This document shows positions 1 through 64,000 of a stretch of 64,000 nucleotides of DNA, piece after piece. The translations under genes were made by a program, and so were the position numbers. The first letter of the stretch is position 1, and each line of letters starts with the position of its first letter. The stretch comes from an uncultured Planctomycetota bacterium (GTDB taxonomy: Bacteria; Planctomycetota; Planctomycetia; Gemmatales; Gemmataceae). The notes beneath the pieces were generated by a model. That model was given only the letters and a program-made list of their open reading frames with translations. It was not told the DNA's origin and searched no databases. The DNA lies in the NCBI GenBank assembly GCA_963849325.1, contig CAWKHF010000005.1:256001-320000 (forward strand). Reading direction: 5' to 3'.

Positions 1-1017
1 CATCGCGTCGATGTCGGGATAATACTCCTTGTAGGCGAGCTTGACGGCGGCCTTGGCGGCCTTGATCTGGTCCGCCAACTTCAGCAGGTCGAGGCGCTGG
101 CTCAAGGCCTGGGCCAGCAGAGCCTGCGGATCGGGCAGCTCATCCTCCACCTGAATCTCCTTGGGAGGCGGCGGCAGAGCGAGGGAGGGAGGGAGCTGCA
201 AGAGCGTGTTGATGCGGGCGATGGCTACCTGTCGCTGCCGTTCCAGGATGATCTCGGCCTCGCGCAGACGGCCGATCTCCACTTCGGCTTGCAGGGGATC
301 CTGCGCGGAGACCTGGCCGTTGGTGAAGCGGGCCTCCGCGTCGCGCTTGAAGCGCCGCACGAGCCGCAGGGCTTCCGCGTTGACCTCCCGCGCCCGATCG
401 ATCAAGTAGTAATCGTAGAACGCATCCCGAGCGCTTTCGAGCAACTGTTGACGCACATTGTCCACGTCGCGGCCGGCGGCGTTGGCCTCGTTCCGGGCGA
501 CCTCGCCGCGCAGCCGCAGCTTTCCGGGCCATTGATACCTCTGGAAGATTTCCAGACGGTAGCCGTTTCCCACTTGCGAGAAGGCCGCCGGCGACAGGTT
601 CGTGCCGAACAGGGGATCGTCCAGCGAAGTTACCTGCGGATAGCGCGCCTGGGCTGCCCTCCAGGCAGCGGCCATCTCGGGCAGCGATGGATTGCGGGCC
701 AGGACGGCCTCGACCAGGGCATCGACCGATAGCTCCGTCCTGTTCTCAAACGGCGGTGCGGTGGAGGAGGGAGTCGAGGCAAGGGGCGGGACGGGGGTAG
801 GCGGAGGTAGATTGGCTTCCGGCGGCGTCGCTTCCTGGTAGGCGACCTGCTGGATTCGCTCCGGTTCCGGGGGAGAGGGATCGCGCTCGGCAACCGCCGT
901 GGCCGGGACGACGGGAGACGTCGCGGGTCTGGGGGAAGAAACAAGCGAGCAGCCCGTCACCAAGGAGAGCAGCAGCACCAGCCAGCACTCCGGCCGCGTT
1001 CCTCGGTGTCGTCGCAT
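1..1017 (-). CDS. TolC-family outer membrane efflux lipoprotein (3' end runs off the window)
   Basis: Manual translation from the ATG at 1017 gives MRRHRGTRPECWLVLLLSLVTGC (lipobox), a Pro-rich linker, then ELSVDALVEAVLARNPSL...QWPGKLRLRGEVA...EYYPD, typical of OEP repeats. GAAGGAGG lies upstream. Not in the ORF track because the frame is open at the edge. Confidence 0.8.
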   Translation of the reverse strand, partial: MRRHRGTRPECWLVLLLSLVTGCSLVSSPRPATSPVVPATAVAERDPSPPEPERIQQVAYQEATPPEANLPPPTPVPPLASTPSSTAPPFENRTELSVDALVEAVLARNPSLPEMAAAWRAAQARYPQVTSLDDPLFGTNLSPAAFSQVGNGYRLEIFQRYQWPGKLRLRGEVARNEANAAGRDVDNVRQQLLESARDAFYDYYLIDRAREVNAEALRLVRRFKRDAEARFTNGQVSAQDPLQAEVEIGRLREAEIILERQRQVAIARINTLLQLPPSLALPPPPKEIQVEDELPDPQALLAQALSQRLDLLKLADQIKAAKAAVKLAYKEYYPDIDAM

Positions 1018-1132
1018 CACGAACCCCCTCCTTCAGCGGAACGTGCCGTCGGTTCGGGCCGTGAGCAATCGGGTTCGCGCTGCTGTCCTTATCGGCATGG
1101 TACAATCGGAACTATCGGGAAAAACGGTCTTC

Positions 1133-1199
1133 TCGTTTAGCCGCGACGCGCAGCGGAGCGCGGGAGTGTCGCGCTCCGCTGCGCGTCGCGGCTAAACGA
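1133..1199. repeat. REP-like palindrome, family A, copy 1
   Basis: GTTTAGCCGCGACGCGCAGCGGAGCGCG-loop-CGCGCTCCGCTGCGCGTCGCGGCTAAAC, perfect arms. Confidence 0.9.
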
Positions 1200-1367
1200 C
1201 ACACCATCGCGGTGAAACGGGGCGCCCTTGCAACGGGAGCGTCCCTGTCCGACAATACCCTTCACCGACTCGCCCGTGCGCGAACCGCGGAGGCCGTGAC
1301 TGCGTAACAGCAGCGTGGCGTCCGTGGCGGAGCGCCCGATCCGCAACCCCCCAACCGTGCGAATGCC

Positions 1368-2416
1368 GTGGACAACCCCAACATCCTGAAGGTCCAAAAC
1401 TTCATCCTCACCTTCAGCAGCATCCTCTACGAGGCGCTGCCGTTCATCATTCTCGGCGCCGTCATCGCCGGCATTCTCGAAGAAATGCTGCCGCAACGGC
1501 TCATCACGCGCTTCTGCCGCGCAGCCGTACCCTGGCCATCGTCCTGGGCGCTCTGCTCGGCCTGATCTTCCCCATGTGCGAGTGCGGCATCATCCCCGTC
1601 ATGCGCCGCCTCATCCGCAAGGGGCTGCCGTTGAGCTGCTGCGTCGCTTACCTGTTGGCCGGGCCGATCATCAATGTCGTCGTCCTGCTCAGCACCTTCG
1701 TCGCCTTCTCGGGCATGGAGAACGCCGTCGAACCGGGCGGCGCTAAGTCGAACCAGATGGGCGGCTGGTGGATGATGGGCTTTCGCGCTGGCCTGGGCTT
1801 CCTCGTCGCCGTCGGCACCGCGCACGTCGTCGAATGGCAGCATCGCAAGTACGGCAGCAAGCTGCTCATGCCCCTGGCCATCCCCAGTTCGCTGCCCTTG
1901 ACCGAGGAAGAGGACGTTGCGGAGGAGAAGCGCTCGGCGTGGCAGCGCCTCAGCAACATCTCCGACACGGCCCTGCACGACTTCATCGACATCACCGTCT
2001 TTCTCATCCTCGGCGCCCTGCTGGCCGCCAGCACGCGGCAACTGGTGACGCAGGAGATGATCGCCGACCTGTCGCGCAATCACACCGTCCTGGCCATCGG
2101 CCTGATGATGCTGCTGGCCATTCTCTTGTGTTTGTGCAGTGAGGCCGACGCCTTCGTGGCCGCCAGTTTCGTGACGCTGCGGCCGTCGGCCAAGCTGGCC
2201 TTCCTGGTGCTCGGCCCCATGCTCGATCTCAAATTGTACCTGATGTACACGCGCGTCTTCCGCCCGCGCTTGATTTACACCATCTTTCTGTCGGTCATCG
2301 TCCAGGTGTTCGCTTGGTCTTACGTCACGCACCTGTTCTGGGAGCAGCTACGCTTCGCAACTCCTGTCGGCGCACGCTCTCGGCACCGCGACCGCAATCG
2401 CTCGGCGCCCCCGTAA
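1368..2416 (+). CDS. Permease (DUF318/YcgR-like), frameshift near 1513
   Basis: EALPFIILGA, P-MCECGIIPV and LCSEADAFVA motifs spread over two frames (ORFs 1368-1565 and 1574-2416). Confidence 0.8.
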
Positions 2417-2508
2417 GTCGAGGAGGTCCGTCTTATGGTCCACGAGCACTCGTGTCTTGACTGGAAGGAACTTCGACAAATCATTCGTCGCGTAGAGGAG
2501 GTTTCTCT

Positions 2509-3423
2509 CATGGCCAGATCACGATCACGCGCACGGCGACCGCAACGCCTATTACCTCAACCAACTCTTCACCATCGCCGTGTGCGGCGCGCTCGGCGGC
2601 GTCGCCGTCATGCTGTGGTATAGCGGCAATCTGAGGTTCATGCTGGCCTCGAAATTCTTTATCTGGGTGTTCCTCGGCGGCGTCACCCTGCTGGCGCTGG
2701 TGCTGGTCCGCGCCGTCGCCGTCTGGCACTCCGTCGATGCAAACCCGTCCCCGGACACGAGCACATTGCGATCACGATCACGAACATTCGACGGACGCAC
2801 GATCACGGCCACGGCGATCTGCTGACCACGATCACGACCACGATCACGGACATGGCCACGGAGACGACCACGGCCACGATCACGGCTGGGCGCCGTGGCG
2901 TTACGTCGTCTTGCTCTTGCCGGTGGTGCTGTATTTCCTGAACCTGCCCAACCAGGGCTTCACGGCCGACGTCGGCGACAATCCGCTGCTGAACCTGGAT
3001 TTGAAGACGCCGACGGCCGTTCGTTCGACGGGGATGGCGACGGTCGGTTTCGCGGAATTGCAGCAAGCGTCGCTGACGCTGGAAAGCCGCGATTACTACG
3101 AGGGCAAAACCATCACACTGACCGGCCAATATGCCGGCGACGATCCGAAACGCTTCACCCTGGTGCGTTACAAGATCGCCTGTTGCGCCGCCGACGCCGT
3201 GCGGCTCAACGCCGTCATCATGATCGATCCCGACTCGTCGGAGAAAATCGACCCGGACAAGTATCGCAATCAGTGGGTCGAGGTGAAGGGCCGCGTCCAC
3301 TTCTTCCCGAAGCCGGGCGGCAACGAATACATCACGGCGTTGATCCTGTACCCGACCAAGGACGAGCCGCTCGACCAGTTTGCCAAGATCATCCCGCCGC
3401 CGGCGACGCCGTGGGTGAACTGA
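2509..3423 (+). CDS. TIGR03943/DUF1980 (YcgQ-like) membrane protein with His/Asp-rich linker; several frameshifts
   Basis: N-terminal TM helices, a DHDHDHDHGHGHGDDHGHDHG run, and C-terminal RYKIACCAADA and WVEVKG motifs; directly downstream of the permease. Confidence 0.75.
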
Positions 3424-3446
3424 TCGTGGGGCTTAGCGAGGAATCC

Positions 3447-3501
3447 GAGCCGCGACCGTTAGGGAGCGGGGGCGTTTCCCGCTCCCTAACGGTCGCGGCT
3501 C
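3447..3501. repeat. REP-like palindrome, family B
   Basis: GAGCCGCGACCGTTAGGGAGCGGG...CCCGCTCCCTAACGGTCGCGGCTC between convergent genes. Confidence 0.9.
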
Positions 3502-4546
3502 AGCGCGTCGTGAGCCGCAAACGGCGAATCGTCTCGGCGGCGCGTTCGGCCTGCGCCGCCGACACGTCCAGATGCGTGCAGGCGCGCAAGCGTTGAGGAC
3601 CGGCTGCGTGGACCAGTACGCCGCGCTCGCGCAGTGCCGCCGCCACGTCTTTCGCCGTGCCCAGGCCGCGATCCACCCGGAACCAGATCAGGTTCGTCTC
3701 CACCTCCGGCGGCGTCAGCTCCAGCCCCGGCGTGTCGGCGATGGCGCGGGCGATCAGTTGCGCATGGCGATGGTCCTCGGCCAGGCGCTCGACGTGGTGA
3801 TCGAGGGCGTACAGCGCCGCCGCGGCCAGCACGCCGGCCTGCCTCATGCCGCCGCCGAACAATTTGCGGATGCGCCGCGCTCGCGCCACGAACTCTCTCG
3901 GTCCCGCCAGCGCCGAGCCGACCGGCGCTCCCAGTCCCTTGCTGAAGCACACCGACACCGTGTCGAACATTTCGGCCCACTCGTTGGCGGCGATGCCGGT
4001 GGCGACGACGGCGTTCCACAGCCGCGCCCCGTCGAGATGCAGGATCAAGCCATGCTTGCGCGTCCAGGCGTGGATGGCCTGGATTTTCTCGAAGGGGTAG
4101 ACGCGGCCGCCGCCGCGGTTGTGCGTGTTCTCCAGGCACACCAGCCGCGTCCGGACCTGGTGAGCGTCGTCGGGCCGGACCTGATCTTCCAGCTGGCTGA
4201 CGTCGAGGATACCGTCGTCGCCAGCGAGCGTGTGGCAGGTGACGCCGCTGAGTACGGCCGGGCCGCCGGCCTCATAGTTGTAAATGTGACAATTGACATC
4301 GCACAAGAGCTCGTCGCCCGGCTGCGTATGGACCTTGACGGCGATCTGGTTGGACATGGTGCCCGACGGCACGAACAGGGCGGCTTCCTTGCCGAGCCGC
4401 TGGGCGACGTGCTCTTCCAGGCGGTTGACGGTGGGGTCTTCGTGGAAGACGTCGTCGCCGACCTCGGCGGCGTGCATGGCGGCGCGCATGGCCGGCGTCG
4501 GCCGGGTCACGGTGTCGCTGCGCAGGTCGATCATCGGTTCCGGCAT
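3500..4546 (-). CDS. ltaE: Low-specificity L-threonine aldolase
   Basis: [29 protein letters not shown] and CFSKGLGAP (PLP lysine). Confidence 0.93.
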
Positions 4547-4578
4547 GAGCGTGCTCCATCCTTCTGAAGTGTGCGGAA

Positions 4579-4640
4579 GTTTAGCCGCGACCGCGCAGCG
4601 GCAGTGCGCGTTACTGCCGCTGCGCCGTTCGCGGCTAAAC
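4579..4640. repeat. REP-like palindrome, family A, diverged copy
   Basis: GTTTAGCCGCGA...TCGCGGCTAAAC ends with an inner stem GCGCAGCGGCAGT/ACTGCCGCTGCGC. Confidence 0.8.
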
Positions 4641-4642
4641 GA

Positions 4643-5077
4643 TTACTTTGACTTACTACGATGTTCCATGAACCAGCGGCCGTTGTCCTTGTGGAAACAC
4701 AGGCGGCGGTCGTTGTCCTTCAGACGCACGGCGACGCGGTCCTTGTCCTCCTGCCAGTCGCCGTCCTTGAGGAAGCGCTGCAAGAGCTTGACCGTGAGCG
4801 AATCGAGCCGGGCGCGCGTGTCCTCGACCTGTCCCTCGAAGCGGCCGCCGTACAGCCGCTTGACGCGATCGTCCACGAAGGCCGGCTCGGCGAGTTGGGC
4901 GACGACGTAATCGACGCGCCGGGCCTCGACCGCCTTGAGGACGGAGTCCAGCGTTTCCTTGGCCGTGCTCTGCGGATAGGTCCGCAAGTCCGGGGCGATG
5001 CCGTAGCGCGTGGCGCTCTCGGCCCCACTACTCAGCACGACCAGCGATCCCAGCAACACGCCGACATACGTATTCAT
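4643..5077 (-). CDS. Hypothetical secreted protein
   Basis: MNTYVGVLLGSLVVLSSGAES signal-like N-terminus and typical codon usage; start could be 5083. Confidence 0.65.
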   Translation of the reverse strand: MNTYVGVLLGSLVVLSSGAESATRYGIAPDLRTYPQSTAKETLDSVLKAVEARRVDYVVAQLAEPAFVDDRVKRLYGGRFEGQVEDTRARLDSLTVKLLQRFLKDGDWQEDKDRVAVRLKDNDRRLCFHKDNGRWFMEHRSKSK

Positions 5078-5223
5078 GCTCATCCACTCCGTTTTCGTCG
5101 CGGCGACACCACTCTTCTGCTTGTAACAGGAACCGGCCGGCGCGGCAACCGTGCGAACGAAACTTCGCCGTGTCCTGGCCCTCCCGCGCCCGGAGGAAAA
5201 TACCAACGATCTCTCTTTTGTCA

Positions 5224-5252
5224 TTGACAGCCCCATCCACGAGACCTACAGT
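5224..5252 (+). promoter_or_regulatory. Sigma70-type promoter for the DUF1559 gene
   Basis: TTGACA-17 nt-TACAGT, ending 45 nt upstream of the ATG at 5298. Confidence 0.55.
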
Positions 5253-5297
5253 CAAGCCGTTCCGACACATCACCTGTCTTGGATAAGGGAGAGGGCC

Positions 5298-6298
5298 ATG
5301 GTCGCCAAGCGTGCCGCTTTCACCTTGATCGAGTTGCTGGTGGTGATCGCCATTATCGCCATCCTCATCGGCCTGCTCTTGCCGGCCGTGCAGAAAGTGC
5401 GCGAGGCGGCCGCCCGTGTCCAGTGCGGCAACAATCTCAAACAACTGGCCCTCGCCATTCACAACTGCCACGACACCAACGGCAAAATGCCCCCCGCCGT
5501 CGGCTTCTTCCCGGGGACGTCCCTTCAACCCGGAGCGGCCTTCGGCGTCGGCCTCTTCCACCTGCTGCCCTACGTCGAGCAGGGCAACCTGTACGCCAGC
5601 TCTCAGGGGACGCTCTTCGGCGTGCCCGGCGTGTATTGTCCCGACAACAATGGCGTGTATTCTCGGCCGGTCAAGACGTTCGTCTGTCCGGCCGACCCCA
5701 GCGTCGGCGGCAACGGCACGGTGCAGGATCCCGGCGGCAGCGGCGTCGTTTGGGGTGTCTCCAATTACGCCTTCAATTCGCTGCTTTTCTGTGCCCAGAA
5801 CGGCATCAACTACACCACGCCGCCGACGGCTAACGGCCAAAGCGTCGATCCGCAGGGGATGGCGACCATTCCCGCTTCCATCCCCGACGGCCTGTCGAAC
5901 ACGATCTTGGCGGCCGAGAAGTACGCTCTCTGCACCAATGGCGCCAGCAGTGGCACCTTTGGACCCTACGGCGGGAGTTACTGGGCCTTCAGCGCCGTGC
6001 CTTCGCCGTCCCTGGCGCAGCCGATGGCGACTCCCCTGCCGGTTTATCCGGGCTTCGAGATCTCGTTCTTCGCGCCTATTCGGGGACCGTCATCGGGCCG
6101 GCGTCCAAGTTCCAGGTGCAGCCCAATCCGTACAAGGGCAACTGCGATCCTTTCCGCGCCTCCTCGCCGCATACGAACGTGATGGTTACCGCCCTGTGCG
6201 ATGCCAGCGTTCGCAACCTGTCGTCGGCGATCAGTCCGAATACCTGGTGGTGGGCCTGCACGCCTTCCGGCGGCGAAGCGCTCCCGTCCGACTGGTAA
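5298..6298 (+). CDS. DUF1559 prepilin-type protein, frameshift near 6080
   Basis: [41 protein letters not shown] and DGLSNT..AEK; the C-terminus ([17 protein letters not shown]) is in another frame. Confidence 0.88.
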
Positions 6299-6307
6299 GG
6301 AGGTGGC

Positions 6308-6703
6308 ATGACTTCTCGACTCGTGGCGGCGTTCGTTCTGTTGGATCTGCTGTCGCTGCTGGCGGGTTGCGGACGCGGCTGGGGGCAGGTCTCTGGCACG
6401 GTGCGCTACAAAGGCCAGGCGCTGCCCAATGGCACCATCACCTTCTACGATGAGGCCAACCAGCCCGTCTCCAGTCCCATTGACGCCGACGGCAAGTACG
6501 CGGTGGACAAGGTCGCTGCCGGCAAGGTCAAGATCACCGTTACCGCTCCCATGCCCATCTACCTGCCGGGCGACCCGAAGCGTTTCGAGAAGCCGCCGGC
6601 CAACATGCCGAACTTGCCCGCCCGCTACGCCGATGCCGAACAATCGGGACTAAATCGGACGGTGAAAGCGGGCAGCCAAACTCTCATCCTCGACCTCGAT
6701 TGA
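6308..6703 (+). CDS. Lipoprotein with a carboxypeptidase-regulatory-like domain (usual DUF1559 partner)
   Basis: LAGC lipobox, VSGTVRYKGQALPNGTITF and LPARYAD..SGL. Confidence 0.8.
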   Translation: MTSRLVAAFVLLDLLSLLAGCGRGWGQVSGTVRYKGQALPNGTITFYDEANQPVSSPIDADGKYAVDKVAAGKVKITVTAPMPIYLPGDPKRFEKPPANMPNLPARYADAEQSGLNRTVKAGSQTLILDLD

Positions 6704-7094
6704 ATCAACGGAGCCGTTTTTCGTCGTGGGAGCCATCGCCGGTGGGTAGCCGGGCCCGTGAGACCGTGGGGCAAAGAAGGGAGAGCGGTACGATTAGTGC
6801 TACCTCTACCCGCCACTCCTTTTCGATTCTCGAATGGCTTCAAGGCGCGTGATATGCTTCCGAAGAGCCTGCTTGAGTGCGAAGCAGAATGGCTCTAACT
6901 GTCCGCCCGCATTCTCGGCCTCTTCCAGACTTGCCAATCGTCTGCGAGCCGCGGCTAAATCGAGTAGAGGCGGATTTCTTCCGGGCCATTGCAGTGTCGC
7001 GTTGATGGCTTCCTTACGAAGCTGGACTGCTCCCCAAAAAGTGGTCCAGGTGCTATGAGAGTCTCTGAGGCTCTTCGCGGGCAGGAGACGAACC

Positions 7095-7367
7095 ATGAAA
7101 CGACACACGGCCGAAGAGATCATCCCCAAGCTGCGACAAGCCGAGGCCGACCTCGCCCAAGGCTTGACCCTCGCCCAGGTCTGCCAACGCCTGGCCATTA
7201 GCGAGCAGACCCTGCATCGCTGGCGCAACCAGTACGGCGGACTCAAGCAAGACGAGGCCAAACGCCTCAAGGAACTGGAAGCCGAGAACGCACGCCTCAA
7301 GCGTCTGGTCGCGGAACTGGCCCTGGACAAGCAGATGCTCCAGGAGGTCGCCCAAAAAAAGTGCTGA
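7095..7367 (+). CDS. IS3 transposase OrfA (HTH)
   Basis: ISEQTLHRWRNQYGG..EAKRLKELEAENARLKRLVAEL; A7G slippery run at 7354-7361. Confidence 0.9.
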   Translation: MKRHTAEEIIPKLRQAEADLAQGLTLAQVCQRLAISEQTLHRWRNQYGGLKQDEAKRLKELEAENARLKRLVAELALDKQMLQEVAQKKC

Positions 7368-8272
7368 GCGCCGACCAGCGTCGTCAGGTCGTGCGTCAAC
7401 TCCAAGAGACCTTCGGCGTGTCGCAACGTCGCGCCTGCCGTGTGCTGGGGCAACCACGCTCCACGCAGCGGCAGACGCCCCAAACCTCCGAGGAGGAGGG
7501 ACGATTGGTGCAGCGGATGTTGGCGATGGTGCGGCAGCATCCGCGTTGGGGCTACCGCCGCATCACGGTGTTGCTGCGGCGGGAAGGCTGGCGTGTCAAC
7601 CGCAAGCGGGTGTACCGACTGTGGCGGCAGCAAGGGCTGAAAGTACCCCGAAAGCAGCGAAAAAAACGGCGGCTGGGTCACAGCGGCAACAGTTGCGTGC
7701 GGCGGCCGGCAGAGCACAAGGACCACGTGTGGACGTGGGATTTCTTGCACGATCGGACGAGCGATGGCCGGCCTTTGAAATGGTTCACGCTGATCGACGA
7801 GTACAGCCGCGAGTGCTTGGCGTTGGAGGTGGATCGGGGCATGACGGCCCAGGCGGTGAAGACGGTGCTGGCGAGCGTGGTGCAGCAGCGTGGCGTACCG
7901 ATGCACGTCCGCAGCGACAACGGCTCGGAGTTTATCGCCGCCGCCATCCGGACGTGGATGACGGCTGCGGGGTTGGAGACGTTGTACATTGCTCCGGGCG
8001 CGCCGTGGGAAAATGGCTACGCCGAGTCGTTCAACAGCAAGGTGCGGGACGAGCTGTTGAACACGGAGGAGTTTGGCAGCGTGGCAGAAGCGAAGGTGCT
8101 AGCCAAGGAGTGGCGTCAGGAATACAACCATGTCCGTCCTCACAGTTCGTTGGGGTATCGGACGCCAGCGGAGTTCGGGGAGATGTGTCCTCGTCCCGAC
8201 TCCGCTGCGCTACGCCGGGACGAGGACACATCTGTAACGGTTGATCCGACTCTCACAGCGCCTGGTACATAA
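7361..8272 (+). CDS. IS3 transposase OrfB (DDE integrase core), probably fused to OrfA by -1 frameshift
   Basis: WGYRRI, WTWDF, RSDNGSEF, PWENGYAESFN and YNHVRPHSSLGYRTP. Confidence 0.92.
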   Translation: MLSADQRRQVVRQLQETFGVSQRRACRVLGQPRSTQRQTPQTSEEEGRLVQRMLAMVRQHPRWGYRRITVLLRREGWRVNRKRVYRLWRQQGLKVPRKQRKKRRLGHSGNSCVRRPAEHKDHVWTWDFLHDRTSDGRPLKWFTLIDEYSRECLALEVDRGMTAQAVKTVLASVVQQRGVPMHVRSDNGSEFIAAAIRTWMTAAGLETLYIAPGAPWENGYAESFNSKVRDELLNTEEFGSVAEAKVLAKEWRQEYNHVRPHSSLGYRTPAEFGEMCPRPDSAALRRDEDTSVTVDPTLTAPGT

Positions 8273-8762
8273 AATGGGGGCAAGCCAAAGTTCCTCAAGT
8301 CGCTTATTGTCCAGTCCGAGTAGCGTGACGGTTACTCTCGCTGCTTCGTCACCCGCTGCCACGGAGATTATGCCGCGAATGCTAAATCGGAAGCGGGCCT
8401 CGCAACCCGCCGAGCGCGGAGAGACAAAAAGGTGTTGCTCCGCAGGTGGGGGCCAGTTCGCCTTGAAAACAGCACCGAACGGAACATAAGCACCGTCAGG
8501 AGCCGGATAGCATGCCACCATGTTACGATAGGCAACATCCCCTTCTCCTCGCACGCAATGTGCCTGGGGGATCATATGCTCGATATGCGAGCGATCCATG
8601 TTAATTCCGATACCGGTGTAGGCGCAAAGCCCTTGTTGTTCAGCGATGAGGGCAGCTTTCACCTCATTGCGCAAGGCTCCCGGTATGAGATCATATCCGT
8701 AGTTGATGTCAGCTTGTGATGCGGCACGCCATTGGGCATATGTCGTTGGCTCGGGCCGCGGA

Positions 8763-10097
8763 TTAATTGTCCTCATCAGTGAGAATCTCAAGGTTGTTGA
8801 TCGTGGCTTCGAGCCGCGCTGTATCCCGAGTAGTCCCATGCTGTAACCGCTTCAATACCTCGAGTCGTTCACGAGCCGCAGCAAGATCGCCTTCTTCTAA
8901 AGCAGCCTCAACGTCTTCGATGGCCTCCAGCCCTGGCAAGGTTCTTGATTGGACCTTCATGACATCTTCCAAGATCGCATTCGAGTCCAGCCCATACGAT
9001 TGATCGGGCGCTCTCCCGTCAGCCGGTTCGTCAAGCACGCGGACTTCTTCCGGGGCCACCTCTCCGATCACTTGGGGTGAGTGCGACGTACACACGAACT
9101 GGATTTTCGGAAAGATCCTTTTGAGATCGGCCGCGATCCGACGTTGCCAGCTTGGGTGCAGATGCACGTCAAGCTCATCGATCAGTACCACGCCAGGGGT
9201 CTGAGCCAGCACGTCAGGCAATGCACCGGCAGCTGGGGCGGGTCCATCATCTGGAACTAGGTAGTTATTCTGCGTTACCGCCTTGATAGCGATATCTGCC
9301 ACAAGTGCCAGCATCATTCGCTGTCCAGCGCTCAAATTGCTGAACGGTTGAGCGTAACTCTCGATGGACAGCACAATCTCGCTGCGGTCGCCGTCAAACC
9401 ACATCTCGTCCGCGCCAGGAACGCACTGCAGGACCGCTGTGCGAACCACCTCGTATCCCGCACGAAACCTCCCACCCCGGTTCACGGCCGCAAGAGCTTC
9501 CCGATGGAACCAGTCGCCGAGATCGGCAATCCGAATGCGTTCATTCAGGCAGTCGTAGAACGCCGCCCATCGACGGGCGCGTCCATTTGCAGCGCTGCGG
9601 GACCTGGGCCGCTCGTGGTGGGGCAGCCATGCCCGGCCCGCGCCGTAGTATGCGATCACCGGAAGAAGCACCTGTTCATCCCTGTTCGCTCGCTCATAAG
9701 TCGCTGCGACCACCTCTAACGCCGTCCTGGCTCCTGCGTTGCTTGCCTTCCTCTTGCCGGGCTTGATCTGGTGTTCCCAAATCAGATTATCTCGATCTTC
9801 AATTTGCCCTGTAGCTTTGATCGACACGCCACCACCCGCCTCGCGAAACTGCACGCGGTCGCCTGCCTGGTTACTTTCCAGCCGGATCTCGGAAGGAGAG
9901 ATTCCCCGTCGGCTGTTCAGCAAGGTGGAGTCAGGCGGCTCAACCAGCCAAACGCCGAGAGCTACCGCAAGTGCATCCAGCAGGCTCGTCTTGCCCGCAC
10001 CGTTGCCTCCGATCAGCAAGGTGAATTGCCGGTGCAGTCGCAAGTCGAATGCGTTGAACTTCTTGAAGTTCCGTAGCTCCAACCGGTCAATTCTCAT
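8763..10097 (-). CDS. AAA/ABC-type ATPase, PtuA-like (Septu or retron effector type)
   Basis: MRIDRLELRNFKKF, GGNGAGKTS, LSAGQR, VLIDELDVHLHPSWQR, FVCTSHSPQ, YGLDSNAIL; overlaps the HNH start by 14 nt. Confidence 0.88.
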   Translation of the reverse strand: MRIDRLELRNFKKFNAFDLRLHRQFTLLIGGNGAGKTSLLDALAVALGVWLVEPPDSTLLNSRRGISPSEIRLESNQAGDRVQFREAGGGVSIKATGQIEDRDNLIWEHQIKPGKRKASNAGARTALEVVAATYERANRDEQVLLPVIAYYGAGRAWLPHHERPRSRSAANGRARRWAAFYDCLNERIRIADLGDWFHREALAAVNRGGRFRAGYEVVRTAVLQCVPGADEMWFDGDRSEIVLSIESYAQPFSNLSAGQRMMLALVADIAIKAVTQNNYLVPDDGPAPAAGALPDVLAQTPGVVLIDELDVHLHPSWQRRIAADLKRIFPKIQFVCTSHSPQVIGEVAPEEVRVLDEPADGRAPDQSYGLDSNAILEDVMKVQSRTLPGLEAIEDVEAALEEGDLAAARERLEVLKRLQHGTTRDTARLEATINNLEILTDEDN

Positions 10098-10428
10098 GAC
10101 GATCCCCTTGGGCCATTGTCCGGGGTATGTGCGGCCTTCACTCGCTCCGTGTTGCCGATGCTCTTTGTAGCCGCCGGGTTCCCCGAAAGGAATGCCTGGG
10201 CTCGTCGCGAGACGCGCCGCTTTCGTCACCGTGGCTCGGGCGGCGTTGAACCGCCGGCACGTGCTCGAGGAACTACTCGTGCTCGCGTCCGTTGCGTGGG
10301 AGCGGTGCCGCGCGCTCAAACTCCAGGCGGGCCTCATGGCGTTGCCGGCATGGTTCCAAAGTCCGGATATTCGGGTGACACCGGATCTGCATTTGCCGGG
10401 AGCTATTTAGGGACGATAGAATGATGGC

Positions 10429-11601
10429 ATGCCAGGCAATACGTTTGGACACCTGTTCCGCGTGACGACCGGCGGCGTCAGCCACGGTCCCGGTTACGCC
10501 GTCATCATCGATGGCTGTCCGCCGGGACTGCCGCTGAGCGGCGACGACCTGCTGCCGGACCTGCGTCGTCGCCGGCCGGGCCAGTCGAAGCTGGTCACGC
10601 AGCGCGACGAGGAGGACGCGCCGGAGATCTGGTCCGGCGTCTTCGACGGGCGGACCGACGGCACGCCCATCACCATCCTGTTCCGCAACACCGATCAGCG
10701 CAGCCACGATTACGGCGATATCAAGGACAAGTATCGTCCCGGCCACGCCGACTTCACCTTCGACGCCAAGTACGGCCTGCGCGACTACCGCGGCGGCGGT
10801 CGATCGAGCGCCCGCGAGACCATTTGCCGCGTCGCCGCCGGCGCCGTCGCCAAGAAACTGCTCGCCGGCCACGGCGTTCGCGTCCTCGGCTACGTCAAGC
10901 AGGTCGGCGACGTGATCGCTAACGTCCCCGAGCCGTCGGCGGTCACGCTGGAGCAGGTCGAGGCGACGCCGGTGCGCTGTCCCGACCCGGAAGCGGCGGC
11001 GCGGATGATCGCGCTGATCGACGAGGTGCGCAAGGACCAGGACTCAATCGGCGGCGTCTGCGAGTTGGTGGCGGTCGGCGTGCCGCCGGGGCTGGGCGAA
11101 CCCGTCTTCGACAAGCTCAAGGCCGACCTCGCCAAGGCGCTATTGTCGCTGCCGGCGGTGATGGCGTTCGAGTACGGCGCCGGCTTCGGCGTGGCGACGG
11201 CGCGCGGCAGCGCCAATAATGACATTTTCATCCGCAAGGAGGAACATATCGGCACAGTAACGAATCGACATGGCGGTATGCTTGGCGGCATCAGCAGCGG
11301 CGAGCCGATCGTCTGTCGCGTCGCCATCAAGCCGACCAGCAGTCTGTCGCGGCCGCAGCCGACCGTGACGCGCAGCGGCGAGCCGACCGAGATCGCCACG
11401 CGCGGCCGACATGATCCGTGTCTGCTGCCGCGCTTCGTGCCGATGGGCGAGGCCATGATCGCGCTGGTGCTCGTCGATCACTGGCTGCGCTGGCGAGCCA
11501 GTGCGGTTGCGGGAACGGTTATGCTGCGGATCGGCCACGCGAATAACGGAGTACCGAGCTTCCCTGCCCTGCGTGAGGCGGCTGCCGAGTTGTGTCGTTA
11601 G
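10429..11601 (+). CDS. aroC: Chorismate synthase (C-terminal tail probably extended by an indel near 11499)
   Basis: [39 protein letters not shown]. Confidence 0.95.
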
Positions 11602-11620
11602 TCGAAGAAAAGGTGGTCGG

Positions 11621-12190
11621 ATGGCGGAGATCTATGTTAGTACCGATGTCGAGGCGGACGGCCCTATCCCCGGCCCGCATTCGATGCTCAGCTTCGCCTC
11701 GGCCGCGTACCGAGAGGACAAGACACTCGTCGCAACGTTCGCGGCCAACTTGATGGTGTTGCCAGGCGCCAGAGGCGATCCGAAGACGATGGCGTGGTGG
11801 CAAAACCAGCCCGAAGCGTGGGCCATGTGCCGCATCAATCTCCGAGAACCCGCTGTCGTCATGCCCGAATATGTAGCGTGGCTGAAGTCGCTGCCGGGCA
11901 AGCCCGTGTTCGTGGCGTATCCGGCGGCCTATGATTTTATGTTCGTGTATTGGTACTTGATGCGATTTGCTGGCGAGAGTCCGTTCTCGCATTCGGCCTT
12001 GGACATCAAGAGCTACGCTATGGCTCTCTTAGGCACGGAATACCGCGAGTCGGTCAAGCGTAACATGCCGGCCAAGTGGTTCGACGACCTGCCCCACACG
12101 CACGTTGCTCTTGACGATGCCAAGGGACAAGGGGCATTGTTCTGCAACATGCTGGCTGCGCACTCTCGCTCAATTATCCCCGCCGAATAA
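11621..12190 (+). CDS. DEDDh 3'-5' exonuclease (Rv2179c-like)
   Basis: [14 protein letters not shown] and HTHVALDDA motifs; AAGGTGG upstream. Confidence 0.75.
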
Positions 12191-12273
12191 GCGGAGACCC
12201 CTCGGAGGACGAAGCCAAGACGCGGCAAGCCAACTCCGCGGCAGATCGGTGACGTTAGCGCGAGAGGGATCCC

Positions 12274-14583
12274 ATGCTCCGCGAGGAACAGATCGATATC
12301 CGCCGGCGGCGCGCGGCCGAGGAGCATTTCCGTATTCAGAACCTCGGCCGCAATCGCGTCTTCAGCGACTACCAGATCAGCAATCCGACGAGCGGCGGAC
12401 AGTATCGCGTCAGCATTCGCGGCTTCAACGTCGGCGACAATACCTGCGAATGTCCGGATTTCCGCACCAACACGCTGGGCACCTGCAAACACATCGAGGC
12501 CGTGCTGGCCTCGCTGCGCGAGGAGACGCCGCCGCAGCTGCGCCGCCGCAAGGCCGCCGTCACCCATCCGGAAATTTATCTCCACTACGGCGAGCAGCTC
12601 CGCATCGGTCTGCACCTGCCGCCGCGCCACTCCGACCAGCTTCGCGCCCTGGCCGAGGCGTTCTTCGATCCGCGCGGCCTGTGGAAGGGCGGCGACGCCT
12701 ACCAAAAACTGATCGAACTGGCCGAGCAGGTGCCGGAGCAGGTGACGATCTTCTCCGATGCCATGGACTTCATGGAACGCGAGATCGAGCGCTGCGACAT
12801 GGCCCAGCGCGAACACGACCTACTCGAACAACTCCAGCGAAGCGAGAAAGAAGGCGGCGAGCTACCGGAGGCGCTGCGCGACCTGCTGGCGGTGCCGTTG
12901 TATCCCTACCAGATGCGGGGAGCGTTGTTCCTGGCCTGCCGCGGCCGCAGCATTCTCGGCGACGACATGGGATTGGGAAAGACCGTCCAGACCCTGGCGG
13001 CGGTCGAACTGCTGGTGCGCGAGCGCGGTATCGAGCGTGTGCTGGTGGTGGCGCCGGCGTCGGTGAAATACCAGTGGGAGACGGAGATCCGCAAATACAC
13101 CGGGCGCGGCGTGCAGGTCATTGACGGTACGGGGCAGGAGCGACGCGCCCTGTACCGCCGGCCGACGTTTTATCGTCTCATCAACTACGAGATCGCCATG
13201 CGCGATCTCGACGAGCTGAACGCCTGGCAGCCGGACCTGATCGTGCTCGACGAGGCGCAGCGCATCAAGAACTGGGAGGCGAAAACGACGCGGGCCGTCA
13301 AGCGTCTGCGCAGCCGTTACGCCGTCGTCCTGACCGGCACGCCGCTGGAGAACAAGCTGGAAGAGCTGTACAGCATCGTGCAGTTCGTCGATGATCGGCG
13401 GCTCGGACCCGCCTTCCAGTTTTTGCACGACCACCGCCTGTTGGACGCCGACGGCAGGCTGATCGGCTATCGCAATCTCGATAAGGTCCGCGACAAGCTG
13501 GCGCCGATCCTGTTGCGGCGGACACGGGCGGAAGTGCTGTCGCAGTTGCCGGCCCGCACCGACACGACTGTCTACGTCGAGATGGCCGACGCCCAGCGCG
13601 GCCCCTACGCCGAGCATGGCCATACCCTGGCGCGGCTGCTGCAAAAGAAGTATCTCAGCGAGGTCGATCGCCGCCGCATTCTCGCTTGCGTCACCAACCT
13701 ACGTATGTTGTGCGACAGCACCTTCCTGCTCGATAAGCAGACGCAGGTGTCGCCGAAGCTGGAGGAGCTGGAGGAACTGCTTCGCCAATTGCTCGGTTCA
13801 GGACCGCACAAGGTTGTCATTTTCAGTCAATGGGAGCTGATGCTGCGGCAGGCGGTGCAAGTGGTGGAGAAGCTAGGCGTCGGTTACGCCGTGCTGCACG
13901 GCGGCATCCCCGGCAAGGAGCGGCGCGGCCTGCTCGAGCGCTTCCGCGACGACCCGGACTGCCGCGTGTTCCTGAGCACCGACGCCGGCGGCACCGGACT
14001 GAACTTGCAGGCGGCGGACACGGTCGTCAACCTGGAAGTGCCGTGGAACCCGGCCGTGTTGGAGCAGCGCATTGCGCGGGTGCATCGCATGGGCCAGCAT
14101 CGGCCGGTGCAGGTGTTCAACCTGGTGATGCGCGACAGCATCGAGGAGCGCGTCTTGCGGACGCTGGCCGTCAAACGCTCGCTGTTCGCCGAGATTTTCA
14201 CGGGCAGCAACGAGGAGGTGATCTTCGCCACGCTGGGCCAGCAGGCGTTTCTGGAGACGGTGCGCGGACTGGTCGGCGAGGCCAAGCCGGCGGAGACGGC
14301 CGCTCCGGTGCCGGTGCCGGTCGAGCCGGCGAACGATCCGCGCCAGGCCGTGGTCCAGGCCGGCGTGCAACTGCTGGAAGCGCTGGCGGCACTGGTTGGC
14401 GGTGCGTCACCTCCGTCGGCGGAGGCGAACGGTAACGGAGTGTCACCGCTGACATCATGGCTGACGACGGATGCGCAAGGTCGTCCGGTGCTGCAACTGC
14501 CCGTGCCGTCGTCGGAGGTCGTGCAGCGCGGGGCGGCGGCGCTGCGGACCATTCTGCAAAAGTTTATCCCTCCGGCCGGTTAA
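12274..14583 (+). CDS. SWIM zinc-finger SNF2-family helicase/ATPase
   Basis: CECPDF..CKH, DDMGLGKT, LDEAQRIKN, LTGTPLEN, STDAGGTGLNLQ, EQRIARVHRMGQ. Confidence 0.92.
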   Translation: MLREEQIDIRRRRAAEEHFRIQNLGRNRVFSDYQISNPTSGGQYRVSIRGFNVGDNTCECPDFRTNTLGTCKHIEAVLASLREETPPQLRRRKAAVTHPEIYLHYGEQLRIGLHLPPRHSDQLRALAEAFFDPRGLWKGGDAYQKLIELAEQVPEQVTIFSDAMDFMEREIERCDMAQREHDLLEQLQRSEKEGGELPEALRDLLAVPLYPYQMRGALFLACRGRSILGDDMGLGKTVQTLAAVELLVRERGIERVLVVAPASVKYQWETEIRKYTGRGVQVIDGTGQERRALYRRPTFYRLINYEIAMRDLDELNAWQPDLIVLDEAQRIKNWEAKTTRAVKRLRSRYAVVLTGTPLENKLEELYSIVQFVDDRRLGPAFQFLHDHRLLDADGRLIGYRNLDKVRDKLAPILLRRTRAEVLSQLPARTDTTVYVEMADAQRGPYAEHGHTLARLLQKKYLSEVDRRRILACVTNLRMLCDSTFLLDKQTQVSPKLEELEELLRQLLGSGPHKVVIFSQWELMLRQAVQVVEKLGVGYAVLHGGIPGKERRGLLERFRDDPDCRVFLSTDAGGTGLNLQAADTVVNLEVPWNPAVLEQRIARVHRMGQHRPVQVFNLVMRDSIEERVLRTLAVKRSLFAEIFTGSNEEVIFATLGQQAFLETVRGLVGEAKPAETAAPVPVPVEPANDPRQAVVQAGVQLLEALAALVGGASPPSAEANGNGVSPLTSWLTTDAQGRPVLQLPVPSSEVVQRGAAALRTILQKFIPPAG

Positions 14584-14654
14584 TTGCCTTTTGCAGCGGA
14601 GCGACGAGAACAAGCCAAGCCAGTCCGATGTTGAAGGAGGCGAAAGGATGAGCG

Positions 14655-15014
14655 ATGACGACCGAATCTCCCTCCGGTAGTCCCACTCCCGCCACGCCCA
14701 TCCCGACGATCCACGAGGCCGAGTTGGCCTTCGGGCCATCCGGCGGGGTGTGGGCCGGTGCCGAGATCGACTTCGATACCGCCGTGGCACGCCGGCGTGC
14801 CGGGCTGGACGTGGTGATTGCGGGAGAGGACACCGGTGCCAACCGAGGGCTCGCCTACCGGATCGAGGCGGCCGTCGGGCCGCCGAGCCGGCCCCAGCCG
14901 CCTGAACGGCGCGCAGGGCCGCTGGCTTTGCCGCACTTCCACCAGCAGAGCCGGAACCCGAAGGGCCACCTGTTCTACGAAACCGAACACCGCAAGGCGA
15001 GGAAAGGACCATGA
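14655..15014 (+). CDS. Hypothetical protein with PHFH...GHLFY motif
   Basis: 119-aa ORF with AAGGA upstream; ATGA overlap with the next gene. Confidence 0.65.
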   Translation: MTTESPSGSPTPATPIPTIHEAELAFGPSGGVWAGAEIDFDTAVARRRAGLDVVIAGEDTGANRGLAYRIEAAVGPPSRPQPPERRAGPLALPHFHQQSRNPKGHLFYETEHRKARKGP

Positions 15015-15550
15015 AGTACTTCACGCCCGAATTAATTGTCGCCTATGGCTCGGCCGATCCCACGACCTGGAAGGAAGCCGAGGTGCGTTGGGATACCGCC
15101 TGCGAACAGTACAATACTTCGCTCGCATCCCTCAAGCCAGCCTTTCCCGTTGGTTTACGCTCTATTGAGGACAGTTATTCTCTGCATGATGCCGTTATCC
15201 GGGGCATGGGTCAACGTGAGGGAACATTCGTTATTGTGCTCCAGCTCGATACGCCGCCCCAACCGCTGCTGACGTTTACCTATGACCTGGTGGAAGGACC
15301 GATCATCCAGAAGGAGGTATTACCGACCGAGTGTTGCAGCACCTACGGACATATCGACTGGCAGTACGACGAGATCGAGAAGGCGTCCGAGCAGCCGCCG
15401 ACCTGGCGACAGTCGATCCTCCTGAGTAACGGCTGGGAGATCGTCCTGCATTTCCGCGATGTCCACGTCGAGGAGGTCCAAGCCCTGATTCCAGCGCCGC
15501 GCGAAAGTACCACTCTACTGCCGGCCGCCGACATGCCCCAAACGGCCTGA
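15011..15550 (+). CDS. Hypothetical acidic protein, DUF4085-like
   Basis: MKYFT N-terminus, LHDA and WQYDEIE motifs; translationally coupled to the previous gene. Confidence 0.65.
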   Translation: MKYFTPELIVAYGSADPTTWKEAEVRWDTACEQYNTSLASLKPAFPVGLRSIEDSYSLHDAVIRGMGQREGTFVIVLQLDTPPQPLLTFTYDLVEGPIIQKEVLPTECCSTYGHIDWQYDEIEKASEQPPTWRQSILLSNGWEIVLHFRDVHVEEVQALIPAPRESTTLLPAADMPQTA

Positions 15551-15598
15551 GCCGCGAGGGATTGGTGGGATAGGAGCGCTTCTCGCAAGCGTACTCAT

Positions 15599-16489
15599 GT
15601 GCCGCGTCGGAACCTCGTCTCGCAAACCCTGGATCCCTGGCAACTCGTGTGGGGACAGCCCCACATCGACAGCGGCACCCTCGCGGCCGCCCTCGAAGAC
15701 GATTTGCAGCGAAATCCCTGTCCGGATTACCGGACCCGTCTGCTCGTCCGCGATGCCGCCCGAGCCATCCGCTCCTTCTGGGGGGCCAAACGCTTCGCCC
15801 ACTGGTTGTCCACAAGCCCCGCGGCGGAACAGATACGTGCTATCCTCAACGAGTCCTTCGACGAGACGGGGTTTCCTCACATTCGGAGAAGGTTGGTGGA
15901 CAGCATCGGGGCCATGCAGGTCCAGCAGATATTCACGCTGCTGGGACAGAACATCCATCACCGCATCGAGGTCTACGTGGCCGGTTCGATCCCCACGCTG
16001 ATCGAGGGATTGACGGCGCGACCGACGGAAGCCATCGACCTCGTGAACGAGGTGCCGGCGGAGATCCGCAAACAACGCGCGATCCTGCGGAAGATCCAGA
16101 CCGATTACGGCTTGCGCCTGGCACACGTTCAGTCGCATTACCTTCCGGCCGGCTGGGAGGACCGTCGTCGCTTCCTGGGAGATTTCGGCGGGCTGCGTGT
16201 CTACCTGGTGGACGCCTACGACATCTTCGTCAGCAAGCTCTCCAGCAAGCAAGAAAAGCACAAGGACGATTTGCGCGTGCTGGCCCCGAAGCTCGACCGG
16301 GAAACGGCCAAACAACGTCTGCTCGGCGCGGGGCGGGCATTTCTCGATGACCCGCGGCAACGGCCGCAGATCGAGGCGAACTGGCAGTTCATCTATCAGG
16401 AACCCCTTGCGGCCGAGAGCGCGAGCGAGGGCGAGGAGCGTCCGGCCGCGTCGAAGCGGAAAAAGCCGCGACGGAAGCATCCGGGTTAG
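15599..16489 (+). CDS. DUF6036-like nucleotidyltransferase-fold protein
   Basis: [22 protein letters not shown] and DIFVSKL..KHKDDL. Confidence 0.7.
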
Positions 16490-17109
16490 CCCTTCGCCCC
16501 GCGCACCAGCCGCGCCGTGATCTCGGCGACGTGGCGGCCCTGAAAGCGGGCGATGGTCAGCTCATTTTCACTGGGCTGTCGTTTGCCATCGGTGCCGGCC
16601 AAGGTCGTGGCGCCGTAGGGGGTGCCGCCGGTGATCTCGTTCATGTTGGTCAAGCCGGCCTCGGAATAGGGCACGCCGACGATAATCATGCCGTGATGCA
16701 AGAGCGTCGTGTGGAAACTGGTGATGGTCGTTTCCTGACCGCCGTGCTGCGAGGCGGTGCTGGCGAAGACGCTGCCGACCTTGCCGATCAGCGATCCCTT
16801 GACCCACAGACCGCCGGTCTGATCGAGGAAATTGCGCATCTGCGCCGCCATGTTGCCGAAGCGCGTCGGGGTGCCGAACAGGATGGCGTCGGCGTCGGGC
16901 AGCTGTTCCGTCTTGGCCAACGGCACGTGCGCGAATGCCTGCCGCGCTGCCTTGGCCCCGCTCTTTTCCAGGGCGGCGTCGGGCACCAGTTCCGCCACCT
17001 GGTACAGCGACACCTCCGCTCCCGGCACCTGGCGGGCGCCCTCGGCCACCGCTTCCGCCATCCGGTAGACGTGGCCGTACATGCTGTAGAAGATCACCTG
17101 GATTTTCAT
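16486..17109 (-). CDS. wrbA: NAD(P)H:quinone oxidoreductase, type IV
   Basis: [32 protein letters not shown]. Confidence 0.95.
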
Positions 17110-17250
17110 GGGAGTGAACCTCGATGGGACAGACCGTGCCTCCAGGACGGAGATCCCGTCCGGGGTCTCCGTGGAGAGGGTAGGCAAAATTGTATCGCGG
17201 CGGCTCGGAAGAGAAAGGGCGGACGTTTCTCCCCAGTCGGAAGGCAGCAT

Positions 17251-18904
17251 TTAGCCACCCTGGGCGATCAGGTAGCGGTCCAGGTATTCGCGCAGCGCCT
17301 CCCACGATGCCGGCTGGCTGCGAAAGCCCAGGTAGCCGTCCGGACGCACCAGCGCCAGCGCCGTCTCGCGGACACCAAGAAGGGAGCGAACCGAACCGCC
17401 GGAGTCCCACCACACCGACGCGAAGCCATCGCGCTTGTCGGCCGGGATGTCGCCGGGCGCGAGCAGATGGACGCGGAGCAGCCCCGGATACGCCGCCTCC
17501 ACGCGCCGCTGAATGTCGCCCAGCGCCGCGGTGCCGGCGGCGTCGGTCGCGGCCGGCAACAACAGGAGATGGTGCTGGGGACCACGCAGCACGGCGAGCA
17601 AGCGATGCTCCCGGCCCGTTCCCGGCTCGCGCAGCCGGGTGTCCGGCACGCGGTCGCCGGGATGGATGCTGCCGGATGTCCAGTTCGCGCCGGATTCGCC
17701 GTTGAGCGGACTGTGCGGATAATGCACCGCCATCTCGGACAGGCCGCGGACGAAGGCGCGCTGGAAGGGTGGCAGACGTCCCAGCAAGCCGACCAGGCGA
17801 TTGCGGAAGAACTGGCCGACCGGGTTGCGCAGAATGGCCACCCGCGTCAAGCGGGCGGCGTTGCGCAGCACCATCTCGCCGACTTCGCCGCGCTCTTGAC
17901 TGTAACTATCGAGCAGCGGCGACGGCCGAGCGCGACCGGCCTGGACCAAGGCGAGTTTCCAGGCGAGGTTCCAGGCATCCTGCATGCCGGTATTCATGCC
18001 CTGGCCGCCGGCCGGACTGTGAATGTGGGCCGCGTCACCGGCCAGGAAGGCCCGGCCTCGCCGATAGTCGGCCACCTTGCGCCTCGTGGATGCGGAAGCC
18101 CGACAACCAGTGCGGCTCGGACAGGCGCACCCCGGCGGGACCACGTCTGTCCACGATCGCCTGTACCTCGGCCAGCGACGGGTTGGGCGGATGTTCGGCA
18201 CTGCTGGCCAACCCCATGTCGGCGATGATGCGGAAACGGTCGGCGAATGGGAAGAACGCCAGCACTCCCTTGGCGTGCCAGAACAAGCTCAGCTCGTCGC
18301 GCGGGATCGGACCCTCGACGTGGCAGTCGGCCAAGATCCAATCGTTCGGCTCCGCTTCGCCGGTGAACGCCAGTCCCAGCTTCTTGCGGACGGTGCTGTG
18401 CGCTCCATCGCAGCCGAGCAGCCAGTCGCAGCGGACGGATTCCTCGCGGCCGTCCGCGTGTCGCAGCACGGCGACGACGTGATCGCCGTGGTCACTGAAG
18501 TCCGTCAGTTCCACGGGACGTTCGACGTGTACGCCCACGCGCTGCAAGTGCTCGGTGAGCAGCCGCTCGGTTTCGTTCTGGGCGAGCATGAGCGGCCGGG
18601 CATACTCGGTGCCGGCCGGGGCGGGCGTAATGCGGACCAGCAGACGCCCTCCGCCGTGGAGCCGGACGGCATTGAGCAACATGCCGGTGTTCAAAAAGTC
18701 GCCGACGATGCCGAGATCGTCGAGCATCTCCAGGGAGCGGCCCCACAGCACCAGCGCCTTGGACTTGTCCGAAGGCGCCGGGTTGCGGTCGATGAGGCGG
18801 CAGGGCAAGCCGTGATGGTGCAGGTGCGCGGCCAGGGTCAGTCCCACCGGGCCGGCCCCGACCACGAGCGCAGTGCAAGCAGCGGTCGGCGGAGGAGCAG
18901 TCAT
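17251..18904 (-). CDS. FAD-dependent monooxygenase (PheA/TfdB/UbiH type), frameshift near 18083
   Basis: VGAGPVGL, GCDGAHSTVR, LAGDAAHIHSPAGGQGMNTG and LVRPDGY across two frames. Confidence 0.88.
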
Positions 18905-18982
18905 GCGGTTCCGTCCGTAAAGGCGGGCGACAGGGATGGTGTCCCGACCGGACACCTCTCGCCATTATGACGAGGAGGCGTC

Positions 18983-19947
18983 TCAGGTGAAAGGCGACGA
19001 GCCGGCGACGAGAATGCAGCCAGCCAGGCGGGCACCGTGGGCGGGGATGAGCTGCAACAGCGCGTCGGTCTGCGGCGTCTCGGCTTCCTGCTCGGGCACC
19101 ACCAGATACACCGCATCACAGGCGGCCCCAAGCGCCGTGCCATCGGCTCGGCCGTCCCAGCGCGGCCCATCCACGAGCACCAGCGCCGAGCGTTGACGCA
19201 GCTGGCGCAGCAGCGATCGCATGGTCTCGGCCACAAAACGCACACCGCCGCCGGCGTCTCGACCGCCGGCGGTCAGCGCGAACAGGTTCGCCTGTTCGGT
19301 CGGCCGCACAATTTCGTCCAGCGTTCCGGCGCCGGCCAGCGCCTCGCGCAGTCCGGCGCGGCCGGCAGTCCCAGGCGCTCCGCCACGGCGGGCTGGCGCA
19401 GGTTGGCGTCCACGACGACGACGCGCCGTTCCTGCCGGGCGGCGGCGATCGCCAGGTTGAGCAAGGTCGTCGTGGTCCCGCAGCGAGTCAGCGCCGAGGT
19501 GAACAGCAAGACCGCCGCTCGTTCGCCTGAGGGGGGGGCGTTCCGCATGGCGTCCAGCACGGCGCCGTACTGGCGGGCGGCGGGCTGGTCGGGATCGTGA
19601 TACGCCACCAGTTCCGGAGCGAAGCGTGAGCGCGCCTCCGCTCGGCCGGGCAGGGCACGGAAATGCACGCTTCGCGGTGCCGGCAGGGATGCGCGCGGCT
19701 CATCGACGCGGATCGTGCGCGGCTCCGGGCGCGGCGAAGTCGGCGCGGCGGGCAAACTGGCCAGCACGCTCGCCGACGCTTCCATGCTCTTGTGCGGCCC
19801 CACTTCGATGTAGGGGATCTCTTCGCCGGCGGTGGACGTTGTCTCGGTTTCCGTCGCCGCGACGGCTGGTGCAGGTGCGGTCGCTCGCCCCTCCACCTCG
19901 TCGCGTGTGTTGTCGGCCCGCTTCAAGGCGTCCAGCATTCGGCCCAT
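18983..19947 (-). CDS. CpsD/CapB (BY-kinase/MinD-like) protein, frameshift near 19355
   Basis: MGRMLDALK, FTSALTRCGTTT..NLA, VVVDANLRQP, VLVDGP and CDAVYLVV. Confidence 0.7.
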
Positions 19948-19986
19948 TCTCATTCCCTCCCCGCGACACCACCCCCCGAGCAACTC

Positions 19987-20969
19987 TCAACCCGATCGAC
20001 TCGCCGACAGGATCAGACGGCAGGAACTCTCCTCCGTCTCGGCCGTCGCGGAGTCCTCGCCGCTGCTCGATCCCTCCAGGCTTTCTGGTGGCCCCGGACT
20101 CGACTCGTGCTCCGCGAGGACGCCGTTGAGTACGGCGACCGGGCCGTTGTCCTCGATCTCTTCCGCCAGGCCGAGAAGGGCGAGCGCTTCCAGGGCGGCC
20201 TCGGCATCGACCTGGGCGGTGCCGGCCTCGGCGGCCAGGCTGAGCGCCTGGTGGGCCGCCTGGTTGAGCAGCCGAGGCAGGCCGCGCGTCTGCCGCGATA
20301 ACAGCTCCAGGGCTTCGTCGGCGAAGAGTCGTTCCGGCCGGCCGCCCGCCACGCGCACGTGATGCAGCAGATAGTCGGCCGCCTCTTGCGGAGCCAACGG
20401 CTCCACCTCGGCGCGGACGGCCAAACGCTGGGCAAACGACGCTAGCTCCGGCCGTCGCAGCGTCTCCAGCAAGGCCGGCTGGCCGACCAGGACCACCTGG
20501 ACCGCCTTGCCCGAAGGGGCTTCCAGGTTGCCCAGAAGACGCAACTCCTCCAGCAAGTCCGGCGTCAAGTGCTGGGCCTCATCAAGGACCAGGATGGTGC
20601 TCCGCCCCTTCTCGTAACCGCGGAGCAGATGGTCCGTCAGGGCCAAACGCATCTCCTGTTCGCCGCGCTGCTGGTAAGGCAGCGACAGGTCGTAGAGAAG
20701 GGCTTGCAGCAAGCCGGCGCGGTCGCCGACGTGGCTGTTGGTCAGGAAGGCGGCGCTCGCCTCCGAACCGAGCCGTTCGAGCAGGCAGTGACACAGCAGG
20801 GTCTTGCCGGTGCCCGGCGCGCGGTGAGGACGACCACGCCTTCGCCGTCGCCCAGGCCGTGCAGCAGACGAGCGAGGGCGCGTTCGTGGCTGGTGGCGGG
20901 ATAGTAGCGGGCCGGGTCCGGCGTGGCCGGGAATGGCCGCTGCCGAAGACCGAAATGCGTCGGATACAT
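19987..20969 (-). CDS. ExeA/GspA-family AAA ATPase, frameshift near 20820
   Basis: MY..HFGLRQRPF..TPDP, GTGKT, LDEAQHL, LVGQP and TRGLPRLLN. Confidence 0.85.
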
Positions 20970-21103
20970 CGTGCGAATCCCTCGGTCGGCGCTCGATACG
21001 GCGCTGTTATCGAAATCATCGTCGGCTACAGACGCGAACTTGAACGCGACCGCCGGATTCGGCGACGCCGCGGCAACCTTGCGGAGAAGTAACGGAAGGA
21101 CGA

Positions 21104-21132
21104 TTGAAGAGAAGGCGGAAGAGAGGTATCTT
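21104..21132 (+). promoter_or_regulatory. Candidate sigma70 promoter with no downstream ORF
   Basis: TTGAAG-17 nt-TATCTT. Confidence 0.4.
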
Positions 21133-21171
21133 TACGTTTGTCGCACTGATTGGGCGACAGTGCGATGAATC

Positions 21172-21204
21172 GGCCGGCCCCCGTATGGGGCCGGCCCTTT
21201 TTTT
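21172..21204 (+). terminator. Rho-independent terminator
   Basis: 10-bp stem GGCCGGCCCC/GGGGCCGGCC, 5-nt loop, followed by C and T7. Confidence 0.8.
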
Positions 21205-21218
21205 GCGCCGATCATCGT

Positions 21219-21382
21219 ACCGAGCCGCGACCGTAAGGGAGCGGTTTGGAAACAACCGCTCCCTTAGAGCTGTAGCTTTTTGGCGAGCGGGGGGCGTAAG
21301 CCCCCTGTTTTTCGCCGTCAACAGGGGGCTTACGCCCCCCGCTCGCCTATTTGGTTAGTGCCTCTTACGGTCGCGGCTCGGT
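21219..21382. repeat. Composite repeat: family B palindrome interrupted by an insert carrying a family C palindrome
   Basis: The B right arm is split at TTA (21264-21266 and 21365-21367); the C palindrome lies at 21282-21347. Confidence 0.85.
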
Positions 21383-21395
21383 TTTTCCGTTAGCT

Positions 21396-22019
21396 CTAAC
21401 GGCTCGACTTGTCCGGCACGACCAGGCTGACCTTCTCCATGCCGGCGCCCTTGGCGGCGTCCAGCACTTCGACCACGGCGCGCTGCGGCACGTCGTCCTC
21501 GTGCTCCAGCAACAGCTGCGTTTTGTGCGTCGAGCCGACGAAGCGGCGCAGCTCGCTCTCCAGTCGGGCCGGATCAACCACCTCGTCTTCCAGCCGCGTC
21601 ACGGCCTTGCCGTTGTCCATCCGCACGGTGACGCGGATCATCTGCTGCGCCACCTTTTCCTTGGTGACGACGGCGGGTCCGGCGCGGTCGCCGGTCACGC
21701 CGGGCGCCTCCAGGCGCTTTTGCAGCACGGCGTAACTGGTGGTCAGGATGAAGAAGATGAGCAGCACCAGGCAGACGTCGATCAGGGCGTTCATGTCCAG
21801 GCGCGTTTCGTCGTCGTAGACGCGCGGCGGCGGCGGCTCCAGGTCGGCGGCGATCTCGGCCAACTGCGGATGCTCCTCGATGGCCACCCACGTCGCATCG
21901 CCCGGACCCATGACCTCGTCGGTCGGCTCCCAGTGGCCGTCCACCAGTCCTTGCGCGATCTGGGCCAGCGTCAGATCGCCCCGCGCCGCCGGCGAACCCT
22001 GGTGTCGTATCTTCCACAT
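21396..22019 (-). CDS. exbD: ExbD/TolR-family protein with N-terminal GYF_2-like domain
   Basis: DMNALIDVCLVLLIFFI (TM Asp) and VVEVLDAAKGAGMEKVSL. Confidence 0.85.
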   Translation of the reverse strand: MWKIRHQGSPAARGDLTLAQIAQGLVDGHWEPTDEVMGPGDATWVAIEEHPQLAEIAADLEPPPPRVYDDETRLDMNALIDVCLVLLIFFILTTSYAVLQKRLEAPGVTGDRAGPAVVTKEKVAQQMIRVTVRMDNGKAVTRLEDEVVDPARLESELRRFVGSTHKTQLLLEHEDDVPQRAVVEVLDAAKGAGMEKVSLVVPDKSSR

Positions 22020-22020
22020 G

Positions 22021-22740
22021 TTACTTCTCCGACACGCCGAGGTATTTCTGCGCGATCCGACCGCGGAACGGCTCGGACTCCAACTTCGCCGTCAACTCGC
22101 GCACCCGTCCCGACTTGACGTCGGGGTGGGCGTTGATCGTGACCTCGACGCGATTCGACGTCCGTTCGAGATGCTCTCGAAGGCGGGCCAGAAGTTCGTC
22201 CATCGAGGCCAGTTTGCTGTCCTTCTCGTCGAGGAACTTGTTGCCGACCGACAGCGAGAAGACGGGCACGCGGTTGTCGCCGTCGCCTTCGAGGTTGATG
22301 TTGAGTTGGATCTCTTCGGGATTGACGGACAGGGTGCCGTACTCGGCGGGCGGCGTGGGAATGAAGGCGGCGGCGCCGACGCCGCTGGCGGTCAGCATGA
22401 AGAAGATCAGCAGCACCAGGCTGACGTCGATGAGGGGAATCATATCGACGTCGTCGTCCTCGTCGGGGTGCGGTTTCTTCCAGCGGAAGTCCAGCTCGAC
22501 CGGCTCCAGGGCTTCGGCCTGATCGTCCACGCGATCCGGCTCGGAGCGCGGCAGATAGGGGGAGAACTCCGGCGAGCCGCCGACGCGCAGCCATTCGGCC
22601 GTGCCGGACGGCCGCAGTCGGTCGTCCTCCAGCAGCCGGCCCTGCTGCACCCAGTCGGCGACGACCGTGAAGGGCACCTCTCGATAGACCGTGTTCGACT
22701 CGATGATCCAAACGTCGAGGAAACGCCGTTTGTCGGCCAT
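22021..22740 (-). CDS. exbD: ExbD/TolR-family protein with N-terminal GYF_2-like domain
   Basis: VDMIPLIDVSLVLLIFFM and VTINAHPDV. Confidence 0.85.
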   Translation of the reverse strand: MADKRRFLDVWIIESNTVYREVPFTVVADWVQQGRLLEDDRLRPSGTAEWLRVGGSPEFSPYLPRSEPDRVDDQAEALEPVELDFRWKKPHPDEDDDVDMIPLIDVSLVLLIFFMLTASGVGAAAFIPTPPAEYGTLSVNPEEIQLNINLEGDGDNRVPVFSLSVGNKFLDEKDSKLASMDELLARLREHLERTSNRVEVTINAHPDVKSGRVRELTAKLESEPFRGRIAQKYLGVSEK

Positions 22741-22744
22741 GAGA

Positions 22745-23437
22745 TCACCTCCGCGGTACGGCCCCCGCCTCGGGTCCGGGCTTGATGTTGGCGGCCGAGG
22801 GGACGGCGCCCTTGGTTTGCTGCTTGGCCTGCAACAGCAGCAACAATTTCTGGGCGGCGCTCTTCATGCGCACCTCGAAGTGGGCCAGCCATGCCTTGAA
22901 CAAGACGTGCGTGAATACCAACGGGATGGCCGTTACCAGACCCAGGGCCGTGGCGAACAGGGCCAGGCCGATGGCCCCGGCCTGCGAGCCGACGTCGCCG
23001 CCCTTGGACTTCTGGATCTCGTTGAAGGTGCCGATCATGCTAATGACCGTGCCGAGCAGGCCGACCATGGTGGCGACCTTGGCGATGGCGAGGATGGTCG
23101 GCAGCAGGAAGTTCAAGTCGGGCACGATCTCCAGCTCGATGACGTTGGCCATCGCTCGCCGCACCGCCGCCAGACCCTGCTTGGACGTTTCCAGGCCGGC
23201 GGCGAAGAGGCGACGGGGGATGATGTCGCTGCGGCCGCGACAGAAACGCAGGGCCGCGTCCACGCCGTCGCGCTCCAGCTTCTGCTGGAACTCCGGCAGA
23301 AACACGTTCATGTTGGTGTTGCCGTTGATGTTCAGCAGCAAACGCCAGATCACCAACGTCAGCCCCGTCAGCGACATCAGGAACATCGGCCAGAAGAAGT
23401 ACCAGTCGTGGGTGATGAAGGTCCACAGGGCTTGCAT
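22745..23437 (-). CDS. exbB: MotA/TolQ/ExbB proton channel protein
   Basis: GLLGTVISMIGTF and ALFATALGLVTAIP. Confidence 0.88.
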   Translation of the reverse strand: MQALWTFITHDWYFFWPMFLMSLTGLTLVIWRLLLNINGNTNMNVFLPEFQQKLERDGVDAALRFCRGRSDIIPRRLFAAGLETSKQGLAAVRRAMANVIELEIVPDLNFLLPTILAIAKVATMVGLLGTVISMIGTFNEIQKSKGGDVGSQAGAIGLALFATALGLVTAIPLVFTHVLFKAWLAHFEVRMKSAAQKLLLLLQAKQQTKGAVPSAANIKPGPEAGAVPRR

Positions 23438-23557
23438 GTCTGTCCCCCGTTGAAACGATGGGCCGGGTGGTCGTCCCGAGGATGGGAGGCCGCGCGGGCC
23501 GCGCGACGTCCCTGTCACTGTACAGGGGCGCGCGAGCGAGTTCCAGAGAAAACGCCG

Positions 23558-23619
23558 GGCGAGCGGGGGCGTCAGCCCCCTGTTTCGGAGCAACAGGGGG
23601 CTGACGCCCCCCGCTCGCC
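23558..23619. repeat. REP-like palindrome, family C
   Basis: GGCGAGCGGGGGCGTCAGCCCCCTGTT...AACAGGGGGCTGACGCCCCCCGCTCGCC. Confidence 0.9.
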
Positions 23620-23673
23620 GAGGGCGCGCAACTCCCCTGTCCTTTGTGGGTTCGGGCGAGTACCATCGAGGAC

Positions 23674-24253
23674 ATGGACGAAACGCGCGGCCCTTCCCTG
23701 TCGGACGACCTGGCCAACAAGATCGCGCGCCTGGTCCAGGAGCGCGGCTGGAACCAGGAAGAGTTCGCGCGCATCACGCGCCTGAATCGCCACACCGTCC
23801 GCCAAATCCTCTTGCGGGGCGAGCATCGCCGCCTGCGCAACGCCACTATCGGCGCCTGCGCCGCGCCCTGGGTCTGACTGTCAACGAGCTGCGCACGCTG
23901 CCGTTGGAGCGGCTGCTGCCGCGCATGAACGAGTCGCACCCGGCCAATGGCATCGCTCCGCTGCGCCGCCTGTACGAGCGGGCCACACAGCCGGAACTGG
24001 TTGCCTGGATGGAACGCAACGGCGAGCGCGCCCGCCAGTTGGCCGACGATGAGGTCGATGAGCTGCTGGCGCTGCAAGACGTCGAGGAGCGCTGACCGCG
24101 TTCGGCGTCGAGGGTTTCGTGGAGCGCCTCGAGCGCCGCCGTCGCCTCCTTCACCAGGTCCACACCGTCGCCGGTACCGAGTACCTCGATTTGCTCGAAC
24201 AGCTGATCGGCCTGTTGTACGAGAAAGTGCAACCGTCGCGCGATCGCACGTAA
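23674..24253 (+). CDS. XRE-family HTH protein, two frameshifts
   Basis: ERGWNQEEFARITRLNRHTVRQIL..ALGLTVNEL; continues across frames to ...LYEKVQPSRDRT*. Confidence 0.65.
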
Positions 24254-24261
24254 GGAGGTCT

Positions 24262-24332
24262 TCGTTTCGCCGCGACGCGCAGCGGAGCGCGGGCGTCTCG
24301 CCCGCGCTCCGCTGCGCGTCGCGGCGAAACGA
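24262..24332. repeat. REP-like palindrome, family A (TTCG/CGAA variant)
   Basis: GTTTCGCCGCGACGCGCAGCGGAGCGCGGGCG...CGCCCGCGCTCCGCTGCGCGTCGCGGCGAAAC. Confidence 0.9.
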
Positions 24333-24373
24333 GATGGCCTTGACCCACCCATGCGGCCGGGTAGTGTAGGAAT

Positions 24374-25758
24374 ATGTCTCCGCACGTCCCGCCAACCGCG
24401 CCTCTTCCTGCTGTCTCTCGTTCCTCGCTCTCCCGGCCACCGCGACGCTGGCGCGTGGACACCTTCCGCGCCCTGCGGCACCGCAACTATCGGTTGTATT
24501 TCGGGGGGCAGTTCATTTCCGTGACCGGCTCGTGGGCGCAGAGCGCGGCGCTGACCTGGCTGGCCTACGAGCTGACGCGCGAGTCGATCTGGCCGTCGCT
24601 GGTCGGCGCCATGCAGGTGCTGCCGACGTTCGTACTCGGCGCCTGGGGCGGCAGTCTCGCCGACCGCTGGCCCAAGCGTGTACTGATCTTTCTCTCGCAG
24701 GCCACGTTGCTGGTGCTGGCCGTGCTGCTGGGCGTATGGGTGCTGCTGGGCCAGGTCACGCCCTGGCACCTGCTGGCCGTGGCGACCGCCGCCGGCATCG
24801 TCAACGCCATCGACCTGCCGGCCCGGCTGGCCTTCGTCATCGACATGGTCGGACGCGAGGATTTGCCCAACGCCATCGCCCTGAACTCGCTGTTGTTCAA
24901 TACGGCGCGGATGATGGGTCCGGCCATCAGCGCCGTGTTGTTCGCCGTGGCCGGCGCGGGACAGACGGGACAGACGGCGGCGGGCGTGTGCTTCCTGCTC
25001 AACGGCCTGAGCTTCGTCGCCGTGCTGGCGGCCCTGGCCTGGATGGATCTGCCTCCATCCACGGCGCGCACGGACAAGCGCCATGCGGCCGATTCCACGG
25101 CGGGTGGTTTCCGCTACCTGGCCGGACACCCGCGCCTGATCCTTCTGCTGGTCTTGACCTGTTCGATGTCGCTGTTCGGTTGGCCGATCCTGTCGCTGTT
25201 GCCGGCCGTGGCCGACCAGCGTCTCGGCGAACGGACGACCGGCTACGCCTGGATGCTCAGCGCCATCGGCAGCGGGGCGCTGGTCGCGTCGCTGTTGGTC
25301 GCCTCGTTCGGCTCGCGTGTGCGGCGGCGCTGGTTCCTGGCCGGCGGCGTCGTCCTGGCGGCGTCGTCGCTCTTGTGCCTGGCTTTCGCGCGCTCGCTGC
25401 CCTTGGCCGTGGCCTGCTGCACCGTGCTGGGCTGCGGCCAGATCCTGTTCTTTCCCACCAGCCAGTCGATCATGCAGCTCAGCTCCGACGATCGCGTTCG
25501 CGGCCGCGTCATGGGCATCTGGTCGATGGTGCTCAGCGGCGCGCATCCGCTGGGCCACCTGCTCGCCGGCCGCGCCGCCGACCGCTGGCTCGATGTACGC
25601 ATGGACGGCGGAGCGCCGCGCACCTGTTCGCCGTGCGGCCCGGCGAGCATGGCGGCGTGCCGTTGGTGCTGGCCCTCATGGGGCTGGGCATCGCCGCCGC
25701 CGCGACGGTCGTGCTCGTGCTGGCGCTGACCTGGCAAGGACGGCGACGAAGCGGATAA
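24374..25758 (+). CDS. MFS transporter (DHA3/DUF894-like), frameshift near 25610
   Basis: FRALRHRNYRLYFGGQ.IS..G.W.Q, GGSLADRWPKR and RGRVMGIW. Confidence 0.88.
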
Positions 25759-25803
25759 GATAGGGGAACGGTGGATTTCTTCATACCAACCAAGGGGTAA
25801 GTC

Positions 25804-26571
25804 ATGCCTTCGCCGTTCCCCGGAATGAATCCGTATTTGGAGCAAGAGGACGCCTGGCACGATTTTCACGACAGCTATTTGCCGCGGGTGCGGGACGTTC
25901 TCGCGGCTCAGGTTGGCGAGCAATACATCGTCAAGATTGACGAGCACATCTACATCCACGACTTGGTGGCGGAACAACGCGCCTTCCTCGGACGGGGCGA
26001 TGTCACGGTAGCCGGCGTTTCCCCTTCGACCGGCTCCGTTCCCACCGTCGGACTGATCGAAGCACCGGTGCGGGTGGAGTTGCCCATGCTCGACGACGAG
26101 CACGAGTGCTACCTTGAGATCCGTGACCGCCGTAGCCGGGTACTCATTACCGTGATGGAGTTGCTCAGCCCGGCCAACAAGAAACCCGGATCGGATCGAG
26201 ACCAGTACATCAACAAACGCCATCAGCTGCTGAAAAGGGGCGTGAATTTGGTGGAACTCGATCTGCTGCGCGGCGGGCCGCGCATGCCGATCGCCAACTT
26301 GCCCCCCTGCGATTATTACGCAATGGTCTATCGAAATTGGCAGGGGCCGCACGCCGACCTCTGGCCTTTACGTCTCCGCGATCCGCTGCCGGAAATCCCC
26401 GTTCCCCTGCGCGAGTCGGACCCCGACCTGCGTCTGGATTTGCAACAGGTCCTGCATCGCGTTTACGATGCCGCCGGATACGCCAAGTACATCTACGGCA
26501 GTACCCCCGTGCCGCCCCTCACCGCCGAGGATGCCGCCTGGGCGCAGTCGCTCCTCTCCGCTCGCGCCTAA
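25804..26571 (+). CDS. DUF4058-family protein
   Basis: MPSPFPGMNPYLE, ELLSPANK and VELDLLRGG. Confidence 0.9.
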   Translation: MPSPFPGMNPYLEQEDAWHDFHDSYLPRVRDVLAAQVGEQYIVKIDEHIYIHDLVAEQRAFLGRGDVTVAGVSPSTGSVPTVGLIEAPVRVELPMLDDEHECYLEIRDRRSRVLITVMELLSPANKKPGSDRDQYINKRHQLLKRGVNLVELDLLRGGPRMPIANLPPCDYYAMVYRNWQGPHADLWPLRLRDPLPEIPVPLRESDPDLRLDLQQVLHRVYDAAGYAKYIYGSTPVPPLTAEDAAWAQSLLSARA

Positions 26572-26583
26572 ATCGCCTCGTCC

Positions 26584-28071
26584 TCACTTCGCTAGCAGTC
26601 CCAGGCTCCGGCGGTAATCCGCCGTGTGCGTCTCCACCCCCTGCTCGCGGTCCAATTTCGCCCATGCCTCGGCCACGTCCCGTAGCGTTTGGCCGGCGTC
26701 GGTCCCCTTGAGCAGCGCGTCGCGGACGGCTTGGACGAGGACGGCGCGGTGCGCCGCTTGTCGGGGTGTGCGCAGACACAGCGCCGGGTTCTTCAGGCCG
26801 CGATGCAACAGCGTCTCTTGCAGCGCCTCGCGCAGCTTCAGCGTCCGCGCCGTGTCCAGGTCGAACGAGTCCCAGCGCTCGCGGTACAGCTGCTCGGCAC
26901 GAATCGGCCCCCCGTGTTCTTTGGACCCTAAAAAGATCTGTGTACTCGTCTTCGGCCCGCTCAGGTCGGCCAGCAGGTCGAAGGCGGCCTCCGTGTGCGC
27001 TCCGCCGCGCGGCACCACCGCCAACCAGCCGGAGCCGCCCAGGTACGGCACGCGGTTGCCCTCCGGCGTCGGCTGCGGCTGACCTTGGTCGAAGTCGAAA
27101 TAACGGTCGCCGCCCGGCACCCGGCAGACGCCGACCTTGTCGTGCAGGGCCGGCGTCTTCTGGAACGGTTTCAGCCAGGGCGCATCGGTCACACACAGCA
27201 CGGCCCGGCCGTCGCGGAACGCTTTCTCAGGGTGCTCGGCTGGCGCGGCGGGCCGGCATGCTTGCAGGCGCTGCAGCAATTTCAGGGCGTGGACGAAGCC
27301 GGGCGCGTCCAGGCGCGGCCGGCCGGTCTTCACGTCGTAATGGAACGAGAACACGTCGTCCGGCCGATCGTTGCGGCGCACCTCGTCGGCCGGCACGGCG
27401 CGGCGGGCGAAGCCGGCGGCGACGGTGTAAAACAGACGATCGAGGGCGTCGTCGTCGCGCGGCAGCGGCGGCAAGCTCGGCCCTTTCGGCTCGCGGTCGC
27501 GGAAATATTCGGCGACCCGGGCGAACTGCTCCCAGGTGGCTGGCGCTTCCGGTACACGGCCGAATCGCCGGCGAAAGGCCGCCTCGTGGGCCGGATCGGC
27601 CAGCAGATCGGCGCGATAACAGCACAAGGGCGATTCGCCAATCAGGGGCCAGCCGTAGGGGGTGCCCTCCCACTGGACGAGTTGCTCGCGGTAGGCCGGC
27701 AGAAGGTCGGTCCACTTGGAAGGACTGTCGCGCGCGGTGTAGTCGGTGGGTACGGGGGCGAGTTGGCCGACGGCGGCCCAGCGCGGCAAGTCGGCCGGGG
27801 CGATAATCCAGACGTCGGCCAGGCCCGCGGTTTGCGGTTCCTTCCTCGGGTCGTAGACGAGGATCTGGAGGGTCGCGCCCTGCCGCCGCGCCCACGACTG
27901 TCCGGGTCCACGCATCAGGTCCGCCGTCGCCTCGGTTGGGCAGGCGATGCGCAGCTCCATCCGCGCATGGGGGACCGGCGCGGAATCGATCGCGGAAGTC
28001 GTCGGCCGACAGCCGGCGACGCCCAGCAGTCCGCAAAAAAGAAGACAGCCGTATCCGCTTTTCCGTTGCAT
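26584..28071 (-). CDS. Extracellular solute-binding lipoprotein (sugar-binding type)
   Basis: VAGC lipobox, CYRADL, PATWEQF..AEYF and GSGWLAVV. Confidence 0.78.
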   Translation of the reverse strand: MQRKSGYGCLLFCGLLGVAGCRPTTSAIDSAPVPHARMELRIACPTEATADLMRGPGQSWARRQGATLQILVYDPRKEPQTAGLADVWIIAPADLPRWAAVGQLAPVPTDYTARDSPSKWTDLLPAYREQLVQWEGTPYGWPLIGESPLCCYRADLLADPAHEAAFRRRFGRVPEAPATWEQFARVAEYFRDREPKGPSLPPLPRDDDALDRLFYTVAAGFARRAVPADEVRRNDRPDDVFSFHYDVKTGRPRLDAPGFVHALKLLQRLQACRPAAPAEHPEKAFRDGRAVLCVTDAPWLKPFQKTPALHDKVGVCRVPGGDRYFDFDQGQPQPTPEGNRVPYLGGSGWLAVVPRGGAHTEAAFDLLADLSGPKTSTQIFLGSKEHGGPIRAEQLYRERWDSFDLDTARTLKLREALQETLLHRGLKNPALCLRTPRQAAHRAVLVQAVRDALLKGTDAGQTLRDVAEAWAKLDREQGVETHTADYRRSLGLLAK

Positions 28072-28455
28072 GGACCCTGCCTTCCTCCTTACAATAAGGG
28101 CTACTCGCTCCTCTGTCTTCTCATTGTAGGTGTGTCGGGTCAGGGATCGACATCCGAATGGGTGGCGAGAGGAGAGGGTGTATCGAGGGTTGACGCTCGC
28201 GTGCCAACGGCGCCGGCCTCGATCGATCAGCCTGAGTTTCCATCGGCACGATGCGCGGTCCCTCCGGTTAGGCCCTCATTCTCCGAACCCGGATTGACTC
28301 GACCGGCATCGACGCCGTGGATTCGCCCGATCTCCGGTTAGAGGAGGGCGGAACCGCGTTTGGCCGCCCCTTCCGTGCCGCTAACCACTCGCCCGGCGCT
28401 CTTCGACCCCCCAAGGAACGAGGGCGGGTCTCGCCACGAGAAACGAGGTCGTTTC

Positions 28456-29168
28456 ATGAAGTTGAGCCTGGTTGTTCTGACTCCTGGCCCCAACGAAGGC
28501 AAGGTTCTGGAGATCAAGTTGTCCCAGTTCGTCGTGGGACGCGATCCGCAGTGCCACCTCCGTCCGGCCAGTCCGATGATTAGCAAGCGACATTGTGCGG
28601 TGCTGCAGCGCGAGGGCAAGGCCTTCATCCGCGATTTCGGCAGCACCAACGGCACCTTCGTCAACGACGAGCCGGTCAAGGGGGAGCTGGAACTGCACCC
28701 CGGCGACCATCTCAAGATAGGCCCGCTGCTGTTCGAGGTGCGCATCGAGGCGTCTGCGCCGGTGAACCGGCCGACGCCGCCGCCGCCGACCAAGCCGGCG
28801 ACGCAAGACGGCCATCCCGACAACCAGTCGCCGACACCGGTGCCGGCCGCCAAGGCGAAGGCCCCGGTCGAGCCAGCGGTGGCCGACCGAGCCGGCGGCC
28901 GTGGCCGCCGACTCCTCCGAAGATTCCTCCGACGACGACATCGCGGCCATGCTGCTGTCGCTGCACGACGACGGACCCAGCGGCCCGTCGGGATTCCTCC
29001 CCGAGGTGCCCGAAGGCAGCACCGTTCACGAAATGACCGCTGCCGCCGGACGTCGCCGCCCAGATGGACAAGAACGACAAGGAAAAACCCAAACCCAAAT
29101 CGCCCGGCAATACCTCCAATGCGGCCAAGAACATCCTGGAGAAGTACATGAAACGGCCCCGCGGCTGA
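28456..29168 (+). CDS. FHA-domain protein, frameshifts in the low-complexity tail
   Basis: VGRDPQCHL, ISKRHC and DFGSTNGTFVND. Confidence 0.85.
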
Positions 29169-29175
29169 GAAGCTC

Positions 29176-29236
29176 CTTTCGGAGCCTGAAGCGTAAGCGA
29201 AGGGTATCTCTTCGCTTACGCTTCAGGCTCCGAAAG
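29176..29236. repeat. REP-like palindrome, family D
   Basis: CGGAGCCTGAAGCGTAAGCGAAG...CTTCGCTTACGCTTCAGGCTCCG. Confidence 0.9.
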
Positions 29237-29290
29237 ATCGTCCCTGGATTTTGCATTCGCGCTCCGATACCGGAACTTCGAGGCTAATTC

Positions 29291-30478
29291 GTGGCGCCGC
29301 GACGCCGTCCGCTTCCACCCCCTTCGCTTGACGAACCCGCCGCGCTGCGTCCCTGGCTGGCCCGCCGTCTGCGTCCGTGGTTCCTCCGCCATCAGCGCGA
29401 TTTGCCCTGGCGCCGCGACCGCGATCCGTACCGCATCTGGGTCAGCGAGGTCATGCTCCAGCAGACCCAGGTCGGCCACGGTCATCCCCTACTTCGAGCG
29501 CTTCGTCCGCGCCTTCCCGACGCCGGCCGGTCCTGGCCGCGGCCGACGAGCAGGACGTGCTGCGCCTGTGGGAGGGACTGGGTTACTATCGCCGTGCCCG
29601 CGATCTGCACCGTGCCGCTCGCCAACTCGTCGCGCGGCACGCCGGCCAATTTCCCGACGATCCCGTTGCGCTGGCCGATCTGCCCGGCCTGGGCCGATAC
29701 ACTCGCAACGCCGTCCTGTCGCAAGCCTTCGACCGCCGACTGCCGATCCTCGAGGCCAACAGCCAGCGCGTGCTGAGCCGGCTGTTCGGCCGGGCCGACG
29801 ATCCGCGTCAGGGTGCGGCGCGGCGCTGGCTGTGGCAGGCCGCCGAGGACATCCTGCCGCGCCGCGACGTCGGCACCTTCAATCAAGCAGTCATGGAGCT
29901 TGGCGCTCTTGTTTGTACGCCATCGGCGCCGCGCTGTTCCGACTGTCCGTTGGCGGCGCGCTGTGTCGCTCGGCAACTCGGCCAGCAAGAGTCGATTCCC
30001 GCCCGGACGCCCGCTCCCGAGACCACGCGCCTCGCGCGAAGTCGCCGTGGTCGTCTGTCGCGGTTCGAGCGTGCTGCTGGCGCAGCGGCCCGGCGGCGGC
30101 CGCTGGGCCGGATTGTGGGAGTTCCCGCACGGCGCCTTGCTCGACGGCGAAGTACACGAGGACGCCGCCGGCCGACTGGTCCGCGACCTGACCGGGCTGC
30201 ACGCGCGTCCCGGACCCGAGTTGTTGACCATCCGCCACGGCATCACGCGCTATCACATCACCATGACCTGCTTCGAGGCCGCGTACCTCGCCGGCGATTT
30301 CCGCTCGGATTTTTACGTCGAGGGCCGCTGGCTGGCCGCCGCCGACCTCGCCGCTTACCCCGTCAGTTCTCCCCAGCGCCGCCTGGCCCGCTTCCTTCTT
30401 TCTCCCAGCCGCCAACGCTGCCTGTTCGGATCGACGCTGACAGCGGACGGCCGAGACGGTAGCATGAGAGAAGGATAA
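29291..30478 (+). CDS. mutY: A/G-specific adenine glycosylase, about three frameshifts
   Basis: [31 protein letters not shown], the ELGALVC..P.C..CP...C Fe-S motif and GLWEFP. Confidence 0.92.
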
Positions 30479-30512
30479 GGGGAAATAAAGACCTGTAGCG
30501 GGGGAGAGAGTT

Positions 30513-31047
30513 ATGCGGACCCTGTTCGCGCGCGACGGCGCTGCTCGTGGTGGGAGCGGTGCTGGCCGGCTGCATTTCCACCAGCACCAATACGGGGCTG
30601 AGCAAGGGCAAGCCGGCCGCCAACATCCGCGGCCGCGATGCCGACGGCGAAGCGTTCCAGCTCGACGACTATCGCGGCAAGGTCGTGCTGCTGGACTTCT
30701 GGGCCTCGTACTGAGGGCCGTGCCGGAGCATGTTTGCTCACGAGCGGTCGCTCGTGGAGAAGTTCCAGAACAAGCCCTTCGTGCTGCTCGGCGTCAACGT
30801 CGATGAAACCCGTGACGAACTTCAGCTCATACAGCGGAAAGAGAAGCTGAACTGGCGCTCGTGGTGGGATGGGGCAGGTGGACCGATCGCGCTGCAATGG
30901 AAGCTGCAAAGTCTGCCAACGCTCTTTCTACTCGATCACAAGGGCGAGATTCGCTGGCGGAGCGCCGGCGTCCCCGACCCCAAGCGCATGGATGAACTGA
31001 TCGAGCAGCTCGTCCAGGAGGCGGAGGCGTCCGGCAAGTCCACCTAG
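30513..31047 (+). CDS. TlpA/redoxin lipoprotein with in-frame TGA (probable selenocysteine, UGPC); 1-nt indel near 30530
   Basis: LAGC lipobox, then LDDYRGKVVLLDFWASY-TGA-GPCRSMFAHERSLV...PTLFLLDHKGEIR in a single frame. Confidence 0.8.
30726..30739 (+). promoter_or_regulatory. Candidate bacterial SECIS hairpin
   Basis: GAGCA-TGTT-TGCTC after an 11-nt spacer following the TGA at 30712-30714. Confidence 0.55.
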
Positions 31048-31061
31048 GGCGCGTCGAGGAT

Positions 31062-31127
31062 GGCGAACGGCCGGCGTTAGCCGGCTGGTACAGGCTCCAA
31101 CCAGCCGGCTAACGCCGGCCGTTCGCC
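31062..31127. repeat. REP-like palindrome, relative of family C
   Basis: GGCGAACGGCCGGCGTTAGCCGGCTGGT...ACCAGCCGGCTAACGCCGGCCGTTCGCC. Confidence 0.88.
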
Positions 31128-31143
31128 CAAAGAGTTAGGGTTC

Positions 31144-32943
31144 CTACGGGCTGATTTCCGTCGCCAGGCGAATGTTCGGCGAGGCCATCATGGGGATGGA
31201 CAGGACCTTGCCGAGTACCTGCTTCTCGGCGGCGGGGCTTGTCACTTTCACCTTGACCAGCGTACCGCCGTCGCCCTGCATCTCCACAACCACATCACGG
31301 GCCTGTCTTCCGCAGGCATCCTGGACCTGTCGTTTCAGGTCCGCCACGCCAGGCGGCGGGAGCGCGGCGAGGGGCGGATTATGCGGCGCGGCCGCCGGTT
31401 CCTCGTCGAAGATGATGACACCGGGGTGTCCCGCGTTCGTCTCGGGCGGTCGCACGTCATACGCCGGCTTCCACCGACGCGGCGAATGGATCGGCGGCGC
31501 GTCAGCTGGTGTCGTCGGGCGCCATCACCTGGCGCGGCGGAGTGGGCGCGGCGAATGCGGAGTTGGTGGGCGGGACCGCGGGCTGCGGGTCCGGCGGCGG
31601 CGGAGTAAGCGAGGCCATCGGCGGCAGCGCTCTCGACGGGCCGGGCGTGGTTGCGGTCTCCGGAGCGTCCATGCTTCGGACAGTGGACGGCGGAGCAACC
31701 GTCGGCTTCGCCGCGACGGGGATTGCCGGAGGAGGTATCGGGGCCGGTCGCGGAACATCCGGCGCCTTCACCACGGGTTTCGTCTCCATCGGCGGCGTTG
31801 CCGCGGGTGCTGTCACGGGTTTCGTTCGCATCTGCGATTCCCAGGTCATCGCGGGTCGGTCCCCCGTCGGAGCCGCGACCGTTAGGGAGCGGTTGTGCCC
31901 GCTCCCTAACGGTCGCGGCTCGGTAGTCGGAGCCGCGACCGTTAGGGAGCGGGGGTTGCCTCCGCTCCCTGACGGTCGCGGCTCGGTAGTTTTCTCCCAG
32001 CGGGCCGGCGGCTTCGGGGCGGTCAGGACATCTGCGGTGCCGGACTTGGGGCCGACGCCGGATGCGGCAGGCTCGGCCCTGGTGTCCGAGGTATCCGGCT
32101 TGCTCGCCTTGACAGGTTGGATGGTCGTATCGGCGCCGTGCCCGGTAGGGGACGATGCCGGGCGAGCGTCGGCCGTCCGCGGCGCGCCCGGCGAAGGCAA
32201 ACGCAGGTCGTCCCGCCGGGCGTGGAGCATGCTCGGCGTCGCGGTCGCCGGCCGCGATGCCAGGCTGCCCAGGGCCGCCATCGGCACCATCTGCGAACCG
32301 TCCTTCGTCACCTGTACCAGCCGCTGACCGTCGCGCAGGACCGGCTCGAGATTCAACTGATTGACGACGCCGGAGCAGCCGGGCAACTGCCGAAACAACC
32401 GGCTGACGGCCACCTTTTCCTCGACGGAGCCGACCGGGCCGCTCACCGTGACCAGACCGTTGGCGTGCGCCTCGACGTGCATCTGTCGGCCGGCCTCGCC
32501 GAGTTCCTTGGCCAGTAGTTCGGCGCCTTCCTTTTGCAGGATCTCGACGCGGGGCGACGGCCGCAGGCTCAGGTTGGCCTGGATCTTCACGCCGTCCATC
32601 ACCTTCAGGAAGGTGTTCCAGCGGACCAGCTCCAGGGCGCGCTGCTTGACCATCTCATTGGGCACGAAGCCGCGCACTTCCAGGTATTCGCCGGCGGCTG
32701 CGGGCGTTGAGATAGTAAGGAAAGGTGATGCTGTCCGACAGCAGCGCCAGCTGCACCTTCATCTCTTCCAGGCGGCTTGGCCCTTGCGAGGGGATGACGC
32801 TTTTCTCGTGCGGTCCCTCCGGAGCCGGCGCTCTGCGGGCCGCGGAAGGGGTAGGAAATGCCTTGCGCCGGCGCTGGGCGCGCCAGGCCCACAACACCGG
32901 CCGCCAGGAGAATGCTGACGGCACGTCGCAGCGCCCTACGCAT
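31144..32943 (-). CDS. Secreted BON-domain protein with Pro-rich linker; frameshifts near 32700 and 31510
   Basis: Signal peptide MRRALRRAVSILLAAG, BON-like VEAHANGLVTVSGPVGSVEEKVAVSR..PGCSGVVNQL, and a C-terminal domain in ORF 31144-31455. Confidence 0.7.
31870..31984. repeat. Two tandem family B palindromes inside the BON-protein coding frame
   Basis: Copies at 31870-31921 and 31930-31984, translated as TTEPRPSGSGGNPRSLTVAAP and [20 protein letters not shown]. Confidence 0.9.
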
Positions 32944-32955
32944 GACAAACTCCTT

Positions 32956-33042
32956 AGTTCTGAGTTCTGAGTTCTGAGTTCTGAGTGAAAAAAGTATTGT
33001 CTTCACTCAGAACTCAGAACTCAGAACTCAGAACTCAGAACT
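32956..33042. repeat. Inverted heptamer tandem repeat
   Basis: (AGTTCTG)x4...(CAGAACT)x5 around an AT-rich loop. Confidence 0.9.
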
Positions 33043-33057
33043 GACGAAGTACTTGGA

Positions 33058-33623
33058 TTATTGGTTGAGCAGGTCGCGGCTGACGTCGCGCTGCACCTCC
33101 GGGTTGGGGCAGGGATACAGGTGCAGGTGGTCGAGGTCGATGTACACGACCTCGGCAGCGCGGCCGAACGCAGCGGAACGGGAAGGGGTAGCCCGACTCG
33201 ATGGTCTCGGTGTAGTAGATGGTGCATTTCCAGTGGCAGTGGTGCAGCTGGGCCGGCCCGATGAGCGGGAAGAAGCGCGGCGGATCGATCTTGTCCACGA
33301 TGCGCTCGGTCACGATCTGGATGTTGTCGCGGAACTCCTCGTAAAAGTAGGGCACGCCGCGATGCACGTGCGGCATGGCGCGGAGGATGCGAGCCTCGTC
33401 GGGCGGATCCTCGCACAACGGCGGCGGGAAGCCTTCGCGGATGGGCGGCATGATCGGCGTGCGGAAGTCGTTCTTCCAGCAGTATTTCTCCTCCATGCGC
33501 TCCGTTACCCACGGCGGGACGGGAATGGGCGTGGCCAGGCCCATCGAGAAGGGCTAGCAACCGCTCAACCCCAGCCGGCGCCAGCGCCAGGACGGCCAGC
33601 ACCAGGGTACGCACCGTTCTCAT
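33058..33623 (-). CDS. Conserved hypothetical exported protein, frameshifts
   Basis: MRTVRTLVLAVLALAPAG signal, then TPIPVPPW...DKIDPPRFFPLIGPAQLHHCHWKC. Confidence 0.65.
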
Positions 33624-33852
33624 GCCCCTCTCCCTTCCTGCTGAACCCCCGTCCTGCGCCCCCAACCACGGGCGCGACCCATGATGCAGGAAGTATCGGA
33701 GCCTGCTGCGTTAACGACTTTAGCGGTTCGTTCGATTGCAAGGGAGATGGAACGGCGAGACGAGGGGTCGTCCAAGTAGCCCCAGTAGGAGCGCATTGAC
33801 GGCAGCTTGCGGCTTAGCGTGATCGCCACGCTCGCCAGGTTGCGAAAAGGAC

Positions 33853-34820
33853 TCAACGCCGACTCGTGCGGCTCCACCAGCTTCGCCATTTTTCCTGGGC
33901 CTCGGCGATTTGCTCTTTGCTCGCGTCCGGCGGTGGGACCAAAGTCCTCGCCGCGGCTGAGCTTGACCAGGGCGTCGTGGGCGGCGCCGCGGACCTCGTC
34001 CTGCTCGTCGGCCAGCAGGTCGATCAGCTCGCCGGCCAGGCGCGGCATCTGGTTGACGACGACGCGCACGGCCGCCCTGCGTACCTCGGCCAACTCATCG
34101 CCGAGCTTTTCCTTGACGACCTCCGGGGTCTGTCGCGACAGGTGGCCGTAGAGCAGATCGCGGCCGAGCTTCTGAGTGTCCTTGTCGTAGCTGCCGGCGG
34201 CATTGGCCAGGCCGGGCAGCACTTCCTTGCCGCGGCGGTTCGACAGTTCGGTAAGGAGCAATTGCAGCCGCGGGACCGCGTTCGCTGCTGGCGGCGTCGG
34301 CCAGTTCGCCGACGCTCATGGCGCGCGGCGACTTCGGTCCCGCCTTGGGCTGCCGGGCCAGGGCGTTCTTGCGCAGCATGACGCCGACGCGAAGATCTTG
34401 CAGCACGCCGGCATGTCGGGTCCGGCCAACGCCGGCGCCGATGTTGTCGCGGGCGAACTCGAGCAGTTCTTGATCGTCCGAGGCCGCCAGCAGACGGCCG
34501 AGTTTCTGAGCGATGACCACGACGGGACAACTGTGCTCGATCTGCGCCGCCCGGTTCAAGCCGCGGATCAGGGCCGGAATCGCCTGCGATTCCGAGGTCC
34601 TTAAAGTCTTTCAAAGCCTTGCGCGGCGTCCGCGCCCTTCAAACGGCCGATGTCGTAGAGCATGAAGCGGTCGATGATCTCATCGAGCTTGTCCTCCTCC
34701 TCCTTGGTGAGATAGGGCAGGCTGGGGGCGTAGGGGCTGTGCTTGGGCTTCTCCTTGGCGGACGGCGTGTCGGCGGCGCCGAAGACGGCGAGCGTGAGGA
34801 CGAGCAGAGTGGTGGATCAT
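33853..34820 (-). CDS. Secreted HEAT-repeat protein, several frameshifts
   Basis: Helical repeats EKLGDELAEVRRAAV and LIDLLADEQDEVRGAAHDALVKLSRGEDFGP; upstream segment DKLDEIIDRFMLYDIGRL. Confidence 0.6.
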
Positions 34821-35001
34821 CGACGGCTCTCCTGGCAATGACAGAGGATCTCGGGAGGAAGAGCGTCCGAGAAAAGCACGCCTTGAGTTTACCGTGCCGC
34901 CGCCGCCTCCGCAATTCGCAATCGCCTCTCATTTTCTCTTCAGTGGATGCTGGATAGACTGGAAGTACCGTCCGATTGCTTTCCGACGAGAAGGAGTCCC
35001 C

Positions 35002-35673
35002 ATGAATCGTTTTCCGTTTCGGTCGGGCCGTCGCGCCTTCCTGAGCGCGGCCGCCCTGGGCGCCGCTGCCTTCACGACGCGCGGCCTGTTTGCCGAGGAG
35101 TTGGCCCTGGTCCGCACACCGCGGCAGACCGAAGGCCCGTTCTATCCCAACAAGCTGCCGCTGGATACCGACAACGACCTGCTGATCGTCAACGACTCGA
35201 TCACGCCGGCCGTCGGCACGATCACTCACCTGGGCGGCCGCATCCTCGACGCCAGGGGCAACCCGGTGCGCAACGCCCTGGTCGAGATCTGGCAATGCGA
35301 TAACAAGGGCGTCTACCTGCACACCGGCGATTCCGGCCGCCGCGAGCGCGACGCCAACTTCCAGGGCTTCGGTCGTTTCCTGACCGGCTCCAGCGGCGAG
35401 TATTATTTCCGCACCATCAAGCCGGTCCCCTACCCCGGCCGCACGCCGCACATTCACTTCAAGATCAAGAAGGGCGAGAAGGAGCTGCTCACGACGCAGT
35501 GTTATATCAAGGGCGAGCCGCGCAACGAGCGCGACGGCATCTTCCGCAGCCTCCGCGATGTCAAGGCGCGCGACGCCGTTCTCGTGGCCTTCGCGCCGCT
35601 GAAGGAGTCGCGCATCGGCGAGGTGGCGGCGAAATTCGACGTGGTGCTCGGCTGGACGCCGGAGAGCAAGTAG
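35002..35673 (+). CDS. Intradiol ring-cleavage dioxygenase (PcaH-like) with Tat signal
   Basis: SGRRAFL, TEGPFY, EIWQCDNKGVY and PVPYPGRTPHIHFK (Fe ligands). Confidence 0.88.
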   Translation: MNRFPFRSGRRAFLSAAALGAAAFTTRGLFAEELALVRTPRQTEGPFYPNKLPLDTDNDLLIVNDSITPAVGTITHLGGRILDARGNPVRNALVEIWQCDNKGVYLHTGDSGRRERDANFQGFGRFLTGSSGEYYFRTIKPVPYPGRTPHIHFKIKKGEKELLTTQCYIKGEPRNERDGIFRSLRDVKARDAVLVAFAPLKESRIGEVAAKFDVVLGWTPESK

Positions 35674-35684
35674 GCCAAGAGAAG

Positions 35685-35733
35685 CTCGTTCGTCCTCGTT
35701 CCCAAGCTCTGCTTGGGAACGAGGACGAACGAG
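35685..35733. repeat. Palindrome of CTCGTTCCCAAGC type
   Basis: CTCGTTCGTCCTCGTTCCCAAGC-TCT-GCTTGGGAACGAGGACGAACGAG, perfect arms. Confidence 0.85.
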
Positions 35734-35882
35734 GACGACTCCCCAAATCCACGCACGCACCCGAGCAACGGTTCCTTCCGCCTTTTTCCTCCTTTTGTGC
35801 TCCCGATGGCGCGGTACACTGGGCAAGGAAAGGTGGAACTCGGGTGCGCGCCGAATAGAGGATGCCGATAAGGAGCCGTGCT

Positions 35883-36113
35883 ATGCAACTGACCAAAGAA
35901 CAACTGAAGGCCGTCCGTGGGGGGAAACCCGTGCGGCTGAACGAAGAGGGCACGGAACTGGTGGTGGTGTGCGCCGATGTGTTCGAGCGTTTGCGCGGCT
36001 TCCAGTACGACGATAGCCCCTGGAGCGACGAGGAGTTGGACTTGCTGGCGGCGGAAGACGCCGACGCGCTCGGCTGGGAGGGAATGGAAGCCTATCAAGG
36101 CGACGAGCAATGA
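35883..36113 (+). CDS. Small acidic protein, antitoxin-like
   Basis: AAGGAG RBS; MQLTKEQ...WEGMEAYQGDEQ; ATGA overlap with the toxin-like remnant. Confidence 0.6.
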   Translation: MQLTKEQLKAVRGGKPVRLNEEGTELVVVCADVFERLRGFQYDDSPWSDEELDLLAAEDADALGWEGMEAYQGDEQ

Positions 36114-36189
36114 ACCTGGCTAACGGAGATGACACCCTGGCCTGCTTCCCACATGCTTACTGGCGGCAGGAGCAAGAATCGCCCCGCGA
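36110..36189 (+). pseudogene. PemK/MazF-like toxin 5' remnant
   Basis: MNLANGDDTLACFPHA then, after a +1 shift, TGGRSKNRPA; resembles the GD..L..FP...G..K.RPA N-terminus. Confidence 0.45.
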
Positions 36190-36235
36190 CAGGCCGAAGC
36201 ATGTGATGTACATTGGAAGGGGGCGAGTCGAGGAC

Positions 36236-36577
36236 ATGGCCGAACCGCGGACAGCGAAGCAGGTGATCGACCAGGCGATTCGGGAAAACCGCTGGGCTTC
36301 CTTTCTTTGCTATGCGCTCGTCATTCTCTTCGCGGTCGCTGGGCTGGCCGTGCTGATTTGGGGGGCATTCTCCAGGGAAGGACTTGTGTCCTTAGCCGGC
36401 AGTGTCGCCAGCATGTTGTTCTGGCCGGCGTTGAGTCAGGCGCGACAGATTCGGGAGCTTAACCTGAGTATCCGCCTCTTGGAGATCCCCTTGTCGAGCA
36501 CAGACAATGCCAAAGAGGCCGCCGATGCGTTGCGGGTCGTTTTCCTGCAACGGTTCCAGATAAAGGAGCCGCGATGA
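36236..36577 (+). CDS. Hypothetical two-TM membrane protein
   Basis: GAGGA RBS, MAEPRTAKQ and two hydrophobic segments. Confidence 0.6.
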   Translation: MAEPRTAKQVIDQAIRENRWASFLCYALVILFAVAGLAVLIWGAFSREGLVSLAGSVASMLFWPALSQARQIRELNLSIRLLEIPLSSTDNAKEAADALRVVFLQRFQIKEPR

Positions 36578-36882
36578 ATCCCTTTAAGCCGAGGCGCACA
36601 TTTGAGTCCGTGGTACGCGAGTTGGTCGCCGGCCTGGAAGACGGCGCCATCGTCTTGGGCAAAGATGCCGGCACACCTCCGCCCGAGAAACGAACCGACG
36701 CGATCTTTCTGTTCAGTAACTCTCTCGGGATGAGGATGAAAGCGAGCCCTCATCCCTCTCGGACCAAGCGCTGTCATAGGTTCGTCGCTGAATGGGTCAG
36801 CTTGGATCTTCAGTCAAGGCAAAACCTCCCCCTTGATTTCAACTCCAATCAGGCACTGAAGGTCTTTCAGGTTTCGAGATAG
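36574..36882 (+). CDS. Hypothetical protein (3' half doubtful)
   Basis: AAGGAG RBS and ATGA overlap with the previous gene. Confidence 0.35.
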   Translation: MNPFKPRRTFESVVRELVAGLEDGAIVLGKDAGTPPPEKRTDAIFLFSNSLGMRMKASPHPSRTKRCHRFVAEWVSLDLQSRQNLPLDFNSNQALKVFQVSR

Positions 36883-36921
36883 TCGCTCTCATGACAACAG
36901 GACGTTGGGAAGGGATCGAGT

Positions 36922-37221
36922 ATGACTTTGACCCCGGAGCAGCAAGAATCGGTCAAGAAGTGGCTTGAGGAAAAGCTTGGCATGCGGAGTTGTCCCTCCT
37001 GCGGCCAACTGCAAGGCTTTACGGTAGGCGCGATCATTGCCGCGCCGATCGTGAAGGTGACCGGCGAGGGTATGACTGTCGATAGCGAGAACTCAGTGCC
37101 CTTCGTGCCCCTCGCCTGTCGAAACTGCGGGGATACTCGTCTCTTTTCGGCAATCGTTATGGGCCTTATCCCGGAGGGCGGACGCATGGACGTAGTAATT
37201 GATGGCGGATCGGATTGGTGA
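36922..37221 (+). CDS. Small Zn-ribbon-like hypothetical protein
   Basis: CPSCG and CRNCG pairs. Confidence 0.65.
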   Translation: MTLTPEQQESVKKWLEEKLGMRSCPSCGQLQGFTVGAIIAAPIVKVTGEGMTVDSENSVPFVPLACRNCGDTRLFSAIVMGLIPEGGRMDVVIDGGSDW

Positions 37222-37314
37222 GGACAAGCTAGTCACGGCCTAAGTAGGGCCGCAGACCGGCCACGAGGCGAACCGTCTCCACGCGGACCCGCACGGAGGT
37301 GCGAAGGAAGAGCG

Positions 37315-39531
37315 TTACGCCGCCAGAGGCGGCGATGTCGTCGCTTCGGCTTCGTCCAGCAGCAAGCGGGCGATGCGCTCCACTTCCTCCCGCAGCTCGT
37401 TTAGCTGTCGTTCATCCTGTTCGTGGACCAGCTGCCAGTGGCGTAGCTCGTGTCGGCGCTGCTGCTCCAGGTCGGCCGAGGCGGCTTGACGTTCCTCCCA
37501 CTCGGCGACTTGACGCATCCACTCCTCATGCCGGGCGACCAAACCTTCCTCCTGCTCGCCGATGCGGCCGGCGCGGTGGTTGAGGCGTTTCGTCTCGGCC
37601 TTGAGGGCGGCGCGTTCGCGGGCCAGCTCGCGTTCCTCGGCCTGGATGTGGGCGAGATGACGGCGGCGCAGACGTTCCAGGCGCTTGTCGGTGCCCGGTG
37701 TGTCGGCCGAGCGACGAAGCAGCTCCTGGCGAAGCTGCTCCAGAGCGAGCGTCCGAGCGGCCAGGTCGCGCTGGCCGCGGATCAACTCCGCTCGGCGGTC
37801 CTGGCACTCCTGCCACAACAGCGTGTAATCGTGACGCATCTGCTCGTGAAGTGTGCGGGCCTGGCGTAGCTCCTCCATCTCCTGGCCGCGCCGGCGGACG
37901 TGCTTTTGACGCAGCTCCTCCAGCCGTCGCGTCCGGGCCTCGGCCAGTTCCTCACGGCCGCGCACGTCGGCGAGGAGCATCACGCGCTCGTTGTCCAGGA
38001 ACGTCTCGCGGGCGGTCAGGCGAGCGTGCCACGCCTCCAGGGAACAACGGACCTCGAACAGTGCCTCCTGACGACGGCGCAGGTCCGTCTCGCTGGCGGC
38101 CAACGCCTGCTCTCGACTGTCGAGGCGCCATTCGCGCTGCACCAGTTCGCGCGCCGACGCCTCGAACTCGGCGAGGATCGCCGACCGCTGCGGTCCCCAG
38201 CTCTCCTGTAGCTCCAGCAGGTGTTGCCATTGTTCGAGCAGATGGCGGCGCTGGTCGGCCAGATCACCAGCCAGGCGCGCCAGCACGCGCGGCACGTCCG
38301 GCTCGCGCCGGCGGACGATCGCAGCCGGCGCCTCCGCTTCCGCCTGCTCCTGTCCGGCCGCCGGTGTCTCTTGCTTCTCCTGGGCCAGCAGCTTGAGACG
38401 CTGATTGCGGATGCGAGTGTCGAGTCCCTCAGTCTCCTTGCGCAGCTGGAGGTGCAGCTGCTCGGCGAGTCGTTTCTGTTCGGCCAGCGCCTGCTCGGCC
38501 CCGGCCACGGCCGCCTCGCGCCGGTCCAGGTCGCGCAGGCGCCGCGTCCGCTCCGCTTGCTCCTGGTTCAGACACGCCTCCCACTGCTGCTGAGCCAATC
38601 CCAACTGCTGCCATTCGTCCTGCAATTGGCGGCGGCCCAGCTCGACCTCGCCGTTGAAACGCAGCTGGGCCTGGGTCAGCCGGACGCGCTCGCGCTGCAG
38701 TTCGGCCGCGTCCTGCTCGGCCTTGACTCGCCGCGCTTCCGCCTCGCGCTCGCGGCGCCGCAAGTCGGTCTCATGGGTCTGCCAGTGTTTGCGCCAGCGC
38801 TTCTTGAGCCGCTTGCGCAGCTCGACCAAGCGCCGGCGTTCCTTGCCGGCCTGCTGAAGCTCGTGCCGGACGGCTTCACGCTCCTTCTCCAAGGCCGCGC
38901 GCACTTCCTCGTTCTGCCGTCGGGCCGCGTCGGCCTCGGCCTTGAGGGCGGCGCGGTCCTGTCGCGCCTGTTCGCGCAGGTCGAGAAGTTCCTGGCGGCG
39001 CTCGTCGAGGTGGGTCGCCAGCTGTTCCTTCTGGCGCTGCAGCGCCTTGCGCCGCTGCTGAAGCTGGTTCTCTTCCTCGGCCAACTCGGCCTGCTGGGCG
39101 GCGACCGCCGCCGCCTGGATGCGCAGGGCGTCGCGTTCGGCGCGCAGCGACGCCTCCCCGAGCGGCGGTTCGGGCAATTCCTCGGACGCCGGCAGCTGGA
39201 CGCGGAACTGGAACGGGCCGACGGTGAGGACGTCGTCGTGGTGTAAGGGAACGTCCTGGATCGCTTCGCCGTTGAGGAAGGTGCCGCGGACGCTGCCCAG
39301 GTCGCGCAACTGGAAGCCGGCCGGGCCATGCACGATGGCGCAGTGCAGCGGGTTGACGCCCTCGACGTTGAGGTGAAACTCGCAGGCCGGATCGCGGCCG
39401 ATCAGCGTCAGCGCCGGGGCCAGCGCCCGGCGCGTACCGCGCAGTCGGCCGTTCTGCACCACCAGCTCGCCCAGCGCCGCGGGAGGAGAATCATCGCCAG
39501 ACTCGGGCGGCGAGAGGGGATTGGGTTCCAT
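37315..39531 (-). CDS. FHA-domain protein with a very long coiled coil
   Basis: IGRDPAC..HCAI..DLGSVRGTFLNG, followed by about 600 aa of E/R/Q/L-rich heptads. Confidence 0.85.
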   Translation of the reverse strand: MEPNPLSPPESGDDSPPAALGELVVQNGRLRGTRRALAPALTLIGRDPACEFHLNVEGVNPLHCAIVHGPAGFQLRDLGSVRGTFLNGEAIQDVPLHHDDVLTVGPFQFRVQLPASEELPEPPLGEASLRAERDALRIQAAAVAAQQAELAEEENQLQQRRKALQRQKEQLATHLDERRQELLDLREQARQDRAALKAEADAARRQNEEVRAALEKEREAVRHELQQAGKERRRLVELRKRLKKRWRKHWQTHETDLRRREREAEARRVKAEQDAAELQRERVRLTQAQLRFNGEVELGRRQLQDEWQQLGLAQQQWEACLNQEQAERTRRLRDLDRREAAVAGAEQALAEQKRLAEQLHLQLRKETEGLDTRIRNQRLKLLAQEKQETPAAGQEQAEAEAPAAIVRRREPDVPRVLARLAGDLADQRRHLLEQWQHLLELQESWGPQRSAILAEFEASARELVQREWRLDSREQALAASETDLRRRQEALFEVRCSLEAWHARLTARETFLDNERVMLLADVRGREELAEARTRRLEELRQKHVRRRGQEMEELRQARTLHEQMRHDYTLLWQECQDRRAELIRGQRDLAARTLALEQLRQELLRRSADTPGTDKRLERLRRRHLAHIQAEERELARERAALKAETKRLNHRAGRIGEQEEGLVARHEEWMRQVAEWEERQAASADLEQQRRHELRHWQLVHEQDERQLNELREEVERIARLLLDEAEATTSPPLAA

Positions 39532-39628
39532 GCAGGGGATCCTCAGATGGCGCGATGCGGAGTCTTCTCCACTATCGGCCGACGATCCCTGCGAAGTTGA
39601 GGACGGGCGGACGCTTCGTCGAAACCCG

Positions 39629-39686
39629 TAGCCGCGACGCGCAGCGGAGCGCGGGCACTCCCGCGCTCCGCTGCGCGTCGCGGCTA
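39629..39686. repeat. REP-like palindrome, family A
   Basis: TAGCCGCGACGCGCAGCGGAGCGCGGG...CCCGCGCTCCGCTGCGCGTCGCGGCTA. Confidence 0.9.
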
Positions 39687-39725
39687 ACGAGCGGTCTGGG
39701 CGATTCGACGAGCAGTGATCGGCGC

Positions 39726-40064
39726 TCACGATTCCAGGGCGCGGTTGAGCATCTTGACCAGGTTGTCCATCGGCTGGTTGCCGATTTGCTTGTCGATCGG
39801 CTGATCGCCGCCCTTGAAGAGCAGGACCTGGGGGATGGCGGAAATGCCGTACTTGACGGCGATTTCGGGGGCTTCGTCGGTGTTGAGCTTGCCGACCTTG
39901 ACCTTGCCGGCGAACTGGTCGGCGATCTTGTCGATCGTCGGCGCCAGCATCCGGCACGGACCGCACCAGACGGCCCAGAAGTCCACCAGGACGGGTTTCT
40001 CGCTCTGCACGACTTCCTTTTCCCAGTTCGCCGCCGTCAGCTCGATCACGTTGGCGCTCGCCAT
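39726..40064 (-). CDS. trxA: Thioredoxin
   Basis: VLVDFWAVWCGPCRMLAP. Confidence 0.95.
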   Translation of the reverse strand: MASANVIELTAANWEKEVVQSEKPVLVDFWAVWCGPCRMLAPTIDKIADQFAGKVKVGKLNTDEAPEIAVKYGISAIPQVLLFKGGDQPIDKQIGNQPMDNLVKMLNRALES

Positions 40065-40205
40065 GCCCTTCCGCCTTTCTGAAATCGCGTTCCTCGGTTG
40101 ATTGCCACGGGAGGTTCGCACCCGTCTTTATCGACATTATACGGAGGCGGCGTCAAGTGGCACAACGCGGACACTCCGGCCGAAGCGCGGACACGGGGAA
40201 GATGG

Positions 40206-41667
40206 TCAGCTCAGGGGGTACAGCGGCCTGCGGATGTGCCGGTAGGTGAAGCGCTCGGGATTGACGGCGGTAAGTCCCGGCGTGTCCACTTCGAGGATGG
40301 TGCCGGCGAGAGGAGCGTAAGCCGCCTTGTAGGCGATGGCCGCCTTGACGACGAGGATGCGCTGCTCGTGCGGCCGAATGCCCAGGCAGGTGAGCTGGCC
40401 GAGACTGAACGGCGGATGCCGCAGCGAGTTGAGGACGAGCCAGTTGCGGCCGGGCAATTCGACCAGGGCGGTGGCGCCCATGTGGTTGAGGCGCCGGCCG
40501 CCGTGCCGCACTTCCGGCTCGATGTAGGTGCCCTCGTGCAAGCAGACGGACGCGGCCCGTCAGCGACAACGGTTCGCCGTGCAGCCGATCGACCTTGCCG
40601 CCAACCGTCAGCGACACGTCGGCCTCGACGCCCGCCGCGGCGCAGTGCCGGACTTCCTCGGGTGCATACAGGCAGACAACGCTGTCGGTCGCGCCCTGCC
40701 GCAGCAGCTCGCGCAACAGCGTGGTGCCGTCGCCGGCGGAGCCGCCGCCGACGTTATCGCCGGTATCGACCAGCACGACCGGCCGTTTCTCGGCGCAGCG
40801 CCTCGGCGACCGCCGTCGCCGCATCCGGCAACGGCATGGCGAACTGCTCGCGCGCCTGCCACAAATCCTCCGCCAGCCGATCCGCGGCGCGGCGAGCGTA
40901 GCTCGGGATCGCCGTCGGCGACGACGAGGACCGACGGACCCATCTGCGGCACGTCGGCGTAGGCGAAGCCGGGCAGCAGGCTGACGGCGAGGATGCCCGG
41001 CTCCCGCTCCAGGGCACGGGCCGCTTCCATGAAGGGACGCAGCGGCGGCCGCGAGGTGTCGTGGGCCATGATGTTGACGAGCAGCGGCGGTTTCGCCAGC
41101 GCCAGGCATGGCCGGACCTCGCCGCGCAAGCGGCGCACCAGCAGATGGGCCGCGCGCCGGCCGCACTCGCGCTGATCGACGTGCGGGCAAGTGCGATACG
41201 CCACGGCCACGTCGCAATGATCGACCAGGCGCTGCGACAGGTTGCCGTGCAGGTCGAGCGTGACAGCGATGGGCAATTCGCGGCCGACGGCACGGCGCAG
41301 GCGGGCCAGCACCTCGCCGTCGGCGTCGAGATGCGATGACGCCACCATCGCCCCGTGCAGGGCGAGTAGCAAGCCGTCCGGCCGGCTGGCGCGGAGCAGG
41401 TCGCACAGGCGCTCCGGTGATTTCGTCGAAGACCGCATCCGTCACCGGCCCGGCCGGCGTCGCCCAGGCCATCAGCAGCGGCACCGGCTCGAAACCCTCG
41501 ATGCTCGCCGCCTCGATGAAACCGCCGACCTCGTGGTGCGCGTCGCGCCACTCGCCGAGCAGGTCGGCGCCGGCGGTCAGGCTCTGGGCGGTGAAGGCGG
41601 CGCGGTCGGTGAGCAGGGGATTGAAGGTGTTCGACTCGTGCATGAAGCCGGCGATGGCGAGGCGCAT
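40206..41667 (-). CDS. M81-family (MlrC-like) metallopeptidase, several frameshifts
   Basis: HESNTF, LALHGAM, LDLHGN, PHVD, DTGDNVGGG and ILVVKAAI across frames. Confidence 0.85.
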
Positions 41668-41735
41668 GATCGCCCCTCGGCGAGGGAAAAAGGCGAACCC
41701 TATCGTGCCAGGAAAGCCGTGCTCTTCTCGGGATC

Positions 41736-42113
41736 CTATTCCGGAACGCTGCGAACCCGATCGCCGACTTTCACTTTGACATCGTTCTTCAGGGCAACAG
41801 AGGACTGATCCACCGGCAGTCTCTCGTACACGATTTGCGTGGGTTCCTGCATGAGAGAAAAGGGAAATGCGGACCAGGAGATTTCCCGCGTCAAAGTCGT
41901 CGCCACACTGATTCTCGCCTGCACGTGAGAAGCCTTGACTCGCCCCTTCACCAACTCGAGTTGGCCAAGAGGTTCATTGGTTTCCGGATCGAAAATCATG
42001 TCGCTCAAGTCATAGATGATAAACTCCATGCCCTCTCGGACACCATGCTCGGAGCCAGCGGCCAAGACCACCTGAGTCGGGCTGAGGATTTGGGCAACCT
42101 TAGTCTGAATCAT
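41736..42113 (-). CDS. Hypothetical beta-rich protein (FlgT C-terminal-like)
   Basis: VVLAAGSEHGVREGMEF..IFDPETNEPLG...VKVGDRV; ATGA overlap with the upstream gene. Confidence 0.7.
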   Translation of the reverse strand: MIQTKVAQILSPTQVVLAAGSEHGVREGMEFIIYDLSDMIFDPETNEPLGQLELVKGRVKASHVQARISVATTLTREISWSAFPFSLMQEPTQIVYERLPVDQSSVALKNDVKVKVGDRVRSVPE

Positions 42114-42928
42114 CGAATCCTCCCCCGGAACTGTCCTATTTCATTCGCTAGCCCCTCGATGGTCTCTGCCAGATTGTGCATGTCCAGCCGGCCATAACGG
42201 GCGACATCGCAGGCCACGCGGACGCGATACCCCTTCATTCCCTCGACATCGCCACCCTGGGCTAACCTGTCGATGTGCCCCAACTCGTCGCTCAAATAAT
42301 CGACGATACGAAACATAAGGACGTCTTTCCCCGGCTCCGGTAGTTGATGCACGAGCAAACGAGCGCTGGTGGTTTCCAATCCGTTCGCGGCTCGGCGGAT
42401 CAGAAGGAACGAGTCACCGATGCGTACGTGCGCTGCGGCTTCGGCCTCGACCTTGGCGAGGGCGTACAGCCCGCCCCCTTGCTTGGTAAATGTTCTCAGG
42501 CTGATTGGCTTCGGGGAAGCCCGAGTGAAGCTTGTCATCCTCTCCACGAAATCGGCCTGACGGACCAGCATCCCGGCGAGTTCCTTGAACGAGTGGGCTC
42601 CGATAATCCTCTGGAGTTCGGCCAGGATATTCGCAGGCACTTCGTTTAGCTTCCGCTCCGCCTCCTGCGCCCTTTGGACGGCTTCTTGCCGTTCCGCACG
42701 CAAACGATCCTGTTCCCTTCGATGTTCAGCTTGGGCCTGATCGAGTTCACGATGCCGGCGATACGCAAAGGTTCCAAGGGCCACATAGGACGCGGCGACG
42801 AACAAAAGCGAAATCCACCAGTACTCCCGAACGATAATCAGGCTAACAATCGTTCCCCCGATGGTGAAGACGAGCGAAAACGAGTGGAATAAATGCCCTC
42901 TCAAGCCCTCCCCGAATCCCTCCGTCAT
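42110..42928 (-). CDS. Hypothetical protein: two N-terminal TM helices, coiled coil, soluble domain
   Basis: Intact 272-aa ORF, visibly lower GC than its flanks. Confidence 0.7.
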   Translation of the reverse strand: MTEGFGEGLRGHLFHSFSLVFTIGGTIVSLIIVREYWWISLLFVAASYVALGTFAYRRHRELDQAQAEHRREQDRLRAERQEAVQRAQEAERKLNEVPANILAELQRIIGAHSFKELAGMLVRQADFVERMTSFTRASPKPISLRTFTKQGGGLYALAKVEAEAAAHVRIGDSFLLIRRAANGLETTSARLLVHQLPEPGKDVLMFRIVDYLSDELGHIDRLAQGGDVEGMKGYRVRVACDVARYGRLDMHNLAETIEGLANEIGQFRGRIR

Positions 42929-43021
42929 GATAAGGGTTCCTCAAGGCCATGTACAACGGTGTTTATGTCCCCTGGGATTCATGAAGGGGAGAGGGAAATC
43001 TCAGTGGTCCAAGAGGCCCCC

Positions 43022-43663
43022 TCACGGCTGCGCCGACGGGGTGGGCTTGGGAAAGACCACCTGCACGCGATCGCCGCCGTGGACGCGCACCTCCTGCGTT
43101 TGCTCGACAACCTGACCGTTGCCGACGGCCCAGCGCGCCCGCAGGACGTAGACGTATTCGCCGCCCTTCTCCAAGGGCGGCGAGCGGAACAGGCGATCGG
43201 TGCCCAGCTGCTCCGTCGGCACGCCGTCCACCCACAGTTCGCCGTAGCACGGCATCTTGATGTCGATCACCGCCGCCAGGCCGTTGATCTGGTTCAATGG
43301 CGGCAGGAGCACGTCGCGGGCATACGCCTTGGTGTAGCCCGGCGCGCACGGCGGCGTGAGGTAACCCGGGTTCGTGCCGTAGATGCCGTCGCCGTAATAA
43401 CCGAAACGGTCATAGCGAAGGCCGTAGCCGTAGGGAGTGTAAATGGTGTAGGGGAAGAAAGCGTAGTACGGATATTCCGAGGTGGAGGGGACGCCGAAGT
43501 AGCCGTAGGACTCGTTGTAGCTCCAGCCCTGCCCGCCGCGATAGGGGCCGACCGAGAAGTCGTAGGGGCCGCGAAAGACGCCCGCCGAGGCGCCGCCCAC
43601 CGGGGCCAGCAGCAGACCCAGCGCTGCGACCGTCAGAAGCGGCAAACTCCGTATGTTCCTCAT
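43022..43663 (-). CDS. TIGR03000-domain secreted protein
   Basis: Signal peptide, Tyr/Gly-rich region and ELWVDG..T.QLG..R.FRSPPLE.G..YVY.LRARW. Confidence 0.85.
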   Translation of the reverse strand: MRNIRSLPLLTVAALGLLLAPVGGASAGVFRGPYDFSVGPYRGGQGWSYNESYGYFGVPSTSEYPYYAFFPYTIYTPYGYGLRYDRFGYYGDGIYGTNPGYLTPPCAPGYTKAYARDVLLPPLNQINGLAAVIDIKMPCYGELWVDGVPTEQLGTDRLFRSPPLEKGGEYVYVLRARWAVGNGQVVEQTQEVRVHGGDRVQVVFPKPTPSAQP

Positions 43664-43918
43664 TGTGCGTCCCCCCGGGTGACGAGCCGTTCTGCTGGCA
43701 AACATCGTCCGTTTGCAGCGGGGAGTCCGCGACAGAGACGGCGATCCGTCCGGCGGCCGGGAGGTGGGCCTCGCTTTCCTCGCTACCGCCGGCGCAAACG
43801 TTTCGTCCGTTACGTTCGGCCCTGGACAGTCGCGCTTGACGCCGAGGCGAAGTCCGACTAGGATCGCGGCCCCGCGGAGGAGGTTGGACCGCGTCCGCTG
43901 TTGGGAAGGAGAAGGAAC

Positions 43919-44863
43919 ATGGCACGGTGGACGAAGCACTGGGACAGCGTCGCGCGGCTTCTGGCCGTCGCCGCCCTCGTCGGATCGCTGGGATTGATCG
44001 GTTGCGGCAAGCAGACGACTCCGCCGGAGCAGGCGGAGCGCGTACCGGACGCCCCGGCCGTCGCCGCCAACAGCGGCTCCAACGCCGCGCCGGCGGGCGC
44101 TTCCGACGCCGCTCTGCCGCCGGCCCCGCGCGACGGACGGCACGAAGCGTTTGACAAGGCCACGCGCGGCGGCGACGATCCGCCGGCCAACAGCAACCCG
44201 CCCCCCGATCGCACCGCCAGCGGCAAATCCGTCTACAAAATCTACAAGGAAGTCGTCCGTCTCTGGGACACCATCCGCTTCGTTACCCCCGAGGGCAAGC
44301 CCATCGCGTACTTGGCCACCATCGAGACCGACGCTGGCGACATCGACATCGTCCTGCGTCCCGATCTGGCCCCCAACCACGTGCGCAACTTCGTGGCTCT
44401 GGCCCGCGCCGGCTACTACGACGAACTGTTCTTCGATCGCGTCGTCCACGAGGAGGAGGAAGTCGAACCGGGCAAGGTGCAGGTGCTCGACAGCATCGAA
44501 GCGGGCTGTCCGCTGGGCACCGGCGAACCGGGCAACGGCAGCATCGGCTACTGGCTCCGGCCGGAGTTCGCCAAGGAGGACAGCAAGACGACGCACGAAC
44601 CGGGCACGGTCGGCGCCTGCCACGGCATCGAGGCGGACACGGCCGCCTGTCGCTTCTATATTACCCTGTGTGACGCACCGTTCCTGGACGGCAACTTTAC
44701 CGTTTTCGGAAAAGTTACGCAGGGACTGGACGTGGCGCGTAGAATATCCAAGCAGCCACTCATCCTGGACGATCAGGATGCGGAAGGCAGTCATCGGCCG
44801 GAGAAGCCGGTTCGGATCAAGAAGGTGACGATTCACACGTCCGTGGCGGAGGCCGGTCGCTAG
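43919..44863 (+). CDS. Cyclophilin-type peptidyl-prolyl isomerase lipoprotein
   Basis: LIGC lipobox, APNHVRNFVALA..GYYD and LDGNFTVFGKVTQGLDV. Confidence 0.88.
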   Translation: MARWTKHWDSVARLLAVAALVGSLGLIGCGKQTTPPEQAERVPDAPAVAANSGSNAAPAGASDAALPPAPRDGRHEAFDKATRGGDDPPANSNPPPDRTASGKSVYKIYKEVVRLWDTIRFVTPEGKPIAYLATIETDAGDIDIVLRPDLAPNHVRNFVALARAGYYDELFFDRVVHEEEEVEPGKVQVLDSIEAGCPLGTGEPGNGSIGYWLRPEFAKEDSKTTHEPGTVGACHGIEADTAACRFYITLCDAPFLDGNFTVFGKVTQGLDVARRISKQPLILDDQDAEGSHRPEKPVRIKKVTIHTSVAEAGR

Positions 44864-44897
44864 AATAACAGCACGGGACAGAACGGACCCGTTTCCG

Positions 44898-45034
44898 GAG
44901 GCCCGCGGTGAGGCGCCGGGAGGGGACCCACCCAGAGGAAAGTTGCGAACCGGGTCAGGCCTTGACGGGTGCAGCCCTAAGCAGCGGACCGAGTGGCGTG
45001 GATCAGCCTCTCCCGGCGCCACACGGCGGGCCTT
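44898..45034 (+). ncRNA. ffs: Signal recognition particle (4.5S) RNA
   Basis: Core GAACCGGGTCAGGCCT-TGAC-GGGTGCAGCCCTAAGC inside long closing stems (GGCGCCGGGAG/CTCCCGGCGCC); immediately upstream of dnaX; -10-like TAGAAT at 44861; exact ends uncertain. Confidence 0.85.
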
Positions 45035-45092
45035 CTCCTTGCCGCTTGCGGCTTAGCGCTTTGCCGCCCGCGGACTCAGCGAGCCAGGGATC

Positions 45093-46873
<1,781 letters not shown>

Positions 46874-46877
<4 letters not shown>

Positions 46878-47222
46878 ATCTGTTCGGCAACCTGGGTGAG
46901 TTCGCCAGCATCATGAAAAACCTGCCCGCGCCTCCGCGAGGAGGTGGATCGCATGCAGGAACGCCTGGAACACCTCGTCGCCGAGGGGGACGCCGGCGCC
47001 GGCATGGTCAAGGTGCGCGTCAACGGCCGGATGATCGTGCTGTCCTGCAGCCTCAGCCCGGAGGCGCTGACCCTCAACGACCGCGAGATGCTCGAGGACC
47101 TGATCAAGGCGGCGACCAATCAAGCGCTGGACAAGGCCCGGCAACTCCTCGGTGGGGAGACGAGCAAGCTGATGGGTGGCATGGGTCTGCCGCCCGGCAT
47201 GAATTTACCGGGTCTGGGCTAG
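46874..47222 (+). CDS. ybaB: YbaB/EbfC nucleoid-associated protein, frameshift near 46925
   Basis: [14 protein letters not shown] and [14 protein letters not shown]; lies between dnaX and recR. Confidence 0.88.
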
Positions 47223-47233
47223 AGGGGGCCGTC

Positions 47234-47836
47234 GTGGAAAGCGAGCCGGTCGGACCGATCGCCCGCCTGATGCACGAGCTGGGCAAACTGCCCGGCATCG
47301 GGCCGAAGACGGCCGAACGGCTGACGCACCACCTGCTGACCGCCCCGCGCAGCCAGGTCCTGGCCCTGGCCGACGCCCTGCGGGCCATCAAGGACAGCAT
47401 CCGCCCCTGCCGGCAGTGCTGCCAGCTGACCGAGGGCGAGTTGTGCGAGATCTGCTCCGATCCGCGACGCGATGCCACGCTTGTCTGCGTCGTCGAACAG
47501 CCGCGCGACCTGGCCGCCCTGGAGAGGTCCGGCACCTATCGCGGACTGTATCACGTGCTGCACGGCCGGCTGGCCCCACTGGACAACATCGGGCCGGAGC
47601 AGCTGACCATCGATCGCCTGCTGCAACGCCTCCGCGACGGCGGCGTTGCCGAGGTCATCATGGCCACCAATCCCACGCTGGAAGGCGATGGGACCGCCCT
47701 GTATCTGTCGAGTTTGTTGGCCCCCTTGGGGGTGCGCGTGACACGCTTGGCACGCGGTTTGCCTTCTGGTTCGGTGCTTGAGTTCGCCAATAGCCAGATG
47801 CTCGCCGACGCCCTGGAAGGCCGGCGATCGTTCTGA
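47234..47836 (+). CDS. recR: Recombination mediator RecR
   Basis: [13 protein letters not shown]4 zinc finger, [16 protein letters not shown] and RLARGLP. Confidence 0.95.
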
Positions 47837-47890
47837 AGCAGGACGCGGGACGGACCGCGCAACGAGAAGAGAGACACGGGGTATCGGATT

Positions 47891-49481
47891 ATGCGACTCG
47901 ATACGACGATGAATACGCGGATGGTCCAGACCATGCACCTGGCCCCGCGAATGATCCAGTCCATGGAAATCCTGCAACTGCCGATCATGGCCCTGCAAGA
48001 GCGCATCCAGCAGGAGCTGCAAGAGAACCCCGTGCTGGAGCTGAAAGAAAGCAGCGACGAGCCGTCCGCCGACGGCGAGGCCGTCGGCCTGGACGCCGTC
48101 CCCACCGACGACAACCGCGATCCCGGCGCCGCCGAGCTGGTCATCGAGGATTCGGGCAGCAACGAGTTGGACTTCGATCGCCTGGAAGCGCTGAGCCGCG
48201 ACTGGGGCGACGTGCTCAACGAGGAACATCGGCCCTCGCGCGACGGCATGGACGAAGAGGGCGACAAGAAGCACGACGCCATGCAGAACATGGCGTCGCG
48301 GCCGCAGTCGCTGCAAGACTACCTCGCCGATCAACTGTCCTTCCTGGAGCTGAAGCCGGAGCAGGCCCAGCTGGTTCGCTACGTCATCACCCACATCGAC
48401 GACAACGGTTTCCTGACCGTTCCCGACGAGGGCGATCCCGAATATCAGAAATTGCTGCACGACTCGGACTACAAACCGTCGCGGCCGTTGCGCCGCCGCT
48501 GTCCGGCGCTGGAGGAGCTGGCGGCCGGCTATACGACGGGAGCGACGGCGTCCCAGGTCGAGGAGGCGCTGCACGTCGTCCAGAAGCTCGACCCGCCCGG
48601 CGTCGGCGCCCGCGATCTGCGCGAGTGTCTGCTGTTGCAGCTGACGCCGGAGACGCCGCACCGCAAGGTGTTGCACGAACTGATCTCGCATCATCTGGAA
48701 AACGTCGCCCACAACCGCTTGCCGGCCATCCAGAAGGACACCGGCTTCGACTTGACGGCCATCAAGGAAGCCATCGAGGTGCTGCGCCACCTCAACACCC
48801 GTCCCGGCGCTCAATTCACCGCCGACAACATCCCCTACGTCGTGCCCGACATCCTCGTCGAGCGCGGCGAGGACGGCGAGTACAGCGTGCGTCTGTTGGA
48901 CGATTGGCTGCCGAGCATTTACATCAGTCGTCGTTACATCGACCTGTACCGCGAGAAGGGCGCCGATCCCAAGACCAAGGAATACCTCAAGCGCAAGATC
49001 CAGTCGGCGCAGTGGCTGCAGGAATCGATCGAGCAGCGCCGCAACACGCTGGAGAAGGTGACGCGGGCCATCATCCAGCACCAACGCGCGTTTCTGGACA
49101 AGGGACCGGAGCACATCGAACCGCTCAAGATGCAGCAGATCGCCGACCAGGTCGGCGTCCACGTGACGACCGTGAGCCGGGCCGTCGATGACAAATGGGT
49201 GCAGACGCCGCGCGGCATCTTCCCCTTGAAGCGCTTCTTCGGCGGCGGCACGCACAACACGACCACCGGCGAGGAGGTCGCCTGGGAGACGATCAAGCAG
49301 AAGCTGCTGGAGATCATCGACCGCGAGGACAAGTCCAACCCGCTGTCCGACGAGGACCTGGTGGCCAAGCTCAATGAGGCCGGCTATCCCGTCAAGCGGC
49401 GGACGGTGACGAAGTATCGCAAGATGGCCAACATTCCCTCGTCGCGCGCAGCGCAAGGACTGGACCGCGGCGCCGCAGTAA
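47891..49481 (+). CDS. rpoN: RNA polymerase sigma-54 factor (true end likely PSSRQRKDWTAAPQ*; extra base near 49447)
   Basis: MIQSMEILQL, LDPPGVGARDLRECL, HVTTVSRA and RpoN box RRTVTKYR. Confidence 0.95.
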
Positions 49482-49482
49482 G

Positions 49483-49557
49483 TCCGAGCCTGAAGCGTAA
49501 GCGAAGAGGACGACAACCGAAGGTTGTCGTCCTCTTCGCTTACGCTTCAGGCTCGGA
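49483..49557. repeat. REP-like palindrome, family D
   Basis: Long perfect hairpin between convergent rpoN and aroB. Confidence 0.9.
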
Positions 49558-49560
49558 TAA

Positions 49561-50646
49561 TCAACGGCCCGCCTCTTCTAGCACCTGCCGTACCTCCTCC
49601 TCGGGCACGTCGTCGAACAGCGCCACCTCGCCGAGCCGTCGCGGCAGCACGAAACGTAGCCGGCCGGCCACGGCCTTCTTATCGCGGCGCATCGTCGCCA
49701 GCAGTTCATCTACCGGCCAGCGCTGCGGCGCCGTCGGCAGACCGAACGCCTCCAGCAGCGTTCGCTGGCGCTCCGTGACATCGGCCCCGATCAGGCCGCG
49801 ACGCTCGGCGAGCCGGCTGGCGCAGACCATGCCGGCCGACACCGCCTCGCCGTGCAGCCAGGTCCCGTAGCCGCCGACCGTCTCGAAAGCGTGGGCGAAG
49901 GTGTGGCCGTAGTTGAGCACGGCCCGCAAGCCCGTCTCCTCGCGCTCGTCGCGTTCGACCACGTCCGCCTTCAGCCGGCAACTGCGGGCGACGAGGTGAC
50001 GAACACACTCCGCGTCGCGCTGCCGGATTGCCGCCGCGTGCCGTTCCAGGTACGTGAACAACTCGGCGTCGAGGATAACGCCGTACTTGACCACCTCGGC
50101 CAACCCACTGCGATATTCACGATCCGGCAAGGTGTCGAGGAACGCCGTATCGATCCAGACGCCGACCGGCTGATGGAAGGCGCCGATGAGGTTCTTGCCG
50201 CGCGGGTGGTTGATACCGACCTTGCCGCCGACGGAGCTGTCCACCATCGCCAGCAGCGTCGTCGGCACCATGAGCAAGGGCAGACCGCGGTTCCAGGTGG
50301 CGGCGGCGAAGCCGGCGAGGTCGCCGATGACGCCGCCGCCGACCGGCACCACCAACGTCTGACGATCCGCCCGCGCCTCGGCGAGCTGGTCGTACAGGTA
50401 GGACGCCGTTGTCAGCGCTTTCTGGGTCTCGCCGGCCGGCAGCGATACGACGAGCGGTTCGAAGCCGGCCTCGCGGAGCGATGCCGCCACACCCTCCGCA
50501 TGCGCGATCACGTGCTCATCCGTGACGATGAAGGCACGCGAACTCTTCACGCGCTGCCGGGCGAAGAGACCGACGCCAGCGACATCGCCGCTGGTGACGA
50601 CGATGTCGTAGCTGCGCTCGCCGAGTTGCACGCCGATACTGGACAT
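49561..50646 (-). CDS. aroB: 3-dehydroquinate synthase
   Basis: GGGVIGDLAGF, PTTLLAMVDSSVGGK, LNYGHTFAH and HGEAV. Confidence 0.96.
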   Translation of the reverse strand: MSSIGVQLGERSYDIVVTSGDVAGVGLFARQRVKSSRAFIVTDEHVIAHAEGVAASLREAGFEPLVVSLPAGETQKALTTASYLYDQLAEARADRQTLVVPVGGGVIGDLAGFAAATWNRGLPLLMVPTTLLAMVDSSVGGKVGINHPRGKNLIGAFHQPVGVWIDTAFLDTLPDREYRSGLAEVVKYGVILDAELFTYLERHAAAIRQRDAECVRHLVARSCRLKADVVERDEREETGLRAVLNYGHTFAHAFETVGGYGTWLHGEAVSAGMVCASRLAERRGLIGADVTERQRTLLEAFGLPTAPQRWPVDELLATMRRDKKAVAGRLRFVLPRRLGEVALFDDVPEEEVRQVLEEAGR

Positions 50647-50759
50647 GAACGCGCCTTTCCTGTTTTGCGCGGGTGTTCCATCAAAAAAGTGTATCAAATC
50701 GGCTTGGGCCGGTAATAGTAGGGTAGCAGACAGAGAATGGCCAAGAGCGAGGGGACACC

Positions 50760-52694
50760 ATGCCAGCCAGCCAGATAAGCGAGGTTGTGCAGCAGCTTCG
50801 TCGGGCGGCGCTTCTGCAGGATGGGGCAGGGCTGAGCGATGGACAGCTGCTGGAGTGCTACCTCAGCTGCCGTGAGGAGGCGGCTGTTGCTGCCCTGGTG
50901 CGGAGGCATGGTCCGATGGTGTGGGGCGTGTGCCGTCGCGTCCTGGGCAATCACCATGACGCCGAGGACGCTTTTCAGGCCACCTTCCTCGTCCTCATCC
51001 GCAAGGCGGCGTCCATTGTACCGCGGGAGATGGTCGCCAACTGGCTCTATGGGGTGGCCCGTCAGACGGCGTTGAAAGCGCGGGCGATGGCCGCGCGAAG
51101 GAAGAAGCGCGAGAGACAGGTGACGGAAATGCCCCAACCAGCCGCCGGGGAGCCAGATCATGGGCACGACCTGCAACCGTTGCTTGATCGAGAGTTGAGT
51201 CGCCTTCCCGACAAGTATCGTTCCGTCGTCGTCCTGTGCGATCTGGAGAGCAAGACCCGCAAGGAAGCGGCTCGCCAACTGGGTGTGCCGGAAGGAACGG
51301 TGGCGGGACGGCTGGCGAGGGCGAGGGCGAGGCTGGCGAAGCGATTCGCTCGCTATGGTCTGGCCGTGTCCGGCGGGACGTTGACGGCAGCGTTGTCGCC
51401 GAGTGCGGCTTCGGCGTCTGTGCCGGCCTCGGTGGTGTCTTCCACGATCCAAGCCGCAAACTTCTATGCGGCAGGGCAAGCGGTTGCTCCGGGACTGATC
51501 TCGGTCCCGGTCGCCGCCCTGACAGAAGAGGTGCTGAAAACCATGCTGCTGACCAAACTCAAGATCGCAACGGCTGTGCTGCTCATGGTTGCGGCCGTTG
51601 CTGCCGGCGGTCTTCTTTACCAAACGCGAGCCGGCGAACAGACGCCGAAAGCGGAAGCCACGGATGCGGCGCGGGCGAAGACGGAAGAACATTGGCAGGT
51701 CCGCACTACCTTGCGGGGACACGCTGGCGGTGTCCGGGCAATAGCCTTCTCTCCGGATGGGCGTCTCTTGGCCGTGGGTGGCAAGGACAAAATCGTCGAG
51801 CTATGGGACGTCTCCAAGGATCGGCCCCAGGCTACTCTTCAAGGACATGCGGAGGCCGTCGTGGACGTGGCGTTTTCACCCAACGGCAAGACCCTGGCAT
51901 CCGCGAGTTGGGATCGAACGGTCAAACTCTGGGATGTGAAGACCGGAAAAGAAACGGCCACACTGGGGGGACATCCGAGTTGGGTCTGGTCTGTGGCCTT
52001 TTCGCTGGATGGCAAGACGGTGGCGTCAGCCAGCGGGTCCACCGATGAACGACGCCCCGGTGAAGTCCGGCTGTGGGACGCCGCCACGGGGCAAGAGATT
52101 GCTACCATAAGGGCGCATCATGGTTATGTTTGCCACGTGGCTTTCTCCCCCGACGGCAAGACTTTGGCCACCACCGGCTACGGGGACAAGACAATTAAGC
52201 TTTGGGACATCGATGCCAAACGGGACGTCAAAGAGCGGGCCACTCTGAAAGGACATACAGGGATCCCCATGTCCCTTGCCTTTTCCCCCGACGGCAAAAC
52301 CTTGGCGAGCGGGGGTACAAGCGATGAGACGCTGAGGCTTTGGAACACGGAGACGGGCCAGTTGAAGACGAGCCTCCATGCTCGAGGGATGAACGTGAAT
52401 GACGTGGCGTTTTCTCCCGATGGCAAGACCTTATTGGCCGGATGCTTGCTGCCCGAAAGGAAGAAAGACTTCACGGAGCTAAGCGGCGTCGTGACCATTT
52501 GGGACGCGACGACAGGAAAAGAGCGACAGACCCTCCGACCGGACGTCAGCGATGTCATTTTGGCATTATCTCCGGATGGTAAGCTTCTCGCTACCGGACA
52601 TACGGGATCAGGAAAGGGGAAAATCGTCAAAGGCAAAACCACCCTCGACATGGACACGAAAGGGTTGGTGATCTTGTGGGAACGGAAAAGATAG
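50760..52694 (+). CDS. ECF sigma factor fused to a TM segment and WD40 propeller
   Basis: DAEDAFQATFLVL (sigma2), KEAARQLGVPEGTVAGRLARAR (sigma4), a hydrophobic helix and repeated GH...AFSPDGKTLA...LWD. Confidence 0.92.
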   Translation: MPASQISEVVQQLRRAALLQDGAGLSDGQLLECYLSCREEAAVAALVRRHGPMVWGVCRRVLGNHHDAEDAFQATFLVLIRKAASIVPREMVANWLYGVARQTALKARAMAARRKKRERQVTEMPQPAAGEPDHGHDLQPLLDRELSRLPDKYRSVVVLCDLESKTRKEAARQLGVPEGTVAGRLARARARLAKRFARYGLAVSGGTLTAALSPSAASASVPASVVSSTIQAANFYAAGQAVAPGLISVPVAALTEEVLKTMLLTKLKIATAVLLMVAAVAAGGLLYQTRAGEQTPKAEATDAARAKTEEHWQVRTTLRGHAGGVRAIAFSPDGRLLAVGGKDKIVELWDVSKDRPQATLQGHAEAVVDVAFSPNGKTLASASWDRTVKLWDVKTGKETATLGGHPSWVWSVAFSLDGKTVASASGSTDERRPGEVRLWDAATGQEIATIRAHHGYVCHVAFSPDGKTLATTGYGDKTIKLWDIDAKRDVKERATLKGHTGIPMSLAFSPDGKTLASGGTSDETLRLWNTETGQLKTSLHARGMNVNDVAFSPDGKTLLAGCLLPERKKDFTELSGVVTIWDATTGKERQTLRPDVSDVILALSPDGKLLATGHTGSGKGKIVKGKTTLDMDTKGLVILWERKR

Positions 52695-52741
52695 TTACTC
52701 CGGACCCAAGCGAACTAAGCTACAACGCAGGTGTCGTTCTC

Positions 52742-52770
52742 TTGCAGCCGCGCGCCCCCTCCGCTACAGT
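52742..52770 (+). promoter_or_regulatory. Candidate sigma70 promoter of aroDE-aroK
   Basis: TTGCAG-17 nt-TACAGT. Confidence 0.4.
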
Positions 52771-52846
52771 GACAATCCAGTGAGCCGCGGACGGCTTAGC
52801 GCGGCTCGCTAAGCGTCAGACGGCTGGCAGCGAGAGGGCATCGGGT

Positions 52847-54426
52847 GTGACGCACCTAGACGTTGACCCCATCTGCGTCGTAATCGGCCGGACCCGTCAC
52901 AAGATGGTCCAGATCGAGATCCAGGAGGCGGCCAAGCAAGGCGCGCGCTTGATCGAGCTGCGCCTGGACTTTTTGGCCAAGGCCCCGGACTTCAAGCGCC
53001 TGCTGGAAAACAAGCCCTGCCCCCTGGTCGCCACGGTGCGGCGGCCGCAGGACGGTGGACGCTGGAGCGGCACCGAGGAGGCCCGGCTGACGCTGATCCG
53101 CCAGGCCATCGTCGCCGGCTTCGACTGGATCGACCTGGAGACCGACATCGCCGATAGCATCCGTCGCTTCCAGAAGGTCCGCCGCATCGTCAGCTATCAC
53201 AACCTGCGCGAGGTGCCGGCCGACCTGGAGAAGATCTTCAGCGCATGTGTTCGCAGGACGCCGACGTACTCAAGGTGGCCGTGCGCGCCCAGCACCCCAA
53301 GGACGACGTGCGCGTCCTGGAGTTGCTGCGCCACGCGCCGAAGCCGACGGTGGCCTTCTGCATGGGCGATCTCGGCACGTCCAGCCGCATTCTCGGCGCC
53401 AAGTTCGGCGCCCCCTTCACCTACGCCGCCTTCAACAAGGAGCGCGGCATCGCTCCCGGCCTGATGTCGCTGGCCGAGCTGAAACAGGTATACGATTACG
53501 AGCGCGTCAACGCCGACACCAAGGTGTTTGGCATCCTCGGCGACCCGGTCGGCCACAGTCTCAGTCCGCTGGTCCACAACCTGGCCTTCCGCCAGCTCGG
53601 CATCAACGCCGTGTATGTGCCGTTTCGCGTGCCGCGGCCGGAGATGGCCGACGCCCTCAAGGCGTTCATGCGTCTGCCGGTGCAGGGCTACAGCGTGACC
53701 ATTCCGCACAAGGAGGAGGCGGCGGAGTTGGCCAAGCATAAGGATGAGTCGGTGGTGCGCACCCGCGCCGCCAACACGCTGATCCGCAGCGGTGACGATT
53801 TCTCCGCCTACAACACCGATTACCAGGGCGTCATCGATACGCTGCGGGCGTACCTGCCGACGTCGTTCGTCAACCCGGAGTCCGAGCCATCGCGGGGCGT
53901 CACGGCGGCCTTGCCGGAGCCGGCTTCGCTGCAATCGAAGGTCGTGCTTGTGCTGGGCGCCGGCGGCATCGCTCGCGCCGTCGCCCACGCTCTCCGCGCC
54001 GAGGAGGCGCTGGTGAGCGTGACCAACCGCACCAGCGAACGGGCCGCGGCCCTGGCCGAGCAGATCGGCGGACGGCACATCGAATGGCAGGGTCGGCACA
54101 GCGTCCTGTGCGACGTGGTCATCAACTGCACCTCCGTCGGCATGCACCCCGACGTGGACGAGGCGCCGCTGCATCCGAGCTTTCTCAAGCCCGGACTCGT
54201 CGTCTTCGATACCATCTACACACCCGAGACGACCCTGCTCGTCAAGGAAGCGCGGTCGCGCGGCTGCCACGTCATCACCGGCGTCGAGCTGTTCGTCCGC
54301 CAGGCCGCTCACCAGTTCCAGCTCTTCACCCAGCGCGAAGCGCCTATCGAATTGATGCGCAAGGCCGTCAAACGCGCTCTGTCGCCGATCGCCATCCGCG
54401 ACGAAGACGACACGGTGACAAAGTGA
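52847..54426 (+). CDS. aroE: Fused type I 3-dehydroquinate dehydratase / shikimate dehydrogenase, frameshift near 53240
   Basis: IELRLD and IVSYHN (AroD); GHSLSP, SVTIPHK, NTD and GAGGIARA (AroE). Confidence 0.92.
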
Positions 54427-54950
54427 ACGATCGCTGTCTTTTCCTGATTGGGCCGCGCGGCAGCGGCAAGAGCACGGTGGCGCGGCTGCTGGCGGAGCAA
54501 CTCGACTGGTCCTGGCTCGACGCCGACGACGAGTTGGAGAAGCGGGCCGGGCAATCGATTCGGACCCTCTTCGCCGCGGAGGGCGAGGCGGGCTTCCGCG
54601 ACCGCGAGTCCGCCGTGCTGACCGAGTTGTGCCGTTTATCGCGGCACGTCGTCGCCACCGGCGGCGGCGTCGTGCTGCGCGAGAGCAACCGCGATCAGCT
54701 ACGCACCTCGGGGCGCGTCGTGTGGCTGACGGCCGATGTCGAGACATTGTGGCGGCGCCTGCAGGGAGACTGTTCGACTGCCGAGCGCCGCCCGGCGTTG
54801 ACGGTCGGCGGCCGCGACGAGGTCGCGGAAGTGCTGAGGTTGCGCGAGCCTCTGTATCGCGGCTGCGCCGACCTCATCGTCGAGACGGCCGGACGTTCGC
54901 CGGAGGAGATCGCCGACGAGATCCGGCGCTGGGCGAGCGGGGGGCGTTAG
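54423..54950 (+). CDS. aroK: Shikimate kinase
   Basis: IGPRGSGKST, GEAGFRDRE, ATGGGVV and REPLY. Confidence 0.93.
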   Translation: MNDRCLFLIGPRGSGKSTVARLLAEQLDWSWLDADDELEKRAGQSIRTLFAAEGEAGFRDRESAVLTELCRLSRHVVATGGGVVLRESNRDQLRTSGRVVWLTADVETLWRRLQGDCSTAERRPALTVGGRDEVAEVLRLREPLYRGCADLIVETAGRSPEEIADEIRRWASGGR

Positions 54951-54995
54951 CCCCCTGTTGCAAAGAAACTGGGGGCTAACGCCCCCCCGCTCGCC
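54932..54995. repeat. REP-like palindrome, family C, overlapping the aroK stop
   Basis: GGCGAGCGGGGGGCGTTAGCCCCC...GGGGGCTAACGCCCCCCCGCTCGCC. Confidence 0.88.
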
Positions 54996-55006
54996 GGGGA
55001 TACCCT

Positions 55007-56088
55007 ATGTTCTACCTCTGGCTCGCCGTGGTGTTCGTCCTCGGTGCCTGCGCCGGCGGCGTCATCAATTATTGCTTCTATCGGCTGCCGCTGGAGAAAA
55101 GCATCCTCTGGCCCGCCCCGCGCTGCGGCCACTGCTGCCAGCCCATCCGCTGGTACGACAACCTCCCGCTCGTCAGTTACGTTTGGCTGCGCGGCGCTGC
55201 CGGACATGCGGCGGCCGCATCCCCGCGCGTTACGTCCTGGTGGAGCTATTCACCGGCCTGCTGTTCGCCGGGCTGTTCTACGCCGAGATCGGGCGAAACC
55301 TTCTCGATCTTCGTTTCCTCAAGATGCACCAGGCGGCCATCGCGGCGGGGGACATACCGACCGCCGCCTGGGCCGTGTTCGCCTGCCACGCCGTACTGGT
55401 CAGCTTCCTGCTGCTCACGTCGCTGTGCGACCTCGACGACATGGCCATCCCGCTGCCGATCACGATTACGGGCACGCTGGTGGGATTGGCGTGCAGCGCC
55501 TTGTTTGCGTGGCCCTTCCCCTGGACGGGAGAACCCCTGCCGCCGGTCGGCGGTCAATTCCAGCCGCCCCAGCTACCGGCCGGCCTGTATGCGTGGCCGG
55601 TGTGGTATCCCCTGCCGTCCGGATTGCGGCCCGAGAGCTGGCAGCTCGGTCTCGTCACCGGACTGGCCGGCGCCTTGGCCGGCATGATGGTCATGCGCGT
55701 CGTCCGCTTCACCTTCGGTCTGACGCGCGGCATTGAGGCGCTGGGCGTCGGCGACGCCGACCTGATGATGATGGCCGGCAGCTTCGTCGGCTGGCAGCCG
55801 ATCTTGCTGTCGTGCTTCGTCGCCGCTTTCCCTGGCTTGCTGTTCGGCGTGGCCCAGTTGGTGCGCCGCGGCAATCAGGCGCTGCCGTTCGGCCCCTCGC
55901 TGGCGCTGGGCGTCGTGCTGACGATGTGGCTGTGGCCGTGGCTGAGCGCGTCCGACGCGCTGCGACTGGTGTTCTTCGAGCCGCTGTTTCTCGCGGTGAT
56001 CGTCGGCGGCGGAGCGGGTTTTTTGTTGCTGGCCGGCTTGACGTTTCGCTTCGTGCTGGGAACACCCAGGCAGGAGGGAAGCGTTTAG
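55007..56088 (+). CDS. pilD: Prepilin peptidase (A24), frameshift near 55197
   Basis: YRLP, CGHC..I.WYDNLP..S, CRTC, CDLD, LGVGDADL and LPFGPSL. Confidence 0.88.
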
Positions 56089-56142
56089 CCGCGACGCGCA
56101 GCGGAGCGCTGCTCGCGCTCCGCTGCGCGTCGCGGCTAAACG
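56082..56142. repeat. REP-like palindrome, family A, containing both convergent stop codons
   Basis: CGTTTAGCCGCGACGCGCAGCGGAGCG...CGCTCCGCTGCGCGTCGCGGCTAAACG. Confidence 0.9.
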
Positions 56143-56738
56143 GAAGGGACGCTGGGTTCGTCCGTTTGCTTCGCGGGCAGGGCGAGATGCCGGCTTTCTC
56201 CCCAGCGCTGCTCGGCCCACAAGGCTCCCAGCGCGCACGCCAGCCCCGCCGTCCAGCCGGCGAGAATGTCGCTGGGATAATGAACGCCCAGGTAAGGCCG
56301 GGTGACACCAATAAGCAGCGGCAGACCCAGTCCCAGCGCGATCAGCAATCCCTGGACGGCCCGGCGGCGCAGGCCGCACGCCGCCGTCAGGGCGATGGCT
56401 CCATAAATCGTCATCGAGTTGAGGGCGTGACCGCTGGGGAAACTCGCGTCGTGCGGACGCGCAACCAGTCTCCAGGCCACATCGGGACGCGGTCGATTGA
56501 CGACGTGCTTGACGGTCCAGGAGATGCTCACGCCGAGCAGCGCCGTCGCCAGTACGATGCAGGCGGTGCGCCGCCGACCATACAGCCAGAAGACCAGCGC
56601 CGCCACGAGCACGACGGCGAACAGCGTCCAGCGATCGCCCAGATGGGTGAGGAACTTCATCGCATCGTCCAGGCCGGGCCGATGACAGCCCTCGAACCAG
56701 AAGAGCGTGCCCTCGTCCACCGCCTGCAAGCGTTCCAT
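56136..56738 (-). CDS. PAP2-family phosphatase
   Basis: [15 protein letters not shown] and [11 protein letters not shown]. Confidence 0.9.
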
Positions 56739-56833
56739 CCCATCTCTCCCCAGTGACGCCGTATCCGACCTTGCCGTGGTCCCGACCGCCTTTCTACAAT
56801 AACGTATCTGTTTGTCTAGCAAGGGAGAGGACC

Positions 56834-57085
56834 ATGAAATCCGGCATCCACCCCGAATACGTCGAGGCCACCGTCGTCTGCGGCTGCGGCAACAAGTTCG
56901 TCACGCGCAGCACCAAGAAGAACATCACCGTCGAAATCTGCTCGGCGTGTCACCCGTTCTTCACCGGCAAGATGAAGTACGTCGATACGACCGGCCGCGT
57001 CGAGAAGTTCCAGCGCAAGTACAACTGGGACAAGCGCAAGAAGCCGGGCGAGGCCGCTGCCGCCGCCGAAGAAACCAGCAAATAG
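56834..57085 (+). CDS. rpmE: 50S ribosomal protein L31 (Zn-binding type)
   Basis: [13 protein letters not shown] and [10 protein letters not shown]; promoter-like TTGCCG-18-TACAAT at 56771-56800. Confidence 0.96.
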
Positions 57086-57093
57086 CTCCTTAA

Positions 57094-57187
57094 AATAGGG
57101 AATAGGGAATAGGGAATAGAGAAGAAGGAATCCCCCCCTCTTCCCTATCTCCCTATTCCCTATTCCCTATTCCCTATTCCCTTTTTT
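57094..57187. repeat. Inverted heptamer tandem repeat followed by a T-run (possible terminator)
   Basis: (AATAGGG)x3...(CCCTATT)x4-CCC-T6. Confidence 0.85.
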
Positions 57188-57191
57188 AAGC

Positions 57192-58259
57192 ATGTGGCCA
57201 ATCTTCGAGCAAGCGCTGACCCGCTATCAGGAACTGGAACAACAGCTCGGCGATCCTGTCGTGGTCGCCGACCGCGCCCGCTTCACGCGCACCGCCAAGG
57301 AACACGGCGCCCTCGCCAAGCGCGTCAAACCCTATCTCGAATACAAGAAAATCAGCGCAGACTTGAGCCAGGCGCAGGCGCTGCTGGCCGCTGAGACCGA
57401 CCCGGAGATGCGGCAGTACGCCGAACAAGAGTTAAACGATCTGCGGAGTCGTCAAGAAGCCCTGCAAGCGCGCCTGGAAGATTTCGTCCTGGCCGAGGGC
57501 GAGACGTATGACAGCCTCATCATGGAAATTCGCGCCGGCACCGGCGGCGACGAGGCGGCCCTGTTCGCCGGCGATCTGTACGACATGTACACGCACTACG
57601 CCCGCGATCAGGGCTGGAAGGTCGAGGACATCTCGTTCAGCCCCGGCGAGCAGGGCGGCTTCAAGGAAATCGTCTTCGGCGTCAGCGGCGACGACGCTTT
57701 CCAGCACCTGCGCTACGAGAGCGGCGGCCATCGCGTGCAGCGCGTGCCCAAGACCGAGCAGCAGGGCCGCATCCACACCTCGGCCGCGACGGTGGCCGTG
57801 CTGCCGGAGCCGGACGAGGTGCAGGTCGAGGTCCGCGATCAGGACATCGAGTGGGAGCGCATGCGCGCCGGCGGCGCCGGCGGACAGCACGTCAACAAGA
57901 CCGAAAGCGCCGTCCGCATCTGGTACAAACGCGGCACGCCGGATGAGCTGGAAGTGAAGTGCCAGGACGAGCGCAGCCAGCACAAGAACTACGAGCGCGC
58001 CATGCGTATCCTGCGCAGCCGGATTTACGAGGCACAGCAGCAGAAATTGCACCGCGAACGCGCCGAGCAGCGGCGGACGCTGATCGGCTCCGGCGACCGC
58101 AGCGAGCGCATCCGCACCTACAACTTCCCGCAGAACCGCGTCACCGACCACCGCATCAATCTGAACCTGTACAAGCTCGACGCCATCATCGCCGGCAACC
58201 TCGGCGAACTGATCCAGGCCCTACGCGACTTCGACAAGAAACAGCGCCTGGGGAACTAA
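57192..58259 (+). CDS. prfA: Peptide chain release factor 1
   Basis: [21 protein letters not shown] (PxT), [10 protein letters not shown] and IRTYNFPQ. Confidence 0.96.
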
Positions 58260-58270
58260 CTCAAAAACGA

Positions 58271-58399
58271 TTCACCACGGAAAACACGGAAAACACGGAA
58301 AAAGAAGAAGACAAGAAATCATTAGAGACAAATAATAGCCTTTTCTCGTCTCATTTGTTTTTGTCTTTTTTCCGTCTTTTCCGTGTTTTCCGTGGTGAA
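58271..58399. repeat. Inverted 9-mer repeat element with an AT-rich centre
   Basis: TTCAC(CACGGAAAA)x3...imperfect (TTTTCCGTG) copies-GTGAA. Confidence 0.85.
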
Positions 58400-58418
58400 A
58401 TGAGGAGAGGACCGAATC

Positions 58419-59300
58419 GTGAGGACGGAACAGCCGTGGACGATCGGCCGTTTGCTCGACTGGACGACGAACTATCTCGGGCAGAAGGGGGCCGAATCGC
58501 CGCGCCTGGACAGCGAAGTACTGCTGGCCCATGCGCTGGGCTGCAAGCGCATCGACCTGTACGCCCGGCATAGTGAGGAGGCGCCGGAGCCGGGACGACA
58601 GAAGTTCCGCGAGCTGGTTCGCCAGCGCATCGAGGGCTGTCCCGTCGCCTACCTGGTCGGCCGCAAGGAGTTCTTCTCGCTGGAATTCGAGGTCAACCGC
58701 GCCGTCCTCATTCCGCGGCCGGATACCGAATGCGTCGTCGATGAGTGTCTGCGATTGGCGAAGGGAATGCAAGGGCCGCGAGTGCTCGACATCGGCACCG
58801 GCTCCGGCTGCCTGGCGGTGGCCGTCGCCAAGCATCACAAGACGGCACAGGTGACGGCCGTGGACATCAGCCCGGAAGCGCTGGCCGTGGCGTCGGCCAA
58901 CGCGGGCAAACATGGTGTCGCCGAGCGCATTCGCTTTCTGCAGGGCGATCTGTTCGAGCCGATCTCCGCCGACGAACGCTTCGATTTCATTCTCAGTAAT
59001 CCACCCTACATCCCGCACGACGACATCGACAAGCTGGCTCCCGGCGTGCGCGATTACGAACCCCATCTGGCGCTCGACGGCGGCGCGGACGGCTTTGCCG
59101 TCTTCCAGCGCCTCATCGCCGAGGCGCCGGCGCACCTGAAGCCGGAGGGATATTTGTTGATCGAGATTGGTTCGCCGCAGGAAGGGCCGGCGCGAGAGCG
59201 GATGGGACAGCAGGGCGGATACGAATTGGCGAAGACGATCCACGATGGCTCAGGGCATCCGCGCGTGCTGATGGCGCACTGCGCACCGGTGAGGGGATGA
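58419..59300 (+). CDS. prmC: Release factor glutamine methyltransferase
   Basis: VLIPRPDTE, LDIGTGSG and SNPPY. Confidence 0.95.
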   Translation: MRTEQPWTIGRLLDWTTNYLGQKGAESPRLDSEVLLAHALGCKRIDLYARHSEEAPEPGRQKFRELVRQRIEGCPVAYLVGRKEFFSLEFEVNRAVLIPRPDTECVVDECLRLAKGMQGPRVLDIGTGSGCLAVAVAKHHKTAQVTAVDISPEALAVASANAGKHGVAERIRFLQGDLFEPISADERFDFILSNPPYIPHDDIDKLAPGVRDYEPHLALDGGADGFAVFQRLIAEAPAHLKPEGYLLIEIGSPQEGPARERMGQQGGYELAKTIHDGSGHPRVLMAHCAPVRG

Positions 59301-59306
59301 AAGAAT

Positions 59307-59363
59307 ACAAGCCCGGAGCGCCAGCGACGGGTTCTTAACCCATCGCTGGCGCTCCGGGCTTGT
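59307..59363. repeat. REP-like palindrome, family E
   Basis: ACAAGCCCGGAGCGCCAGCGACGGG...CCCATCGCTGGCGCTCCGGGCTTGT. Confidence 0.85.
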
Positions 59364-59373
59364 CGGGAGACGC

Positions 59374-60787
59374 TTACAGCGTCCAGCCGCTGCGATAATC
59401 GTAATGGAGGTACTGGTTGGCCTCCGAGTCGTTGGTGAACTTCATGTTCTCGCCGTCCCATTCGAGCTTCTTCTTGCTGCGGCGCATGGCGACGTTGCCG
59501 AGCAAGATCGTCTCGGTCAACAGTCCGGCGAAGTCGAAGTTGGAATAGGCGATCTCCGGTTTGTTTTCCATGATGGCCCGGACCCATTCCTCTTTCATGC
59601 CGTCGTCGCCCTTGCCGTTGCGCGGCAGTTTCCGCTGGGGCGGCTTGAAGCCCTCGAAATCCTTCTTCGGCAGCAGCTTGTACGAGCCGCCGTAATCGTC
59701 CGGCGAGTAGAGAGTGCCCTTGTCGCCGACCAGCAGCGAGCCGCTGTCCGGCGGGTTCTCGCCGTGCAGCAGGTCCTTGCCCGGCAGGTTCTTCTTGCGA
59801 TTTTTCAGCCCCTCATACCAGACGAACTTGACCGCCGGCATGTCGCCGCGCGCGGGGAACTGGAAGGTGATGGTCGCCCACATCGGATAGGTTTCCGGGT
59901 TGACGTCGCCGTTCTCGGCCGAGACGCTGGTCGGGTAGCCGAGCTTGAGGGCGCGGAAGGCCAGGTTGGCCGTGTGACAGGCCATGTCGCCCAGGGCGCC
60001 GGTGCCGAAGTCCCACCAGCCGCGCCAGGCTGAAAGGATGGTAGATCGAGGCATATGGCCGCTCGGGGGCCGGCCCGAGGAAGAGGTCCCAGTGGACGTG
60101 CTTGGGCGCCTTGCCGAAGGGCAGGTCCGCCGGCGTCTTGCCGCGCAGGGCGGCGAAGGCGGCGGTGCGGGCGGCGTCCACGCGCAGGATGGCGTCGGTG
60201 CCCTGCGGCCAGATGGGACGGTTGGTCCAGACGTGGACCTCGCGCACTGGCCCGATGGCCCCGGACTGGATGACCTCGACGCCCTCGCGCAGGCCGTTCG
60301 AGGCCGAGCCTTGATTGCCCATCTGCGTGCAGACCTTGTGCTTCCGCGCCGCTTCGCGCAGCTCGCGCGCCTCGCGGACGGTGTGCGTCAACGGCTTCTG
60401 CGTGTAGACGTGCTTGCCCAGTTTGATGGCCAGCATCGACGCCGCCGCGTGCGTGTGGTCGGGCGTGCTGACCGTCACGGCGTCGATCGACTTGCCCATC
60501 TCGTCGAACATCTTGCGGAAGTCGTTGTACTTTTTTGCTTGCGGAAACTTCTTGGCCTTGCCTTCGAGGTGATTGTCGTCGATGTCGCACAGGGCGACGA
60601 TGTTGCCGACCTTCGACGCTCCATCGACGTCGCTGCTTCCCTTGCCGCCGACGCCGATGCTGGCGATGCTTAATTTTCCGTTGGCGTCTTTGCGGGCGCC
60701 CTGCGTGAGTCCGCCGGCCACCCAGAAACCGATGCCGGCCAGGCCGGTCTGCTGGATGAACTGGCGACGATTGCTGCGTCGATTCAT
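59374..60787 (-). CDS. Gfo/Idh/MocA oxidoreductase with Tat signal, frameshift near 60030
   Basis: SNRRQFI, IGVGGKG, STPDHTH, HVYTQKPL and DFGTGALGDMACH. Confidence 0.9.
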
Positions 60788-60888
60788 GGAAAACTCTCCC
60801 CCGTGGTGTGAAACGATGCTCCGGGCAAGCGCAAGTCTACGAGACGCGCCGGACGGTTGCAACAACTTCCCCGTACAAAATCGCATCC

Positions 60889-60953
60889 GTTTCGCCGCGA
60901 CGCGCAGCGGAGCGCGGGACAGACCCGCGCTCCGCTGCGCGTCGCGGCGAAAC
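60889..60953. repeat. REP-like palindrome, family A (TTCG/CGAA variant)
   Basis: Perfect arms abutting the glnA stop codon. Confidence 0.9.
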
Positions 60954-62367
60954 TCAAATGTCGTAATACAAATAGAACTCATACGGATGCGGCCGTAGCC
61001 GGATGGCATCGACCTCCTTCTCGCTCTTGTACCAGATCCAGGTGTCGATCACGTCGGCGGTGAACACGTCGCCTTGCAGCAAAAACTCGTGGTCCTTGCG
61101 CAGGTTGCGCAGCGCCTCGTCCAGCGAGCCGGGCGTCTTGGGCACCTTGGCCAATTCCTCCGGTTCCAGATCGTAAATGTCCTTGTCGAGCGGTTCGCCC
61201 GGCTTCATCTTGTTCTTGATGCCGTCGAGCATGGCCATCAGCATGGCCGAAAAGGCGAGGTAGGGGTTGCACGAACCGTCCGGGCAGCGGAATTCGATGC
61301 GCTTGGCCTTCCAGTGCGGCGAATAGACCGGAATGCGGATCGACGCCGAACGGTTGCGGCGGCTGTAAGCGAGGTTGACCGGCGCCTCGTAGCCGGGCAC
61401 CAGGCGCTTGTAACTGTTGGTCGTCGGATTGGTGATGGCGCACAGGGCCGGCGCATGCCGCAGCAGTCCGCCGATGGCGTACATGGCCTGGTCGGACAGG
61501 CCGGCGTAGCCGGAGCCGGCGAACAGGTTCTTGCCTTCCTTCCACAACGACGTGTGGACGTGCATGCCGGTGCCGTTGTCCATGAACAGCGGCTTGGGCA
61601 TGAACGTCGCCGTCTTGCCGTGCTTCTTGGCCACGTTCTTGACGATGTACTTGTACTTCAGGACGTTGTCGGCCATTTCGACCAGCGGAGCGTACTTCAT
61701 GTCGATCTCGCCCTGGCCGCCGGTGGCGACCTCGTGGTGCTGGGCCTCGACCTTCAGGCCGCACTCGATCATGGTCAGCATCATCTCGGTGCGCAGGTCG
61801 TGCAGGGCGTCCGACGGCGGACAGGGGAAGTAGCCTTCCTTGTAGCGCAGCTTGTAGCCGAGGTTCGGCTTCTCGTCGCGGCCGGTGTTCCAGGCGCCCT
61901 CGACGCGAGTCGAGGAAGTAGTAGCCGGAATGCTGGTTCTGATCGTAGCGAACGTCGTCGAAGACGAAGAACTCCAATTCGGGTCCGAAATAGGCGGTGT
62001 CGGCGATGCCGGTCGTCTTCATGTAGTTGACGGCCTTGCGGGCGACGTTGCGCGGATCGCGCGTGTAGTCCTCCTTGGTGAGCGGGTCCTGAATGTTGCA
62101 GATCATGGTCAGCGTGCGATCGTGGCAGAACGGATCGAGGAAGGCGGTCTCGGCCACGGGCACGACGAGCATGTCCGACTCGTTGATGGCCTGCCAACCG
62201 CGGATGCTGGAGCCGTCGAAGCCCAGTCCTTCCTCGAAGACGTGTTCCTCCAGCGCCTCGGCCGGGATGGTGAAGTGCTGCCACAGGCCGGGGAAGTCCA
62301 TGAAGCGCAGATCGACGGCCCGCACTTCTTTTTCGCGGATCAGGGCCAGGATTTCTTTCGGGGTCAC
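60954..62367 (-). CDS. glnA: Glutamine synthetase type I, frameshift near 61905
   Basis: [43 protein letters not shown] and DKDIYDL. Confidence 0.96.
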
Positions 62368-62481
62368 GACGCCCTCCACTGCGTTGGGGTTTGGAGATCG
62401 GGATGCGCCGCCATCCCGCAAAAGACGGTTACAGGACGTGTTATGAAATTCAACCCCTTTCGGCGAGCGGAGCAACTCTCC

Positions 62482-62556
62482 TCCGAGCCTGAAGCGTAAG
62501 CGAAGAGCGCGACAACCGAAGGTTGTCGCGCTCTTCGCTTACGCTTCAGGCTCGGA
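62482..62556. repeat. REP-like palindrome, family D
   Basis: Near-identical to 49483-49557 with paired changes GGA/TCC to GCG/CGC. Confidence 0.9.
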
Positions 62557-62605
62557 AAAACGAGATCTTTACTGGACGAATGGACTCGGGATACGCTAAC
62601 GTAGG

Positions 62606-64000
62606 ATGTCGCCGCCACGCCTGGAGCCGCGAGCATGCGCGCACGTTTGATCGTCGAGTCCGGCGCGGCCACGCCGCGAGTGTCGGAGCTTCTGGCCCAG
62701 CAGACCATTCGCCTGGGCCGCAATAGCAAAAACGGCGTCGTCGTGGACGACCCGCACGCCTCGCGCTGGCACGCCGAAGTCTACAGCGAAGGCAACCGCT
62801 GGTACGTCCGCGACCGCGAAACGACCAACGGCACGCGCGTCAACGGTGTCAAGATCCAGCAGCCAACCCTGCTGGAGAACAACCACGTCGTCAGCATCGG
62901 CGATACCCGTCTGCGCTTCACGCTCGATTCCTCCGGCGAGGGAACGGCCGAGCTGCCCGTGCTGGTGAAGTCGCCGAAGACGGACGACTCGTTTCACGCG
63001 ACGGTGAACGGCGGCGAGATCAGTCAAACCATCCTGCACGCCGACGAGCTGACGGCCCTGCTGGGCTTCATGACCGGGTCGCTGACGGAGACGACGCCGC
63101 ACGGCCTGGTCAGCCTGGCCCTGACGACGGTACTGCGGCAAACGCTGGCCACCGTGGCCGGCTTCCTCAGCCTGGACGCCGAGGAACCGCACTTTCGCCT
63201 GGTGCTGCCGGCGCAGACGGAAGTGGATACGCAGCTGAGCCGACAACTGACGCAGCGCGTGATGCGCGAGCAGCGGGCGGTGTGGCTCGGCGCGGATCGC
63301 ACCAACACCCTGGACAGCGATAGCTTGGCCGCTTTCCACGACGCCGTGTGCATTCCCCTGCGCACCGGCCGGACGACGGCCGGAGAGGACGCCGCCGAGG
63401 CGCTGGGAGCGCTGCACGTCTACAAGAGCAATCGCCAATTCAACGAGCGCGAGGTGCGCTTCTGCGAAGTGCTGGCCGGCTGCCTGGCCGGTGCCTTGCA
63501 TGTTCTCCGTACTCGCCGCGCCCTGGAGGCCGACAATTCACGCCTCCGCGATCACGTCCCCGGCTCCAACGACATCCTCGTCGGCGACAGCCCGGCCATG
63601 AAGCAGCTGCGCCAGCAGATCGCCCAGCTCGCGCGCCTGCCCAGCACCCTGCTCATCAGCGGCGAGAGCGGCGTCGGCAAGGAGTTGGTGGCCATCAGTC
63701 TACACCAGCAGAGTCCGCGCCGCGCGGGACCGCTGGTCACCCTCAACTGCGCCGTCATTCCCGCCGCGCTGGCCGAGTCGGAGTTGTTCGGCCACGAAAA
63801 GGGCGCCTTCAGCGGCGCCGATCACCAGCGACAGGGCTGCTTCCTCGCCGCCGACCAGGGCACGCTGTTTCTGGACGAGATCGGCGAGATGCCGCTGGCC
63901 GAGCAGGCCAAGCTGCTGCGCGTGTTGGAGACCAAGAGCCTCCGTCACGTCGGCGGCGACGAGGAAGTTCCGGTGGACGTGCGCATCCTCGCCGCCACCA
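62606..64000 (+). CDS. Sigma54-dependent activator, FHA-GAF-AAA (3' end runs off the window)
   Basis: Manual translation gives LGRN..ASRWH..TTNGT (FHA), a GAF-like middle, [23 protein letters not shown] and TLFLDEIGE. Confidence 0.9.

Follow-up and report, generated by a model that had tools for sequence, protein, structure and literature searches.

The in-frame TGA at positions 30712-30714 is very likely a genuine selenocysteine (Sec, U) codon, and the redoxin gene that carries it a real selenoprotein gene. By the window we mean the whole 64-kb stretch of DNA analysed here, and the features discussed are collected in Table 1. A TGA conserved among relatives, the pairing of Sec with Cys at one and the same position, homology on either side of the codon and a hairpin downstream of it together lead to the Sec-containing reading.

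For comparison, 78 related loci were taken from species-representative genomes and the codon at the position of U was read in each. It is TGA in 70 of the 78 loci against TGC or TGT in 8, TAA or TAG being found in none; among the syntenic loci (L001-L005) it is TGA in five of five. With the window's own gene counted in, 77 distinct genes carry TGA at this codon, and where a stop stands there it is never TAA or TAG. The recurrence of TGA at the same codon in so many related loci excludes chance. The initial annotation had claimed a Sec-containing protein, and these counts, the homology on both sides of the codon and the conserved downstream hairpin bear it out.

Table 1. Features of the redoxin gene and its surroundings (window positions).
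Feature	Position	Strand	Details and basis
Whole redoxin gene	30513..31047	+	ATG, 1-nt insertion near 30528, in-frame candidate Sec codon, TAG; from frames, orthologue N-termini and domain matches
Start codon ATG	30513..30515	+	Orthologues begin MRTL..; out of frame with the remainder of the gene in the assembly
+1 site, GCGCGCG run	30525..30535	+	Alignment: one-column gap in L001, L003 and L004 at ~30528
Lipobox L-A-G-C, end of putative signal peptide	30562..30573	+	Translation ..LLVVGAVLAGC..; Cys codon 30571-30573; pattern match only
Candidate Sec UGA	30712..30714	+	Opens the redox motif U-G-P-C (30712-30723); 70/78 loci have TGA at the matching codon
UGUU hairpin GAGCA-UGUU-UGCUC, proposed by the initial annotation	30726..30739	+	Arms 30726-30730/30735-30739, loop 30731-30734; -7.5 kcal/mol with two extra pairs
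105-aa C-terminal piece MFAHERSLV..	30730..31047	+	ORF list; P0009 is 105 aa and 100% identical
Conserved hairpin CACGAGC-GGUC-GCUCGUG, probable SECIS	30739..30756	+	7-bp stem; loop 30746-30749, 31 nt past the UGA
Perfect 28-bp inverted repeat, 10-nt loop	31062..31127	.	14 nt past the stop codon, between convergent genes

The predicted redoxin and its reading frame

The reading frame of the TGA extends from 30499 to a TAG at 31045-31047; its translation, with TGA taken as U, is ..GKVVLLDFWASY-U-GPCRSMFAHERSLV.., U standing in the context DFWASY-U-GPC. That the TGA falls on the first Cys of a thioredoxin motif, with homology continuing beyond it, had been noticed from the sequence, and the domain searches agree. 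Compared with Pfam, the read-through protein scores 64.2 bits for AhpC-TSA (cut-off 26), 56.9 for Redoxin (26.6) and 51.7 for Thioredoxin_8 (27); all three matches span the TGA, and U is aligned to the first Cys of WCGPC in 3gl3, a solved DsbE-like protein. GC3 is high on either side of the codon (0.90 and 0.82). A scripted scan of the window for in-frame TGA codons returned five raw candidates, and a redox motif is found in the redoxin gene only.

The AlphaFold2 model of the read-through protein has a pLDDT of 88.9. In it U is residue 60, between a strand at 50-56 (..VVLLDFW) and a helix from 61, which places the motif where the first long helix begins. Among PDB structures the model comes closest, at target-normalised TM-scores of up to 0.93, to ResA, a Bacillus thiol-disulfide oxidoreductase, CcmG, TlpA and a pneumococcal lipoprotein thioredoxin. 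Scores against the NCBIfam models of ResA (71.2 vs a cut-off of 170), TlpA (48.4 vs 230) and DsbE (46 vs 123.15) stay below the cut-offs; the redoxin shares fold and kind with these proteins and is an orthologue of none of them. The lipobox pattern recurs in L001-L005, in L011 and in the Cys forms P0003-P0008 and P0010, and the syntenic orthologues begin with MRTL..LLLGVALIGC, a hydrophobic stretch followed by the lipobox. Together with the modelled fold, these patterns are consistent with the earlier claim of a periplasmic lipoprotein: the product is predicted to be an exported lipoprotein that folds as the extracytoplasmic ResA, CcmG and TlpA proteins do. The lipoprotein N-terminus of the window copy requires correction of a frameshift.

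This frameshift was overlooked by the initial annotation, which placed the gene at 30513-31047. The N-terminus of L001 is MRTLARMLSMLLLGVALIGC.., those of L003 and L004 are similar, and DNA alignment with these three loci gives the window gene one extra base near 30528. Because ATG 30513 is out of frame and an extra base lies near 30528, 30513-31047 is not a single open frame even when the TGA is read through. The accompanying remark that errors elsewhere in the window are indels does hold: mutY (29291-30478) is spread over three frames in the window, whereas the matched segments of L001 all start in one frame. Two further genes, one for a FAD-binding monooxygenase and one MlrC-like, are broken across frames as well. 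The insertion in the redoxin gene and the frameshifted mutY mark the assembly as indel-rich, and frameshifts in housekeeping genes too point to assembly error rather than to decay of the redoxin gene. The +1 shift near 30528 is thus most likely an assembly indel and not a sign of gene decay; should it be real, this copy of the redoxin gene would be a pseudogene.

The window shares the gene order SBP, FHA, mutY, redoxin with L001-L005. Neither the ORFs of the window nor the syntenic loci include a neighbouring CcdA/DsbD or client gene that would suggest a substrate, and no cytochrome-c-maturation or Sco/CoxB context surrounds the redoxin gene. The inverted repeat beyond the stop codon could form a terminator hairpin; a T-run is absent after it, no consensus terminator was called for it, and the 64-kb window holds no second copy of the repeat.

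Sec and Cys forms and the conserved hairpin

Among the 120 homologues listed by a protein database search, 64 begin directly after the motif, 44 of these with MFAHERSLV, and 51 are full-length Cys forms, some of them 57-78% identical to the window protein. The fragments agree with the expectation that gene callers would split such a gene, and the window's own C-terminal piece stands in the protein collection as P0009. The initial annotation had also suggested looking for Cys/TGA pairs in homologues, and these were found: full-length Cys forms are represented by P0003-P0008, P0010 and eight of the loci, and in them the domain continues across the motif. P0003 is 78% identical to the window protein, and P0007 has the same ASY context. 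As judged from sequence, the fragments and the full-length Cys forms constitute the classic Sec/Cys pairing. A FastTree phylogeny of 198 redoxin domains (140 Sec-type and 58 Cys, 104 columns) needs at least 17 Sec/Cys changes, only 2 of which are forced by supported branches; its resolution is too weak for the ancestral state, the direction of change or the placement of the window. By path on this poorly resolved tree, the rows nearest to the window are the Cys forms P0004, P0006 and P0005, so that on phylogenetic grounds a Cys codon in the window gene would be no surprise.

The hairpin at 30739-30756 is probably the SECIS element that serves UGA 30712. It has a folding energy of -10.5 kcal/mol (z -3.97) and is the sole consensus helix returned by RNAalifold for 66 sequences, with 96.3% of cells paired. 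An identical 16-mer, ACGAGCGGTCGCTCGT, is present in 67 of the 78 loci, with 73 occurrences in total and every time at +29 from the TGA. The three remaining Sec loci each depart from it by one base: L063 and L065 have a G-U wobble, L047 a GGAC loop. In the window the 16-mer, with up to two mismatches allowed, has a single site, and the copy there retains all seven pairs and the GGUC loop. Codons within the hairpin are fixed (GAG 77/77, CGG 77/77, TCG 76/76, CTC 76/77), against 430/819, 175/684, 137/583 and 361/928 for the same codons elsewhere in those genes. In the Cys-form loci, by contrast, the hairpin is degraded in eight of eight, with 1-6 of the 7 pairs left and the GGUC loop never present, and Cys forms that retain H-E-R write the Arg as CGG, CGC, CGA or CGT. 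No pair of the hairpin has changed on both sides; this lack of compensatory covariation follows from the invariance of the hairpin, and covariation counts are therefore uninformative. The case for structure rests on the frozen synonymous sites, the perfect self-complementarity and the contrast with the Cys forms.

A published model of bacterial SECIS elements, as given in the accessible text of PMC13188914, specifies a loop of 3-9 nt with a G within its first two positions, a stem of 4-16 bp, a spacing of 16-37 nt and a minimum free energy of -7.5 or lower. The conserved hairpin falls within each of these ranges, with a 4-nt loop that opens with GG, 7 bp, 31 nt and -10.5. Rfam returned no match at gathering scores in the whole window and, with E up to 10, two chance-level matches only in 30600-30900; no described RNA family lies over the hairpin.

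None of selA, selB, selC and selD was found in the 64-kb window (ARAGORN, 0 tRNAs; Rfam; Pfam on 78 ORFs). Among the related loci, L049 carries selB, selA and selD above the NCBIfam equivalog cut-offs beside its member of the family, and a tRNA-Sec gene (ARAGORN; Rfam 62.3 bits vs 47) lies ~0.5 kb upstream of that member and divergent from it. SelD of L049, a canonical selenoprotein, has an in-frame TGA of its own and downstream of it a 9-bp hairpin whose loop is GUC; the spacing, 33 nt, resembles the 31 nt of the window redoxin. L055, a Gemmataceae chromosome, encodes SelA (572.7 bits vs 267.9), and this was the only hit when SelA, SelB and SelD of L049 were compared by tblastn with the window and the 78 loci (1.19 Mb). 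All four genes are recorded for Gemmata obscuriglobus and Isosphaera pallida in Table S8 of PMC4807772.

Alternative explanations

Granted a selenoprotein gene, its SECIS might be the UGUU hairpin, or the whole 41-nt fold resembling that of fdhF, instead of the GGUC hairpin; we regard this as unlikely. The initial annotation had pointed to the UGUU hairpin, which does exist after an 11-nt spacer. As the accessible text of PMC8659212 describes it, the E. coli fdhF SECIS has its upper stem 11 nt past the UGA, requires a bulged U17 and has GU in its loop, so spacing and loop of the UGUU hairpin match that description; its loop spacing of 16 nt is just within the 16-37 nt of the model in PMC13188914. 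Moreover, the minimum-energy fold of the window is one long hairpin from the UGA to +42 (-23.3 kcal/mol, z -3.19), with an upper stem at +13..+31 and the UGUU loop, a G then a U, at +20..+23; L002 shares this fold, and the 45 nt past the UGA, taken in isolation, prefer it at that energy to the conserved hairpin, whose 3' arm it sequesters. Its stem is however missing from the syntenic orthologues L003-L005, and over 65 distinct sequences the long fold pairs 67% of cells, a share that shuffled columns reach as well (mean 67.6%), while the inner four pairs of the UGUU hairpin form in 19, 12, 15 and 7 of the 65. The 5' arm of the long fold is free to vary (GGN or CCN codons) and its 3' arm is frozen and perfectly self-complementary, a pattern more in keeping with a local hairpin than with a long one. 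As a SECIS, then, the UGUU hairpin is not conserved, whereas another hairpin 13 nt downstream is. The latter shares with fdhF, as far as the source describes it, a position within the ORF downstream of the UGA and a small apical loop in which a G and a U are neighbours; it differs in beginning ~25 nt past the UGA and in having a perfect 7-bp stem with no bulge. The features of an fdhF-type SECIS, in the terms of that source, are thus not those of the conserved hairpin, and the UGUU hairpin has the spacing without the conservation.

Other explanations do away with Sec altogether. A TGA in place of a Cys codon could stem from an error of sequencing or assembly, from a nonsense mutation that a Cys-form gene acquired recently, or from a pseudogene with a stop as well as a frameshift, and the assembly is indeed error-prone, with its 1-nt insertion, its mutY in three frames and its split FAD-binding monooxygenase and MlrC-like genes. 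Close Cys forms exist (P0003 by its identity, P0007 by its ASY context), and the nearest rows of the tree by path are Cys forms. Yet all checkable assembly errors are indels, and a substitution would have to strike exactly the wobble position and leave an A there, the very state of the 70 relatives and of all five syntenic orthologues. The hairpin that accompanies TGA is intact in the window, loop included, and GC3 is high on both sides. An origin by error or decay is therefore very improbable. Scarcely credible is the reading in which the UGA terminates and yields two products, a lipoprotein stub of 66 aa and a protein of 105 aa that begins at ATG 30730, or in which it encodes a standard amino acid with no part played by Sec machinery. 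Gene callers do predict the 105-aa piece, and ATG 30730 is conserved in the redoxin family, where columns 19-21 are 89-98% identical. However, neither piece would function as a redoxin: the stub would stop one residue short of the active site, the 105-aa piece would have neither signal peptide nor nucleophile, and the full-length Cys forms show that both parts make up one domain. Of 35 ORFs of the window whose stops were looked at, 34 could be scored and end in 15 TGA, 12 TAG and 7 TAA; TGA, as the commonest ordinary stop, is therefore not reassigned genome-wide, and across 77 genes the stop at the U codon is always TGA. The reading of TGA 30712-30714 as Sec, with the GGUC hairpin as its probable SECIS, is the one we retain.

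Proposed mechanism, known relatives and significance

We propose that the gene product would be a lipoprotein of ~175 aa whose extracytoplasmic thioredoxin fold is TlpA/ResA/CcmG-like and in which Sec would replace the N-terminal nucleophilic Cys of CxxC and yield U-G-P-C. By analogy with the established bacterial mechanism, SelB with GTP and Sec-tRNA(Sec) would be tethered at UGA 30712 by a SECIS hairpin within the coding sequence, the hairpin at 30739-30756 being the best candidate for this tether, and Sec would be inserted with no termination. The same stretch of RNA would also dictate the peptide H-E-R-S-L-V past the active site. Fold and family further suggest that the precursor would be exported unfolded and lipidated at the Cys of L-A-G-C, leaving the mature protein facing the periplasm, where its selenol/thiol pair would reduce disulfides or sulfenic acids of client proteins. 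It would cycle via an internal selenenylsulfide, to be re-reduced by an electron shuttle in the membrane, of the CcdA/DsbD type. In this scheme we infer that SelB binds 30739-30756, that the protein is exported, what its substrates and its reductant are, and that the source genome has Sec machinery.

ResA, CcmG (DsbE) and TlpA (1st9, 2b1k, 1jfu/4txo, 3gl3) have in common with the window protein their fold and the position of a W-C-G-P-C-type motif, and are membrane-tethered or exported, as is predicted for the window protein; they are Cys-based, and the window protein lies far below their NCBIfam cut-offs. Pneumococcal Etrx2 (2yp6, 4hqz), which feeds methionine sulfoxide reductase, is a lipoprotein-anchored TlpA-like extracytoplasmic thioredoxin, the form predicted for the window protein, and a structural match at E ~1e-11, but it is Cys-based and comes from a Gram-positive source. 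Two thioredoxin-fold models of NCBIfam are named for U motifs, NF041054 (WAxxUGC_long) and NF053656 (redoxin_TUGYCR). The protein described here, whose motif is W-A-S-Y-U-G-P-C, scores 28.6 against a cut-off of 300 and 23.5 against 100, so that no current NCBIfam model would name it a selenoprotein; indeed, it scores above the cut-off of no NCBIfam model at all.

The CDD entry cd02966 is the TlpA-like family. Under that entry a 2026 review (PMC13188914, its reference 59) tabulates a predicted bacterial selenoprotein family with UxxC, 'Thiol-disulfide isomerase-like protein'. It resembles the window gene, by description, in its redoxin domain and in having Sec first in UxxC, and it too is a bioinformatic prediction. 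Words beginning 'Planctomycet' or 'Verrucomicrob' have no occurrence in the accessible text of that review. What goes beyond the cd02966 entry, and is described from the present analysis, is the GGUC hairpin with its invariance, the signature HERSLV and the predicted lipoprotein form. For the planctomycete P1, Table S9 of Kim et al. 2016 (PMC4807772) gives two split selenoprotein candidates named 'thiol-disulfide isomerase-like thioredoxin'. As that source presents them, they resemble the window gene in being annotated as a pair of neighbouring ORFs on either side of an in-frame UGA, with a Cys protein (Singulisphaera) as closest match, and they differ, set beside it by description, in the entry 'SECIS: no' obtained with bSECISearch defaults. 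Selenoproteins of the TlpA-like UxxC type are known from the literature, and the window gene adds one copy to a known kind; current knowledge is not overturned.

The window gene belongs to a large family of Planctomycetota and Verrucomicrobiota whose members are routinely mis-annotated. Two of the four homologue clusters named by NCBI are fragments, both from Gemmataceae MAGs, and their names are 'hypothetical protein' and 'TlpA disulfide reductase family protein'. A profile combined with the 16-nt hairpin would let annotation pipelines recover hundreds of genes. More tentatively, and with less than even confidence, we suggest that these two phyla hold a paralogue-rich clade of exported seleno-redoxins, with up to 3 copies in 20 kb and two Sec codons in at least one ORF, whose members share a frozen 16-nt SECIS core that lies ~13 nt farther downstream of the UGA than its E. 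coli counterpart. If this is true, SelB of Planctomycetota and Verrucomicrobiota would recognise its SECIS sequence-specifically, the HERSLV peptide would be imposed by RNA and not by protein chemistry, and the clade, largely missing from annotation, could be the chief selenoprotein family of both phyla.

Judging from the redoxin family, selenium is part of the periplasmic redox defences of many Planctomycetota and Verrucomicrobiota. The family's Sec and Cys forms together offer a natural experiment on what Sec contributes to an exported reductase, and its frozen hairpin provides an example of an RNA signal that fixes a protein motif.

The redoxin frame and its internal TGA

Between the TAG at 30496, after which the redoxin frame opens, and its terminal TAG (31045-31047) we find just one in-frame stop, the TGA at 30712-30714. 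With this TGA read as selenocysteine (Sec, U), translation yields ..ALLVVGAVLAGCISTSTNTGLSKGKPAANIRGRDADGEAFQLDDYRGKVVLLDFWASY-U-GPCRSMFAHERSLVEKF.. and continues as far as ..EAEASGKST. Three Pfam families match the read-through protein above their gathering scores, AhpC-TSA (64.2 bits), Redoxin (56.9) and Thioredoxin_8 (51.7), the TGA position lying inside each match, and phmmer aligns U with the first Cys of FWASWCGPC in 3gl3, a solved DsbE-like protein. In the AlphaFold2 model, computed from a 32-row alignment (mean pLDDT 88.9), U is residue 60; a strand (50-56) precedes it and the first long helix begins at 61. The model's top PDB matches, with target-normalised TM-scores up to 0.93, are 4nmu (a Bacillus thiol-disulfide oxidoreductase), ResA, a Chlorobium DsbE-like protein, CcmG, Etrx2, which is a pneumococcal lipoprotein thioredoxin, and TlpA. 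Frame, Pfam spans, 3gl3 alignment and model all bear out the initial annotation, which had placed the TGA at the first Cys of a thioredoxin motif.

ATG 30513, where the gene had been said to begin, is in a different frame from the remainder of the gene. The syntenic orthologue L001 begins with MRTLARMLSMLLLGVALIGCISTSTNTGLSKGK.., those of L003-L005 are similar, and DNA alignment with L001, L003 and L004 reveals a single surplus base in the window near 30528, within a run of GCGCGCG. Because of these orthologue starts and the extra base, sequence comparison indicates that ATG 30513 is the true start and that the window copy carries a +1 shift; the proposed start holds, its continuity with the downstream frame does not. 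Once corrected, the N-terminus has a brief basic segment followed by a hydrophobic core and then an L-A-G-C lipobox (pattern match only), the predicted pattern of a bacterial lipoprotein signal peptide. Given that mutY, an A/G-specific adenine glycosylase homologue directly upstream, is spread over three frames and that other window genes are split too, the +1 shift is probably an assembly error. The matched mutY segments in L001 all begin in one common frame, and the window mutY probably contains two assembly indels. At least two further window genes are divided between overlapping frames; the FAD-binding monooxygenase and MlrC/M81-like genes look frameshifted, which fits an indel-rich assembly. 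All visible errors of the assembly are indels, as had been claimed.

The promoter match in the table below ends 48 nt upstream of ATG 30513, within the 3' end of mutY. The inverted repeat is possibly a bidirectional terminator hairpin; it is followed by no T-run and has no second copy within the window.

Features of the window and, where stated, of the relative locus L049
Feature	Position	Strand	Remarks
mutY	29291-30478	+
Sigma-70-like promoter match	30437-30465	+	CTGACA, 17-nt spacer, TAGCAT; 9/12; consensus match only
Lipobox L-A-G-C	30562-30573	+
UGUU hairpin	30726-30739	+	GAGCA-UGUU-UGCUC
GGUC hairpin	30739-30756	+	CACGAGC-GGUC-GCUCGUG; +28..+45 from U of UGA
Perfect 28-bp inverted repeat	31062-31127		10-nt spacer; begins 14 nt past redoxin stop, between convergent genes
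FAD-binding monooxygenase gene	17254-18964	-	two overlapping ORFs match profile positions 2-220 and 266-349 of FAD_binding_3
Ordinary thioredoxin gene	39729-40127	-	Pfam Thioredoxin, 108 bits; 9 kb from exported Sec redoxin
MlrC/M81-like gene	40153-41667	-	MlrC_C divided over two ORFs
Sec-machinery cluster	L049 921-7708	-	selB, transglutaminase-like gene, selA, HEAT-repeat gene, selD, tRNA-Sec in a row

TGA and cysteine codons among relatives

A scan of species-representative genomes gave 448 confirmed relatives, and 78 of these loci were examined (by phylum label, 66 Planctomycetota, 10 Verrucomicrobiota and 2 Pseudomonadota). The homologous codon is TGA in 70 loci (Sec forms) and TGC or TGT in 8 (Cys forms), so that the Cys/TGA pairs which the initial annotation had named as a check do occur; neither TAA nor TAG is found there in any of the 78. 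Tandem copies bring the total to 77 distinct TGA-bearing genes, the window's included. TGA is present in all five syntenic loci (L001-L005), where, as in the window, a solute-binding protein gene is followed by those for an FHA protein, MutY and the redoxin; L001 and L002 have the downstream genes in common with the window as well. The resolution of the family tree is too weak to tell Sec from Cys as the ancestral state. L035 and L036 are Sec-form members in a MAG labelled Alcaligenaceae (Pseudomonadota), the other 76 loci being Planctomycetota or Verrucomicrobiota; a binning or labelling problem, or gene transfer, could account for this label.

A search of the protein collection returned 349 relatives. 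Among the 120 of them listed, classed by a motif script, 51 contain CxxC, 64 start immediately after the motif (44 of those exactly with MFAHERSLV) and 5 belong to neither class. The window's own 105-aa piece (P0009) stands as a separate protein among the 64; gene callers do split this gene, as anticipated. Seven full-length Cys forms among the relatives listed are 57-78% identical to the window protein.

Could the TGA be a substitution error, or the mark of a pseudogene? Such an error would have to yield exactly the hallmark codon of the family, and the errors visible in this assembly are without exception indels; we consider this reading, pseudogene variants included, very improbable. A reassigned genetic code is excluded, since TGA is the most frequent ordinary stop of window genes with Pfam support (15 TGA, 12 TAG and 7 TAA, counted over 34 of the 35 checked).

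The GGUC hairpin as a candidate SECIS

The conserved element lies 13 nt beyond the hairpin first proposed. RNAalifold, applied to 66 sequences, retains this GGUC hairpin as its sole consensus helix; 96.3% of the hairpin's cells pair, against 14-43% with the 3' partner slid, and folded alone it reaches -10.5 kcal/mol (z -3.97). Its 16-nt core is identical in 67/78 loci (73 copies) at a constant offset, and the three other Sec loci are one base off each, L063 and L065 through a G-U wobble and L047 through a GGAC loop. H-E-R-S-L-V is the peptide encoded by the hairpin, in which synonymous sites are frozen: inside it the codons are GAG in 77/77, CGG in 77/77, TCG in 76/76 and CTC in 76/77 cases, compared with 430/819, 175/684, 137/583 and 361/928 for the same amino acids in the rest of the same genes. 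Third positions beyond the hairpin are conserved only 36-65%. The 8 Cys forms, serving as control, retain between 1 and 6 of the 7 pairs and in no case the GGUC loop; their Ser is replaced by E, K, T or A, and those with H-E-R encode its Arg by CGG, CGC, CGA or CGT. No compensatory covariation is found in the GGUC hairpin, because none of its pairs changes at both positions; the case for it is made by the freezing of synonymous sites, by perfect self-complementarity and by the difference between Sec and Cys forms.

The hairpin agrees with a published bacterial SECIS model on all four of its criteria (PMC13188914). It differs from the E. coli fdhF element, described as having a bulged U17 and a stem that begins 11 nt past the UGA (PMC8659212). 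A positional control is provided by selD of L049, a Verrucomicrobiota locus: this gene too contains an in-frame TGA, at the canonical site (..SCAG-U-ASK..), and a 9-bp hairpin whose loop is GUC follows it at a distance of 33 nt, near the 31 nt of the redoxin hairpin. The GGUC hairpin is probably the SECIS. The UGUU hairpin of the initial annotation does exist in the window, where it forms the top of the minimum-energy fold (-26.2 kcal/mol over 64 nt, -23.3 over 45 nt), but it is not conserved: its four inner pairs form in 19, 12, 15 and 7 of 65 distinct family sequences, for the whole fold of this type the paired share of cells, 67%, does not exceed the 67.6% of column shuffles (65 sequences), and its stem is absent from the syntenic L003-L005. 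That this element serves as the SECIS is unlikely.

Sec machinery, family variety and proposed mechanism

The family is linked directly to Sec machinery in relatives; none lies within the 64-kb window. The cluster of L049 starts ~0.5 kb away from the redoxin family member of that locus and is divergent from it. The selB, selA and selD of the cluster reach NCBIfam equivalog scores of 338, 494 and 376 bits, each exceeding its cut-off; the tRNA-Sec scores 62.3 against an Rfam threshold of 47. A complete Gemmataceae chromosome (L055) encodes SelA (572.7 bits); in this locus the redoxin family is represented by a Cys form. For Gemmata obscuriglobus and Isosphaera pallida, selA, selB, selC and selD are all listed by Kim et al. 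2016 (PMC4807772), who also show a transglutaminase-core gene in the Sec operon of planctomycete P2.

More distant members have 250-450-aa N-terminal or roughly 240-aa C-terminal extensions. Two family copies stand within 20 kb in L026, L052 and L072, and three in L053. The two in-frame TGA codons of one L033 ORF, at 1565 and 2609, are separated by 348 codons, and the 16-nt core comes after each of them; the product may thus combine two redoxin domains with two Sec residues.

Predictions of Sec-containing thioredoxin-fold reductases go back to the mid-2000s, among them a 'Prx-like thiol:disulfide oxidoreductase' and a 'Thiol:disulfide interchange protein' (PMC1794560), hence the kind is already known. 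Table S9 of Kim et al. (PMC4807772) gives two split 'thiol-disulfide isomerase-like thioredoxin' candidates from a planctomycete, scored without SECIS. Our literature search found no paper on a Planctomycetota selenoproteome and nothing on this redoxin family, and no NCBIfam model reaches its cut-off for the redoxin protein. The frozen hairpin common to two phyla and the scale of mis-annotation may be the undescribed parts.

The syntenic neighbours (mutY, the FHA protein, the solute-binding protein and small unknown ORFs) give no hint of a client. What the sequences show is a UGA conserved at the place of the nucleophile in a TlpA/ResA-type redox motif, a conserved SECIS-type hairpin, an N-terminus with a predicted export pattern and, in related genomes, the Sec machinery. 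By the established bacterial mechanism, SelB carrying Sec-tRNA(Sec) would be tethered by the hairpin and decode the UGA. Judging from the fold and from extracytoplasmic TlpA-like proteins, the precursor would then be exported and lipidated, and its U-G-P-C centre would reduce disulfides or sulfenic acids of periplasmic clients via a selenenylsulfide and be recycled by a CcdA/DsbD-type shuttle.
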